Source of the DNA: Adineta ricciae | Lineage: Eukaryota | DNA: 16,291 nt | Direction of reading: 5' to 3' | NCBI GenBank assembly: GCA_905250025.1 | Contig: CAJNOJ010000205.1 | Span: forward strand, 1 to 16,291 | Shown here: positions 1 to 16,291 of the stretch, piece by piece | How positions within the stretch are numbered: the first letter of the stretch is position 1 | How the letters are laid out: every line of letters begins with the position of its first letter | Program-made: the position numbers and the translations under genes | The notes under the pieces: generated by a model | What the model saw: the letters and a program-made list of their open reading frames with translations, nothing else | The model's database searches: none | What the model was told of the DNA's origin: nothing

Positions 1-292
1 AGATGAGTGAATGAACAGCTGGATCGATGTCGATGTATCCTGCTTGGATTAGTCGCATCGGGAGAATGAAACACGAGCTAAGAAGTCCAGAAACAGTCGC
101 AGCAAATAGGTACATGACACACGGATTCGTTCTCAATGTTCGACGAGTAAAAATGAAGATACTTAATAAATGACCAATAGTACCAAATGGAATCATGATT
201 AAGCAGAAGCATCGAATGAACATCATTGCATACCATTTGATTTGTTGGGCTTCGAATTGTAAATCGGTTTTGTTGGATAATCGTAAATCCAT
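1..292 (-). CDS. Rhodopsin-like 7TM (GPCR-like) receptor, 5' portion only: N-terminus plus TM1-TM2. The gene continues off the left edge.
   Basis: The minus-strand frame is open from the left edge to a stop at 344..346. The first ATG lies at 292..290 and alternative ATGs at 226..221 and 196..194. The translation reads MDLRLSNKTDLQFEAQQIKWYAMMFIRCFCLIMIPFGTIGHLLSIFIFTRRTLRTNPCVMYLFAATVSGLLSSCFILPMRLIQAGYIDIDPAV... It has an N-glycosylation sequon (NKT) ahead of two hydrophobic helices separated by a basic loop (TRRTLRTN). The same layout appears in the 1899..2861 receptor (TKTARTALYNHT loop). It is absent from the ORF track because the ORF runs off the edge. Confidence 0.5.
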   Translation of the reverse strand, partial: MDLRLSNKTDLQFEAQQIKWYAMMFIRCFCLIMIPFGTIGHLLSIFIFTRRTLRTNPCVMYLFAATVSGLLSSCFILPMRLIQAGYIDIDPAVHSLI

Positions 293-1898
293 TCGTATGT
301 TTCTTAAAAGAAAGCTACAAGACAATTTCTCTTTCTTTTCTGCTCACGAGGAAAGAAGGTACTTTCGTTGTTGTACTTGTGTCAGCAGTTTTTACAAGTC
401 TATATTCTACTCTTCCACTCTATGCATCTTATATCACGAATGTAACGTCATCATTCTTTTCTTTTCAGCTCATGGTTTTTATAAAGGAGGTAAAAGTAGA
501 CGAGAGTTCCCATTGATCTTTAATGTTAACAATATTTGGTAATTATCTGCTTACTGTTTTTTCTTGTGCTACCGCAGTGTCTCATCTTCTTCCTCTCAAG
601 GTATATGCAGAAATGAGTCCTCCCATTCTATTTCTATAAAAGAATATTTGATTAGCAGAGACATGTAGCATGAAAAAAAAGTACGTTTAACGTTCTCACA
701 CCGTTATATAGCGAAAAAAATAAGTTCAGCAAATCTTCTCAGTTCATCTTATCTTCAGCACTGTTAACAAGAGAGTGATAACGCGGTGTGAAAAAGAAAA
801 ACTATACTATAATTGATTGATGATCAATCGAGCGTTCGTCATGAAGAAATGAATTGTTTATTAACCTCGTTGATCAAGTAGATAAAGGGAAAAAAGTGTT
901 ATAAACACGAAGCTGTTTATGCACATGACAAACATTCTTCTTCTGATTACATGGAAAGTACATTATTGCGATAAAGCAAAATTTTCCTATTATCAAGTTA
1001 CTGACAGCCTATGATAATTTGAATATTGTTATTAGTGACAAAAATAGTTTTGTTTTCATGGTTCTAGTATAATTTTACCTGGGACTTTGCGTAAAAACAA
1101 AGCTTCTACCGCAATCATTATATCAGAGTATATATAATGCACCCTTGATTACAACGATTGCTAGGTTCACTCCATCATACGATACGTTGCAGTATTGAAT
1201 AGTTTATCTTTTCTTATAGTGACGATTAATGCGTACCATGAAACAAATCTGTCGATTGTTTTTCTATAAATTCATACTCATATGCGATGATAATCAATTG
1301 AAATTGTTCTTCAAATTAGCTTTTTTTTTAAAGAAGATATTGCTGATGATTGAAAACACATCGAGCGTGTGTTGTTGAGAAACGTGTGTGTCATTTGCAG
1401 TGATGTCTGAAGCGGACAATTTGATGAAGGACCACAAACGTACGCATGCTCCACCAGTTAATCGAGTGCAAGATTTGTTTTTCTTTCACAAAACCAACAT
1501 CGACGGATAATGTTCGATATGCGAAGGATCGAGAAGTCAATGCAGCCGTATATGTTCTCATTAGAAGAGAACCGATTTCATCGGTTAGATGAAACTTATA
1601 ATCATCCTCTATTCGCTTGGTCTGATAGATTAAGGAACAACATTTCACTCTTGTCTATCTCTCATGAAAGTAACACCATTAGACTGAAATACCTCTTTTT
1701 TGTATGAGAAAAAGAAAAACGTTCTGTAGTTTGTTCCAGAATAACTCATTTAGTCACATTCGAGACGAATAGATACGAACAATGATGCGCACTTATTTGT
1801 CAAAAGAAAAAAAGACGTATTCGAGCATGTAGATATTACTTTTCAGTATAAACTCTCTTATAACTGAGAAGAACACATCTCTTGCCGTCACCCTCTAA

Positions 1899-2861
1899 AT
1901 GCTACAGAATGCGACAGAGAAAGTCATAGTTACTGGTAGAGATATCTATCTTCCTCCGAACTGGTCGGACATTACCTTCTCTTTATATATAGTTGGTCAA
2001 CTAGCATCGATTCCTTGCTATGTATTTGTATTTTATCATCTTTTGGCTACTAAAACTGCGCGCACAGCTCTCTACAATCACACTACTATAATCATGTTAT
2101 TTTTCAATTTGATCTACCTGACAATAGGTATATCATTAGTATTGATGTTCATGAAAGAGGGCGTATACATGCCATCCACTCCCGCACTTTGTCTTACTCA
2201 TCAAATGGTCGACCGTGGAGTTTGGTATGGAGCTGTATTTACAATGATTTGGCTGTGTATCGAACGACATATCCTAATCTTTTGCTCCAACTGGATCCGA
2301 ACTGCACGTGGGCAATGGGTATTTCATTATATCCCATTAGCTATTTTTTCTCTGTATGCGCCATGTTTTTATTTCTACATGATTTTCATTTATCCATGTG
2401 AGCATATATATGATTATCATGTTACTTTATGTGGTGGCCCTTGGTACTCGTGTTCGTTGTCAGCATCATTTCGTTTGTATTTAACTTTTGGCCATAACTT
2501 CATGCCATTCCCAATCATTTTCATTGTCAGCAGCAGCTTTCTACTTCGAGTCTTGATCCAAAAGCACCGTTTGAAACGTGGTAATATGTGGAAAAAGAAT
2601 CGAAAAATGATTTTACAATTTGTCTTTATTTCTACGACCTATATCAGCTTTGCTCTACCTTTCACGATGGTGAATATTACACGAAGAGTAAATGGTTATG
2701 ATGTCGATCCGAATGTGCGGACACTCTTTGATCGGATGGCCAATGTGCCAGCAATAGTTTTACCTTATGCCACCGCTATAACATTACCTCATGTGAAACA
2801 GAAACTTAAAATGTTAATCTGGTGGAAACGCACACGAACGGCTATCAATCCTTTATCGTGA
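1899..2861 (+). CDS. Rhodopsin-like 7TM receptor (orphan or chemoreceptor-type GPCR), 320 aa, apparently single exon.
   Basis: ATG-initiated ORF of 320 aa. The N-terminal ectodomain carries the sequons NAT and NWS. Seven hydrophobic segments are present. After TM3 there is an E/DRY-like motif (CIERHILIF). The third intracellular loop is basic (KHRLKRGNMWKKNRK) and the C-tail is short. The TM1 - basic loop - TM2 architecture is shared with the two partial receptor genes at the window edges. Confidence 0.6.
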   Translation: MLQNATEKVIVTGRDIYLPPNWSDITFSLYIVGQLASIPCYVFVFYHLLATKTARTALYNHTTIIMLFFNLIYLTIGISLVLMFMKEGVYMPSTPALCLTHQMVDRGVWYGAVFTMIWLCIERHILIFCSNWIRTARGQWVFHYIPLAIFSLYAPCFYFYMIFIYPCEHIYDYHVTLCGGPWYSCSLSASFRLYLTFGHNFMPFPIIFIVSSSFLLRVLIQKHRLKRGNMWKKNRKMILQFVFISTTYISFALPFTMVNITRRVNGYDVDPNVRTLFDRMANVPAIVLPYATAITLPHVKQKLKMLIWWKRTRTAINPLS

Positions 2862-3190
2862 TACATTAAACAATACAAAGAAGACAGCTTTGTCTCATTC
2901 TTCTTATTGATGTTGTCGAGAATTTGGAAATAAATAATTCTTATCGATATATAGATAAAGCGTCTGTTGCAATTTCCCATCACAGTGGAAGCTCAAGACA
3001 TAGTAGAACGAAATGTAAAAAATTTATACGCATTTGACGTTGCTATACACATCGTATGAAAGAGGAAAATGAGAGATAAAAAGCGTTATCAATTTTATAA
3101 AGAGCAGAGAACGAAAAAACATATCTCATATATAGTCAATACGGCTGTAGCTGCGTTACATTTTACGTTCTTCTTTTCGTCTTTTATCGC

Positions 3191-4726
3191 ATGATGATTT
3201 TTATTCTACTTGGCGTTGTTGCCATCCTAATTTTTCTTGTCAAAATATTCGATACGACTGACATTCCGAAGATCCACGGACTTCCTGAAGCTCCTAACTG
3301 GCCAGTATTTGGCAGTTTATTCCAGCTGGGTGAGAATCATTCGAAATCACTATCAAAATTAGCGAAAAAACTGGGTCCAGTATTTCAAATTCGTATGGGA
3401 AATCGACGCATTGTAGTGGCGAACTCATATGATTCGATCAAATATTTCTGGGTCAAAAATCAATCCGCACTGATCAGCCGACCGGCATTGCATACATTTC
3501 ATAATGTTGTCAGCAGTGAAGTTTTATCGATTGGAACTTCACCGTGGGATGAGTCATGTAAACAGCGTCGTAAGGCAGCAGCGACTGCATTGAATAAACC
3601 AGCTGTTCAGACATACATGCCCATCATCGATCATGAATCGTACACCGCAATCAACGAAATATTGCACGAGTGTCAAAATGGCAAAGCTGATATTAATATT
3701 ATTCCTCATCTTCAGCGATTTGCATTAAACACATCGTTGACCCTTAACTATGGCACACGAATAGCTTCGTCGGATGATGCACTTTTGAAAGAGATCGTTA
3801 CAGTCGAAGGAGCTGTGGCACAGTTGCGATCAGCATCGAATAATTGGCAAGATTATGTTCCCCTCCTACGAATATTTCCTGCACGATCAAACGAAGCAGC
3901 GACAATTCGTCAACGTCGAGATCGTTACCTCGTTCAGCTACTGAATGGTCTAAAAAAAGACATTGCTAATGGAGTCGACAGACCATGTATAACAGGAAAT
4001 ATCCTCAAAGATCCATCTGCTAAATTAAATGAGACAGAAATTCGAAGCATTTGTTTGACAATGATCAGTGCTGCTCTTGAAACAGTTCCAGCAAACATTA
4101 TTCTCGGTATTGGTTACCTTTCATCGCCACACGGTCAAGAAATTCAGGAACGTGCCTATCGAGAAATTCTTGATGTCTATCCGGATGGTGATGCATGGGA
4201 TAGATGTCTTGATGAAGAACAAGTTCCTTATGTCACCGCTCTCTACAAAGAAATTCTTCGTTATTATACCGTTCACCATATGAGTCTTCCTCGACGTAGT
4301 GTTCAAGATATTGAATACGAAGGTTCACGAATTCCGGCTGGTACGTCATTCTATATGAATGCATTTGCCGGTGACTACGATGAGAATCATTTCGAAGATC
4401 CGTATCAATTCAATCCCGATCGTTATCTAGGTGATGTGGATGGTACACCTCATTACGCATATGGTGCTGGAACACGAATGTGTATTGGTGCTCATTTAGC
4501 GAACCGAGAACTATACACATTTCTCATTCGACTCATCATTGGATTTCGCATTCTCGGACCATTGAATAAAGAAGATGCCGCAATCTTAGATGGAATGGAA
4601 ATCAATGCACGACCTACCGGTCTCGTTGTGCAACCAAAAATGTTCAAATGTCGTTTCGAACCGAGAAATATAGAAGATCTCAAACGATGGATAGACGATA
4701 GCAAACAACGGGCAGAGCATCATTAG
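3191..4726 (+). CDS. Cytochrome P450 monooxygenase, 511 aa, intronless, fungal-type sequence signature.
   Basis: Single ORF starting MMIFILLGVVAILIFLV, a hydrophobic ER signal-anchor. The I-helix motif is AALETVP (AGxDTT-like). The K-helix ExxR is EILR. A PERF-like FNPDRY is present. The heme loop FGAGTRMCIGAHLANRELY matches FxxGxRxCxG, and its HLANRELY continuation is characteristic of fungal CYP clans. A possible TATA (TATATAG) lies at 3129..3135, about 55 nt upstream. Confidence 0.9.
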   Translation: MMIFILLGVVAILIFLVKIFDTTDIPKIHGLPEAPNWPVFGSLFQLGENHSKSLSKLAKKLGPVFQIRMGNRRIVVANSYDSIKYFWVKNQSALISRPALHTFHNVVSSEVLSIGTSPWDESCKQRRKAAATALNKPAVQTYMPIIDHESYTAINEILHECQNGKADINIIPHLQRFALNTSLTLNYGTRIASSDDALLKEIVTVEGAVAQLRSASNNWQDYVPLLRIFPARSNEAATIRQRRDRYLVQLLNGLKKDIANGVDRPCITGNILKDPSAKLNETEIRSICLTMISAALETVPANIILGIGYLSSPHGQEIQERAYREILDVYPDGDAWDRCLDEEQVPYVTALYKEILRYYTVHHMSLPRRSVQDIEYEGSRIPAGTSFYMNAFAGDYDENHFEDPYQFNPDRYLGDVDGTPHYAYGAGTRMCIGAHLANRELYTFLIRLIIGFRILGPLNKEDAAILDGMEINARPTGLVVQPKMFKCRFEPRNIEDLKRWIDDSKQRAEHH

Positions 4727-4925
4727 AATATGAAACTTTCTTTTTTAATTAAAATAAAACGAAATGTACTTTGTTTTTCTATTCGGACAAGTCACACAAG
4801 CCGAACATTCGTATGTCTTCTTTTTTTAATTATTTTTTACATATCATCTGAAGACCTATTCACAAGTTATGGTGAAACAATAGACTGCAAAAATAAACTG
4901 TATTCGCAAAAAGATTCATTCTGCA

Positions 4926-5590
4926 ATGAATGCGTTTGTCGTTGGATTGATTCTCGGCTTGCTAGTCGCAGGAAATGTACTAGCAGTTTTTATCGTCCTG
5001 TGGCGAATATCAGGTTTGGCATTACGATGGTGCCAGTATAAATGTAATTACTTTTTTTTCTAGTCACAAGCTCTACAAGTACGAGTTTAATCAGTACAAC
5101 TGTCACAAGTACTAAGAATCGACTACATAGAAACACGCCTAGTTTTTTCATTCTTTTTCTAGATAAAACTTCAACAACAGCAGCAACTACTATGACTAGA
5201 CCTCCGTCATCGGCCTGCGTATATAATAGCAGTATAACTTTCTACAATAATCAATTTCTTTATTCTTCAACATCGCAAACTTATGCAGCTGGGATGTTAA
5301 ATAATCAATTTGGTGTTTTCAAAGCTTATAGCTATGGAAATGTAACTGCTCAAGCTATATGGACAGCAAATCAAACTTCCACATCCGTTCCATGTTTTCT
5401 TGCTTTACAAACTGACCGTAATTTAGTTGTTTACGCAACGAGTAATCAAACAGTACTATGGGCGGCTAACATTTATAATAATGGCACTGGAAAACCATTC
5501 TGTTTTGAAATATCCGATTCTGGAAACCTAATCTGGATTGACAACAGTAGCTCGATTGTCTGGCAAACAAATACAGCACAAGCGGGATAA
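4926..5590 (+). CDS. Type-II membrane-anchored bulb-type (GNA-like, B_lectin) mannose-binding lectin. Two exons, join(4926..5013, 5064..5590), about 204 aa.
   Basis: Exon 1 encodes MNAFVVGLILGLLVAGNVLAVFIVLWRIS, a 25-residue hydrophobic anchor, and ends in phase 1 at cag|GTTTGG. The 50-nt intron at 5014..5063 ends in a polypyrimidine acceptor, cttttttttctag. Exon 2 restores the frame and gives V-TSSTSTSLISTTVTSTKNRLHRNTPSFFILFLDKTSTTAATT, a Ser/Thr-rich stalk. It then joins the listed 5192..5590 ORF, which contains the canonical bulb-lectin mannose-binding motif QxDxNxVxY as LQTDRNLVVY. Two further degenerate beta-prism subdomain repeats follow (…NNQFGVFKAY…, …ISDSGNLIWID…). Confidence 0.65.
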
Positions 5591-6751
5591 TTCTTTTTCG
5601 CTTTTGACTGACCAGAAAAAAGATCTATTTGCAATGAAGTTTTTCTGTTTTCAACGTTTTATTCGCCGTAATTGACCACATTGTCGACAGATAGAATAAT
5701 AACCAAATCGTTGAGATAGTTCCCATATCCATTCCAAATGACAATATATATGGTGGAACTGTTTGAAAATAAAATACTTCACTGCATTACCATAGAGTCG
5801 ATAGATACAACGCACGGTGGTGCAAAGAGAATGCAGTTAATGTCCACCGAACGATAACTCGTCGTAGGACTGGCACGTGCCATACCATCATTGATTAAAA
5901 CATTTGCACTACCAACGAATAGATGTTCTAACGATTCTGGTTTGCAGGCTAGAAATGCTGCGCCGATAAAATTGTATACACTAACTATTAGTAACCAGTA
6001 GGAAAGATAGGGAAGAGCCATAGAACAAAATGATCTGCTTACGAGTATCTTCGTTTGTAGAACTTTGTTCTAAAGCAAGAGAAACGAAATGTAGTGTGTT
6101 TTATATTATTCATGTATTGTTATCACATCCTTATCAGCTGAATGCAATAGTTTACTCGGATGCCCCATCTTACTACTTTGTAGCGAGTTTTCATAAAATA
6201 AGAAGTTGTTAAAACAGCTATTATAGAGCAAGCCTCATTTACATCATTATGTCATATAGAAAATCGAACGCTTTCATCACCTTGAATAGTTTTAAATATG
6301 ATTTCCAAGTTTCGAAGAGTACCCTCAACGATGCATGAATACGTTCGTTGTTCCATGTCTCAAGTAATACAATTTATGATTGGTTCTTTATCTTGCGGAT
6401 AGAAATCTATTATTAGTTTAGGTAAACACACCGCTGATGGTGAACAGCACGAATTAACAGTGCACAATTATATGTCACATTCTTGCATTAGCAACGCTAA
6501 TGTGATGGAAACCATAATTTCGACTAAAACGAAGAAGAAAGAATAGGTCTGATGATTTTCTTTTTTTTATAGATCGTCTATCATCTTTTCAGAAATCGTG
6601 TTCCTTTTTATTCGGTTATCTGCATCTTAACTTAAATGAAAATCATGGTGATCGCTTGAAGCTGTTTTATTAACATCTATAGAAAAACAAATGTTTCGAC
6701 AATCTGACTTGCTCTTTTTCAGATTTTAGAAATGCATCGTTGAAGGAGTAT

Positions 6752-7969
6752 CTATTGAAATAATTCTTCGAGTCTAACCGTTTGTGTCGGTTCATAGGGC
6801 GCATACCACATTCCAAATTCTGATGCTACTAAATGAATATGTAGTATGATTTTACCATTGAGTTCAAGTTCTACTTCAATTGTATGTTTCGTATGTCCTT
6901 TGCATGCCGATTGCAGTAATGATCGAATATGTTCCACGCTCCAATACGTGTTACTCTTTTTCAAACGAAGCTGTGCTTCCATTTGCTGTCGCGTACTTTC
7001 GTAACGATGCAATGAACTAAAAATGACATTTGATTCACAATTGCGATGACATTGTGGTGAAAACAAATATGTTACCAGGACTACAGATAGGCCCTTTCAG
7101 TTCACTGGTAGCTTTGTCCGTAGGCCAACATTTTGGATGATTGTTAAGCGTTTGTATCAGATGTAAACTTTTCAAATGCAGCTTTCATATCTTGAGGGTG
7201 ATTGAGTGAGCATGAAGTGTTTGTAGCACATGAGTTGCCATATAAGGAAAAGAGGTCAAACGTTTGACTTGTGCTCCGATTTGCGAAGGTCCAGCATTTT
7301 CCGTTGAATAGATCTCGGTTTCATTGACGCTAGATAGCACACCTATCATTCCGGGCCACGATAAGCTAACGTAACGGTATTGTTTCGATGCGCCCGAACT
7401 GTTGATAGCAAATAGTAGAGTAGTCGAGACAGTCACATGATGAATATCACACTCACCATCCATATTGCGACCAGCATATGATTCGTTGATCCGCTGTTAA
7501 AGTATTCCAAACGACAAACTGACTACAGTTTATGGATCATCTGTACGCGCATCTGATCTTATCGTTCGGCGTTCAATCATACTAAATGGATGCTTCAGTT
7601 CATGAAGATAGAGATCATTCCAATATCTTCTGCTACTAAGTAAAAATAAAACCAATCGAGAATATGAGGAGCTAGTAAATATCCATGTGTATAACTTCGA
7701 TCGTCGGTTGTAATGGCATTTAGTTGTAGGACTGGAATACGATTGATTTGCTAGAATCGTGTCGCGTCTGTTTCTGTTGGATAACCGATAGCAAAGAATG
7801 AATGAGGTTTGCGTAGTATAATATCAGCATTTAAATTCGAGATTGTATGTCGAGTCCATTTCTCGCCTGTTTCATTTGTACTCCATCCAAATGCTTGCTT
7901 CTCTGGATGCACCAACGATCCATGTGTATCTGAAAAATATTCACTCTCGCCCGCCCCACCCTCAAGATG
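6752..7969 (-). pseudogene. Decayed gene remnant. Long ORF segments lie in three different minus-strand frames with an in-frame TAG between two of them. Function unknown.
   Basis: Minus-strand segments run 5'->3'. Segment 1, about 7969..7753, reads HLEGGAGESEYFSDTHGSLVHPEKQAFGWSTNETGEKWTRHTISNLNADIILRKPHSFFAIGYPTETDATRF, then a TAG. Segment 2 continues in the same frame from about 7750..7594: QINRIPVLQLNAITTDDRSYTHGYLLAPHILDWFYFYLVAEDIGMISIFMN. Segment 3 is the track ORF 7185..7463 in a second frame (…CDIHHVTVSTTLLFAINSSGASKQYRYVSLSWPGMIGVLSSVNETEIY…). Segment 4 is the track ORF 6752..7066 in a third frame (…HTIEVELELNGKIILHIHLVASEFGMWYAPYEPTQTVRLEELFQ*). I could not find consistent GT..AG introns that join these frames. 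Confidence 0.3.
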
Positions 7970-8081
7970 CTAGCATGTAAAATATTCAGAAAGAAAGATA
8001 AACCATTCTTGTTTATCACTAAGATAAGAAGCACAGTAACCATATTTATATTCAGGATGATTATTTGTCTTCATTTTAGGT

Positions 8082-9897
8082 ATGCTATTTCTACCTGTCT
8101 TTCTGTTGTTAATATGGATACGAGCTGTTGTCTTGCTAGATTTGATGAGCGATACATGGACGGCAACCGATGGCCTTGGTCGTTCTCTCCCCAAAACAGT
8201 ACCGTCACCACGAGCAGATCGATTCGTTGGGATGTTCTATTTTCTCTGGCTTGGCTTTGAATCACCTGATGGACCATTTGACATCAGTAAAATTCTCACA
8301 GCTCATCCAAATGCAATGTTAGAACCGAATAATTCCGCATGGGGGCCGATGACTCATTATCATCACTGGGGTGAACCTTATTTTGGCTACTATCGTTCAA
8401 ACGATCAATGGGTTATTCGGCGACATGCGAGAATGCTGGTCAATGCTGGTGTTGATGTTATCTTCTTCGATGTCACAAATACTGCTGTTTATCTCGAGTC
8501 TTTTCGAGCTATATGCCAAGCCTTTTCCGATGTGCGTGCTGTAGGAGGGTCAACACCGCAAGTTGCATTTCTCACACCTTTTGGATCACCGCTCGGAACG
8601 GTGCAAGTTCTTTTCGACAGTATTTATAAGATAAACTATCATCCGGAACTGTGGTTTCGATGGGAAGGCAAACCATTCATCCTTGCCAATCCACAATCCT
8701 TTCAAACACGTCCGGATATTTTAAATTTTTTTACTTTTCGGACGCCTCAGCCTGATTATTTCACTGGGCCAACTGGTGCCAATCAATGGGGTTGGTTAGA
8801 AATATATCCTCAACACGTCTACAAAACTAGTGCAAACATATCGGAACAAATGACTGTTGGTGTCGCACAGAACGCCGTTGGCAATCGACTGGGATCGATG
8901 AGTGAAGTTGGTTCTCATGGGCGTAGTTTTCATAACAATACTATTCCATCAGGTAATACATTAACACCGTACGGATTAAATATGCAAGAGCAATGGGAAC
9001 GCGCCATAGAAATTGATCCACAATTTGTATTTGTTACTGGTTGGAATGAATGGATTGCTATGCGTCTATCGGAATTCGCTAGTATAAAACTTCCAGTTAT
9101 GTTTGTCGATGAATTCGATTGGGAACATAGTCGTGATATTGAGCCTTGTGCTGGAGGAGTTAACGGAGGGTATCCTGAAGGTAGGCAGCGTGATTTCTAT
9201 TCAGTTATTAATATGTAATGGTTTCCTAGGAAATCATTATCAGGATGCGTACTATTATCAATTAGTGAGCAATGTTCGTCGTTATAAAGGCGCTCGATCT
9301 GTTCCAATACCTACTGAACCGAAAACCATCAATATTGGACAAGATTTTACGCAATGGGAAACGGTTGGACCATCATTCATTGATTATATCAATGACGTAG
9401 AACATCGCAATGAGACTGGATACAACACTAGTATGCACTACCGGGATGATACAGGTCGAAATGACATTATCTTAGTCAAAGTAGCGAGAGACATGAACAA
9501 TGTTTACTTTTATGCTCGAACTAATAACACGCTGACGAATGCGAATAATAGTTCTAACTGGATGTTACTCTTTATTGATATTGATCAAAATTTTACAACA
9601 GGATGGGAAGGATTTGATATTGTAGTTAATCGTCACATTAATGGTTCGCTTACATCTATAGAACGAAGTCAATCTGGCTGGATTTGGCAACTCGTTTCAC
9701 AAATTGCTTTTGCCACCGTTAACCATGAATTACACTTCGCTATTCCCAGAGCGTTATTAGGTTTCAACAGCACAGCTCCTGTCAAGGTTAATTTCAAGTG
9801 GGTAGATAATATGATACGTGATGGCGATATTCTCAGTCTTTTTCAAAATGGAGACACTGCTCCGGATGGTCGGTTCAGTTATGTATTTAATGGTTAG
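8082..9897 (+). CDS. Secreted TIM-barrel glycoside-hydrolase-like protein of bacterial type. Two exons, join(8082..9180, 9230..9897), 588 aa.
   Basis: Two track ORFs (8082..9218 and 9103..9897) sit in different frames. They are joined exactly by a 49-nt GT..AG intron at 9181..9229 (GTAGGCAG…gtttcctAG). The donor falls after codon position 1, so G|GA reconstitutes Gly and gives …GGYPEG-NHYQDAYYYQ…. The N-terminus MLFLPVFLLLIWIRAVVLL is signal-peptide-like. The catalytic-domain motifs are those of bacterial (beta/alpha)8 glycosidases: HYHHWGEPYFGYYRSNDQWVIRRHARMLVNAGVDVIFFDVTN and a strand ending FVFVTGWNEWIAM (an 'NEW' motif, as in GH99/GH71/GH114-type and GHL families). The C-terminal ~250 aa form a beta-sandwich-like domain (NVYFYARTNNTLTN…WMLLFIDIDQNFTTGWEGFDIVVNR). 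A possible TATA (TATTTATA) lies at 8043..8050. Confidence 0.8.
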
Positions 9898-9938
9898 GGA
9901 TTGGGAAAAAAATTGTACTTCTCAAACATATTCAAACT

Positions 9939-11461
9939 CTAAACTGCTTGAGCATGCGCTTCTTGTTTGGTTTTCTTTTGAAAAGTGCTCAATCCATCGT
10001 ATTCATTGTCACCCCAATAGAAAATAAGACTCTTTTCTGTTGCACCTTGTCCATATGGATAATACTTCTGATAGTCTAATGTATTGCTTAGTCCTCCCTT
10101 TTGGTCCACCAGAAGAATCACATTTTGATCATTTGGTTTGATAGTATTTCGCAGAACTGTATTACCAGATGCATACGAAATCGAAATTTCACCACCACCT
10201 GTACGATTGTTGTCATTTTGTTCAAGACGATTGTCAGTAAATGAACAATTCACCACTCGACCACGTCTAAAAGCGTTCATTTTCGTTATTCATTAACAGA
10301 AAAACTCTTAAGAAATCATTTACTTAGAATCATATCCACCGAAGGCCAATCCATATTTATCATTGTGATGAAGATAATTATTTCGCACAGTCATCTTCGT
10401 ACCTATTTGACCTTTATTCTCTGCACCAATTTCAATTCCCATGTCTGAATGATGTACTTCATTGTTTTCTATGGTGACATTCGATGCTCCATCAACATAG
10501 ATACCAGCTGCACTATGATCGTAAACTGAATGAATGTTCCAAACTGTGTTATTCGCACATCGAGCACTTCGAACCCCCAATTTACCGGCCCAGCTTTCAC
10601 CAGCTAATATTATGTTATATAGTTAACTTTTAATTAGAGAAATCATCAAAAGTCATACCGATGAAATCGATTCCAATGTTATTCATGTTATATACTTTGT
10701 TGTTCGTTACTTGAATCTCCTCAACGTTTCCATTGAAAGTCAAAGCTTCACTCCATGCTGGCTCACAATCATGGAGCGTGCAATTATCAACGATCACTTG
10801 TCGTCGACTCGTTTTCTGGTTTGTGTTATAAACGGTAATCGCCATTGCACCGCCGTTTTCGCCACCACCACGGATATCGTGAATATGGAGATTTCGAAGT
10901 TCTAGAAACATAAACTATATTTTTGGTAACGACAGCTTCAAAAACCTACCAACATTGGTTCCAGCGCCAGTAATTCTCACTCCACTGCATTCTGTCGATT
11001 TCAAACCTGTCAATTCTAAGTTGACAAAGCGGAGATAACTTTTATCTTGAACAAAGATTATATTTAATGTTCCATCAGCGGATGCTTTTTTTGTATCTTT
11101 GCCAGAAATAATCGGTGCATTGTTTGATGTTAAACTAGTGAATGTAATCGGCCCGTCTTGAGCATTGCCTTGGACGTTAATTGTGACAGCTTCGTAATAC
11201 GTTCCGGCACCAATGTAAACGGTAGAACCAGGTGTTGCCGAATTTGCTGCTTTTTGAACTGTTAACCAAGCAGTGGTTTCAGTAGTTCCTGCATTGGTAT
11301 CCTTGCCAGATTTGGTCACATAGTAAGATTTACCCGCTACTATTTAAAATAAACACATAGAACATTTTACGCTCAATCATATGATAGGCGTTCGTGTACA
11401 TACTTATTTGCATCCATAAAAGGGCACTCATCAAACATATAAGTTGAAATTGGAACGACAT
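9939..11461 (-). CDS. Secreted right-handed parallel beta-helix (PbH1-repeat, pectin-lyase-fold) protein, bacterial type, paralog 1. Five exons, complement(join(9939..10266, 10324..10603, 10659..10901, 10950..11339, 11404..11461)), 432 aa.
   Basis: Exon 1 is 58 nt and encodes MSFQFQLICLMSALLWMQI, a signal peptide. It ends in phase 1 at A|GTATGT. Intron 1 is 64 nt and ends tttattttaaatAG. Exon 2 begins …AGKSYYVTKSGKDTNAGTTETTAWLTVQKAANSATPGSTVYIGAGTYYE, the N-terminal cap signature of bacterial beta-helix proteins, and ends AATGTTG|GTAGGT. Intron 2 is 48 nt. Exon 3 encodes ELRNLHIHDIRGGG…NNIGIDFIG and ends ATCG|GTATGA. Intron 3 is 55 nt. Exon 4 carries PbH1 repeats (NVTIENNEVHHSDMGIEIGAEN…TVRNNYLHHNDKYGLAFGGYDSK) and ends TCTAA|GTAAAT. 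Intron 4 is 57 nt. Exon 5 encodes …TGGGEISISYASGNTVLRNTIKPN…SLIFYWGDNEYDGLSTFQKKTKQEAHAQAV*. Exon lengths sum to 1299 nt, which is 433 codons. All four junctions restore the frames of the track ORFs 10915..11319, 10630..10911, 10320..10580 and 9939..10280. Confidence 0.8.
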
Positions 11462-11508
11462 GATGAAAATCGTGAATACGAATGAGGTGGTAGATGTTTA
11501 TGTCGTTT

Positions 11509-11517
11509 CTTTATATA
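11509..11517 (-). promoter_or_regulatory. TATA box (TATATAAAG on the minus strand) about 48 nt upstream of the paralog-1 start codon.
   Basis: On the minus strand the sequence reads TCTTATATAAAGAAACGACATAAACATCTACCACCTCATTCGTATTCACGATTTTCATC-ATG. A near-identical arrangement, GGTATATATAAAGAAG…ATC-ATG, is found upstream of paralog 3. The corresponding position in paralog 2 is degenerate (GGTATGTTCACGC). Confidence 0.5.
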
Positions 11518-11900
11518 AGACATAGGTTACGATTAAAAGCGCAGGCAAATATTTACACCTCTTCTACTGTTTAGTCATAAACGGTTTCTTTTGAAATCGT
11601 GTCATGCATAGCCTCCAGCGCTGTGAATGCATTCTGTTCTGTATCAGAAACAAATCAACAATCTCCCTTGTGAAAAGATGCCATTAGAGGCATTAGTAAC
11701 CAATGTTTTTCTTCGTGACCATGCATTTGCAAACGTAAAATAATCATGACTACGTGTCGTCACCTTTATCGATTGAAACGATAATTACATTTTTCAATTT
11801 TTTCTTTCTCTCGCCTTCTCACAAGCTGACAATGTCGTCACTATCATGTGACTGGCAAACACGACATATCTTTATTCAAAACTTATGTAAACAAATGTTT

Positions 11901-13646
11901 CTACTCCAAGGCACGTTTACCAACACTGATCTGTGCATGCATCTCTTGTTTTGTATTCTCTTGGAATGCAGTGAGACCCTGGTATTCTCTATGTCCCCAA
12001 TAGAAGATTAGACTTTCTTTTGTTGCACCTCGTCCGTTCGGATAGTACTTTTGATAATCGAAGTGATTATTCAAACCACCTCTTTGGCTTGCTACTAGGA
12101 TTACGTTCTGTCTGTTTGGCTTTATTGTATTGCGCTGCACTATATTACCAGAAGCAAATGAAATGGAAATTTCTCCGCCACCAGTCAGATGTGCATCATT
12201 CTGTTCAAGATGATTGCCAGTAAATGAACTATTTGTCACTGTACCACATCTGTAAAATATCAGTATACATTTATTGATACTACCAAAATATGTGCGAATA
12301 TAACTTACTGAGAATCATATCCACCAAAAGCTAAGCCATATTTGTCGTTGTGATGAAGATAATTATTTCGAACAATCACCCTTGTAGCCATTCGACCTTT
12401 ATTCTCTGCACCAATTTCAATTCCCATATCTGCATGATGCACTACGTTGTGTTCTATGGTGACATTCGATGCTCCATCAACATAGATACCAGCTGCACTA
12501 TGATCGTAAACTGAATGAATGTTCCAAACTGTGTTATTCGCACATCGAGCACTTCGAACCCCCAATTTACCGGCCCAGCTTTCACCAGCTAGTAATATGT
12601 TATATAGTTAACTTTTAATTAGAGAAATCATCAAAAGTCATACCGATGAAATCGATTCCAATGTTGTTCATGTTATATACTTTGTTGTTCGTTACTTGAA
12701 TCTCCTCAACGTTTCCATTGAAAGTCAAAGCTTCGCTCCAAGCTGGCTCACAATCATGAAGCGTGCAATTATCAACGATCACTTGTCGTCGACTCGCGTT
12801 CTGGTTTGTGTTATAAACGGTAATCGCCATTGCACCGCCGTTTTCGCCACCACCACGGATATCGTGAACGTGGAGATTTCGAAGTTCTAGGAATATAAAA
12901 GGATAATTTTAATATCGATAAGCGTGAAACCTACCAATATTCGTTCCAGGGCCGATTATTCTCACTCCACTACACTCTACCGCTCTCAAATTTGTTAGTT
13001 CTAAATTGACGAACCGTAAATAGCTTTTGTCTTCAATATAGATGACATTGAATGTTTCATCGGCAGATGGATTTTGTGAAATTCTACCAGAAATAATTGG
13101 CACGTTGTTTGATATCAAACTAGTGAACGTAATTGGTCCATCGTGTGCATTTCCTTCTACGTTAATCGTCACTGTTTCATAATAAATGCCAGGACCAATA
13201 TAGACAGTAGAACCAGGTGTCGCTGAATTCGCTGCTCTTTGTATCGTTAACCAAGCAGTTACTCTACTTGTTCCCGCATTGGTATCTTGACCAGATTTCA
13301 TTACGTAATACGATCTGCGCGCCACTATGTAATAAACGCATACCCTTCTGTCGAGAATTATTGTTGTAGACTCACGGATAAAAAAAATGAATATATCAGA
13401 TCTGATAGAAAACTTTATGTTGAACATCTCAACGGTACACTTTGTCAGATATTCAAAATACATGCACTCATGTTTCAAGATTTATTCACTTACTTCCATC
13501 TTGCGTCCCGGGTGAGATTTTGTTCACTAGAAATTGAACTAGCACAGAGTGCTGCATGCTCAATTAGACAAATATTATGCATACGTACTTATTTGCGTCC
13601 ATAAAAGACCGGTGGCTAAATACATAGAATGCAGTCGATCAAACAT
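11901..13646 (-). CDS. Beta-helix protein paralog 2, the middle copy. Exons 2-5 are intact but the 5' end is divergent. Proposed model: complement(join(11901..12249, 12309..12588, 12644..12886, 12935..13324, 13589..13646)), about 439 aa if the homologous exon 1 is used.
   Basis: Exons 2-5 are the same length as in paralog 1 apart from exon 5 (390, 243 and 280 nt, with exon 5 at 349 nt). Junctions are homologous: AATATTG|GTAGGT, ATCG|GTATGA and TCTCA|GTAAGT. Introns 2, 3 and 4 are 48, 55 and 59 nt. Exon 2 encodes …ARRSYYVMKSGQDTNAGTSRVTAWLTIQRAANSATPGSTVYIGPGIYYE…. Exon 5 ends …KQEMHAQISVGKRALE*. The sequence homologous to exon 1 (13589..13646) encodes MFDRLHSMYLATGLLWTQI, which is no longer hydrophobic. 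It is separated from exon 2 by a 264-nt interval at 13325..13588 rather than a ~60-nt intron. No TATA box lies upstream. Whether this copy is expressed or secreted is uncertain. Confidence 0.6.
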
Positions 13647-13976
13647 GATGAAAATGATCAATGTGAATGAGGTATCAGATGCTCGTATCGTGCGTGAACA
13701 TACCAGAAGAAGTTTGCATTACTGATAAATATTTTCTTTGCATAGTGCGTCACGCATCGCTCTAGTATATGGAAAAATTGGCATTAAAAGTGTTAGTAAC
13801 CAGTGTTTTTCTCTTCATGACTATGCGTTTTGCAAATATAAATAAAACATGCCTATATGTCACCGCCTCCTCAGATCGAAGTGATGATTGCATATTTCAA
13901 TTTTCTCTTTCTCATCTTCCGACAACAGTGTCACTTTCATGTGATTTGCGATCGCAACATATATTTCATTCAAACT

Positions 13977-15530
13977 TTATAGAAAAAAGCGTTTACGTCC
14001 AAAGGCACGTTTGCTAACGCCGAGTTCTGCATGCATTTCTTGTTTGGTATTCTGTTGAAAGGAAGTCAAACCATCATACTCCGTGTTTCCCCAAAAGAAG
14101 ATAAGACTTTCTTTGGTAGCACCTTGACCATTCGGATAGTACTTTTGATAGTCAAATTGATTATTCAAACCACCTTCTTGGCTGGCAAGTAGAATTACAT
14201 TTTGTGAGTTTGGTCTTATCGTGTTACCATAGACTACATTGCCCGAAGCAAATGAGATTGAAATTTCTCCACCACCGGTAAGACGTACATCGTTCTGTTC
14301 AAGACGATTATTTATAAATAAACTATTGGTGACTTGACCACGTCTATAATGTGTTAACGTGCTCGTACTTTCATGTCACGAGATTATGCATAAATATAAC
14401 TTACTGAGAATCATATCCGCCAAAAGCTAAGCCATATTTGTCATTGTGATGAAGATAATTATTCCGAACAGTCATTTTTGAAGCCACTCGACCTTTATTC
14501 TCTGCGCCAACTTCGATCCCCATGTCCGAATGGTGTACTTCGTTAGATTCGATAGTGACATTCGATGCTCCATCAACATAGATACCCGCTGAACTACTAT
14601 CATAGACGGAGTGAATGTTCCACACGAGGTTATAAGCACAGAGACCATTTCGTACTCCAAGAGCACCGAGGAAGCTTTCTCCACCTTTAGAAAAAGAAAA
14701 AAAATATAACATTTCTGATATTTGACTGAGTTCTACATACCAATGAAATCGATTCCAATGTTGTTCATGTTATACACTTTGTTGTTCGTTACTTGAAAAT
14801 CTTCAATATTTCCATTGAAAGTCAAAGCTTCACTCCACGCTGGCTCGCAATCATGGAGTATACAACTATCAACGATCACTTGTCGTCGACTTGCCGTTTG
14901 ATCTTTATTGTAAACCGTGATTGGCATTGCTCCACCGCTCTGTCCACCGCCACGAATATCATGAATGTGCAAACCTCGAAGTTCTTGAAGCAAAAGCTAT
15001 ATTTTTGGTAACGACAGCATCAAAACCTACCAACATTGGTTCCAGCACCAGTAATTCTCACACCACTACATTCTACTGCTTTCAAATCTGTCAATTCTAA
15101 ATTGACAAAGCGCAAATAGCTTTTCTCTTGAATAAAAATTATGTTCATGGTGCCATCAGCAGATTCTGTTTTAGCCTGTTTGCCAGATATCACTGCTGGC
15201 TTATCAAAGATCAAGCTAGCGAATGTAATTAGTCCATCTCGGGCATTTCCTTGTACATTGACTGTTACTGTTTCATAATACGTTCCAGGACCAATGTAAA
15301 CCGTGGATCCGGGTGTTGCTGAATTCGCAGCTTTTTGAACTGTTAACCAAGCAGATGTCTCACTCGTTCCTGCATTGGTATCCTTGCCAGATTTCGTTAC
15401 ATAGTATGTTCTACCAGCTACTATATAATAGCCATACAGAAGACCTTATATTTCATAGTAGAAAATCTTTGCACATACCTGTTTGAGTCCAAAGTAAAAG
15501 AAAAGTGAAACAAGCAAGTCCTGTTTGCAT
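13977..15530 (-). CDS. Secreted beta-helix protein paralog 3. Five exons, complement(join(13977..14343, 14405..14684, 14741..14983, 15031..15420, 15479..15530)), 443 aa.
   Basis: Exon 1 is 52 nt and encodes MQTGLACFTFLLLWTQT, a signal peptide, ending G|GTATGT. Intron 1 is 58 nt and ends tattatatAG. Exon 2 encodes VAGRTYYVTKSGKDTNAGTSETSAWLTVQKAANSATPGSTVYIGPGTYYE… and ends AATGTTG|GTAGGT. Intron 2 is 47 nt and ends gcttcaAG. Exon 3 encodes ELRGLHIHDIRGGGQSGG…NNIGIDFIG and ends ATTG|GTATGT. Intron 3 is 56 nt and ends ttctaaAG. Exon 4 encodes GESFLGALGVRNG…GGYDSQ and ends CA|GTAAGT. Intron 4 is 61 nt and ends cattatAG. Exon 5 encodes …GGGEISISFASGNVVYGNTIRPN…SLIFFWGNTEYDGLTSFQQNTKQEMHAELGVSKRAFGRKRFFL*. 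Exon lengths sum to 1332 nt, which is 444 codons. Confidence 0.8.
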
Positions 15531-15567
15531 GATCGTTGTAAAATCTGTTTGACGAAATGTAATTCTT

Positions 15568-15578
15568 CTTTATATATA
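15568..15578 (-). promoter_or_regulatory. TATA box (TATATATAAAG on the minus strand) about 40 nt upstream of the paralog-3 start codon.
   Basis: On the minus strand the sequence reads GGTATATATAAAGAAGAATTACATTTCGTCAAACAGATTTTACAACGATC-ATG. The spacing and the ATC-ATG start context match paralog 1. Confidence 0.5.
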
Positions 15579-15855
15579 CCATACACGTATTTACCAAGGA
15601 AAGTGCAAGGGTCTATTTATATGTCACTTGTTAGGCGTCACTCTCAAGCAGTTTTCTATTTTCTATAACATGCGCACTTCTCAATATCAATTAGTTTTTC
15701 TTGCGTATGAAGTGAACTGCATATGTAACATGTTTCTGCATGGCTTCCTTCATTAATTGAGTTAGTTTATTTCAAGTGTTCGAAAAGGAAAAGGGTATAC
15801 ATGTAAATAGAGTAGGAGGGCGGAATGATACGACAACATTTGTTTTTGTGTGCTT

Positions 15856-16291
15856 TTATTTAGTGATGCCTGCACCTGTATGAGTCGCTGTTAACGTTGG
15901 TCGAACTCGATGTTGATTTTTGCTACATCCAAACATCATAATACATTCTTGCCGAAATTCTTTAAATGTGAGAAAATAAAGTGGAAATGACAAGATATGA
16001 TAAGTATACAAAACTGGATCTAGAATTTTAACCGATATTGGTGGAGGTATGTCAGAAAATGCAGAGGCAATGGTTGCTGGTACTGTCATGATCAGAAAGA
16101 GACATGTTGTAATAACCAGTGTAATCGAAATCGCTCGGTGATTGATTCGGGAGTTTTGAATCAATTGTGTTTGGTGACGACGATATAAATGATGAATCAC
16201 TCCACTATTAAGTGTCACCATAAGAATAAACGGTGCAAAATTGTACACACCTAAATTGACATAATCCCATAAGGGATAAATAATGTATAGT
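15856..16291 (-). CDS. Rhodopsin-like 7TM receptor, 3' portion (about TM3/4 to the C-terminus). The gene starts beyond the right edge.
   Basis: The minus-strand frame is open from the right edge to a stop at 15856..15858. The track 'M' at 16248 is a GTG codon inside the ORF. The translation reads …LYIIYPLWDYVNLGVYNFAPFILMVTLNSGVIHHLYRRHQTQLIQNSRINHRAISITLVITTCLFLIMTVPATIASAFSDIPPPISVKILDPVLYTYHILSFPLYFLTFKEFRQECIMMFGCSK… It contains a TM7 NPxxY-like motif (DPVLY) and a basic intracellular loop, as in the 1899..2861 receptor. Confidence 0.55.
   Translation of the reverse strand, partial: LYIIYPLWDYVNLGVYNFAPFILMVTLNSGVIHHLYRRHQTQLIQNSRINHRAISITLVITTCLFLIMTVPATIASAFSDIPPPISVKILDPVLYTYHILSFPLYFLTFKEFRQECIMMFGCSKNQHRVRPTLTATHTGAGITK

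What the first reader, a model, noticed from the sequence alone, without database searches (positions are those of the whole stretch)
3191..4726. Intronless fungal-type cytochrome P450 embedded among intron-containing genes
The P450 is complete. It has a membrane anchor, the I-helix AALET, ExxR, FNPDRY and the heme loop FGAGTRMCIGAHLANRELY. Its heme-loop extension HLANRELY and its N-terminal region (…LPEAPNWPVFGSL…ISRPALHTF…) look more like fungal xenobiotic or secondary-metabolism CYPs than like animal CYP clans. It has no introns, whereas its neighbours have 1-4. This is the pattern expected of a relatively recent horizontal acquisition from a fungus, or of a retrogene.
Basis: partly seen in the sequence, partly recalled or inferred. 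Interest (0 to 1): 0.55.

Follow-up and report, generated by a model that had tools for sequence, protein, structure and literature searches.

The report
Old fungal P450 gene in rotifer
This is an intact cytochrome P450 gene of the fungal phenylacetate-hydroxylase family (CYP504) that bdelloid rotifers took from an ascomycete fungus long ago and have kept working ever since, which makes it a clear but ordinary example of the foreign-gene uptake these animals are known for.

Summary
Window 3191-4726 (+) is one uninterrupted 511-codon P450 gene with all signature motifs. One detail is wrong: the heme loop starts YGAG, not FGAG. The window is Adineta ricciae, a bdelloid rotifer.

The protein is 59-62% identical (about 700-740 bits) to Pezizomycotina proteins annotated "phenylacetate 2-hydroxylase" (CYP504). 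The best solved animal P450, CYP1A1, scores 108 bits. In a bootstrapped tree, all rotifer-type copies form one clade (96%) surrounded only by fungal sequences. So fungal origin is supported, and a retrogene of an animal CYP is not.

"Relatively recent" is wrong:
- The gene sits at syntenic loci in A. ricciae and A. vaga.
- A second paralogue locus (P450 next to FAM194) is shared by Adineta and Rotaria.
- Codon usage is fully host-like (GC3 0.31 against 0.55-0.62 in fungi).
- dN/dS is about 0.06-0.08.

Lack of introns says nothing about age. All nine bdelloid copies checked are intronless, and so is the closest fungal relative. Bacterial-derived neighbours in the same window have gained introns.

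The likely function is an ER-anchored aromatic-acid (phenylacetate-type) hydroxylase; this is inferred, not tested. It is a new member of a known kind, of moderate-to-low interest.

The parts
3191..4726 (+). Single-exon CDS (511 aa plus stop) of a CYP504-type cytochrome P450 of fungal ancestry in Adineta ricciae
   Evidence: It is a single ORF matching Pfam p450 at E=1.9e-60. It is 59-62% identical to Pezizomycotina phenylacetate 2-hydroxylases. The exact protein is encoded on A. ricciae contig CAJNOR010002926.1.
3191..3250 (+). N-terminal hydrophobic segment (aa 1-20, MMIFILLGVVAILIFLVKIF), read as the ER membrane anchor of a class II microsomal P450
   Evidence: Read directly from the translation. 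The anchor function is inferred from what is established for microsomal P450s.
4070..4084 (+). I-helix oxygen-activation motif AALET (acid-alcohol pair E297-T298). It is a lineage-specific variant of the family-typical AGLDT.
   Evidence: Position. AALET occurs in 14 of 52 rotifer-clade sequences. AGLDT occurs in 62 of 65 fungal and 23 of 52 rotifer-clade sequences.
4250..4261 (+). K-helix ExxR motif (EILR, aa 354-357)
   Evidence: Position. It reads EILR or EVLR in all 52 rotifer-clade sequences.
4409..4426 (+). PERF-region motif FNPDRY (aa 407-412)
4460..4516 (+). Heme-binding loop YGAGTRMCIGAHLANRELY. Cys431 (nt 4481-4483) is the predicted thiolate ligand of the heme iron.
   Evidence: Position. 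YGAGSRMCxG plus HLANREL[YF] is shared with the fungal CYP504 hits.
3129..3134 (+). TATA-like hexamer 62 nt upstream of the ATG; a possible host-type core promoter element (inferred only)
   Evidence: Pattern scan. The 144 nt upstream of the ATG are conserved with A. vaga at about 82% as part of one BLASTN hit.
4748..4753 (+). ATTAAA 22 nt after the stop codon; a possible polyadenylation signal (inferred only)
   Evidence: Pattern scan.
1899..2861 (+). Context: upstream rhodopsin-type GPCR-like gene (320 aa), also a single exon; host-type neighbour
   Evidence: ORF. Weak 7tm_1 match, E=0.002 and below the Pfam cut-off. Single-exon 320-aa model on the sister contig.
4926..5590 (+). Context: bulb-lectin-like gene (about 186 aa) with about 100 nt of introns
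   Evidence: Gene model. B_lectin match at E=7.5e-6, below the Pfam cut-off.
8082..9897 (+). Context: 588-aa gene of bacterial ancestry with one 49-nt intron (9181-9229)
   Evidence: Splice model. Non-rotifer hits are Actinomycetes and Armatimonadota at 50-55% identity. Syntenic in A. vaga.
9939..15430 (-). Context: three tandem Pel9A-like right-handed beta-helix genes of bacterial ancestry, each with short introns (about 9939-11319, 11901-13478 and 13977-15430)
   Evidence: Pfam Beta_helix and Pel9A-like matches. A three-intron model for copy A. Non-rotifer hits are bacterial at 38-49% identity. The copies are 75-81% identical to each other, and A. vaga has one copy at this locus.

Best explanation
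The gene is a domesticated horizontal acquisition.

**Origin (shown).** A CYP504-family P450 gene, the family of Aspergillus PhacA phenylacetate 2-hydroxylase, moved once from an ascomycete fungus (Pezizomycotina or a close relative) into the bdelloid rotifer lineage. This happened before Adineta and Rotaria diverged. The gene then duplicated into several paralogue lineages. The window holds the A. ricciae member of one of them. Its composition has been completely remodelled to that of the host, and it has been kept under strong purifying selection.

**Mechanism (inferred from the family, not tested).**
- The protein is anchored in the ER membrane by its N-terminal helix.
- It receives electrons from the host NADPH-cytochrome P450 reductase.
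- It binds heme through Cys431 and activates O2 with the E297/T298 pair.
- It ring-hydroxylates phenylacetate or a similar small aromatic acid.
- The product, 2-hydroxyphenylacetate and after a second hydroxylation homogentisate, could enter the animal's own homogentisate/fumarylacetoacetate route. Alternatively it could simply be a detoxified form of a microbial metabolite.
For: **Identity and host**
- The exact protein is encoded on an A. ricciae contig.
- A 98%-identical copy lies on a second, collinear A. ricciae contig.
- The 88%-identical A. vaga orthologue lies at 14.17 Mb of a 20.35-Mb chromosome with the same neighbours.

**Fungal ancestry**
- The top non-rotifer hits are all Pezizomycotina "phenylacetate 2-hydroxylase" proteins at 59-62% identity and 694-740 bits.
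- In an NJ tree of 174 sequences with 200 bootstraps, the rotifer-type sequences are monophyletic (96%).
- Their sister is a gene on a fungal contig that carries Fungal_trans, HgmA and FAA-hydrolase genes (69%).
- Next out is a clade of 63 Pezizomycotina hits plus Pyrenula; the node joining it to the rotifer clade and its sister has 75% support.
- All 17 named outgroup clusters are fungi: Neolecta, Penicillium, Whalleya, Hypoxylon, Aspergillus, Exophiala, Kuraishia, Sugiyamaella, Vanrija, Serpula, Botryobasidium, Termitomyces and Basidiobolus among them.
- The best solved animal CYP (CYP1A1) scores 108 bits.

**Age**
- The subgroup containing the window (99% bootstrap) holds A. ricciae, A. vaga, A. 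steineri and R. magnacalcarata. Other Adineta and Rotaria copies lie outside it.
- The P450-FAM194 arrangement is shared by A. vaga and R. sordida.
- GC3 is 0.31 against 0.62 and 0.55 in fungal homologues.
- RSCU correlates at r=0.75 with the host GPCR ORFs and at -0.32 and 0.25 with the fungal genes.

**Still functional**
- dN/dS is 0.06-0.08.
- All catalytic motifs are conserved.
- The window protein keeps 84% of the 256 positions that are at least 95% conserved in the closest fungal proteins. More distant fungal relatives keep 33-62%.

**Family function**
- phacA encodes phenylacetate 2-hydroxylase and phacB a 3-hydroxyphenylacetate 6-hydroxylase; both feed the homogentisate pathway (PMC6723986).
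- Fungal homologues sit beside hmgA and fahA.
Against: - No enzyme assay or expression data were examined for this gene.
- The Aspergillus nidulans CYP504A1 reference sequence itself was not compared. Family assignment rests on database names and on 59-62% identity to annotated Aspergillus, Penicillium-relative and other proteins.
- The window's subgroup has AALET in place of the family's AGLDT in the I-helix. Together with the multiple paralogues, this leaves room for a changed substrate or regiochemistry.
- The hmgA/fahA neighbours of the fungal genes did not come along, and I did not check whether the rotifer has homogentisate-pathway genes.
- The tree is neighbour-joining on Kimura distances, not maximum likelihood. 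Support for the exact sister (69%) and for the CYP504A-type clade (75%) is moderate, so the donor lineage is only roughly placed.
- Absence from monogonont rotifers and other animals rests on no such names appearing among the 120 best hits.
Confidence: 0.88

Rival explanations
1. Recent horizontal transfer from a fungus into A. ricciae or the genus Adineta. On this view the gene is intronless because it has not yet had time to acquire host features.
For: - The gene has no introns, while bdelloid genes average 4-5 introns (PMC5916493).
- GC of the coding region (0.415) is slightly above the window mean of 0.379.
Against: - Orthologues and paralogues are present in A. vaga, A. steineri and five or more Rotaria species.
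- Synteny is conserved within Adineta, and for the FAM194 locus between Adineta and Rotaria.
- GC3 and RSCU cannot be told apart from host genes.
- Protein identity to any fungus is at most 62%, with saturated synonymous sites.
- The slightly higher GC is a first-codon-position effect (GC1 0.549), not GC3.
Confidence: 0.03
2. Retrogene: a processed copy of an intron-containing animal CYP gene, or a fungal mRNA reverse-transcribed and integrated. This would explain the lack of introns.
For: - The gene is intronless.
- Some fungal homologues do contain introns: two in Lophiotrema and about 300 nt in A. fumigatus. An RNA intermediate could therefore have removed them.
Against: - There is no animal parent gene. 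The nearest solved animal CYP scores 108 bits against about 740 bits for fungi.
- The downstream sequence printed shows no long A-run after the stop codon.
- The closest fungal relative (P0055, on contig L007) is itself a single 1548-nt ORF. An intronless DNA donor is therefore sufficient.
- An RNA-mediated transfer from a fungus cannot be excluded, but nothing requires it.
Confidence: 0.04
3. Fungal DNA contamination or assembly chimera in the rotifer assembly.
For: - The contig is short (17.7 kb).
- Bdelloid cultures and their habitats do contain fungi.
Against: - The gene lies between rhodopsin-type GPCR-like genes in AT-rich DNA.
- The same arrangement is found on a second A. ricciae contig and inside a 20-Mb A. 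vaga chromosome.
- Codon usage is that of the rotifer.
- Metagenomic relatives are flanked by animal-type genes such as 7tm_1 and LDL-receptor class A.
Confidence: 0.01
4. Vertical inheritance of an ancient opisthokont P450 that was lost in all other sampled animals.
For: - Animals and fungi are sister kingdoms.
- CYP504 is distantly related to animal clan-2 CYPs; CYP1A1, CYP17 and CYP21 are the best solved matches.
Against: - The rotifer clade sits inside the ascomycete part of the family. It is closer to Pezizomycotina than the Taphrinomycotina, Saccharomycotina and Basidiomycota homologues are. A clade holding the rotifer, Pezizomycotina, Neolecta and Kuraishia sequences (Sugiyamaella falls outside it) excludes the basidiomycete sequences with 95% bootstrap.
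- This reading would need losses in every other animal lineage.
- No other animal name appears among the 120 best hits.
Confidence: 0.03

Closest known systems
Aspergillus nidulans PhacA (CYP504A1) and its Pezizomycotina orthologues (phenylacetate 2-hydroxylase; PahA in Penicillium)
   Same: - Same length class (511 against 515-521 aa).
- 59-62% identity over the whole protein to proteins annotated as this enzyme, including Aspergillus entries.
- Shared signature motifs ISRPxLHTF, YGAGSRMCxG and HLANREL[YF].
- 84% of the family's near-invariant positions are retained.
- Presumably the same ER-anchored class II P450 chemistry.
   Different: - Encoded in an animal genome.
- AT-rich codon usage (GC3 0.31 against 0.55-0.62).
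- Not adjacent to hmgA or fahA, unlike the fungal genes in L006 and L007.
- I-helix reads AALET instead of AGLDT.
- Substrate is untested.
- The A. nidulans reference sequence itself was not available for comparison.
Aspergillus nidulans PhacB (CYP504B1; 3-hydroxyphenylacetate / 3,4-dihydroxyphenylacetate 6-hydroxylase)
   Same: - Same CYP family and the same pathway (PMC6723986).
- The several rotifer paralogues could in principle have split such activities among themselves.
   Different: - More distant fungal family members are only 36-47% identical and keep 45-62% of the conserved positions.
- The rotifer clade groups with the phenylacetate 2-hydroxylase-annotated set rather than with these.
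- Which distant cluster is PhacB was not established.
Other horizontally acquired enzyme genes of bdelloid rotifers (Gladyshev et al. 2008; Boschetti et al. 2012, PMC3499245; Nowell et al. 2018, PMC5916493; Nowell et al. 2024, PMC11258130)
   Same: - Non-metazoan ancestry.
- Linkage to host genes.
- Shared across bdelloid species; about 80% of HGT candidates are shared by four species.
- Enzyme function, with a proposed role in degrading toxic or unusual compounds.
- Foreign genes of different origins clustered at one locus. Here these are fungal and bacterial, the combination Boschetti et al. also drew.
   Different: - This particular family (CYP504) was not named in any paper I could search.
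- The only P450 discussed by Nowell et al. 2024 is a metazoan CYP4-like gene.
Animal clan-2 P450s (CYP1A1, CYP17A1, CYP21A2, CYP2 family)
   Same: - Same fold class and microsomal architecture.
- They are the closest solved structures (E=3e-30 to 1e-20).
   Different: - Only 108 bits, with roughly a quarter of aligned residues identical (my estimate from the alignment).
- The gene does not belong to any metazoan clan by similarity ranking.

Membership tests
Cytochrome P450 superfamily (PF00067) | Profile match above the curated threshold over the whole catalytic domain | tested here: met
   E=1.9e-60, 205.4 bits against a cut-off of 22.8, aa 33-456 on profile positions 3-436 of 462.
Cytochrome P450 superfamily (PF00067) | Heme-thiolate loop F/YxxGxRxCxG, K-helix ExxR, and the I-helix acid-alcohol pair | tested here: met
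   YGAGTRMCIG (Cys431), EILR (354-357) and AALET (E297-T298). All are conserved across the rotifer clade.
CYP504 family (fungal phenylacetate / hydroxyphenylacetate hydroxylases) | At least 40% amino-acid identity to family members (the P450 nomenclature rule; above 55% for a subfamily) | tested here: met
   Identity is 55-62% to 65 Pezizomycotina proteins, many annotated as phenylacetate 2-hydroxylase. Caveat: the named reference CYP504A1 sequence itself was not in hand. CYP504 = phacA/phacB according to PMC6723986.
CYP504 family (fungal phenylacetate / hydroxyphenylacetate hydroxylases) | Phylogenetic placement inside the family clade | tested here: met
   In the NJ tree, rotifer clade + P0055 + 63 Pezizomycotina + Pyrenula has 75% bootstrap. 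A wider clade that excludes the basidiomycete relatives has 95%.
CYP504 family (fungal phenylacetate / hydroxyphenylacetate hydroxylases) | Hydroxylation of phenylacetate or hydroxyphenylacetates | not testable with these tools
   This needs heterologous expression and an enzyme assay.
CYP504 family (fungal phenylacetate / hydroxyphenylacetate hydroxylases) | Genomic association with homogentisate-pathway genes (hmgA, fahA). This is typical of some fungi and is not a strict criterion. | tested here: not met
   The association is present in Lophiotrema (L006) and in the fungal contig L007. It is absent from the window and from the A. vaga, R. magnacalcarata, A. steineri and R. sordida loci.
   The best solved animal CYP scores 108 bits, against 694-740 bits for fungi. 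None of the 17 named neighbouring clusters is an animal. Animal CYP sequences were not themselves placed in the tree.
Bdelloid horizontally acquired gene (criteria as in Nowell et al. 2018, PMC5916493) | Grouping with non-metazoan orthologues to the exclusion of metazoan ones | tested here: met
Bdelloid horizontally acquired gene (criteria as in Nowell et al. 2018, PMC5916493) | Physical linkage to host (metazoan-type) genes, and not on a scaffold that looks like a contaminant | tested here: met
   - Flanking 7tm_1-like genes (weak matches).
- FAM194 lies next to the paralogue.
- The A. vaga orthologue sits inside a 20-Mb chromosome.
- Caveat: several neighbours in this window are themselves of bacterial ancestry.
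Bdelloid horizontally acquired gene (criteria as in Nowell et al. 2018, PMC5916493) | Presence of spliceosomal introns (supporting evidence of domestication) | tested here: not met
   There are no introns in any of the nine bdelloid copies examined.
Retrogene | An intron-bearing parent gene in the same lineage, and a poly(A) remnant at the 3' end | tested here: not met
   All paralogues are intronless, and there is no animal parent. The downstream sequence printed shows no long A-run after the stop codon. I did not look for target-site duplications.

The most novel reading that the evidence does not exclude
The CYP504 paralogues may be the missing middle of a catabolic route assembled in an animal from three kingdoms.
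- Bacterial-derived nitrilase or nitrile hydratase would turn phenylacetonitrile into phenylacetate. Boschetti et al. 2012 reported these enzymes as expressed in A. ricciae.
- The fungal-derived P450 paralogues would hydroxylate phenylacetate stepwise to homogentisate. Different paralogues, for example the AALET and AGLDT I-helix types, would have split the 2- and 5/6-hydroxylation steps.
- The animal's own homogentisate dioxygenase and fumarylacetoacetase would finish the job.

This would let bdelloids use, or disarm, a common microbial and plant aromatic metabolite.
Probability: 0.2. Interest if true: 0.5.

Novelty: new member of a known kind. Interest (0 to 1): 0.3.

Why it matters
Large-scale uptake of bacterial and fungal genes by bdelloid rotifers is well established, so this gene does not change that picture. 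It adds three things:

- **A clean, well-resolved case.** A fungal P450 family (CYP504) has been kept for a very long time in an animal, expanded into several paralogues, and held under strong constraint. This points to a real metabolic use, probably handling phenylacetate-like aromatic acids from the microbial diet or habitat.
- **A methodological caution.** Absence of introns is not a clock. This old transfer is still intronless in every copy, while bacterial-derived genes a few kilobases away have gained introns.
- **A testable link.** Foreign nitrile-degrading enzymes already reported in A. ricciae would produce this enzyme's presumed substrate.

Tried and rejected
- **Literature.** Searches for rotifer + "phenylacetate 2-hydroxylase", CYP504 + Adineta, and Adineta + P450 + clan all returned nothing. 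The supplements of Boschetti 2012 and Nowell 2024 do not mention this gene. Their P450 entries are KEGG pathway names or a metazoan CYP4-like gene.
- **Naming the metagenomic relatives.** I tried to name the organisms behind the unnamed members of the rotifer clade and behind the closest fungal sequence, P0055. The cluster look-ups carry no organism names. I therefore used gene context instead. P0055's contig has fungal-specific genes. P0039's contig has animal-type genes. The donor lineage could not be narrowed beyond an ascomycete close to Pezizomycotina.
- **Tree method.** No maximum-likelihood tree software was available. I used neighbour-joining with 200 bootstraps.
- **Animal CYPs.** These were not placed in the tree because no sequences were retrievable. 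I relied on score ranking against solved structures.
- **Small ORFs.** Pfam scans of the small ORFs between 5779 and 7463 gave nothing. The Erg28 gene annotated on the sister contig was not confirmed in the window.
- **Brute-force splice search.** The search for the 588-aa gene gave many formal solutions. I chose the 49-nt intron at 9181-9229 because it reproduces the annotated 588-aa length.
- **Structure prediction.** I judged it unnecessary because the Pfam match and the motifs are unambiguous.
Full report
**1. What is in the sequence**

Window 3191-4726 (+) is one open reading frame of 511 codons, running from an ATG to a TAG. The nearest in-frame stop upstream is at 3098. It matches Pfam p450 (PF00067) at E=1.9e-60 over aa 33-456.

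- a 20-residue hydrophobic N-terminus;
- AALET at aa 294-298;
- EILR (ExxR) at aa 354-357;
- FNPDRY at aa 407-412;
- the heme loop at aa 424-442.

The single error is that the loop reads YGAGTRMCIGAHLANRELY, with Tyr rather than Phe. Tyr is the normal residue in this family. The ORF aligns with homologues from about residue 6 to 508, so it is full length. Independent public annotations model it as a single exon.

**2. Where the window comes from**

The exact protein is encoded on Adineta ricciae contig CAJNOR010002926.1 in assembly GCA_905250095.1. A. ricciae is a bdelloid rotifer.
- A second A. ricciae contig carries a 98%-identical copy. It is collinear with the whole window at 88.6-94% nucleotide identity.
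- The A. vaga orthologue is 88% identical. It lies at 14.17 Mb of a 20.35-Mb chromosome, followed by the same lectin-like, 588-aa and beta-helix genes.

This rules out contamination or an assembly artefact.

**3. Whose gene it is**

Among 5.8 billion clustered proteins, the 53 best hits (63-98% identity) are either named Adineta or Rotaria proteins or unnamed metagenome proteins. The following hits that carry organism names (down to rank 120) are all Pezizomycotina proteins at 58-62% identity and 694-740 bits, many annotated as phenylacetate 2-hydroxylase; the rest are unnamed metagenome or Logan proteins. The best solved structure is human CYP1A1 at 108 bits.

An exhaustive HMMER scan of 1.84 billion representatives found 235 clusters at E ≤ 1e-30. 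I looked up 20 of them or their neighbours. All 17 that carry an organism name are fungi, spanning Pezizomycotina, Taphrinomycotina, Saccharomycotina, Basidiomycota and Basidiobolus.

I built a neighbour-joining tree of 174 full-length sequences (512 columns, 200 bootstraps):
- The rotifer-type sequences are monophyletic at 96%.
- Their sister (69%) is P0055. Its contig carries a fungal-specific transcription factor, homogentisate dioxygenase and fumarylacetoacetase.
- Next out is a clade of 63 Pezizomycotina sequences plus Pyrenula; the node joining it to the rotifer clade has 75% support.
- A wider clade excludes the basidiomycete relatives at 95%.
- One basal unnamed member of the rotifer clade (P0039) sits between a rhodopsin-type GPCR gene and LDL-receptor-domain genes, so it is in an animal genome.

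Fungal ancestry through one acquisition is well supported.

**4. How old it is**

- The subgroup containing the window (99% bootstrap) includes A. ricciae, A. vaga, A. steineri and Rotaria magnacalcarata. Other copies from A. vaga, A. steineri and several Rotaria species lie outside it. At least one duplication therefore predates the Adineta-Rotaria split.
- Independently, a second locus has the P450 next to a FAM194 gene in both A. vaga and R. sordida. In R. sordida it has duplicated in tandem.
- Third-position GC is 0.31 in the window gene. It is 0.15 in A. vaga and 0.32 in R. magnacalcarata, against 0.62 in Lophiotrema and 0.55 in the P0055 fungus.
- Its RSCU correlates at r=0.75 with the window's GPCR ORFs and at -0.32 and 0.25 with the two fungal genes.
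- Synonymous sites are saturated against fungi and against Rotaria. dS is about 1.0 between A. ricciae and A. vaga.

This fits the published finding that about 80% of bdelloid HGT candidates are shared by four species (PMC5916493). "Relatively recent" is not supported.

**5. The intron argument**

All nine bdelloid copies I examined are uninterrupted ORFs. They cover three paralogue groups and come from A. ricciae (two copies), A. vaga (two), A. steineri, R. magnacalcarata, R. sordida (two) and one metagenomic contig.

Fungal homologues vary. There are no introns in P0055, two in Lophiotrema and about 300 nt of introns in A. fumigatus. An intronless DNA donor is enough to explain the structure, so no retro-processing is needed.

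The intron-bearing neighbours are not all native genes:
- The 588-aa gene (8082-9897, one 49-nt intron) has Actinomycetes and Armatimonadota as its closest non-rotifer relatives, at 50-55% identity.
- The three tandem beta-helix genes (9939-15430, at least three introns in copy A) have bacterial relatives at 38-49%.

Meanwhile the GPCR-like gene directly upstream (1899-2861) is itself a single exon. Intron content therefore separates neither foreign from native genes nor recent from old ones at this locus.

**6. Is it working, and what does it do**

dN/dS is 0.06-0.08 in every unsaturated comparison. The catalytic motifs are conserved throughout the clade. The window protein keeps 84% of the 256 positions that are at least 95% conserved in the 65 closest fungal proteins. 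More distant fungal relatives keep 33-62%.

The family's characterised members are Aspergillus nidulans PhacA (phenylacetate 2-hydroxylase) and PhacB (3-hydroxyphenylacetate / 3,4-dihydroxyphenylacetate 6-hydroxylase). Both feed the homogentisate pathway (PMC6723986). The fungal homologues in L006 and L007 lie beside hmgA and fahA.

I infer an ER-anchored class II P450 that uses the host reductase and hydroxylates phenylacetate or a similar small aromatic acid. This is inference from family membership. No assay or expression data were examined.

Two observations leave room for altered specificity. The window's subgroup has AALET where the family has AGLDT in the I-helix, and there are several long-lived paralogues.

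Boschetti et al. reported that A. ricciae expresses bacterial-derived nitrilase and nitrile hydratase that act on phenylacetonitrile (PMC3499245). By my own reading of that KEGG pathway, which the paper's text does not state, the product would be phenylacetate or its amide, the presumed substrate here. That paper does not mention the P450 step.

**7. Comparison with what is known, and novelty**

The phenomenon is thoroughly documented: massive HGT into bdelloids, fungal donors included, mostly ancient, mostly enzymes, with foreign genes of different origins side by side (PMC3499245, PMC5916493, PMC11258130). The gene is already in public annotation, and some UniRef entries for its orthologues are auto-named "Phenylacetate 2-hydroxylase".

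I found no paper that names CYP504 in rotifers. I therefore file it as a new member of a known kind. It is a member of the P450 superfamily, with all defining features met. By identity and tree position it belongs to the CYP504 family, with its activity untested.

**8. Verdict**

- Observation: confirmed, with one residue misread and one neighbour wrongly described as intron-containing.
- Interpretation: partly supported. Fungal origin is right. "Recent" and "retrogene" are wrong.
- Interest: moderate to low (0.3).
- Most novel reading still open: a three-kingdom phenylacetonitrile/phenylacetate-to-homogentisate route in an animal (probability about 0.2).

Noticed in passing
window 9939-15430 (- strand): There are three tandem Pel9A-like right-handed beta-helix genes, 75-81% identical to each other at the DNA level, each with short introns. 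Their closest non-rotifer relatives are bacterial at 38-49% identity; some carry T9SS sorting domains. A. vaga has a single copy at the syntenic position, so the array expanded in the A. ricciae lineage. Public gene models fuse two of the copies into one 801/851-aa protein.
   Followed up: partly
window 8082-9897 (+), intron 9181-9229: This is a 588-aa secreted-looking protein with only a weak GH99-like Pfam match. It is 50-55% identical to Actinomycetes and Armatimonadota hypothetical proteins. It is conserved in A. vaga and A. steineri and has gained one 49-nt intron. It is a second, bacterial-derived foreign gene 3.4 kb from the fungal-derived P450.
   Followed up: partly
window 4070-4084 (aa 294-298): The I-helix motif is AALET in the 14 sequences of the window's subgroup. 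The fungal family and most other rotifer paralogues have AGLDT. This is a possible sign of altered oxygen activation or substrate positioning in this paralogue lineage.
   Followed up: partly
L012 3707-5266 and 10001-11557 (R. sordida); L008 6001-7536 (A. vaga): A second CYP504 locus lies next to a FAM194 gene in both A. vaga and R. sordida. In R. sordida it has duplicated in tandem, with two intronless copies 4.7 kb apart.
   Followed up: partly
L006 1-4660 (Lophiotrema nucula) and L007 4026-10489 (unidentified fungus, SRR22405829): In both fungi the CYP504 gene sits in a homogentisate-catabolism cluster with homogentisate dioxygenase and fumarylacetoacetase; L007 also has a fungal-specific transcription factor. 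Only the P450 is found in the rotifer loci.
   Followed up: partly
window 4926-5590 (+): This is a bulb-type (B_lectin) lectin-like gene directly downstream of the P450, conserved in A. vaga. The Pfam match is below threshold (E=7.5e-6). I did not examine its origin.
   Followed up: no
window 5779-7463 (-) against L003 5606-8603: The window's contig has one 264-aa gene model here with no Pfam match. The collinear sister contig is annotated with an Erg28 gene and a 591-aa gene in the same interval. Either the annotations disagree or one copy is degenerating. Pfam scans of the window ORFs found nothing.
   Followed up: partly
window 1899-2861 (+) and 15856-16248 (-): The two flanking rhodopsin-type GPCR-like ORFs match 7tm_1 only weakly (E about 0.002-0.003, below the Pfam cut-off). 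The upstream one is a single exon and has no nucleotide-level counterpart at the A. vaga locus.
   Followed up: no

What the first reader, a model, noticed from the sequence alone, without database searches (positions are those of the whole stretch)
8082..9938. Bacterial-type glycoside-hydrolase-like gene with one 49-nt intron, next to the beta-helix array
The 588-aa product has a signal peptide and a TIM-barrel domain carrying the motifs HWGEPYFGYYRSNDQWVIRRHARMLVNAGVDVIFFDVTN and FVFVTGWNEWIAM. These resemble bacterial GH99/GH71/GH114-type and GHL-family glycosidases. A C-terminal beta-sandwich domain follows. A single intron at 9181..9229 (GT..AG, polypyrimidine acceptor) interrupts a Gly codon and joins the two frames cleanly. 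The gene is immediately adjacent to three beta-helix genes of similar bacterial flavour, and convergent with them. This raises the possibility that a hydrolase/lyase pair was acquired or recruited together as a polysaccharide-degrading module. The specific GH family and substrate cannot be decided from motifs alone.
Basis: partly seen in the sequence, partly recalled or inferred. Interest (0 to 1): 0.7.

Follow-up and report, generated by a model that had tools for sequence, protein, structure and literature searches.

The report
Bacterial sugar-cutting enzyme gene in rotifer
This is a real, intron-bearing gene of the bdelloid rotifer Adineta ricciae that was captured long ago from bacteria and encodes a secreted enzyme of a large, still uncharacterised family related to GH99/GH71 glycosidases. 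Its position next to the beta-helix genes arose inside rotifers and was not inherited as a bacterial gene pair.

Summary
Exons 8082-9180 and 9230-9897, joined across a 49-nt GT..AG intron, give a 588-aa protein. That protein is identical to a deposited Adineta ricciae protein (CAF1286636.1 / A0A815CP04, "uncharacterized").

The splice junction is colinear with intronless bacterial homologs. The intron sits at the same site and phase in A. ricciae, A. vaga and A. steineri, but is absent from a related rotifer-like metagenome contig. dN/dS is 0.09-0.16.

It belongs to a large bacterial family with no Pfam or NCBIfam model (4222 clusters). Members lie in SusC/SusD PULs, next to GH78/GH106 rhamnosidases, and are fused to CBM32 or CBM6.

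The co-acquisition idea is not supported. No beta-helix homolog occurs in 88 bacterial loci of this family, and no family member occurs in 80 beta-helix loci. The two genes also differ in their distribution among bdelloids. The adjacency is confined to Adineta, in a region that also carries a fungal-type P450.

This is an ordinary bdelloid gene transfer. The untested enzyme family is of moderate interest.

The parts
8082..9180 (+). Exon 1 of the GH99/GH71-like gene (aa 1-366 plus the first base of Gly367)
   Evidence: The first ATG after an in-frame stop. The product is identical to the deposited A. ricciae protein.
8082..8138 (+). Hydrophobic N-terminal signal-peptide-like segment (aa 1-19)
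   Evidence: Kyte-Doolittle window averages of 2-3 over aa 1-16. Low-confidence helix in the model. Orthologs carry equivalent leaders before the conserved LDLMSDTW. Inferred; SignalP was not run.
9181..9229 (+). 49-nt spliceosomal intron, GT..AG, phase 1
   Evidence: Same site and phase, with 49-, 60- and 70-nt introns, in the second A. ricciae copy, A. vaga and A. steineri. Absent in L088.
9230..9897 (+). Exon 2 (rest of Gly367 to Gly588, stop TAG 9895-9897)
   Evidence: dN/dS for this exon alone is 0.07-0.26.
8214..9300 (+). (beta/alpha)8 barrel domain (about aa 45-390, spanning the intron), GH99/GH71-like
9042..9053 (+). WNEW motif (W321-N322-E323-W324). E323 aligns with the first catalytic Glu of GH99 (Bt E329).
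   Evidence: phmmer/hmmsearch alignments to 4acz/4acy. E323 is conserved in 103/104 family members. The position of GH99's second Glu is Ala in 101/104.
9328..9894 (+). C-terminal beta-sandwich (about aa 400-588), CBM9-like
9939..11461 (-). Neighbour, not part of the same transferred unit: beta-helix gene copy 1. Five exons (11461-11404, 11339-10950, 10901-10659, 10603-10324, 10266-9939), 432 aa.
   Evidence: Gene model. Pfam Beta_helix 5.6e-17. Orthologs are annotated Pel9A-like_beta_helix.
11931..13328 (-). Neighbour: beta-helix gene copy 2 (extent of the tblastn match; the first exon was not mapped)
14025..15424 (-). Neighbour: beta-helix gene copy 3 (extent of the tblastn match; the first exon was not mapped)

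Best explanation
The window is from the bdelloid rotifer Adineta ricciae. The gene at 8082-9897 is a domesticated horizontal acquisition from bacteria. It was taken up once in a bdelloid ancestor, fitted with a eukaryotic signal-like leader, brought to host base composition, and given one spliceosomal intron in the Adineta lineage. It has been kept under purifying selection.

It encodes a secreted two-domain protein: a (beta/alpha)8 barrel related to GH99 endo-alpha-mannosidases and GH71 alpha-1,3-glucanases, followed by a CBM9-like beta-sandwich. I infer that it is a glycoside hydrolase of a large, undescribed sister family of GH99/GH71. I infer that it serves the animal as an extracellular or digestive enzyme on microbial, algal or plant glycans. 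Bacterial gene context points most often to rhamnose-containing glycans.

E323 in the WNEW motif is the likely catalytic carboxylate. Its partner is not the GH99 one, and must be among the invariant D130, E255, D343, D352, E354 and D372.

The neighbouring beta-helix genes are a separate, older bacterial acquisition. The convergent adjacency arose within rotifers, in a region that collects foreign genes.

Shown here: gene model, intron, origin, selection, fold, bacterial context, absence of linkage in bacteria. Inferred: secretion, hydrolase activity, substrate, physiological role.
For: - Identity and gene model: the exact protein is deposited for A. ricciae. The window is collinear at 88-94% nt with a second A. 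ricciae contig.
- Intron: the junction is colinear with bacterial homologs. Same site and phase in three Adineta species, with unrelated intron sequences of 49-70 nt. The ortholog on L088 is intronless.
- Foreign origin: after the rotifer-type hits at 71-95% identity, the listed hits (the best 120 of 6592 with E <= 0.001) are bacterial or unnamed metagenome proteins at 47-59% identity. Hits at 71-80% that cover only about 60% of the query were not placed. The rotifer group is monophyletic in 30/30 bootstraps, sister to P0011/P0012. The closest bacterial loci have 69-73% GC, against 41% for this gene.
- Host context: GPCR-like and intron-bearing neighbours.
- Function retained: dN/dS 0.09-0.16 overall and in each exon.
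- CAZyme context of the family: among 85 bacterial loci, SusD in 15, SusC in 13, GH78/GH106 in 11, tandem paralogs in 10, sulfatases in 5 and GH127 in 3.
- Domain fusions: members fused to three CBM32 or three CBM6/35 modules.
- Rhamnose theme: the locus of a close bacterial relative, P0014, carries an above-threshold L-rhamnonate dehydratase and a sugar-acid pathway operon.
- Catalytic residue: E323 is conserved in 103/104 and aligns with GH99 Bt-E329.
- Separate origin of the neighbours: no linkage in 88 + 80 bacterial loci. The two genes differ in distribution among bdelloids. There is no beta-helix gene next to the ortholog on L088. The neighbouring P450 is fungal-type.
Against: - No biochemical data exist for any member found here.
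- Sequence similarity to GH99 is marginal: 16 bits against a cut-off of 33, and E 0.006-0.02 against PDB chains.
- The position of GH99's second catalytic Glu is Ala, so the mechanism cannot be transferred from GH99.
- The substrate inference rests on gene neighbourhood in a minority of loci. GH78/GH106 occur in 11 of 85, and many loci show no CAZyme context.
- CAZy/dbCAN could not be queried, so the family may already have a CAZy number.
- No RNA-seq was available, so expression, splicing and secretion in the animal were not directly observed.
- The NJ sister relation to insert-bearing bacterial proteins is a simple distance tree.
- The adjacency with the beta-helix genes is conserved across three Adineta species, which could reflect function rather than chance.
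Confidence: 0.75

Rival explanations
1. Secondary functional clustering. The two genes were acquired separately, but in the Adineta ancestor the GH-like gene and the beta-helix genes were brought together and kept together because they act on the same polysaccharide or are co-regulated. This would be a small eukaryotic counterpart of a polysaccharide utilisation locus.
For: The convergent adjacency is conserved in both A. ricciae copies, in A. vaga and in A. steineri, despite dS of 0.8-1.4. The stop codons are only 41 nt apart. Beta-helix copy number varies locally from 1 to 3, which suggests ongoing selection or turnover at this site.
Against: Bacterial homologs of the two families share neither linkage nor context. 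The beta-helix loci lack SusC/D and GH78, and only 1 of 80 has a GH106. The ortholog on L088 has no beta-helix neighbour. The region also holds an unrelated fungal-type P450 and a lectin-like ORF, as expected for a passive foreign-gene-rich region. There are no expression data.
Confidence: 0.2
2. Co-transfer. The GH-like gene and the beta-helix gene arrived together from one bacterial donor as a ready-made hydrolase/lyase module.
For: Both are of bacterial type and are adjacent in Adineta.
Against: There is no real beta-helix hit in 88 bacterial GH-like loci and no GH-like hit in 80 beta-helix loci. The closest donor-like relatives differ: high-GC Actinomycetota-like for the GH-like gene, and Verrucomicrobia, Caldithrix or Blastocatellia types at 36-48% for the beta-helix gene. 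The beta-helix family is in all sampled bdelloid genera, while named GH-like hits are Adineta only. The intronless ortholog on L088 is unlinked.
Confidence: 0.04
3. The protein is not a hydrolase. It is a GH99-like barrel that binds glycans, or that catalyses another reaction such as a transglycosylase, a phosphorylase, or a WbsX-type GH99-like glycosyltransferase.
For: GH99's second catalytic Glu is replaced by Ala in 101/104 members. Similarity to GH99 is sub-threshold. No characterised member was found in Pfam, NCBIfam, PDB or the literature searches.
Against: Seven acidic residues are invariant or nearly so, including the GH99-equivalent E323. The family has catabolic context: PULs, rhamnosidases and sugar-acid catabolism. 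Members are fused to CBMs. There is no hit to Glyco_tran_WbsX.
Confidence: 0.15
4. Assembly contamination. The gene is bacterial DNA mis-assembled into a rotifer contig.
For: The homologs are bacterial-type.
Against: The gene has a spliceosomal intron and 41% GC with 32% GC3, like its neighbours. It is flanked on both sides by intron-bearing or eukaryote-type genes. Synteny is conserved in four independent Adineta assemblies.
Confidence: 0.01

Closest known systems
GH99 endo-alpha-1,2-mannosidases/mannanases (Bacteroides BtGH99/BxGH99, human MANEA; Pfam PF16317)
   Different: About 15% identity. Pfam score 16.1 against a cut-off of 33. The second catalytic Glu (Bt E332) position is Ala. The barrel is larger, with extra hairpins, and has an added CBM9-like domain. 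Gene context points to rhamnose-type rather than mannan or N-glycan substrates.
GH71 alpha-1,3-glucanases (S. pombe Agn1p, A. nidulans AnGH71C)
   Different: 8-12% identity. No Pfam GH71 hit at E<=1. No evidence for an alpha-1,3-glucan context.
Horizontally acquired carbohydrate-active enzymes of bdelloid rotifers (PMC3499245, PMC5916493, PMC11258130)
   Same: A gene of bacterial type, intron-bearing, ameliorated, conserved among bdelloid species, and lying among other foreign genes. This fits the published picture of bdelloid foreign genes, including GH enzymes of bacterial origin.
   Different: This particular family has no assigned function or family model. I found no paper that mentions it.
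CBM9 / DOMON-like beta-sandwich modules (T. maritima Xyn10A CBM9, 1i82)
   Different: 15% identity and no Pfam hit. Sugar binding is untested.

Membership tests
GH99 (Pfam PF16317 Glyco_hydro_99) | Scores above the family's curated gathering threshold | tested here: not met
   16.1 bits against a cut-off of 33, with only aa 46-128 matched. A profile of 77 family members against GH99 PDB chains gives only E 0.018-0.12.
GH99 | (beta/alpha)8 barrel superposable on solved GH99 structures | tested here: met
GH99 | Catalytic Glu pair in the NEWHE motif (Bt E329/E332; Bx E333/E336). The residue roles are from my own knowledge of the GH99 literature. | tested here: not met
   In the HMMER alignments the first Glu corresponds to E323, conserved in 103/104. 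The second falls on A326, which is Ala in 101/104. This is a sequence alignment only; no structural superposition of side chains was possible.
GH99 | Endo-alpha-mannosidase/mannanase activity | not testable with these tools
   Needs enzymology.
GH71 (Pfam PF03659) | Sequence match to the family model | tested here: not met
Any CAZy GH family (dbCAN HMMs) | Significant dbCAN/CAZy assignment | not testable with these tools
   dbCAN/CAZy is not available here. Pfam and NCBIfam give no above-threshold family.
Bdelloid horizontally transferred gene | Closest non-rotifer relatives are non-metazoan, and the rotifer copies form one clade | tested here: met
   The best 120 hits (of 6592 with E <= 0.001) show no named eukaryote other than Adineta; the rest are bacterial or unnamed metagenome proteins. 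The full-length rotifer-type sequences are monophyletic in 30/30 NJ bootstraps.
Bdelloid horizontally transferred gene | Physically integrated in the host genome: intron, host-like composition, host neighbours, conserved synteny | tested here: met
Bdelloid horizontally transferred gene | Maintained as a functional gene (purifying selection) | tested here: met
   dN/dS 0.09-0.16, and each exon separately is at most 0.26.
Bdelloid horizontally transferred gene | Transcribed and spliced in the animal | not testable with these tools
   No RNA-seq access. The only indirect support is the identical deposited gene model.
Bacterial polysaccharide-utilisation-locus enzyme family (applies to the bacterial homologs) | Recurrent adjacency to SusC/SusD pairs and other CAZymes | tested here: met
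   SusD in 15, SusC in 13, GH78/GH106 in 11 and GH127 in 3 of 85 loci. CBM32 and CBM6 fusions.
Co-transferred GH + beta-helix module | Homologs of both genes are neighbours in bacteria | tested here: not met
   0 of 88 loci one way (one marginal 63-aa hit in L080, E 2.5e-4) and 0 of 80 the other way.

The most novel reading that the evidence does not exclude
The gene is the animal representative of an undescribed glycoside hydrolase family. That family is a sister of GH99/GH71 with a different catalytic partner residue, and it acts on rhamnose-containing glycans. In Adineta it has been assembled with tandem beta-helix enzymes into a co-regulated, eukaryotic mini polysaccharide-degradation locus, built from independently acquired bacterial parts.
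Probability: 0.1. Interest if true: 0.6.

Novelty: new variant of a known kind. Interest (0 to 1): 0.35.

Why it matters
For rotifer biology this is one more well-documented case of a domesticated bacterial gene. It shows post-transfer intron gain, a replaced leader sequence and composition brought to that of the host.

The broader value lies in the protein family. It comprises thousands of bacterial sequence clusters (4222 at 50% identity). Members often sit in PULs and rhamnosidase clusters or are fused to CBMs. The family has no Pfam or NCBIfam model and no solved structure or characterised member that I could find. Characterising one member would annotate thousands of genes and might define a new GH family with a variant of the GH99/GH71 active site.

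The linkage test also gives a clear negative. Adjacent foreign genes in bdelloids need not have arrived together.

Tried and rejected
- Pfam and NCBIfam scans of the product gave only a sub-threshold GH99 hit and nothing in NCBIfam.
- A profile search of the PDB with 77 family members did not improve on the single sequence.
- The AlphaFold-database fold library was not available, so no annotated AFDB neighbours were obtained.
- Literature searches found no paper describing this family. The terms tried were GH99-like; GH99/GH71 distant relatives in PULs; new GH family plus rhamnosidase; and bdelloid CAZymes.
- A first NJ/bootstrap script timed out and was redone with a faster distance routine.
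- Pfam scans of nine multidomain members gave CBM32 and CBM6/35 fusions in two, a Metallophos domain in one, and nothing in six. No second catalytic GH domain emerged as a clue.
- Contamination was considered and rejected on the intron, composition and synteny evidence.
- Membership of GH99 proper, GH71, GH114 and the GHL families was considered and rejected (see the membership table).
I could not superpose active sites to identify the second catalytic residue.
Full report
**1. The observation**

The stretch 8082-9897 was read and translated.
- Exon 1 (8082-9180) and exon 2 (9230-9897, stop TAG at 9895-9897) join in frame across a 49-nt GT..AG intron (9181-9229). The intron splits a Gly codon in phase 1. 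The product is 588 aa.
- Without splicing, the frame ends 12 codons into the intron.
- The exact 588-aa sequence is already deposited as Adineta ricciae CAF1286636.1 / CAF1357628.1, UniProt A0A815CP04, "uncharacterized protein". The window is therefore A. ricciae, and an independent annotation reached the same gene model.
- A second A. ricciae contig (L006) is collinear with the whole window at 88-94% nucleotide identity.

**2. The intron**

- In an alignment with rotifer orthologs and intronless bacterial homologs, the junction ...GGYPEG|NHYQDAYYY... is gap-free.
- A search for single-intron models that reproduce the deposited proteins found an intron at the homologous codon and in phase 1 in three further cases. 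These are the second A. ricciae copy (49 nt), A. vaga (60 nt) and A. steineri (70 nt). The intron sequences are unrelated.
- A 73%-identical ortholog lies on metagenome contigs (L088-L090). These have 34% GC and neighbours of the 7tm_1, PLAT and pentapeptide types, so they come from a eukaryote, most likely another bdelloid. That ortholog is one uninterrupted ORF.
- The simplest reading is intron gain after the transfer, in the Adineta lineage. Loss in the other lineage cannot be excluded.

**3. Origin and maintenance**

- The best hits are Adineta ricciae (95%), A. vaga (82%) and A. steineri (80%), plus five unnamed full-length metagenome proteins at 73-78%.
- After these come bacterial or unnamed metagenome proteins at 47-59% identity among the best 120 listed, out of 6592 with E <= 0.001. 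Named ones are Actinomadura, Actinopolymorpha and Armatimonadota. A few partial hits at 71-80% identity that cover only about 60% of the query (P0010, P0022-P0029 and similar) were not examined.
- A genome scan adds Planctomycetota, Verrucomicrobiota, Hydrogenedentota and Bacteroidota, the last including Pedobacter, Chitinophaga and Dyadobacter.
- In an NJ tree of 104 sequences the rotifer-type group is monophyletic in 30/30 bootstraps. It is sister to two insert-bearing proteins, P0011 and P0012. Their contig and that of the related P0014 have 69-70% GC.
- The rotifer gene has 41% GC and 32% GC3, like its surroundings.
- Pairwise dN/dS among rotifer copies is 0.09-0.16, with dS up to 1.8. Each exon alone is also constrained.
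- Contamination is excluded by the intron, the composition, the intron-bearing neighbours and synteny in four assemblies.

**4. What the protein is**

- Pfam gives only a sub-threshold GH99 hit: 16.1 bits against a cut-off of 33, over aa 46-128. NCBIfam gives nothing.
- phmmer and a 77-sequence profile find only GH99 chains in the PDB, at E 0.006-0.12.
- AlphaFold2 with a 77-sequence alignment gives a confident model (pLDDT 92.4, pTM 0.92). It has a low-confidence N-terminal helix, a (beta/alpha)8 barrel at about aa 45-390 with extra hairpins, and a beta-sandwich at about aa 400-588.
- Foldseek against the PDB ranks GH99 first (E 1.8e-7), then GH71 and human MANEA. The C-terminal domain matches CBM9.
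- In the HMMER alignments the Glu of WNEW (E323) corresponds to the first catalytic Glu of BtGH99 (E329), and is conserved in 103/104 members. The position of the second Glu (E332) is Ala in 101/104.
- D130, E255, D343, D352, E354 and D372 are invariant.
- I therefore do not file the protein in GH99. It belongs to a distinct family with a GH99/GH71-type fold.
- The N-terminal 19 residues are strongly hydrophobic and precede the conserved mature start. In bacterial homologs that start follows Sec- or Tat-type leaders. Secretion is inferred.

**5. The family in bacteria**

- A full HMMER pass over 1.84 billion representative proteins finds 4222 clusters at E<=1e-3 and 1582 at E<=1e-30. Many are multidomain.
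- Of nine fusion proteins scanned, one carries three CBM32 modules and one carries three CBM6/35 modules.
- In Actinomadura verrucosospora and A. darangshiensis the gene lies inside clusters of several GH78 and GH106 alpha-L-rhamnosidases plus a GH43.
- I clustered the ORFs within 8 kb of the gene in 85 bacterial loci. SusD-like neighbours occur in 15 loci, SusC-like in 13, GH78/GH106 in 11, tandem paralogs in 10, sulfatases in 5 and GH127 in 3. Pfam confirmed the representatives.
- The closest bacterial relatives head an operon of GFO_IDH_MocA, Glyoxalase_4, MR_MLE, 2-Hacid_dh, Amidohydro_2, ABM and FAA_hydrolase genes.
- In L094 an above-threshold L-rhamnonate dehydratase lies 3.4 kb upstream. 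The FAA hydrolase resembles 2,4-didehydro-3-deoxy-L-rhamnonate hydrolase, but below threshold.
- Other loci show no carbohydrate context.
- Together this supports a catabolic carbohydrate-active enzyme. It points more weakly to rhamnose-containing glycans. The exact bond cleaved is unknown.

**6. The neighbouring beta-helix genes and the module hypothesis**

- Three tandem beta-helix genes lie on the minus strand, convergent with the GH-like gene.
- Copy 1 has five exons and 48-64-nt introns, and encodes 432 aa with a Pfam Beta_helix match. Its stop codon is 41 nt from the GH-like stop.
- The convergent adjacency is conserved in the second A. ricciae copy, in A. vaga (one intact copy plus a degenerate remnant) and in A. 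steineri.
- Homologs of the beta-helix protein occur in Adineta, Rotaria and Didymodactylos at 56-83%. Bacterial homologs are at 36-48% (Verrucomicrobia, Caldithrix, Blastocatellia). Named rotifer hits of the GH-like protein are Adineta only.
- tblastn of the beta-helix protein against 88 bacterial loci of the GH-like family (1.38 Mb) gives no real hit, only one marginal 63-aa match at E 2.5e-4.
- tblastn of the GH-like protein against 80 metagenome loci of beta-helix homologs (0.77 Mb, 35 of them at least 8 kb long) gives none.
- Those beta-helix loci also lack SusC/D and GH78.
- The L088 ortholog has no beta-helix neighbour within 10 kb downstream.
- The beta-helix protein's only significant solved relative by sequence is a GH120 beta-xylosidase, over its N-terminal part. 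"Lyase" is therefore unproven.
- The upstream intronless P450 (3191-4726) is 60-62% identical to ascomycete phenylacetate 2-hydroxylases and is present across bdelloids. The window is thus a mosaic of foreign genes of different origins.
- Co-transfer is not supported. Later juxtaposition is the best reading. Whether selection maintains the juxtaposition is open.

**7. Comparison with what is known, and novelty**

- Foreign genes in bdelloids, including bacterial GH enzymes, their expression, their intron gain and their clustering, are well documented (PMC3499245, PMC5916493, PMC11258130). As an HGT case the finding is ordinary, and the gene is already in public annotation.
- What is not described, as far as these tools can tell, is the protein family. 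It has no Pfam or NCBIfam model, no solved structure closer than GH99, and no paper found. CAZy could not be consulted.
- I rate it a new variant of a known kind: a GH99/GH71-fold family with a different catalytic partner residue. Overall interest is moderate to low.

**8. Verdict**

- Observation: confirmed.
- Interpretation: partly supported. The bacterial-type, GH99/GH71-like, intron-bearing gene is right. GH114/GHL similarity and co-acquisition with the beta-helix genes are not supported.
- Best explanation (confidence 0.75): a domesticated, secreted, putative glycoside hydrolase of an uncharacterised GH99/GH71-like family, probably used to digest microbial or plant glycans, lying next to independently acquired beta-helix genes.

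Noticed in passing
window 3191-4726 (+): An intronless 511-aa cytochrome P450. It is 60-62% identical to ascomycete phenylacetate 2-hydroxylases (CYP504-like), and orthologs occur in Adineta and Rotaria. It is a separate, fungal-type foreign gene 3.4 kb upstream of the GH-like gene.
   Followed up: partly
window 5192-5590 (+): A 132-aa ORF with a sub-threshold bulb-type (B_lectin) mannose-binding lectin match, 26.8 bits against a cut-off of 32.4. The orthologous gene model in L006 is 187 aa. It may be another non-metazoan-type gene.
   Followed up: no
window 9898-9938: Only 41 nt separate the stop codon of the GH-like gene (+) from the stop codon of beta-helix copy 1 (-). Their 3' UTRs must be very short or must overlap.
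   Followed up: no
window 9939-15424 (-): Three tandem beta-helix paralogs, 69-93% identical to each other by exon, with short introns of 48-64 nt in copy 1. Copy number at this site differs between species: one intact copy in A. vaga, one or two in A. steineri haplotypes, and three in A. ricciae.
   Followed up: partly
L007 11933-12600 (A. vaga): A degenerate partial beta-helix copy, 43-62% identical and covering only the C-terminal half. It lies directly after the GH-like gene and before the intact copy, and looks like a decaying paralog.
   Followed up: no
L091 8586-9053 and 15037-15892 (A. steineri): Partial duplicates of the GH-like gene flank the intact gene on one A. steineri contig but not on the other (L092). 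One covers aa 7-162 and the other aa 327-588.
   Followed up: no
window 1899-2861 (+), 15856-16248 (-), 6752-7463 (-): ORFs with weak matches to rhodopsin-type or serpentine GPCR families. The equivalents in L006 and L088 are annotated 7tm_1. These are host-type genes interleaved with the foreign ones.
   Followed up: no
P0011-P0015, P0013 (bacterial homologs); alignment A1 columns about 280-415: A subgroup of bacterial family members carries an insert of roughly 130-170 residues between barrel strands, where the rotifer proteins have none. This subgroup is nevertheless the nearest to the rotifer clade in the NJ tree.
   Followed up: no
L094 5366-6583 and 12401-19772; 19775-22189: The locus of a close bacterial relative combines an L-rhamnonate dehydratase, a sugar-acid catabolic operon, a PL8 lyase and a GH5 gene. 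This is a possible complete pathway for a rhamnose- or uronate-containing polysaccharide.
   Followed up: partly
P0257 (bacterial family member, 850 aa): One family member is fused to an N-terminal calcineurin-like metallophosphoesterase domain. This is an unexpected partner for a glycosidase-like barrel.
   Followed up: no

What the first reader, a model, noticed from the sequence alone, without database searches (positions are those of the whole stretch)
9939..15580. Tandem array of three bacterial-type secreted beta-helix genes in a eukaryotic context
Three paralogs lie head to tail on the minus strand. Each encodes a signal peptide followed by a YYVTKSGKDTNAG…AANSATPGSTVYIG…GTYYE cap. Multiple PbH1-type repeats follow (NVTIENNEVHHSDMGIEIGAEN, TVRNNYLHHNDKYGLAF, TGGGEISISYASGNTV) and a conserved C-terminal block (SLIFYWG…YDGL…FQ…TKQE(A/M)HA). 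To my knowledge this architecture is typical of bacterial polysaccharide lyase/hydrolase-like beta-helix proteins (pectin-lyase fold, DUF1565/Beta_helix class), not of animal proteins. Here each gene carries four short spliceosomal introns at identical positions and phases, plus a eukaryotic TATA box. This implies an old acquisition that was then domesticated and amplified locally, rather than contamination. The substrate and function are unknown. Candidates include a secreted polysaccharide-degrading enzyme family, or a binding protein for dietary or microbial glycans.
Basis: partly seen in the sequence, partly recalled or inferred. Interest (0 to 1): 0.8.

Follow-up and report, generated by a model that had tools for sequence, protein, structure and literature searches.

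The report
Bacterial-origin beta-helix genes in rotifer
Three neighbouring genes in the bdelloid rotifer Adineta ricciae encode secreted beta-helix enzymes that an early bdelloid took from bacteria; this kind of gene capture is well known in these animals, but what the enzyme family does has not been studied.

Summary
Three paralogues, 74-78% identical in protein sequence, lie head to tail on the minus strand. Each has five exons and four GT-AG introns at the same sites, with phases 1, 1, 1, 2.

The window is from Adineta ricciae, a bdelloid rotifer. Among eukaryotes named in the search output, only bdelloids have homologues. All other relatives are bacterial or metagenomic (37-48% identity), including 287 loci in bacterial genomes. 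In a tree the bdelloid sequences form one clade (100% bootstrap) nested among bacterial sequences. Three of the four introns are already present in Didymodactylos, the earliest-branching lineage in that tree. The copies are under purifying selection (dN/dS 0.11-0.25). A bacterial origin, an old acquisition and local amplification are therefore supported.

Horizontal gene transfer is well documented in bdelloids (9.7% of A. ricciae transcripts), so this is a new member of a known kind.

The fold is a generic right-handed beta-helix and matches no characterised CAZy family. New lead: about 13 of 80 bacterial relatives sit in pel exopolysaccharide clusters, or in operons with DUF4832 hydrolases and galactosamine catabolism genes. 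This suggests a depolymerase of Pel-like or galactosaminogalactan-like polymers. That function is inferred, not shown.

The parts
9939..11461 (-). g1: five-exon gene for a secreted beta-helix protein, 432 aa. Exons 11461-11404, 11339-10950, 10901-10659, 10603-10324, 10266-9939. Introns of 64, 48, 55 and 57 nt.
   Evidence: Splice model with an intact ORF. Pfam Beta_helix E 5.6e-17. Groups with the A. vaga gene P0002 (83% identity; 87% bootstrap).
11901..13646 (-). g2: five-exon paralogue, 439 aa. Exons 13646-13589, 13324-12935, 12886-12644, 12588-12309, 12249-11901. Intron 1 is 264 nt. Weak signal peptide and no TATA-like box.
   Evidence: Pfam Beta_helix E 2.3e-16. The public model P0005 covers the same gene with a different intron-1 splice. 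The public annotation of this contig fuses g1 and g2 into one 801-aa product.
13977..15530 (-). g3: five-exon paralogue, 443 aa. Exons 15530-15479, 15420-15031, 14983-14741, 14684-14405, 14343-13977.
   Evidence: Identical to A. ricciae protein P0003. AlphaFold2 model with mean pLDDT 92.8: a right-handed beta-helix with an N-terminal cap and a small C-terminal cap.
11511..11517 (-). TATA-like box (TATATAA), 56 nt upstream of the g1 ATG.
   Evidence: This is a motif match only.
15572..15578 (-). TATA-like box (TATATAT, within TATATATAAAG), 48 nt upstream of the g3 ATG.
   Evidence: This is a motif match only.
10467..10883 (-). g1 arm of a gene-conversion tract shared with g2. It covers most of exon 3, all of intron 3 and the first half of exon 4.
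   Evidence: 409 of 417 nt are identical to g2 12868-12452, against 72% identity over the rest of the two genes.
12452..12868 (-). g2 arm of the same gene-conversion tract.
11871..11876 (-). AATAAA polyadenylation-like signal, 25 nt after the g2 stop codon.
   Evidence: This is a motif match only. g1 has ATTAAA at 9891-9886 and g3 has AATGAA at 13970-13965.

Best explanation
The three genes are tandem paralogues of one gene that an early bdelloid rotifer acquired from a bacterium. This happened before Didymodactylos, Rotaria and Adineta diverged.

After transfer the gene gained spliceosomal introns. One of them separates a eukaryotic signal-peptide exon from the mature protein. It also gained eukaryotic promoter and polyadenylation signals. 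It later duplicated locally in the Adineta lineage, about as early as the A. vaga / A. ricciae split. g1 and g2 have since exchanged a 417-nt tract by gene conversion. All of these steps are shown here or follow directly from the sequence.

Each gene encodes a secreted single-domain right-handed beta-helix protein of about 410 residues. A fully conserved polar groove includes E199, D226, Y264, D266, E286, E290, K311 and E348 (g3 numbering).

My inferred function is a glycoside-hydrolase-type depolymerase of a microbial exopolysaccharide. The most likely substrate is a galactosamine/N-acetylgalactosamine polymer, such as bacterial Pel or fungal galactosaminogalactan. The rotifer would secrete it to break down biofilm or cell-wall matrix, for feeding or for defence.

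My confidence is about 0.9 in the evolutionary account, about 0.6 that the protein is a catalytic carbohydrate-active enzyme, and about 0.3 in the Pel/galactosamine substrate.
For: Identity of the window: it is A. ricciae contig CAJNOR010002926.1.

Origin:
- Homologues are bdelloid only among named eukaryotes; the rest are bacterial or metagenomic. There are 287 bacterial genome loci.
- Neighbour-joining tree: bdelloid clade at 100% bootstrap, nested among bacterial sequences, with internal order Didymodactylos, then Rotaria and Adineta.
- The outgroup contigs closest to the bdelloid clade are bacterial.
- By the published HGT index the value is at least about 360-410 bits, because no non-rotifer metazoan hit was seen. 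The published threshold is 30.

Domestication:
- A. vaga has the same four introns. R. sordida has the same four plus a fifth.
- Didymodactylos has introns 1, 3 and 4.
- dN/dS is 0.11-0.25.
- 85-86 of 89 conserved columns are kept in every copy.

Function lead from bacterial gene neighbourhoods:
- In five Verrucomicrobiota loci the homologue lies inside a pel-type cluster. The cluster holds a PelB-like TPR protein, a 1066-aa GH114-domain PelA-like protein, an epimerase, PelG (E 1e-121) and PelF (DUF3492 plus GT4).
- In Calditrichota, Ignavibacteriales and Caldisericaceae loci it lies in an operon with a DeoR regulator, a SIS protein, GatZ/KbaZ, PfkB, a class-II aldolase, and T9SS-tailed DUF4874/DUF4832 and GHL10 proteins.
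- In one Spirochaetales locus it lies next to a DUF4832 protein, a GH114-like protein and a GHL10 protein.
- A DUF4832 protein from a pel operon is an experimentally active Pel hydrolase (PMC12345266).
- Pel is alpha-1,4 GalN/GalNAc (PMC9135694).
- All 26 conserved polar residues checked are the same in the rotifer copies and nearly all are the same in these context-bearing bacterial members.
Against: - No expression or splicing data could be examined.
- g2 has a weak signal peptide, no TATA-like box and an expanded intron 1, so it may be differently regulated or decaying.
- The functional context exists in only about 13 of 80 bacterial loci, from three lineages that are 35-41% identical to the rotifer proteins. 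The other loci show no recurrent neighbours.
- The bacterial sequences closest to the bdelloid clade (L007, L008, L089, L090) have no such context.
- Structure searches do not discriminate between hydrolases, lyases, epimerases, the accessory protein NosD and adhesins such as PfbA.
- I could not inspect the model coordinates, so the 'groove' is inferred from sequence periodicity only.
- Only the best 120 of 444 hits were visible, so a distant non-bdelloid eukaryotic homologue is not strictly excluded.
Confidence: 0.6

Rival explanations
1. The proteins are polysaccharide lyases or epimerases acting on a uronic-acid polymer such as pectate, alginate or a VPS-like exopolysaccharide, as the 'pectin-lyase fold' label and the first reader suggested. 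They would not be hydrolases of an amino-sugar polymer.
Confidence: 0.15
2. The proteins are not catalytic. They would be secreted glycan-binding or adhesin-type beta-helix proteins, for example pattern-recognition molecules for microbial surfaces.
Against: Twenty-six polar residues, including six carboxylates on successive coils, are nearly invariant from bacteria to rotifers at 35-48% overall identity. That pattern is typical of an active site. Bacterial members are co-operonic with catabolic enzymes and other secreted hydrolases.
Confidence: 0.12
3. The array is a decaying relic. It would be largely unexpressed, or one or more copies would be pseudogenes, with no present function in the rotifer.
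For: g2 lacks a TATA-like box, has a weak signal peptide and a fourfold longer intron 1. One Didymodactylos copy carries a frameshift after intron 4. No expression data were available.
Against: All three ORFs are intact across five exons. dN/dS is 0.13-0.19 between copies and 0.11 between g1 and its A. vaga orthologue. The conserved residues are retained in all copies. Splice sites have been kept across genera.
Confidence: 0.08
4. The genes are bacterial contamination or an assembly chimera, not rotifer genes.
For: The closest non-rotifer relatives are bacterial. The contig is short, at 17.7 kb.
Against: There are four canonical spliceosomal introns per gene. The genes share a contig with 7TM-receptor-like genes. 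An orthologue with the same introns lies on a 13.9-Mb A. vaga chromosome. Related copies occur in independent Rotaria and Didymodactylos assemblies. GC content matches the flanks, at 0.36-0.41.
Confidence: 0.01

Closest known systems
Horizontally acquired (HGTc) genes of bdelloid rotifers, including carbohydrate-active enzymes (Boschetti et al. 2012, PMC3499245; Eyres et al. 2015, PMC4632278; Nowell et al. 2021 preprint, 10.1101/2021.09.04.458992)
   Same: The species is the same (A. ricciae). The signature is the same: bacterial best hits, no metazoan homologue outside bdelloids, introns gained after transfer, linkage to native genes, and other foreign-looking genes nearby. PMC3499245 reports foreign transcripts for polysaccharide breakdown (cellulose, polygalacturonate).
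   Different: In the literature I could search, this particular beta-helix family is not singled out. Searches for bdelloid plus beta-helix, polysaccharide lyase or CAZymes returned nothing specific. It belongs to no characterised CAZy family that I could identify.
GH120 beta-xylosidase XylC (PDB 3vst)
   Same: It is the best sequence match among solved structures (profile E 2e-17). It shares the N-terminal cap motif (YxVxxxGxDxxxGxxxxPxxTIxxAxxxAxxGDTxxVxxGxY) and a few central coils.
GH136 lacto-N-biosidase (PDB 6kqs, 5gqc, 7v6m)
   Different: Only profile positions 20-150 align by sequence. GH136 enzymes are larger and multidomain. The NCBIfam LnbX model scores 17.5 bits against a cut-off of 2500.
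PL9 pectate / rhamnogalacturonan lyases (Pel9A 1ru4; BT4170 5olq) and the Pfam family Pel9A-like_beta_helix (PF22842)
   Same: PF22842 is listed among the precomputed Pfam hits for most family members. The N-terminal cap aligns (E 9e-7 for 5olq, 7e-4 for 1ru4).
   Different: The alignment stops after the cap, so no catalytic coil is matched. The local Pfam scan did not report PF22842 at E <= 0.01.
Pel-processing glycoside hydrolases (PelA hydrolase domain; the DUF4832 protein SIR_1591; GH114/GH135-type enzymes acting on galactosaminogalactan)
   Same: Bacterial members of this beta-helix family are encoded beside these enzymes, inside pel clusters, or with GalN/GalNAc catabolic genes. The proposed substrate class is therefore the same (PMC9135694, PMC12345266, 10.1101/113696).
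   Different: The fold is entirely different: those enzymes are TIM-barrel type and this is a beta-helix. No beta-helix Pel hydrolase has been described in the papers I could search. The link is by gene neighbourhood only.

Membership tests
Right-handed parallel beta-helix / pectin-lyase-fold superfamily (Pfam PF13229 Beta_helix) | Significant match to the PF13229 repeat region. | tested here: met
   E 5.6e-17, 2.3e-16 and 5.9e-15 for g1, g2 and g3, all above the curated cut-off.
Right-handed parallel beta-helix / pectin-lyase-fold superfamily (Pfam PF13229 Beta_helix) | Three-dimensional fold of stacked coils with three beta-sheets. | tested here: met
DUF1565 (PF07602) | Match to the PF07602 model. 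| tested here: not met
   No hit at E <= 0.01 for g1, g2 or g3 in the local Pfam scan. PF07602 is listed only among precomputed hits of bacterial relatives and one Didymodactylos protein.
Pectate_lyase_3 (PF12708) | Match to the PF12708 model. | tested here: not met
   No hit, and it is not among the precomputed domains of any listed homologue.
PL9 pectate lyase (Pel9A type) | Conservation of the catalytic coils (Ca2+-binding aspartates and the catalytic lysine; recalled from my own knowledge of Pel9A). | tested here: inconclusive
   The profile alignment to 1ru4 and 5olq covers only the N-terminal cap, positions 18-83 and 20-65. The catalytic region does not align by sequence, and I had no residue-level structural superposition.
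GH120 beta-xylosidase | Catalytic nucleophile Asp382 and acid/base Glu405 of XylC (residue roles recalled from my own knowledge). | tested here: not met
   By my own indexing of the profile alignment, Asp382 falls on the family-invariant Gly288, and the alignment ends before Glu405. The extra beta-sandwich domain is absent: the protein has 432-443 aa against 638.
GH136 lacto-N-biosidase | Match to the LnbX equivalog model and the multidomain architecture. | tested here: not met
   NCBIfam LnbX scores 17.5 bits against a cut-off of 2500. Only the N-terminal part aligns.
Mannuronan C5-epimerase (AlgE/AlgG) | Catalytic motif YG(F/I)DPH(D/E) or DPHD (recalled from my own knowledge). | tested here: not met
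NosD copper-site assembly protein | Match to the NosD family model at its curated threshold. | tested here: not met
   TIGR04247 scores 21 bits against a cut-off of 300. Pfam NosD scores 26.9 bits (g1) and 22.9 bits (g3) against a cut-off of 23.6, over the generic repeats only.
Bdelloid horizontally acquired gene (HGTc) | The best non-metazoan match exceeds the best metazoan match from another phylum by at least 30 bits (hU, PMC3499245). | tested here: met
   The best non-rotifer hits score 359-410 bits and are bacterial or metagenomic. No non-rotifer metazoan appears among the 120 listed hits. Hits 121-444 were not visible.
Bdelloid horizontally acquired gene (HGTc) | Phylogenetic nesting within a non-metazoan clade. 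| tested here: met
   Neighbour-joining tree of 55 sequences and 382 columns with 200 bootstraps. The bdelloid clade has 100% support and lies inside bacterial sequences. Bootstrap support for the placement of the bdelloid clade among the bacterial sequences was not recovered.
Bdelloid horizontally acquired gene (HGTc) | Physical integration in the host genome: introns, and linkage to host genes. | tested here: met
   There are four GT-AG introns per copy. 7TM-receptor-like ORFs lie on both sides (weak Pfam E about 2e-3). An orthologue lies on an A. vaga chromosome.
Bdelloid horizontally acquired gene (HGTc) | Transcription and correct splicing. | not testable with these tools
   No RNA-seq data were accessible. 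The only indirect support is purifying selection and conserved splice sites.

The most novel reading that the evidence does not exclude
The family, bacterial and bdelloid members alike, is an undescribed beta-helix glycoside hydrolase family specific for alpha-1,4-linked GalN/GalNAc exopolysaccharides (bacterial Pel, fungal galactosaminogalactan). Bdelloid rotifers captured it, then kept and amplified it as a secreted enzyme. They would use it to dissolve biofilm matrix for feeding, or to attack the matrix of fungal pathogens. That would make it an animal-encoded anti-biofilm enzyme.
Probability: 0.25. Interest if true: 0.6.

Novelty: new member of a known kind. Interest (0 to 1): 0.4.

Why it matters
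As an evolutionary case it adds a clean, datable example to a well-known phenomenon. There was a single bacterial-to-bdelloid transfer. Three of the four introns were in place before the sampled bdelloid lineages diverged, and one of them splits off the signal-peptide exon. Tandem duplication and gene conversion followed.

The more useful outcome concerns function. This is a large uncharacterised bacterial beta-helix family, with at least 287 loci across many bacterial phyla. It now has a testable substrate hypothesis, Pel-like or galactosaminogalactan-like amino-sugar polymers, from gene neighbourhoods in three bacterial lineages.

If that is right, it defines a new class of biofilm-matrix depolymerase. 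It would also show that a microscopic animal adopted one. Pel and galactosaminogalactan hydrolases are being explored as anti-biofilm agents (PMC4928890, PMC8546845).

Tried and rejected
I used g3 (P0003) instead.
- The AlphaFold-database fold library was unavailable. I therefore could not use structure hits to survey other eukaryotes.
- A scan of viral contigs for relatives found none. There is no evidence for a viral vector.
- I tested whether the convergent neighbour gene (8082-9897) was co-transferred with the beta-helix gene. It has no homologue next to any of the 80 bacterial beta-helix loci, and its own bacterial relatives are from different groups (Actinomadura, Armatimonadota). Co-transfer is rejected.
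- NCBIfam gave no curated family for the protein.
- Sequence search of PDB chains gave only cap-level matches.
- Clustering of bacterial neighbours found no neighbour conserved across the whole family. The context signal is confined to three lineages.
- I tried to determine what kind of organism carries the closest non-rotifer homologue, P0019 (contig L002). Its neighbours include a giant protein of more than 3146 aa with a DUF3638 domain, and nothing is shared with the other loci. This is unresolved.
- Literature searches for this family in bdelloids found nothing specific.


Full report
**What is there**

The minus strand between 9939 and 15530 carries three head-to-tail genes. I threaded the open frames through canonical GT-AG introns and obtained intact coding sequences of 432 (g1), 439 (g2) and 443 (g3) codons. 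Each has five exons and four introns. The introns fall at the same protein positions in all three copies, with phases 1, 1, 1, 2. Introns are 46-64 nt, except g2 intron 1 at 264 nt.

The copies are 74-78% identical in protein sequence. g3 is identical, residue for residue, to a public protein model (P0003), so an independent annotation reached the same exon structure.

Small corrections are needed:
- TATA-like boxes lie 56 and 48 nt upstream of g1 and g3. None lies within 150 nt of g2.
- The g2 N-terminus is a poor signal peptide.
- The public annotation of this contig wrongly fuses g1 and g2 into one 801-aa product.

**Where the window comes from**

The intronless cytochrome P450 at 3191-4726 is found, with exactly this sequence, on contig CAJNOR010002926.1 of assembly GCA_905250095.1. 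P0003 and P0005 are labelled Adineta ricciae. The 'eukaryotic context' is therefore a bdelloid rotifer.

This changes how the finding should be weighed. In A. ricciae, 9.7% of transcripts were classed as foreign by the HGT index hU >= 30 (PMC3499245). Those foreign transcripts include several implicated in polysaccharide breakdown.

**Origin**

A search of about 5.8 billion proteins returned 444 hits.
- Among the best 120, the only named eukaryotes are bdelloids: A. vaga (83%), A. ricciae, A. steineri, several Rotaria, and Didymodactylos carnosus (55-56%).
- All other hits are bacterial or metagenomic at 37-48% identity. Named examples are Caldithrix, Verrucomicrobiaceae and Blastocatellia. 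Many carry type-IX secretion tails.
- A scan of one genome per bacterial species found 287 loci across many phyla.
- I examined four of the contigs closest to the bdelloid clade. Three carry ordinary bacterial genes: lipoyl synthase and glycine cleavage genes; histidine kinases; and an RND pump, Mfd and AlaRS. The fourth, carrying P0019, is unresolved.

A neighbour-joining tree (55 sequences, 382 columns, 200 bootstraps) recovers the bdelloid sequences as one clade at 100%, nested among bacterial sequences. The internal order is Didymodactylos, then Rotaria and Adineta. That order is what vertical descent after a single ancient transfer predicts.

By the published index, hU is at least about 360-410 bits. 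Two caveats apply: I saw only the best 120 hits, and the tree is a distance tree.

**Domestication**

- The A. vaga orthologue (P0002) lies on a 13.9-Mb chromosome and has the same four introns with the same phases.
- A Rotaria sordida gene has the same four introns plus a fifth near the C-terminus.
- In Didymodactylos I found intron 1 (after the signal-peptide exon, phase 1), intron 3 (IDFI|GGES, phase 1) and intron 4 (GGYDST|, phase 2). Intron 2 is absent.

Three introns therefore predate the divergence of the sampled bdelloid genera. Intron 1 isolates the signal peptide on its own exon, which fits a eukaryotic secretion signal having been added to a bacterial mature domain. That last point is inference.

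dN/dS is 0.13-0.19 among the three copies and 0.11 between g1 and its A. vaga orthologue. Each copy keeps 85-86 of the 89 columns that are at least 90% conserved across the family, and the few changes are conservative.

g1 groups with the A. vaga gene (87% bootstrap). dN for g1 against A. vaga (0.096) is lower than for g1 against g3 (0.154). The duplications are thus about as old as that species split.

g1 and g2 share a 417-nt tract that is 98% identical and includes intron 3, against 72% identity elsewhere. This is recent gene conversion.

**What the protein is**

Pfam assigns only the generic Beta_helix repeat region (E about 1e-15 to 1e-17). DUF1565 and Pectate_lyase_3 do not hit. NCBIfam has no family for it.

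An AlphaFold2 model of g3, built on a 49-sequence alignment, is confident (pLDDT 92.8). It shows a single right-handed beta-helix with an N-terminal cap and a small C-terminal hairpin-helix cap.

Structure searches return beta-helix proteins of many kinds with similar scores:
- Foldseek: GH136, GH120, PL9 and PL6 lead.

Sequence profiles reach solved structures only through the N-terminal cap. The one exception is GH120 XylC, where three central coils also align. By my own indexing of that alignment, the residue I recall as the nucleophile, Asp382, falls on an invariant glycine in this family. The protein is therefore not a member of GH120, GH136, PL9, the C5-epimerases or NosD by the features I could test.

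The family has its own signature of invariant polar residues. These include E199, D226, Y264, D266, E286, E290, K311 and E348 on successive coils. Several carboxylates stacked on adjacent coils is the pattern I know from beta-helix glycoside hydrolases, so I favour hydrolysis. That is inference, and I could not inspect the coordinates.

**A substrate lead from bacterial neighbourhoods**

No neighbour is conserved across the whole family. Three lineages, however, show related contexts.

1. In seven loci from Calditrichota, Ignavibacteriales and Caldisericaceae MAGs, the T9SS-tailed beta-helix gene sits in one co-directional operon. The operon holds a DeoR regulator, a SIS-domain protein, GatZ/KbaZ, an EamA transporter, a PfkB kinase and a class-II aldolase. 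It is followed by one to three T9SS-tailed DUF4874/DUF4832 proteins and a GHL10 protein. From my own knowledge, that set of cytoplasmic enzymes is the galactosamine/N-acetylgalactosamine (tagatose-6-phosphate) pathway.
2. In five Verrucomicrobiota loci the gene is embedded in a pel-type exopolysaccharide cluster. The order is a TPR PelB-like protein, a 1066-aa PelA-like protein with a GH114 domain, an epimerase, the beta-helix gene, PelG (E 1e-121) and PelF (DUF3492 plus GT4).
3. In a Spirochaetales locus it lies beside a DUF4832 protein, the same PelA-like protein family, an epimerase and a GHL10 protein.

Pel is a partially de-N-acetylated alpha-1,4 GalNAc polymer (PMC9135694). A DUF4832 protein encoded in a streptococcal pel operon is an experimentally active Pel hydrolase (PMC12345266). 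Fungal galactosaminogalactan shares the 1,4-linked GalNAc (10.1101/113696).

The 26 conserved polar residues I checked are the same in the rotifer proteins and nearly all are the same in these context-bearing bacterial members. Carrying the hypothesis over to the rotifer is therefore reasonable.

Against it:
- These are about 13 of 80 loci.
- They are 35-41% identical to the rotifer proteins.
- The bacterial sequences closest to the bdelloid clade lack the context.

**Most likely mechanism**

The rotifer secretes three closely related beta-helix enzymes. They cleave a microbial amino-sugar exopolysaccharide using the conserved carboxylate groove. This would help the animal break up biofilm or fungal matrix.

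What is shown: bacterial ancestry, integration, intron gain, duplication, gene conversion, purifying selection, the fold and the conserved residues. What is inferred: secretion (from the N-terminal sequence only), catalysis, the hydrolase mechanism, the substrate and the physiological role.

The rivals are a lyase or epimerase acting on a uronic polymer, a non-catalytic binding protein, a decaying relic, and contamination. They are set out with their tests in the structured fields. Contamination is effectively excluded.

**Novelty and score**

Horizontal acquisition of bacterial enzymes by bdelloids is established, as are intron gain and clustering with other foreign genes. The proteins are already in public databases as 'Right handed beta helix domain-containing protein'. 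I found no paper that singles out this family.

Its remaining value lies in the well-resolved history and in the testable Pel/galactosaminogalactan hypothesis for a large uncharacterised family. Interest: 0.4.

Noticed in passing
window 8082-9180 and 9230-9897 (+): A convergent neighbour gene of 588 aa with one 49-nt intron and a hydrophobic N-terminus. It shows only weak similarity to GH99 endo-alpha-mannosidase. It is a second bacterial-type gene. The named eukaryotic homologues are all Adineta (80-95%). Unnamed metagenome proteins at 73-78% identity include one (P0128) that lies on animal-like contigs. The bacterial hits (Actinomadura, Armatimonadota) are at 50-55%. Its stop codon is 41 nt from the g1 stop codon. 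It does not look co-transferred with the beta-helix gene.
   Followed up: partly
window 3191-4726 (+): An intronless 511-aa cytochrome P450 (Pfam E 2e-60). Its exact sequence identified the contig. An intronless P450 in a foreign-gene-rich region might be another acquired gene. Its origin was not tested.
   Followed up: no
window 5192-5590 (+): An ORF with a weak bulb-type (B_lectin) mannose-binding lectin match (E 7.5e-6, below the Pfam cut-off) and a weak match to putidacin-type lectin-like bacteriocins. The public annotation calls a 186-aa gene here.
   Followed up: no
window 1899-2861 (+) and 15856-16248 (-): Two ORFs with weak rhodopsin-family 7TM matches (E about 2e-3) flank the region. 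They are the most 'animal-like' genes on the contig.
   Followed up: no
window 9939-13301 (L001 9945-13307): The public gene call on this contig fuses g1 and g2 into a single 801-aa product that starts at the Met inside YYVMKSG of g2. This is an annotation error caused by the tandem arrangement.
   Followed up: yes
window 13325-13588 and 13647-13796: g2 differs from its sisters. Intron 1 is 264 nt instead of about 60. Another public model (P0005) places an extra mini-exon inside it. No TATA-like box lies within 150 nt upstream, and the signal peptide is weakly hydrophobic. Even so, the coding sequence is under constraint.
   Followed up: partly
L006 3440-3600 (Didymodactylos carnosus): After intron 4 the Didymodactylos copy needs a frame change between RGRVQNC and SFQNNVLENND. 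The public model avoids this with a non-homologous splice. This could be a pseudogene or an assembly error.
   Followed up: partly
L002 (JGI metagenome 3300036987, contig Ga0377238_004805): The closest non-rotifer homologue (P0019, 48% identity, intronless) sits on a 28-kb contig of 40% GC. The contig has wide intergenic gaps, an ADK-phosphoribosyltransferase fusion and a protein of more than 3146 aa with a DUF3638 domain. From memory, DUF3638 is mainly a eukaryotic domain. Whether this contig is bacterial (for example chlamydial) or from another eukaryote is unresolved.
   Followed up: partly
L070, L081, L034, L056, L071 (Verrucomicrobiota MAGs): A beta-helix gene of this family is embedded in pel exopolysaccharide clusters, between a PelA-like/epimerase block and pelG-pelF. 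I did not find such an accessory gene of pel loci described in the papers I searched.
   Followed up: partly
L087, L088 (JGI metagenomes 3300024989 and 3300024991): Metagenome contigs carry an intronless 73%-identical copy of the GH99-like neighbour gene, flanked by 7tm_1, PLAT and anti-LPS-factor genes. They probably come from unsampled bdelloid-like animals in environmental samples.
   Followed up: no

What the first reader, a model, noticed from the sequence alone, without database searches (positions are those of the whole stretch)
10470..12886. Mosaic identity among the paralogs indicates gene conversion, including an intron
One tract is essentially identical between copy 1 (10470..10901) and copy 2 (12455..12886). 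It covers the 5' half of exon 4, all of intron 3 and exon 3. That includes a 137-nt perfectly identical run, and the 55-nt intron differs at only a few positions. Copy 3 is clearly more diverged in this tract. In exon 2 the pattern reverses. There, copies 1 and 3 share many residues (…TKSGKDTNAGT[T/S]ET[T/S]AWLTVQKAANS…NVQGNA) that copy 2 lacks (…MKSGQDTNAGTSRVTAWLTIQRAANS…NVEGNAH). In exon 5, copies 2 and 3 group together (ISFASGN, LNN, PNG.GATKESLIF, KQEMHA) against copy 1 (ISYASGN, LSN, PYGQGATEKSLIF, KQEAHA). Purifying selection cannot explain near-identity that extends through an intron. Conflicting tree signal along one gene is the hallmark of non-allelic gene conversion, or of recent partial re-duplication. 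The locus is therefore actively recombining.
Basis: seen in the sequence. Interest (0 to 1): 0.6.

Follow-up and report, generated by a model that had tools for sequence, protein, structure and literature searches.

The report
Gene conversion among tandem rotifer paralogs
Three neighbouring copies of a bacterial-type secreted beta-helix gene in the asexual rotifer Adineta ricciae keep copying a ~440-base stretch, intron included, from one copy to another; this is a clear but ordinary case of gene conversion between duplicated genes.

Summary
The window is an Adineta ricciae (bdelloid rotifer) contig. It carries three intact, five-exon, minus-strand paralogs of a secreted right-handed beta-helix gene. 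Copy 1 (10467-10905) and copy 2 (12452-12890) are 429/439 identical across exon 3, intron 3 and the first 137 nt of exon 4, with a 140-nt perfect run. Copy 3 is about 78% identical there. The second haplotype of the same locus (L009, 94% identical, also three copies) settles the question. Inside the tract, 28 sites follow c1=c2≠c1'=c2' and none are paralog-specific. Outside it the counts are 0 and 241. Tract dS is 0.04-0.06 between paralogs, against 0.32-0.35 between alleles. So conversion happened after the haplotypes diverged, and most likely in both. Shorter significant fragments link c1-c3 (end of exon 2 plus intron 2, 55/57) and c2-c3 (end of exon 4 plus start of intron 4, 72/75). The exon-2 grouping has no synonymous-site support across most of the exon. 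The 3' c2-c3 grouping, together with the end-to-end homologous spacers, fits copy 2 being an old unequal-crossover chimera. This is a known mechanism in a new place. Interest is modest.

The parts
9939..11461 (-). Copy 1 (c1). Five exons: 11461-11404, 11339-10950, 10901-10659, 10603-10324, 10266-9939. Product 432 aa, a secreted right-handed beta-helix protein.
   Evidence: Gene model. It is identical to the A. ricciae protein P0124 annotated in another assembly. Pfam PF13229, E=5.6e-17.
11901..13646 (-). Copy 2 (c2). Five exons: 13646-13589, 13324-12935, 12886-12644, 12588-12309, 12249-11901. Product 439 aa. Intron 1 is 264 nt.
   Evidence: It matches P0005 and P0128 apart from alternative splicing models.
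13977..15530 (-). Copy 3 (c3). Five exons: 15530-15479, 15420-15031, 14983-14741, 14684-14405, 14343-13977. Product 443 aa.
   Evidence: It is identical to P0003, named Adineta ricciae by its source.
10467..10905 (-). Recent conversion tract, c1 side. It covers the last 4 nt of intron 2, exon 3, intron 3 and the first 137 nt of exon 4.
   Evidence: 429/439 identical to c2 and about 78% to c3. 28 concerted sites and 0 paralog-specific sites against haplotype B. Permutation p<=2e-4.
12452..12890 (-). Recent conversion tract, c2 side.
   Evidence: Same evidence as the c1 side.
10467..10606 (-). The 140-nt perfectly identical run. Its c2 counterpart is 12452-12591.
10915..10972 (-). Older c1-c3 exchange fragment, c1 side. 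It spans the end of exon 2 and most of intron 2. Its c3 counterpart is 14997-15053.
   Evidence: 55/57 identical, against 65-67% to c2. Significant in all four c1/c3 allele combinations, p 0.0002-0.003.
14997..15053 (-). Older c1-c3 exchange fragment, c3 side.
12297..12371 (-). c2-c3 fragment, c2 side. It spans the end of exon 4 and the first 12 nt of intron 4. Its c3 counterpart is 14393-14467.
   Evidence: 72/75 identical, against 83-84% to c1. p=0.005-0.03.
14393..14467 (-). c2-c3 fragment, c3 side.
11462..11900 (-). Spacer between c2 and c1. It is homologous end to end with the c3-c2 spacer.
   Evidence: blastn gives 71% over 213 nt and 77% over the 35 nt before the ATG. Neither the c3 upstream flank nor the c1 downstream flank matches the spacers.
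13647..13976 (-). Spacer between c3 and c2.

Best explanation
The 439-bp near-identical tract shared by copies 1 and 2 comes from non-allelic (interlocus) gene conversion between tandem paralogs 2 kb apart on the same chromosome. Shown: the copying happened after the two A. ricciae haplotypes diverged, certainly in the window's haplotype and very probably independently in the other. It includes synonymous sites and intron 3. It stops within about 10 nt of the same points in both haplotypes. Inferred mechanism: a DNA break in one copy is repaired by homology-directed, non-crossover repair (SDSA-type) using the neighbouring paralog, on the same chromatid or the sister, as template. The tract ends where identity collapses. 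On the 5' side this is intron 2, which is 63-74% identical. On the 3' side there are 6 mismatches in the first 25 nt. Each event therefore restores the high identity that allows the next, producing a self-maintaining island of concerted evolution inside otherwise diverging genes. Shorter and older fragments between c1-c3 and c2-c3 show that all three copies have exchanged sequence. The deeper pattern is that c2 resembles c1 at its 5' end and c3 at its 3' end, with duplicated spacers. This is best read as c2 having arisen by unequal crossing-over between an older c3-c1 pair (inferred, about 0.55). All three genes remain under purifying selection.
For: The tract is 429/439 identical, with a 140-nt perfect run, and intron 3 is 53/55 identical. 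The second haplotype, L009, is collinear, 93.9% identical and has three intact copies. Inside the tract, 28 sites follow c1=c2≠c1'=c2' and 0 are paralog-specific. Outside it the counts are 0 and 241, Fisher p=1e-38. NJ bootstrap gives (c1,c2) 100 and (c1',c2') 100 in the tract, and alleles 100 in both flanks. Tract dS is 0.064 for c1-c2 and 0.037 for c1'-c2', against 0.32-0.35 between alleles and 0.5-2.3 between the paralogs outside the tract. dN/dS is 0.05-0.2 throughout. Eleven polarisable derived states are shared by c1 and c2 in the window's haplotype. A GENECONV-like permutation finds the c1-c2 fragment and the independent c1-c3 and c2-c3 fragments. Allelic divergence of c1 and c2 is about 1.8-fold higher inside the tract (8.0% against 4.0-4.7%, p=0.003-0.018), while c3 shows no such rise. 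This is the known side-effect of interlocus conversion (abstract of PMC3966223). For the chimera origin: the spacers are homologous end to end while the outer flanks are not. In exon 5 the tree is ((c2,c3),(c1,A. vaga)) at 100% and 75% bootstrap, with 21 quartet sites against 5 and 2.
Against: All sequence comes from short-read assemblies of one whole-genome-amplified library, assembled with SPAdes at k up to 121. The 'second assembly' proteins probably come from the same reads. The 140-nt perfect run is longer than k, so extra collapsed repeat units cannot be excluded. The direction and number of events are unresolved. Derived shared states are strongly asymmetric, 11 in haplotype A against 1 in B. 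So conversion in haplotype B rests mainly on the near-identity of c1' and c2' (434/438), not on shared derived sites. No clear GC bias was seen: 6 W->S against 4 S->W. Exon 2 does not fit the simple chimera model, because dS is similar for all three pairs.
Confidence: 0.9

Rival explanations
1. The near-identical tract is an assembly artefact, such as a collapsed or chimeric path through a repeat, or mis-phasing of haplotypes.
For: The assembly is short-read, whole-genome-amplified and built with SPAdes at k up to 121. The 140-nt perfect run exceeds k.
Against: All four tract sequences (c1, c2, c1', c2') are distinct. Discriminating sites lie 12-15 nt from the flank-specific sites at both borders, so single k-mers or reads must link them. 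Apart from the one 140-nt run, no run between differences exceeds 70 nt. Both haplotypes independently show three copies and the same structure. Swapping paths across the 140-nt run would change copy order or number, not create the tract.
Confidence: 0.03
2. Strong functional constraint, from protein, splicing or an intronic element, keeps the tract identical without any copying.
For: Exon 3 encodes the most conserved part of the protein: c1 is 95% aa-identical to the A. vaga homolog there.
Against: Tract dS is 0.04-0.06 against 0.5-2.3 outside. Intron 3 is 96-100% identical between c1 and c2 but differs at 7 positions between haplotypes, and is unalignable with c3's intron 3. There are no Rfam matches in the window. 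Alleles differ at 35 sites where the paralogs agree.
Confidence: 0.01
3. One conversion, or the chimera event itself, before the haplotypes split made the tract identical, and nothing has happened since.
For: The borders are the same in both haplotypes to within 10 nt. Only one clearly derived state is shared by c1' and c2'.
Against: Eleven derived states are shared by c1 and c2 in haplotype A, and 28 concerted sites stand against 0 paralog-specific sites. Without later copying, the paralogs within a haplotype should differ about as much as alleles do (8%), not 1-2%.
Confidence: 0.03
4. The exon-2 (c1-c3) and exon-5 (c2-c3) groupings reflect duplication history and unequal rates rather than gene conversion. 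On this view c2 is an old unequal-crossover chimera that has also accumulated extra amino-acid changes in exon 2.
For: In exon 2, dS is 0.82-1.16 for all pairs, while dN is highest for the c2 pairs. The spacers are homologous end to end. In exon 5, c2-c3 dS is about 1, and c1 groups with the A. vaga gene.
Against: Short fragments that include intron sequence are significantly too similar: c1-c3 55/57 and c2-c3 72/75. In exon 2 there are 8 sites of the pattern c1=c3=c3'≠c1'=c2=c2' against 1 of the reverse. This suggests at least one further exchange after the haplotype split.
Confidence: 0.45

Closest known systems
Interlocus (non-allelic, ectopic) gene conversion and concerted evolution of tandem duplicates, as described for Caenorhabditis, Drosophila and human paralogs (PMC3966223, PMC3924832, PMC4467073; globin and opsin examples from my own knowledge)
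   Same: A bounded tract of near-identity includes introns and synonymous sites. Paralogs within a genome copy are more alike than their alleles or orthologs. Tree topology changes along the gene. Allelic divergence is raised inside the tract.
   Different: Here it is seen in both homologs of a putatively ancient asexual animal, in a gene family of apparent bacterial origin. The tract borders are almost identical in the two haplotypes.
Allelic gene conversion between homologous chromosomes in bdelloid rotifers (discussed in PMC5916493, PMC8494291, PMC3464624)
   Same: It is homology-directed copying, plausibly linked to repair of DNA breaks in a desiccation-tolerant species.
   Different: The template is a paralog 2 kb away in cis, not the homolog. 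The homologs stay 6-8% diverged over the whole 8 kb, with no identical allelic tract.
Unequal crossing-over hybrid genes in tandem arrays (Lepore/anti-Lepore globins and opsin arrays, from my own knowledge)
   Same: The middle copy has the 5' end of its downstream neighbour and the 3' end of its upstream neighbour, and the spacer is duplicated.
   Different: The event is ancient (dS about 1), shared by both haplotypes, overprinted by later conversions, and only inferred.

Membership tests
Interlocus gene conversion / concerted evolution | A discrete tract of elevated identity between paralogs, flanked by diverged sequence, beyond chance | tested here: met
   429/439 identical inside, against 51-87% in the flanking segments. 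Permutation p<=5e-5 and p<=2e-4.
Interlocus gene conversion / concerted evolution | Identity extends to neutral sites (synonymous and intronic) | tested here: met
   Tract dS is 0.04-0.06 against 0.5-2.3 outside. Intron 3 is 53/55 identical in haplotype A and 54/54 over aligned positions in haplotype B.
Interlocus gene conversion / concerted evolution | Paralogs within one genome copy are more similar than alleles or orthologs across copies | tested here: met
   28 concerted sites against 0 paralog-specific sites in the tract. NJ gives (c1,c2) 100 and (c1',c2') 100.
Interlocus gene conversion / concerted evolution | Non-reciprocal transfer (donor unchanged) and its direction | not testable with these tools
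   Only end products are available. There are weak hints that the tract is of c1 lineage: intron 3 of c1/c2 is 75% identical to the A. vaga intron against 61-68% for c3.
Interlocus gene conversion / concerted evolution | GC-biased repair signature | tested here: inconclusive
   6 W->S against 4 S->W among 12 polarised sites. GC content of the tract is similar in all copies.
Unequal crossing-over chimeric gene | The duplicated spacer is homologous over its whole length while the outer flanks are unique | tested here: met
Unequal crossing-over chimeric gene | The 5' part groups with the downstream neighbour and the 3' part with the upstream neighbour | tested here: inconclusive
   The 3' part fits clearly, with (c2,c3) at 94-100%. 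Of the 5' part, only exon 1 and the 35 nt upstream favour c1-c2. Exon 2 does not fit.
Right-handed beta-helix proteins (Pfam PF13229; PF22842 Pel9A-like) | Score above the Pfam gathering threshold | tested here: met
   PF13229 scores 62.3 bits against a cut-off of 25.9. PF22842 is precomputed for the homologs and for the annotated products.
Bdelloid horizontally acquired gene | The nearest homologs outside rotifers are non-metazoan | tested here: met
   After bdelloid hits at 56-83% identity, all listed hits (36-50% identity) are bacterial or metagenomic, for example Verrucomicrobia, Caldithrix and Blastocatellia. No formal HGT index was computed.

The most novel reading that the evidence does not exclude
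At this locus, within-haplotype (cis or sister-chromatid) ectopic conversion has homogenised paralogs since the homologs diverged. Meanwhile no allelic conversion has touched the same 8 kb. If that imbalance holds genome-wide in A. ricciae, break repair in this desiccation-tolerant asexual would mostly use cis or sister templates rather than the homolog. That would help explain why its homologs stay unusually diverged (median 4.6%, PMC5916493). Tandem paralogs would then serve as a built-in meter of ectopic versus allelic recombination in bdelloids.
Probability: 0.15. Interest if true: 0.6.

Novelty: new member of a known kind. Interest (0 to 1): 0.35.

Why it matters
This is a clean, datable example of ectopic gene conversion in a bdelloid rotifer. 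In that group, published discussion of recombination has centred on allelic conversion, and ectopic exchange is mentioned mainly as a possibility (PMC8494291). There are three practical consequences. First, trees, dS-based dating and orthology calls for this horizontally acquired family, and probably for other tandem families in bdelloids, will be misled unless mosaic structure is handled. Second, haplotype divergence is locally inflated inside the conversion tract. Third, the public annotation fuses two of the copies. Mechanistically the finding is ordinary for tandem duplicates.

Tried and rejected
Look-ups of P0005 and P0127 found nothing on record. Haplotype B was finally reached through P0121. 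The A. vaga homolog locus L001 is not syntenic with the window, so I used it only as a sequence outgroup. Global pairwise identities of short AT-rich introns and flanks have a baseline near 0.6 and were uninformative, except for intron 2 (c1-c3), intron 3 (c1-c2, and c1/c2 against A. vaga) and the c2-c3 downstream flank. The GC-biased conversion test was inconclusive. There were no Rfam families in the window, so an intronic RNA does not explain the intron identity. The PDB sequence search gave only a weak N-terminal match to a xylosidase, which is not enough to assign an activity. I considered and rejected a fourth copy: P0122 is c3 with a NAGNAG alternative acceptor. I also considered a structural partial re-duplication, which is unnecessary because both haplotypes share the same structure.
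Full report
**What the window is.** The intronless P450 ORF (3191-4726) is found exactly on contig CAJNOR010002926.1 of assembly GCA_905250095.1, where window position equals contig position minus 6. Sources name the proteins of this contig Adineta ricciae, a bdelloid rotifer. The sequence is AT-rich with 47-64-nt GT..AG introns.

**The three genes.** The repeat finder shows three direct copies spaced 1985 and 2096 nt apart. I built gene models on the minus strand:
- c1 spans 9939-11461 and encodes 432 aa.
- c2 spans 11901-13646 and encodes 439 aa.
- c3 spans 13977-15530 and encodes 443 aa.

Each gene has five exons, intron positions are conserved, and all reading frames are open. The c1 model is identical to P0124 and the c3 model to P0003, both from A. 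ricciae annotations. The proteins carry an N-terminal hydrophobic leader. They match Pfam Beta_helix PF13229 (E=5.6e-17) and, in precomputed hits, PF22842 Pel9A-like. Homologs at 56-83% identity occur in Adineta, Rotaria and Didymodactylos. The next hits, at 36-50%, are bacterial or metagenomic. That pattern is typical of a horizontally acquired bdelloid gene family.

**Checking the observation.** Mismatch positions place the borders at c1 10905 and 10467 (c2 12890 and 12452), giving 429/439 identical. Intron 3 is 55 nt with 2 differences. Other segments give these c1-c2, c1-c3 and c2-c3 identities:

| Segment | c1-c2 | c1-c3 | c2-c3 |
|---|---|---|---|
| Exon 2 | 0.754 | 0.800 | 0.736 |
| Intron 2 | 0.68 | 0.89 | 0.60 |
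| Exon 5 | 0.69 | 0.70 | 0.78 |

Permutation of polymorphic sites gives p<=5e-5 for the c1-c2 run. Site patterns are heterogeneous across segments, with chi2=155 and p=3e-28.

I then made per-segment NJ trees. The outgroups were A. vaga (L001), A. steineri (L004, L006, L008) and a distant A. ricciae paralog (L007). Exons 2-4 align without gaps and all splice sites are conserved. The trees give:
- (c1,c3) at 89% in exon 2.
- (c1,c2) at 100% in exon 3 and the 5' part of exon 4.
- (c2,c3) at 94% in the rest of exon 4 and 100% in exon 5, where c1 groups with the A. vaga gene at 75%.

**The decisive evidence: a second haplotype.** Cluster membership revealed a second set of A. ricciae proteins. P0127 corresponds to c1', P0126 to c2' and P0121 to c3'. 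Within the tract, c1' and c2' share amino-acid states that differ from those of c1 and c2. The DNA is locus L009 (contig CAJNOR010000694.1, same assembly). It is collinear with window 7971-16291 at 93.9% identity and carries three intact copies with the same structure. This divergence fits the separately assembled homologs of A. ricciae, with median divergence 4.55%, mean Ks 0.135 and ohnolog Ks 1.27 (PMC5916493).

Site by site, the tract contains 28 sites with c1=c2≠c1'=c2' and none with c1=c1'≠c2=c2'. Everywhere else the counts are 0 and 241 (Fisher p=1e-38). Tract identities are as follows:

| Pair | Identical / aligned |
|---|---|
| c1-c2 | 429/439 |
| c1'-c2' | 434/438 |
| c1-c1' | 403/438 |
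| c2-c2' | 403/438 |

NJ bootstrap gives (c1,c2) 100 and (c1',c2') 100 in the tract, whereas alleles pair at 100 in both flanks. Nei-Gojobori dS in the tract is 0.064 for c1-c2 and 0.037 for c1'-c2'. It is 0.32-0.35 between alleles, and c1-c2 dS outside the tract is 0.5-2.3. dN/dS is 0.05-0.2 in every segment, so all copies are under purifying selection. Of 12 concerted sites that can be polarised with c3, c3' and A. vaga, 11 are derived states shared by c1 and c2 in the window's haplotype. Sequence has therefore been copied between c1 and c2 after the haplotypes diverged. Given the 99% identity of c1' and c2', this very probably happened in the other haplotype too.

**Other fragments.** A GENECONV-like permutation on the six sequences recovers the main tract in both haplotypes (c1 coordinates 10905-10467 and 10914-10470). 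It also finds:
- A c1-c3 fragment at the end of exon 2 plus intron 2 (c1 10915-10972 = c3 14997-15053). It is 55/57 identical, and c2 is about 66% identical there. It is significant in all four allele combinations, so it is older than the haplotype split.
- A c1-c3 patch at c1 11252-11323, seen only in the window's haplotype (p=0.009).
- c2-c3 fragments at the end of exon 4 plus the start of intron 4 (c2 12297-12371 = c3 14393-14467, 72/75 identical) and within exon 5 (p about 0.005).

In exon 2, eight sites follow c1=c3=c3'≠c1'=c2=c2' against one site of the reverse pattern. This hints at another small exchange after the haplotype split. All three copies have therefore exchanged sequence.

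- Exon 2: synonymous divergence is the same for all three pairs (dS 0.82-1.16). The c1-c3 grouping there comes mostly from c2-specific replacements (dN 0.16-0.18 against 0.12) and from the short fragments above.
- The 3' c2-c3 grouping is old, with dS about 1 in exon 5.
- The two spacers (11462-11900 and 13647-13976) are homologous from end to end, at 71% over 213 nt and 77% over the 35 nt before the ATG. The flank upstream of c3 and the flank downstream of c1 match neither spacer.

A middle copy that is c1-like at its 5' end (promoter-proximal sequence and exon 1) and c3-like at its 3' end, between duplicated spacers, is what unequal crossing-over between an older c3-c1 pair would produce. 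The old crossover point may coincide with the 3' border of today's conversion tract. Exon 2 does not fit neatly, so I hold this at about 0.55.

**Mechanism (inferred).**
- A break in one paralog is repaired by homology-directed, non-crossover repair from the neighbour 2 kb away.
- The tract ends where identity collapses. These points are intron 2 on the 5' side and a cluster of 6 mismatches in 25 nt on the 3' side.
- This explains why the borders agree within 10 nt in the two haplotypes, and why the island of identity perpetuates itself.
- Allelic divergence of c1 and c2 is about 1.8-fold higher inside the tract (8.0% against 4.0-4.7%, p=0.003-0.018), while c3 shows no such rise. This is the known tendency of interlocus conversion to raise within-locus variation (abstract of PMC3966223).

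**Artefact check.** The assembly is Illumina data from a whole-genome-amplified clonal culture, assembled with SPAdes at k up to 121 (PMC7943196). The four tract sequences are all distinct. Haplotype-discriminating sites lie 12-15 nt from flank-specific sites at both borders. Only the 140-nt run exceeds k. Mis-resolving that run would change copy order or number but would not create the tract. Extra collapsed units cannot be excluded without long reads or depth data. The matching proteins on the 189,886-bp and 122,887-bp contigs probably derive from the same reads and are weak independent support.

**Context.**
- The syntenic A. steineri locus has the same GH-like neighbour. In different assemblies it holds one copy, one copy plus fragments, or two copies that are 97% identical.
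- A Rotaria sp. Silwood1 contig has two tandem copies at 86-90% identity. The family is therefore generally dynamic in copy number.
- The bdelloid papers I read concentrate on allelic conversion (PMC5916493, PMC3464624). One mentions ectopic recombination as a possibility (PMC8494291). My searches found no paper describing interlocus conversion in tandem bdelloid paralogs, but the library is incomplete.

**Verdict.** The mechanism is textbook for tandem duplicates, so this is a new member of a known kind. Interest is 0.35.

Noticed in passing
window 9939-13301 (L002 9945-13307); L009 12229-15594: The public annotation fuses c2 and c1 into a single product, 801 aa (P0128) in this haplotype and 851 aa (P0125) in the other. 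The five-exon models given here, and P0124 and P0127 from another assembly, show that they are two separate genes.
   Followed up: yes
window 13325-13588: Intron 1 of c2 is 264 nt, against 64 nt in c1 and 58 nt in c3. It is 265 nt in haplotype B. One annotation (P0005) places an extra coding exon inside it and also splices out part of exon 5. RNA evidence was not available.
   Followed up: partly
window 10467-10905 and 12452-12890 against L009: Allelic divergence of c1 and c2 is about 1.8-fold higher inside the conversion tract (8.0% against 4.0-4.7%), while c3 shows no rise. Shared derived states are strongly asymmetric, 11 in this haplotype against 1 in the other. The asymmetry is unexplained. 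Possible causes are differential fixation of c1-type and c2-type sequence, or an external donor.
   Followed up: partly
L004, L005, L006 (Adineta steineri): The syntenic locus, next to the same GH-like gene, has one copy, one copy plus gene fragments, or two copies that are 97% identical, depending on the assembly. There the duplication unit includes part of the GH-like neighbour, so it is an independent and recent duplication.
   Followed up: partly
L010 (Rotaria sp. Silwood1): Two tandem copies of the same family are 86-90% identical at the nucleotide level, including upstream sequence and intron sequence. They are annotated as one fused 595-aa product.
   Followed up: partly
window 5606-7943 against L009 17880-20612: Haplotype identity drops to 85-89% here, with large indels and overlapping matches. 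The called gene models differ between haplotypes: an Erg28-domain gene and a 591-aa gene are called in L009, against a 264-aa minus-strand gene in the window.
   Followed up: no
window 1899-2861, 3191-4726, 5192-5590, 8082-9897, 15856-16248: The neighbours are two weak 7TM/rhodopsin-like genes at the window edges, an intronless cytochrome P450, a B-lectin (D-mannose-binding) gene, and a 588-aa gene with a weak GH99-like match. This makes a compact cluster of secreted or carbohydrate-related genes, some of which may also be of foreign origin.
   Followed up: no
window 15420-15422 (c3 exon 1/2 junction): The intron 1 acceptor of c3 is a NAGNAG site (ATATAG|TAG). P0122 (442 aa) is c3 using the downstream acceptor, so it is probably an isoform and not a fourth copy.
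   Followed up: partly
P0129 (ENA contig, 1189 nt): An independent environmental or other assembly holds a 94-aa fragment with the haplotype-B form of exon 3 (NQNTSRRQ), read through into intron 3. This suggests the sequence type also exists outside this assembly. The DNA was not retrievable.
   Followed up: no

What the first reader, a model, noticed from the sequence alone, without database searches (positions are those of the whole stretch)
13325..13700. The middle paralog is losing its 5' end: promoter, signal peptide and first intron
Copies 1 and 3 have a TATA box about 40-48 nt upstream of a start codon that opens a hydrophobic signal peptide (MSFQFQLICLMSALLWMQI and MQTGLACFTFLLLWTQT). 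Their first introns are 58 and 64 nt. In copy 2 the homologous upstream block is retained (…ACCTCATTCACATTGATCATTTTCATC-ATG…). However, the TATA is mutated to GGTATGTTCACGC. The exon-1 sequence has been partly replaced and now encodes MFDRLHSMYLATGLLWTQI, with no hydrophobic core. It is also separated from exon 2 by 264 nt of unrelated sequence. Exons 2-5 remain fully open. Copy 2 may therefore be a young pseudogene. It could be transcribed from an alternative promoter to yield a non-secreted isoform. It may also serve mainly as a gene-conversion donor for its neighbours.
Basis: seen in the sequence. Interest (0 to 1): 0.55.

Follow-up and report, generated by a model that had tools for sequence, protein, structure and literature searches.

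The report
Diverged but intact rotifer gene copy
The middle of three tandem beta-helix enzyme genes in the rotifer Adineta ricciae does have an odd 5' end (no TATA box, weak signal peptide, long first intron), but that state is old and the gene is under strong purifying selection, so it is a working diverged paralog and not a dying one.

Summary
The window is Adineta ricciae (bdelloid rotifer). It holds three tandem five-exon genes on the minus strand. They encode right-handed beta-helix proteins whose nearest non-rotifer relatives are bacterial. It lacks the TATA-like box that eight relatives carry at -46 to -65. Its leader's hydrophobic peak (1.32) is lower than in 99% of 102 family leaders. 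Its first intron is 264 nt.

The decay interpretation fails.
- The same 5' structure is present in the second A. ricciae haplotype (dS about 0.2). The 3' 109 nt of the long intron also occur in a third, environmental lineage.
- Copy 2 has the lowest dN/dS of the three copies (0.066). Outside a gene-conversion tract there are 31 synonymous and 9 nonsynonymous differences (p = 2e-13).
- Exon 1 shows 3 synonymous and 0 nonsynonymous changes, and all splice sites are intact.
- It keeps the family's conserved residues and models as a complete beta-helix (pLDDT 93).
- First introns of 150-185 nt occur in normal relatives.
- Copies 1 and 2 share a sharply bounded conversion tract of about 450 nt. The tract is copy-1-type, so copy 2 looks like the recipient.

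Expression and secretion remain untested. The finding is ordinary and of low interest.

The parts
11901..13646 (-). Copy 2 gene, ATG to stop. Five-exon model of 439 aa: exons 13646..13589, 13324..12935, 12886..12644, 12588..12309 and 12249..11901.
   Evidence: One search gives the model, which is in frame with GT..AG at all introns. One search finds Pfam Beta_helix. One search gives an AF2 model with pLDDT 93.3.
13589..13646 (-). Copy 2 exon 1, encoding the leader MFDRLHSMYLATGLLWTQI plus one base of the next codon.
   Evidence: There are 3 synonymous and 0 nonsynonymous differences between haplotypes. The hydrophobic peak is 1.32.
13325..13588 (-). Copy 2 intron 1, 264 nt (GTACGT...TTACATAG).
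   Evidence: 89.4% identity between haplotypes, close to the other non-coding DNA. One search shows the splice sites are identical in both haplotypes. One search shows the 3' 109 nt are present in the environmental lineage L008.
13494..13538 (-). 45-nt micro-exon (IQFLVNKISPGTQDG) used in the database model CAF1286669.1. Its reality is unproven.
   Evidence: models P0001 and P0123. One search shows the ORF and flanking splice sites are kept in both haplotypes, but there are 4 differences in 45 nt (2 synonymous, 2 nonsynonymous), which is an intron-like rate.
13692..13704 (-). GGTATGTTCACGC, the place where the family's TATA box would be. A 27-nt gap relative to copy 1 lies next to it.
   Evidence: alignment; no TATA-like motif at -46..-65 in either haplotype.
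13725..13731 (-). TATTTAT at -85. This is the nearest TATA-like element upstream of copy 2, it is conserved in both haplotypes, and it is a candidate substitute core-promoter element (inference).
13647..13672 (-). Retained 5'UTR block CCTCATTCACATTGATCATTTTCATC, homologous to copy 1 and similar to the 5'UTRs of A. steineri P0009 and A. ricciae P0011.
12452..12900 (-). Gene-conversion tract shared with copy 1 (copy 1 coordinates 10467..10915). It covers the end of intron 2, exon 3, intron 3 and the first half of exon 4.
   Evidence: 28 haplotype-specific variants are shared by copies 1 and 2, and there are 0 paralog-fixed differences inside the tract. One search shows the tract is copy-1/A. vaga-type.
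9939..11461 (-). Copy 1 gene (432 aa). TATATAAAG at 11517..11509. Intron 1 is 64 nt.
13977..15530 (-). Copy 3 gene (443 aa). TATATATAAAG at 15578..15568. Intron 1 is 58 nt.

Best explanation
Copy 2 is an old paralog, maintained by selection, in a tandem trio of bacterial-type (probably horizontally acquired) right-handed beta-helix genes. These are probably carbohydrate-active enzymes. The organism is the bdelloid rotifer Adineta ricciae.

The 5' end of copy 2 was remodelled long ago. The segment carrying the TATA box was lost, the leader peptide drifted to low hydrophobicity, and intron 1 grew by about 200 nt. That remodelled state has been stable since.

Shown: the coding sequence, including exon 1, has been under purifying selection since the two haplotypes diverged, and exons 2-5 also since a third lineage diverged.

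Inferred: the gene is still transcribed, either from a TATA-less promoter or from one using the TATTTAT at -85. Exon 1 is spliced to exon 2 across the 264-nt intron. The product is an intact beta-helix enzyme whose weak leader gives either inefficient secretion or a changed location.

A recurrent gene conversion of about 450 nt from copy 1 homogenises exon 3 and part of exon 4. It does not account for the conservation elsewhere in the gene.
For: Identity of the window. Copy 1 and copy 3 proteins equal A. ricciae CAF1286649.1 and CAF1286692.1.

Second haplotype. L001 is collinear with the window at 93.9% identity over 8.3 kb. It has the same copy-2 exon 1, 264-nt intron and TATA-less upstream region. 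Its dS of 0.14-0.21 fits the published KS of A. ricciae homologs, 0.14 +/- 0.036 (PMC5916493).

Selection. dN/dS between haplotypes is 0.101 for copy 1, 0.066 for copy 2 and 0.126 for copy 3. In copy 2 outside the conversion tract there are 31 synonymous and 9 nonsynonymous differences, omega 0.076, binomial p = 2e-13. Exon 1 has 3 synonymous and 0 nonsynonymous differences, p about 0.011.

Third lineage. Environmental contigs L008 and L009 carry exons 2-5 intact, with no indels and all splice sites, at omega 0.11-0.125. The 3' 109 nt of intron 1 are homologous.

Integrity of the protein. Of 89 columns conserved at 90% or more in 110 homologues, copy 2 deviates alone at only one, I to V. AF2 gives pLDDT 93.3 and pTM 0.90 for a full beta-helix. 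The relative-rate test of copy 2 against copy 3 is not significant (29 vs 19 unique changes, p = 0.15).

Intron length. Intron 1 is 150-185 nt in A. steineri genes that have normal leaders. The mean A. ricciae intron is 104 bp, with a long-intron class (PMC5916493).

Age. In exon 2, dS is about 0.8-1.2 against copies 1 and 3. In the tree, copy 2 groups with copy 3 at 95% bootstrap, and copy 1 with A. vaga at 100%.
Against: No expression data could be reached. No transcript-derived protein for any isoform is in the collection.

The public BRAKER/RNA-seq models disagree at the copy-2 5' end. P0001 has exon 1 plus a micro-exon. P0122 and P0125 start inside exon 2 and are fused to copy 1. This suggests weak RNA-seq support there (inference).

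The leader is less hydrophobic than 99% of family leaders, and the family's conserved TATA is missing, so reduced or altered expression and targeting is plausible.

dN/dS averages over the whole time since divergence. It cannot exclude silencing in the very recent past.

The exon-1 test rests on only three substitutions.
Confidence: 0.8

Rival explanations
1. Young pseudogene. Loss of the promoter and signal peptide has inactivated copy 2, and the open exons 2-5 simply have not had time to decay.
For: The TATA box is absent, the leader is weak, intron 1 is the longest in the family, and the database models are inconsistent at the 5' end.
Against: All three 5' features predate the haplotype split at dS about 0.2. 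The long intron also predates a third lineage. Since then omega has been 0.07-0.12, with no indel, stop or splice-site loss. Exon 1 itself shows only synonymous changes. Conserved family residues are kept.
Confidence: 0.05
2. Dead gene kept looking intact by gene conversion from its neighbours, or existing mainly as a conversion donor.
For: There is a sharply bounded tract (12900..12452) in which copies 1 and 2 are 95-100% identical within each haplotype and share 28 haplotype-specific variants.
Against: The tract covers only about 450 nt of the roughly 1.75-kb gene. Outside it copy 2 is 70-86% identical to copies 1 and 3 and still has omega of 0.076. The tract is 91% identical in protein to the A. 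vaga orthologue of copy 1, against 81% to copy 3, so copy 2 is more likely the recipient.
Confidence: 0.03
3. The database model is right. The 264 nt are two introns (50 and 169 nt) around a 45-nt micro-exon, which inserts IQFLVNKISPGTQDG. This lengthens the hydrophobic stretch (LLWTQIIQFLV) and so partly restores a signal peptide.
For: P0001 and P0123 (BRAKER with RNA-seq hints; PMC7943196) both use it. The ORF, the acceptor TGCTAG and the donor GTAAGT are identical in both haplotypes. The 11-residue hydrophobic peak rises from 1.22 to 1.71.
Against: Divergence in the micro-exon (4 of 45 nt; 2 synonymous, 2 nonsynonymous) is the same as in the flanking intron. The same database models also splice 57 nt out of exon 5, which removes the invariant N364 and well-modelled strands, so they are not reliable here. 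Other models of the same sequence omit exon 1 altogether. The 9-residue peak is still only 1.49, at the 1st percentile of family leaders.
Confidence: 0.15
4. Copy 2 is transcribed from a start inside intron 1, or by read-through from copy 3 (330 nt upstream), and is translated from Met28 (MKSGQ...) as a leaderless cytosolic protein. Exon 1 would then be a relic.
For: There is no TATA at the normal place. Two database models start at MKSGQ. The intergenic distance to copy 3 is short. Spliced-leader trans-splicing exists in bdelloids (from memory: Pouchkina-Stantcheva and Tunnacliffe 2005; not tested here).
Against: The exon 1 peptide is identical in both haplotypes despite three nucleotide changes. 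The donor, acceptor and phase are conserved. The reading frame that is open in intron 1 of the window is broken in the other haplotype.
Confidence: 0.08

Closest known systems
Foreign (bacterial-type) gene families in bdelloid rotifers, organised as homologous pairs within a degenerate tetraploid genome (Nowell et al. 2018, PMC5916493; Nowell et al. 2021, PMC7943196)
   Same: The top non-rotifer relatives are bacterial or metagenomic beta-helix proteins at about 45% identity. Homologues occur in Adineta, Rotaria and Didymodactylos. The genes have acquired short spliceosomal introns at conserved positions, TATA boxes and eukaryotic-style leaders. The two haplotype copies differ at dS of 0.14-0.21, like published A. 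ricciae homologs.
   Different: Nothing essential. This locus is one more example. The specific enzyme activity is unknown.
Right-handed parallel beta-helix carbohydrate-active enzymes (Pfam PF13229 Beta_helix, PF22842 Pel9A-like; structural neighbours GH136 lacto-N-biosidase, GH120 XylC, PL6 lyases)
   Same: Pfam Beta_helix at E = 2e-16. PF22842 is precomputed for the homologues. The AF2 model is a continuous beta-helix. The best Foldseek PDB hits are 6kqs, 5gqc and 7v6m (GH136), 3vst (GH120) and PL6 entries. There is a weak sequence hit to 3vst.
   Different: Sequence identity to any solved structure is 10-16%. No catalytic residues could be assigned, so membership of a particular CAZy family is not established.
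Duplicate-gene divergence by change of the N-terminal targeting peptide (protein subcellular relocalisation of paralogs; general concept, from my own knowledge)
   Same: One of three paralogs has a leader with much lower hydrophobicity, while the mature domain stays under purifying selection.
   Different: A change of location is not demonstrated. The leader may still be a weak signal peptide.
Interlocus (ectopic) gene conversion and concerted evolution in tandem arrays
   Same: There is a sharply bounded tract with within-haplotype identity of 95-100%, above the between-haplotype identity, and with shared haplotype-specific variants.
   Different: It is confined to about 450 nt. It involves copies 1 and 2 only. 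The 5' end under discussion lies outside it.
Unprocessed (duplicated) pseudogene
   Same: It is a tandem duplicate that lacks the family's core-promoter motif.
   Different: There is no disabling mutation, omega is about 0.07, and the splice sites are intact in three lineages.

Membership tests
Unprocessed pseudogene | Disabling mutations (frameshift, premature stop, lost splice sites) | tested here: not met
   The CDS is intact in W, L and the environmental lineage. All GT..AG sites are kept.
Unprocessed pseudogene | Relaxed constraint (dN/dS approaching 1) | tested here: not met
   Omega is 0.066 for the whole gene, 0.076 outside the conversion tract (p = 2e-13), and 0.11-0.125 against the third lineage.
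Unprocessed pseudogene | Loss of transcription | not testable with these tools
   No RNA-seq or CAGE access. No transcript-derived proteins are in the collection.
Classical eukaryotic secretory signal peptide (copy 2 leader) | Hydrophobic h-region of about 7-15 residues | tested here: inconclusive
   The best 9-residue KD mean is 1.32 (SMYLATGLL). This is below 99% of 102 family leaders and falls within the upper 11.5% of random mature-domain windows. SignalP was not available.
Classical eukaryotic secretory signal peptide (copy 2 leader) | Small neutral residues at -3/-1 of a cleavage site after the h-region | tested here: inconclusive
   I-M-A|RR is compatible by inspection with the -3/-1 rule (sequence). 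No predictor was run.
TATA-containing core promoter as in the other family members | TATA-like box 46-65 nt upstream of the ATG | tested here: not met
   Present in 8 of 8 relatives and absent in copy 2 of both haplotypes. The nearest is TATTTAT at -85.
Right-handed beta-helix (PF13229 / Pel9A-like) protein | Significant Pfam match and conserved family residues | tested here: met
   E = 2.3e-16. 41 invariant columns are all present in copy 2, which is the reference row of alignment A1. There is only one private deviation among 89 conserved columns.
Right-handed beta-helix (PF13229 / Pel9A-like) protein | Beta-helix fold | tested here: met
   AF2 pLDDT 93.3 and pTM 0.90. Foldseek hits to beta-helix GH136, GH120 and PL6 structures have probability 1.0.
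Interlocus gene conversion tract | Paralogs more alike within a haplotype than orthologous copies are between haplotypes, with sharp borders | tested here: met
   Between 12900 and 12452 there are 28 concerted sites and 0 paralog-fixed sites. Exons 2 and 5 outside the tract have 0 concerted and 169 paralog-fixed sites, and the 3' part of exon 4 has 1 and 15.
Horizontally acquired bdelloid gene | Closest non-rotifer relatives are non-metazoan | tested here: met
   In the top 120 hits, everything outside the rotifers is bacterial or metagenomic (for example Caldithrix and Verrucomicrobia), at 37-45% identity. No formal HGT index was computed.

The most novel reading that the evidence does not exclude
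Copy 2 is a relocalised paralog. The hydrophobic core of its leader decayed, and this converted a secreted, horizontally acquired beta-helix glycan-active enzyme into an intracellular or differently routed one. Purifying selection on both the odd leader and the mature domain has since kept that new state. This would be an example of a foreign gene family diversifying by a change of targeting rather than of catalysis.
Probability: 0.3. Interest if true: 0.35.

Novelty: new member of a known kind. Interest (0 to 1): 0.2.

Why it matters
The practical value is mainly as a caution. A missing TATA box, a weak leader and a long first intron look like decay when only one sequence is read. Comparison with the second haplotype and a third lineage shows a stable gene under constraint.

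There are also corrections to the public annotation. The database model of this gene (CAF1286669.1) probably carries a spurious 57-nt intron in exon 5 and an unproven micro-exon. The maxhap models fuse copies 2 and 1.

Biologically it adds one clean example of two things in an asexual bdelloid: recurrent, sharply bounded ectopic gene conversion between tandem foreign-origin genes, and a possible change of targeting in one paralog. Neither would surprise specialists.

Tried and rejected
1. Alternative first exon with a proper signal peptide. I enumerated every ATG-to-GT segment in phase 1 between the copy 3 stop and copy 2 exon 2. None exceeds a hydrophobic peak of 1.78. The best candidate (MFNIKFSIRSDIFIFFI, 13427..13376) has a stop, and GT changed to GC, in the other haplotype. 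Rejected.

2. Transposon origin of the extra 200 nt in intron 1. blastn with word size 7 against the window, L001 and L002 found nothing beyond chance. There is no similarity to the long first introns of the A. steineri genes. The origin is unresolved. The repeat finder failed on strand syntax and was not repeated.

3. Transcript evidence. Exact look-ups of five possible copy-2 isoforms were not in the collection. P0001, P0123 and P0124 are not on record as called genes.

4. More copy-2 exon-1 orthologues. Two degenerate back-translated patterns scanned against metagenome contigs gave 0 hits.

5. Spliced-leader trans-splicing and operon literature. The key paper is not held, and the searches gave nothing usable.

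6. Accelerated evolution of copy 2. Tajima-type relative-rate tests were not significant.

7. Sequence search of PDB. It gave only a weak N-terminal hit to the GH120 xylosidase 3vst.
Full report
WHAT THE WINDOW IS. The region 9939..15530 holds three tandem genes on the minus strand. Each has five exons, with exon sizes of 390, 243 and 280 nt for exons 2-4. The copy 1 model (432 aa) is identical to Adineta ricciae CAF1286649.1. The copy 3 model (443 aa) is identical to CAF1286692.1. Copy 2 corresponds to CAF1286669.1 (P0001). All three lie on a 189,886-bp contig. The proteins match Pfam Beta_helix. Their homologues carry PF22842 (Pel9A-like), and outside the rotifers they are bacterial or metagenomic at about 37-45% identity. 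This is the usual signature of a foreign-origin bdelloid gene family. An AlphaFold model of copy 2 is a complete right-handed beta-helix (pLDDT 93.3, pTM 0.90). Its nearest solved folds are GH136 lacto-N-biosidases, GH120 XylC and PL6 lyases, so it is probably a carbohydrate-active enzyme of unknown specificity.

THE OBSERVATION.
- Intron 1 is 64 nt in copy 1, 58 nt in copy 3 and 264 nt in copy 2 (13588..13325), with phase 1 kept.
- Copy 1 has TATATAAAG at 11517..11509 and copy 3 has TATATATAAAG at 15578..15568.
- A TATA-like box lies 46-65 nt upstream of the ATG in eight of eight other family genes or haplotype copies. These are copies 1 and 3 in both haplotypes, A. vaga, two A. steineri genes and a second A. 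ricciae locus. Copy 2 has none there.
- In the alignment, copy 2 has a 27-nt gap opposite the copy-1 TATA, next to GGTATGTTCACGC. The proximal 5'UTR block is retained.
- The copy-2 leader MFDRLHSMYLATGLLWTQI has a best 9-residue Kyte-Doolittle mean of 1.32. Copies 1 and 3 score 2.79 and 2.71. Only 1% of 102 family leaders score as low; their median is 2.76 and their 5th percentile is 1.97.
- The extra sequence of about 200 nt in intron 1 resembles nothing else available.

WHY THIS IS NOT DECAY. A second A. ricciae contig (L001, CAJNOR010000694.1) is collinear with window 7968..16291 at 93.9% identity. Both versions of each protein occur in each of two assemblies of the same sample. The synonymous divergence of 0.14-0.21 matches the published KS of A. 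ricciae homologous pairs, 0.14 +/- 0.036, against 1.27 for ohnologs (PMC5916493). L001 is therefore the homologous haplotype. It has the same copy-2 exon 1, the same 264-nt intron with identical splice sites, and the same TATA-less upstream region. The remodelled 5' end thus predates the haplotype split.

Since that split, copy 2 has the lowest dN/dS of the three copies: 0.066, against 0.101 for copy 1 and 0.126 for copy 3. Copies 1 and 2 exchange sequence, so I repeated the test on the parts of copy 2 outside the conversion tract. There are 31 synonymous and 9 nonsynonymous differences, omega 0.076, with binomial p = 2e-13 against neutrality. Exon 1 carries three differences, all synonymous (S7, Y9, L10). 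The chance of that under neutrality is about 0.011. This is a small sample, but it points the same way.

A third lineage was found in environmental assemblies (L008 and L009, about 9% diverged). It contains the 3' 109 nt of intron 1 and the acceptor. It also contains exons 2-5 without any indel, all other splice sites, and omega of 0.11-0.125 against both haplotypes. Among 89 alignment columns conserved at 90% or more in 110 homologues, copy 2 departs on its own at a single column, I to V. Its rate is not significantly higher than that of copy 3.

Long first introns are not abnormal in this family or this genome. A. steineri genes with strongly hydrophobic leaders have first introns of 150-151 and 185 nt. 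A. ricciae introns average 104 bp, with a distinct long class.

AGE AND RELATIONSHIPS. In exon 2, dS is about 0.8-1.1 between copies 1 and 2 and about 1.1-1.2 between copies 2 and 3. A neighbour-joining tree of the non-converted regions groups copy 1 with the single A. vaga gene (100% bootstrap) and copy 2 with copy 3 (95%). Copy 2 is therefore an old duplicate, not a young one. Part of the 'homologous upstream block' (window 13974..13772 against 11880..11672, 71% identity) is best read as the 3' flanks of the sister genes, copy 3 and copy 2. This is an inference.

GENE CONVERSION. Between 12900 and 12452 in copy 2 (10915..10467 in copy 1), the two paralogs are 95-100% identical within each haplotype. 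That is higher than the identity of the same gene between haplotypes. Inside this tract, 28 variants are haplotype-specific and shared by copies 1 and 2, and no site is paralog-fixed. In exons 2 and 5 there are no such concerted sites and 169 paralog-fixed sites. The 3' part of exon 4 has 1 concerted and 15 paralog-fixed sites. This requires conversion after the haplotypes split, in at least one haplotype and probably in both. The tract is 91% identical in protein to A. vaga, the orthologue of copy 1. It is 81% identical to copy 3, the sister of copy 2. The direction was therefore probably from copy 1 into copy 2, which is the opposite of a 'donor' role. The 5' end lies outside the tract.

THE DATABASE MODELS. 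The A. ricciae annotation used BRAKER2 with RNA-seq hints (PMC7943196). Its copy-2 models (P0001 and P0123) split the 264 nt into introns of 50 and 169 nt around a 45-nt micro-exon (13538..13494, IQFLVNKISPGTQDG). The ORF and flanking splice sites of that micro-exon are conserved in both haplotypes. However, its divergence (4 of 45 nt; 2 synonymous, 2 nonsynonymous) equals that of the surrounding intron. The same models excise 57 nt of exon 5, which removes the invariant N364 and confidently modelled strands. Other models of the same DNA begin at MKSGQ in exon 2 and fuse copies 2 and 1 (P0122 and P0125). The predictions at this 5' end are unstable. I therefore treat the micro-exon as unproven, with a probability of about 0.15.

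MOST LIKELY MECHANISM. Shown: the structure is intact and the coding sequence is under purifying selection, exon 1 included. Inferred: the gene is expressed, from a TATA-less promoter or one using the conserved TATTTAT at -85 (13731..13725). Exon 1 is spliced to exon 2. The product is a functional beta-helix enzyme with an atypical leader. Whether that leader still directs secretion, possibly inefficiently, or leaves the protein inside the cell is open. I give the relocalisation reading about 0.3.

VERDICT. This is an ordinary diverged tandem paralog in a known kind of bdelloid foreign-gene family. Interest is 0.2.

Noticed in passing
window 12452-12900 (copy 2) and 10467-10915 (copy 1); L001 equivalents: There is a sharply bounded ectopic gene-conversion tract of about 450 nt between tandem copies 1 and 2. 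Within it, 28 haplotype-specific variants are shared by both paralogs, so conversion recurred after the two haplotypes diverged. In haplotype L the copies differ at only 2 sites; in W they differ at 14.
   Followed up: yes
window 12126-12182 (exon 5 of copy 2) and 13494-13538: The public model CAF1286669.1 (and CAF1378217.1 on the other haplotype) removes 57 nt of exon 5 encoding GNIVQRNTIKPNRQNVILV, which includes the family-invariant N364. It also adds a 45-nt micro-exon in intron 1. Models CAF0983762.1 and CAF1357645.1 fuse copies 2 and 1. These are probably annotation errors.
   Followed up: partly
window 12297-12370 (end of exon 4 and start of intron 4 of copy 2) vs 14393-14466 (copy 3; approximate): Copies 2 and 3 are about 97% identical over a 60-column alignment window, including the first 12 nt of intron 4 (GTAAGTTATATT). 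Elsewhere they are 60-85% identical with dS of about 1.1. This may be a short second conversion tract between copies 2 and 3.
   Followed up: partly
window 15414-15424 (copy 3 intron 1 acceptor) and 11333-11343 (copy 1): There are tandem NAGNAG acceptors (ATAG|TAG). For copy 3 both products are annotated (443-aa P0003 and 442-aa P0128, which lacks V18). I believe BRAKER reports alternatives only when hints support them (from memory, not checked), so this may reflect RNA-seq hints for copy 3.
   Followed up: partly
window 11462-11490, 13647-13675; L006 ~7970-8000; L007 ~4146-4176: A 5'UTR motif (ATTCAYATTSA...TTTCATC directly before the ATG) is shared by copy 1, copy 2, A. steineri P0009 and A. 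ricciae P0011, although dS is about 1 or more between these genes. Copy 3, A. vaga and P0005 lack it. It may be a conserved regulatory or translational element.
   Followed up: no
window 1899-2861, 3191-4726, 5192-5590, 8082-9897: Neighbouring genes on the plus strand: an intronless 320-aa multi-pass membrane ORF with no Pfam hit; an intronless cytochrome P450 (E = 2e-60); a B_lectin-like ORF (E = 7.5e-6, below the Pfam cut-off); and a roughly 590-aa, two-exon gene with a faint GH99-like match that converges on the 3' end of copy 1. The cluster has the look of a bdelloid region rich in foreign-type genes.
   Followed up: partly
window 4700-7950 vs L001 17880-21554: Identity between haplotypes drops from about 94% (genes to the right) to 86-89%, with alignment breaks, in the region holding only short unannotated minus-strand ORFs (6752-7066, 7185-7463). 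L001 has a 591-aa gene model there. It is either a faster-evolving or a structurally rearranged segment.
   Followed up: no
L002 (A. vaga CP075497.1 436612-458150); L005 (A. steineri): A. vaga has a single annotated family member at its locus, with introns of 62, 59, 55 and 58 nt. It is the orthologue of copy 1, so the copy 2/3 lineage is either missing or elsewhere in A. vaga. One A. steineri haplotype (L005) carries a second copy 2.6 kb downstream that is absent from L003 and L004.
   Followed up: no
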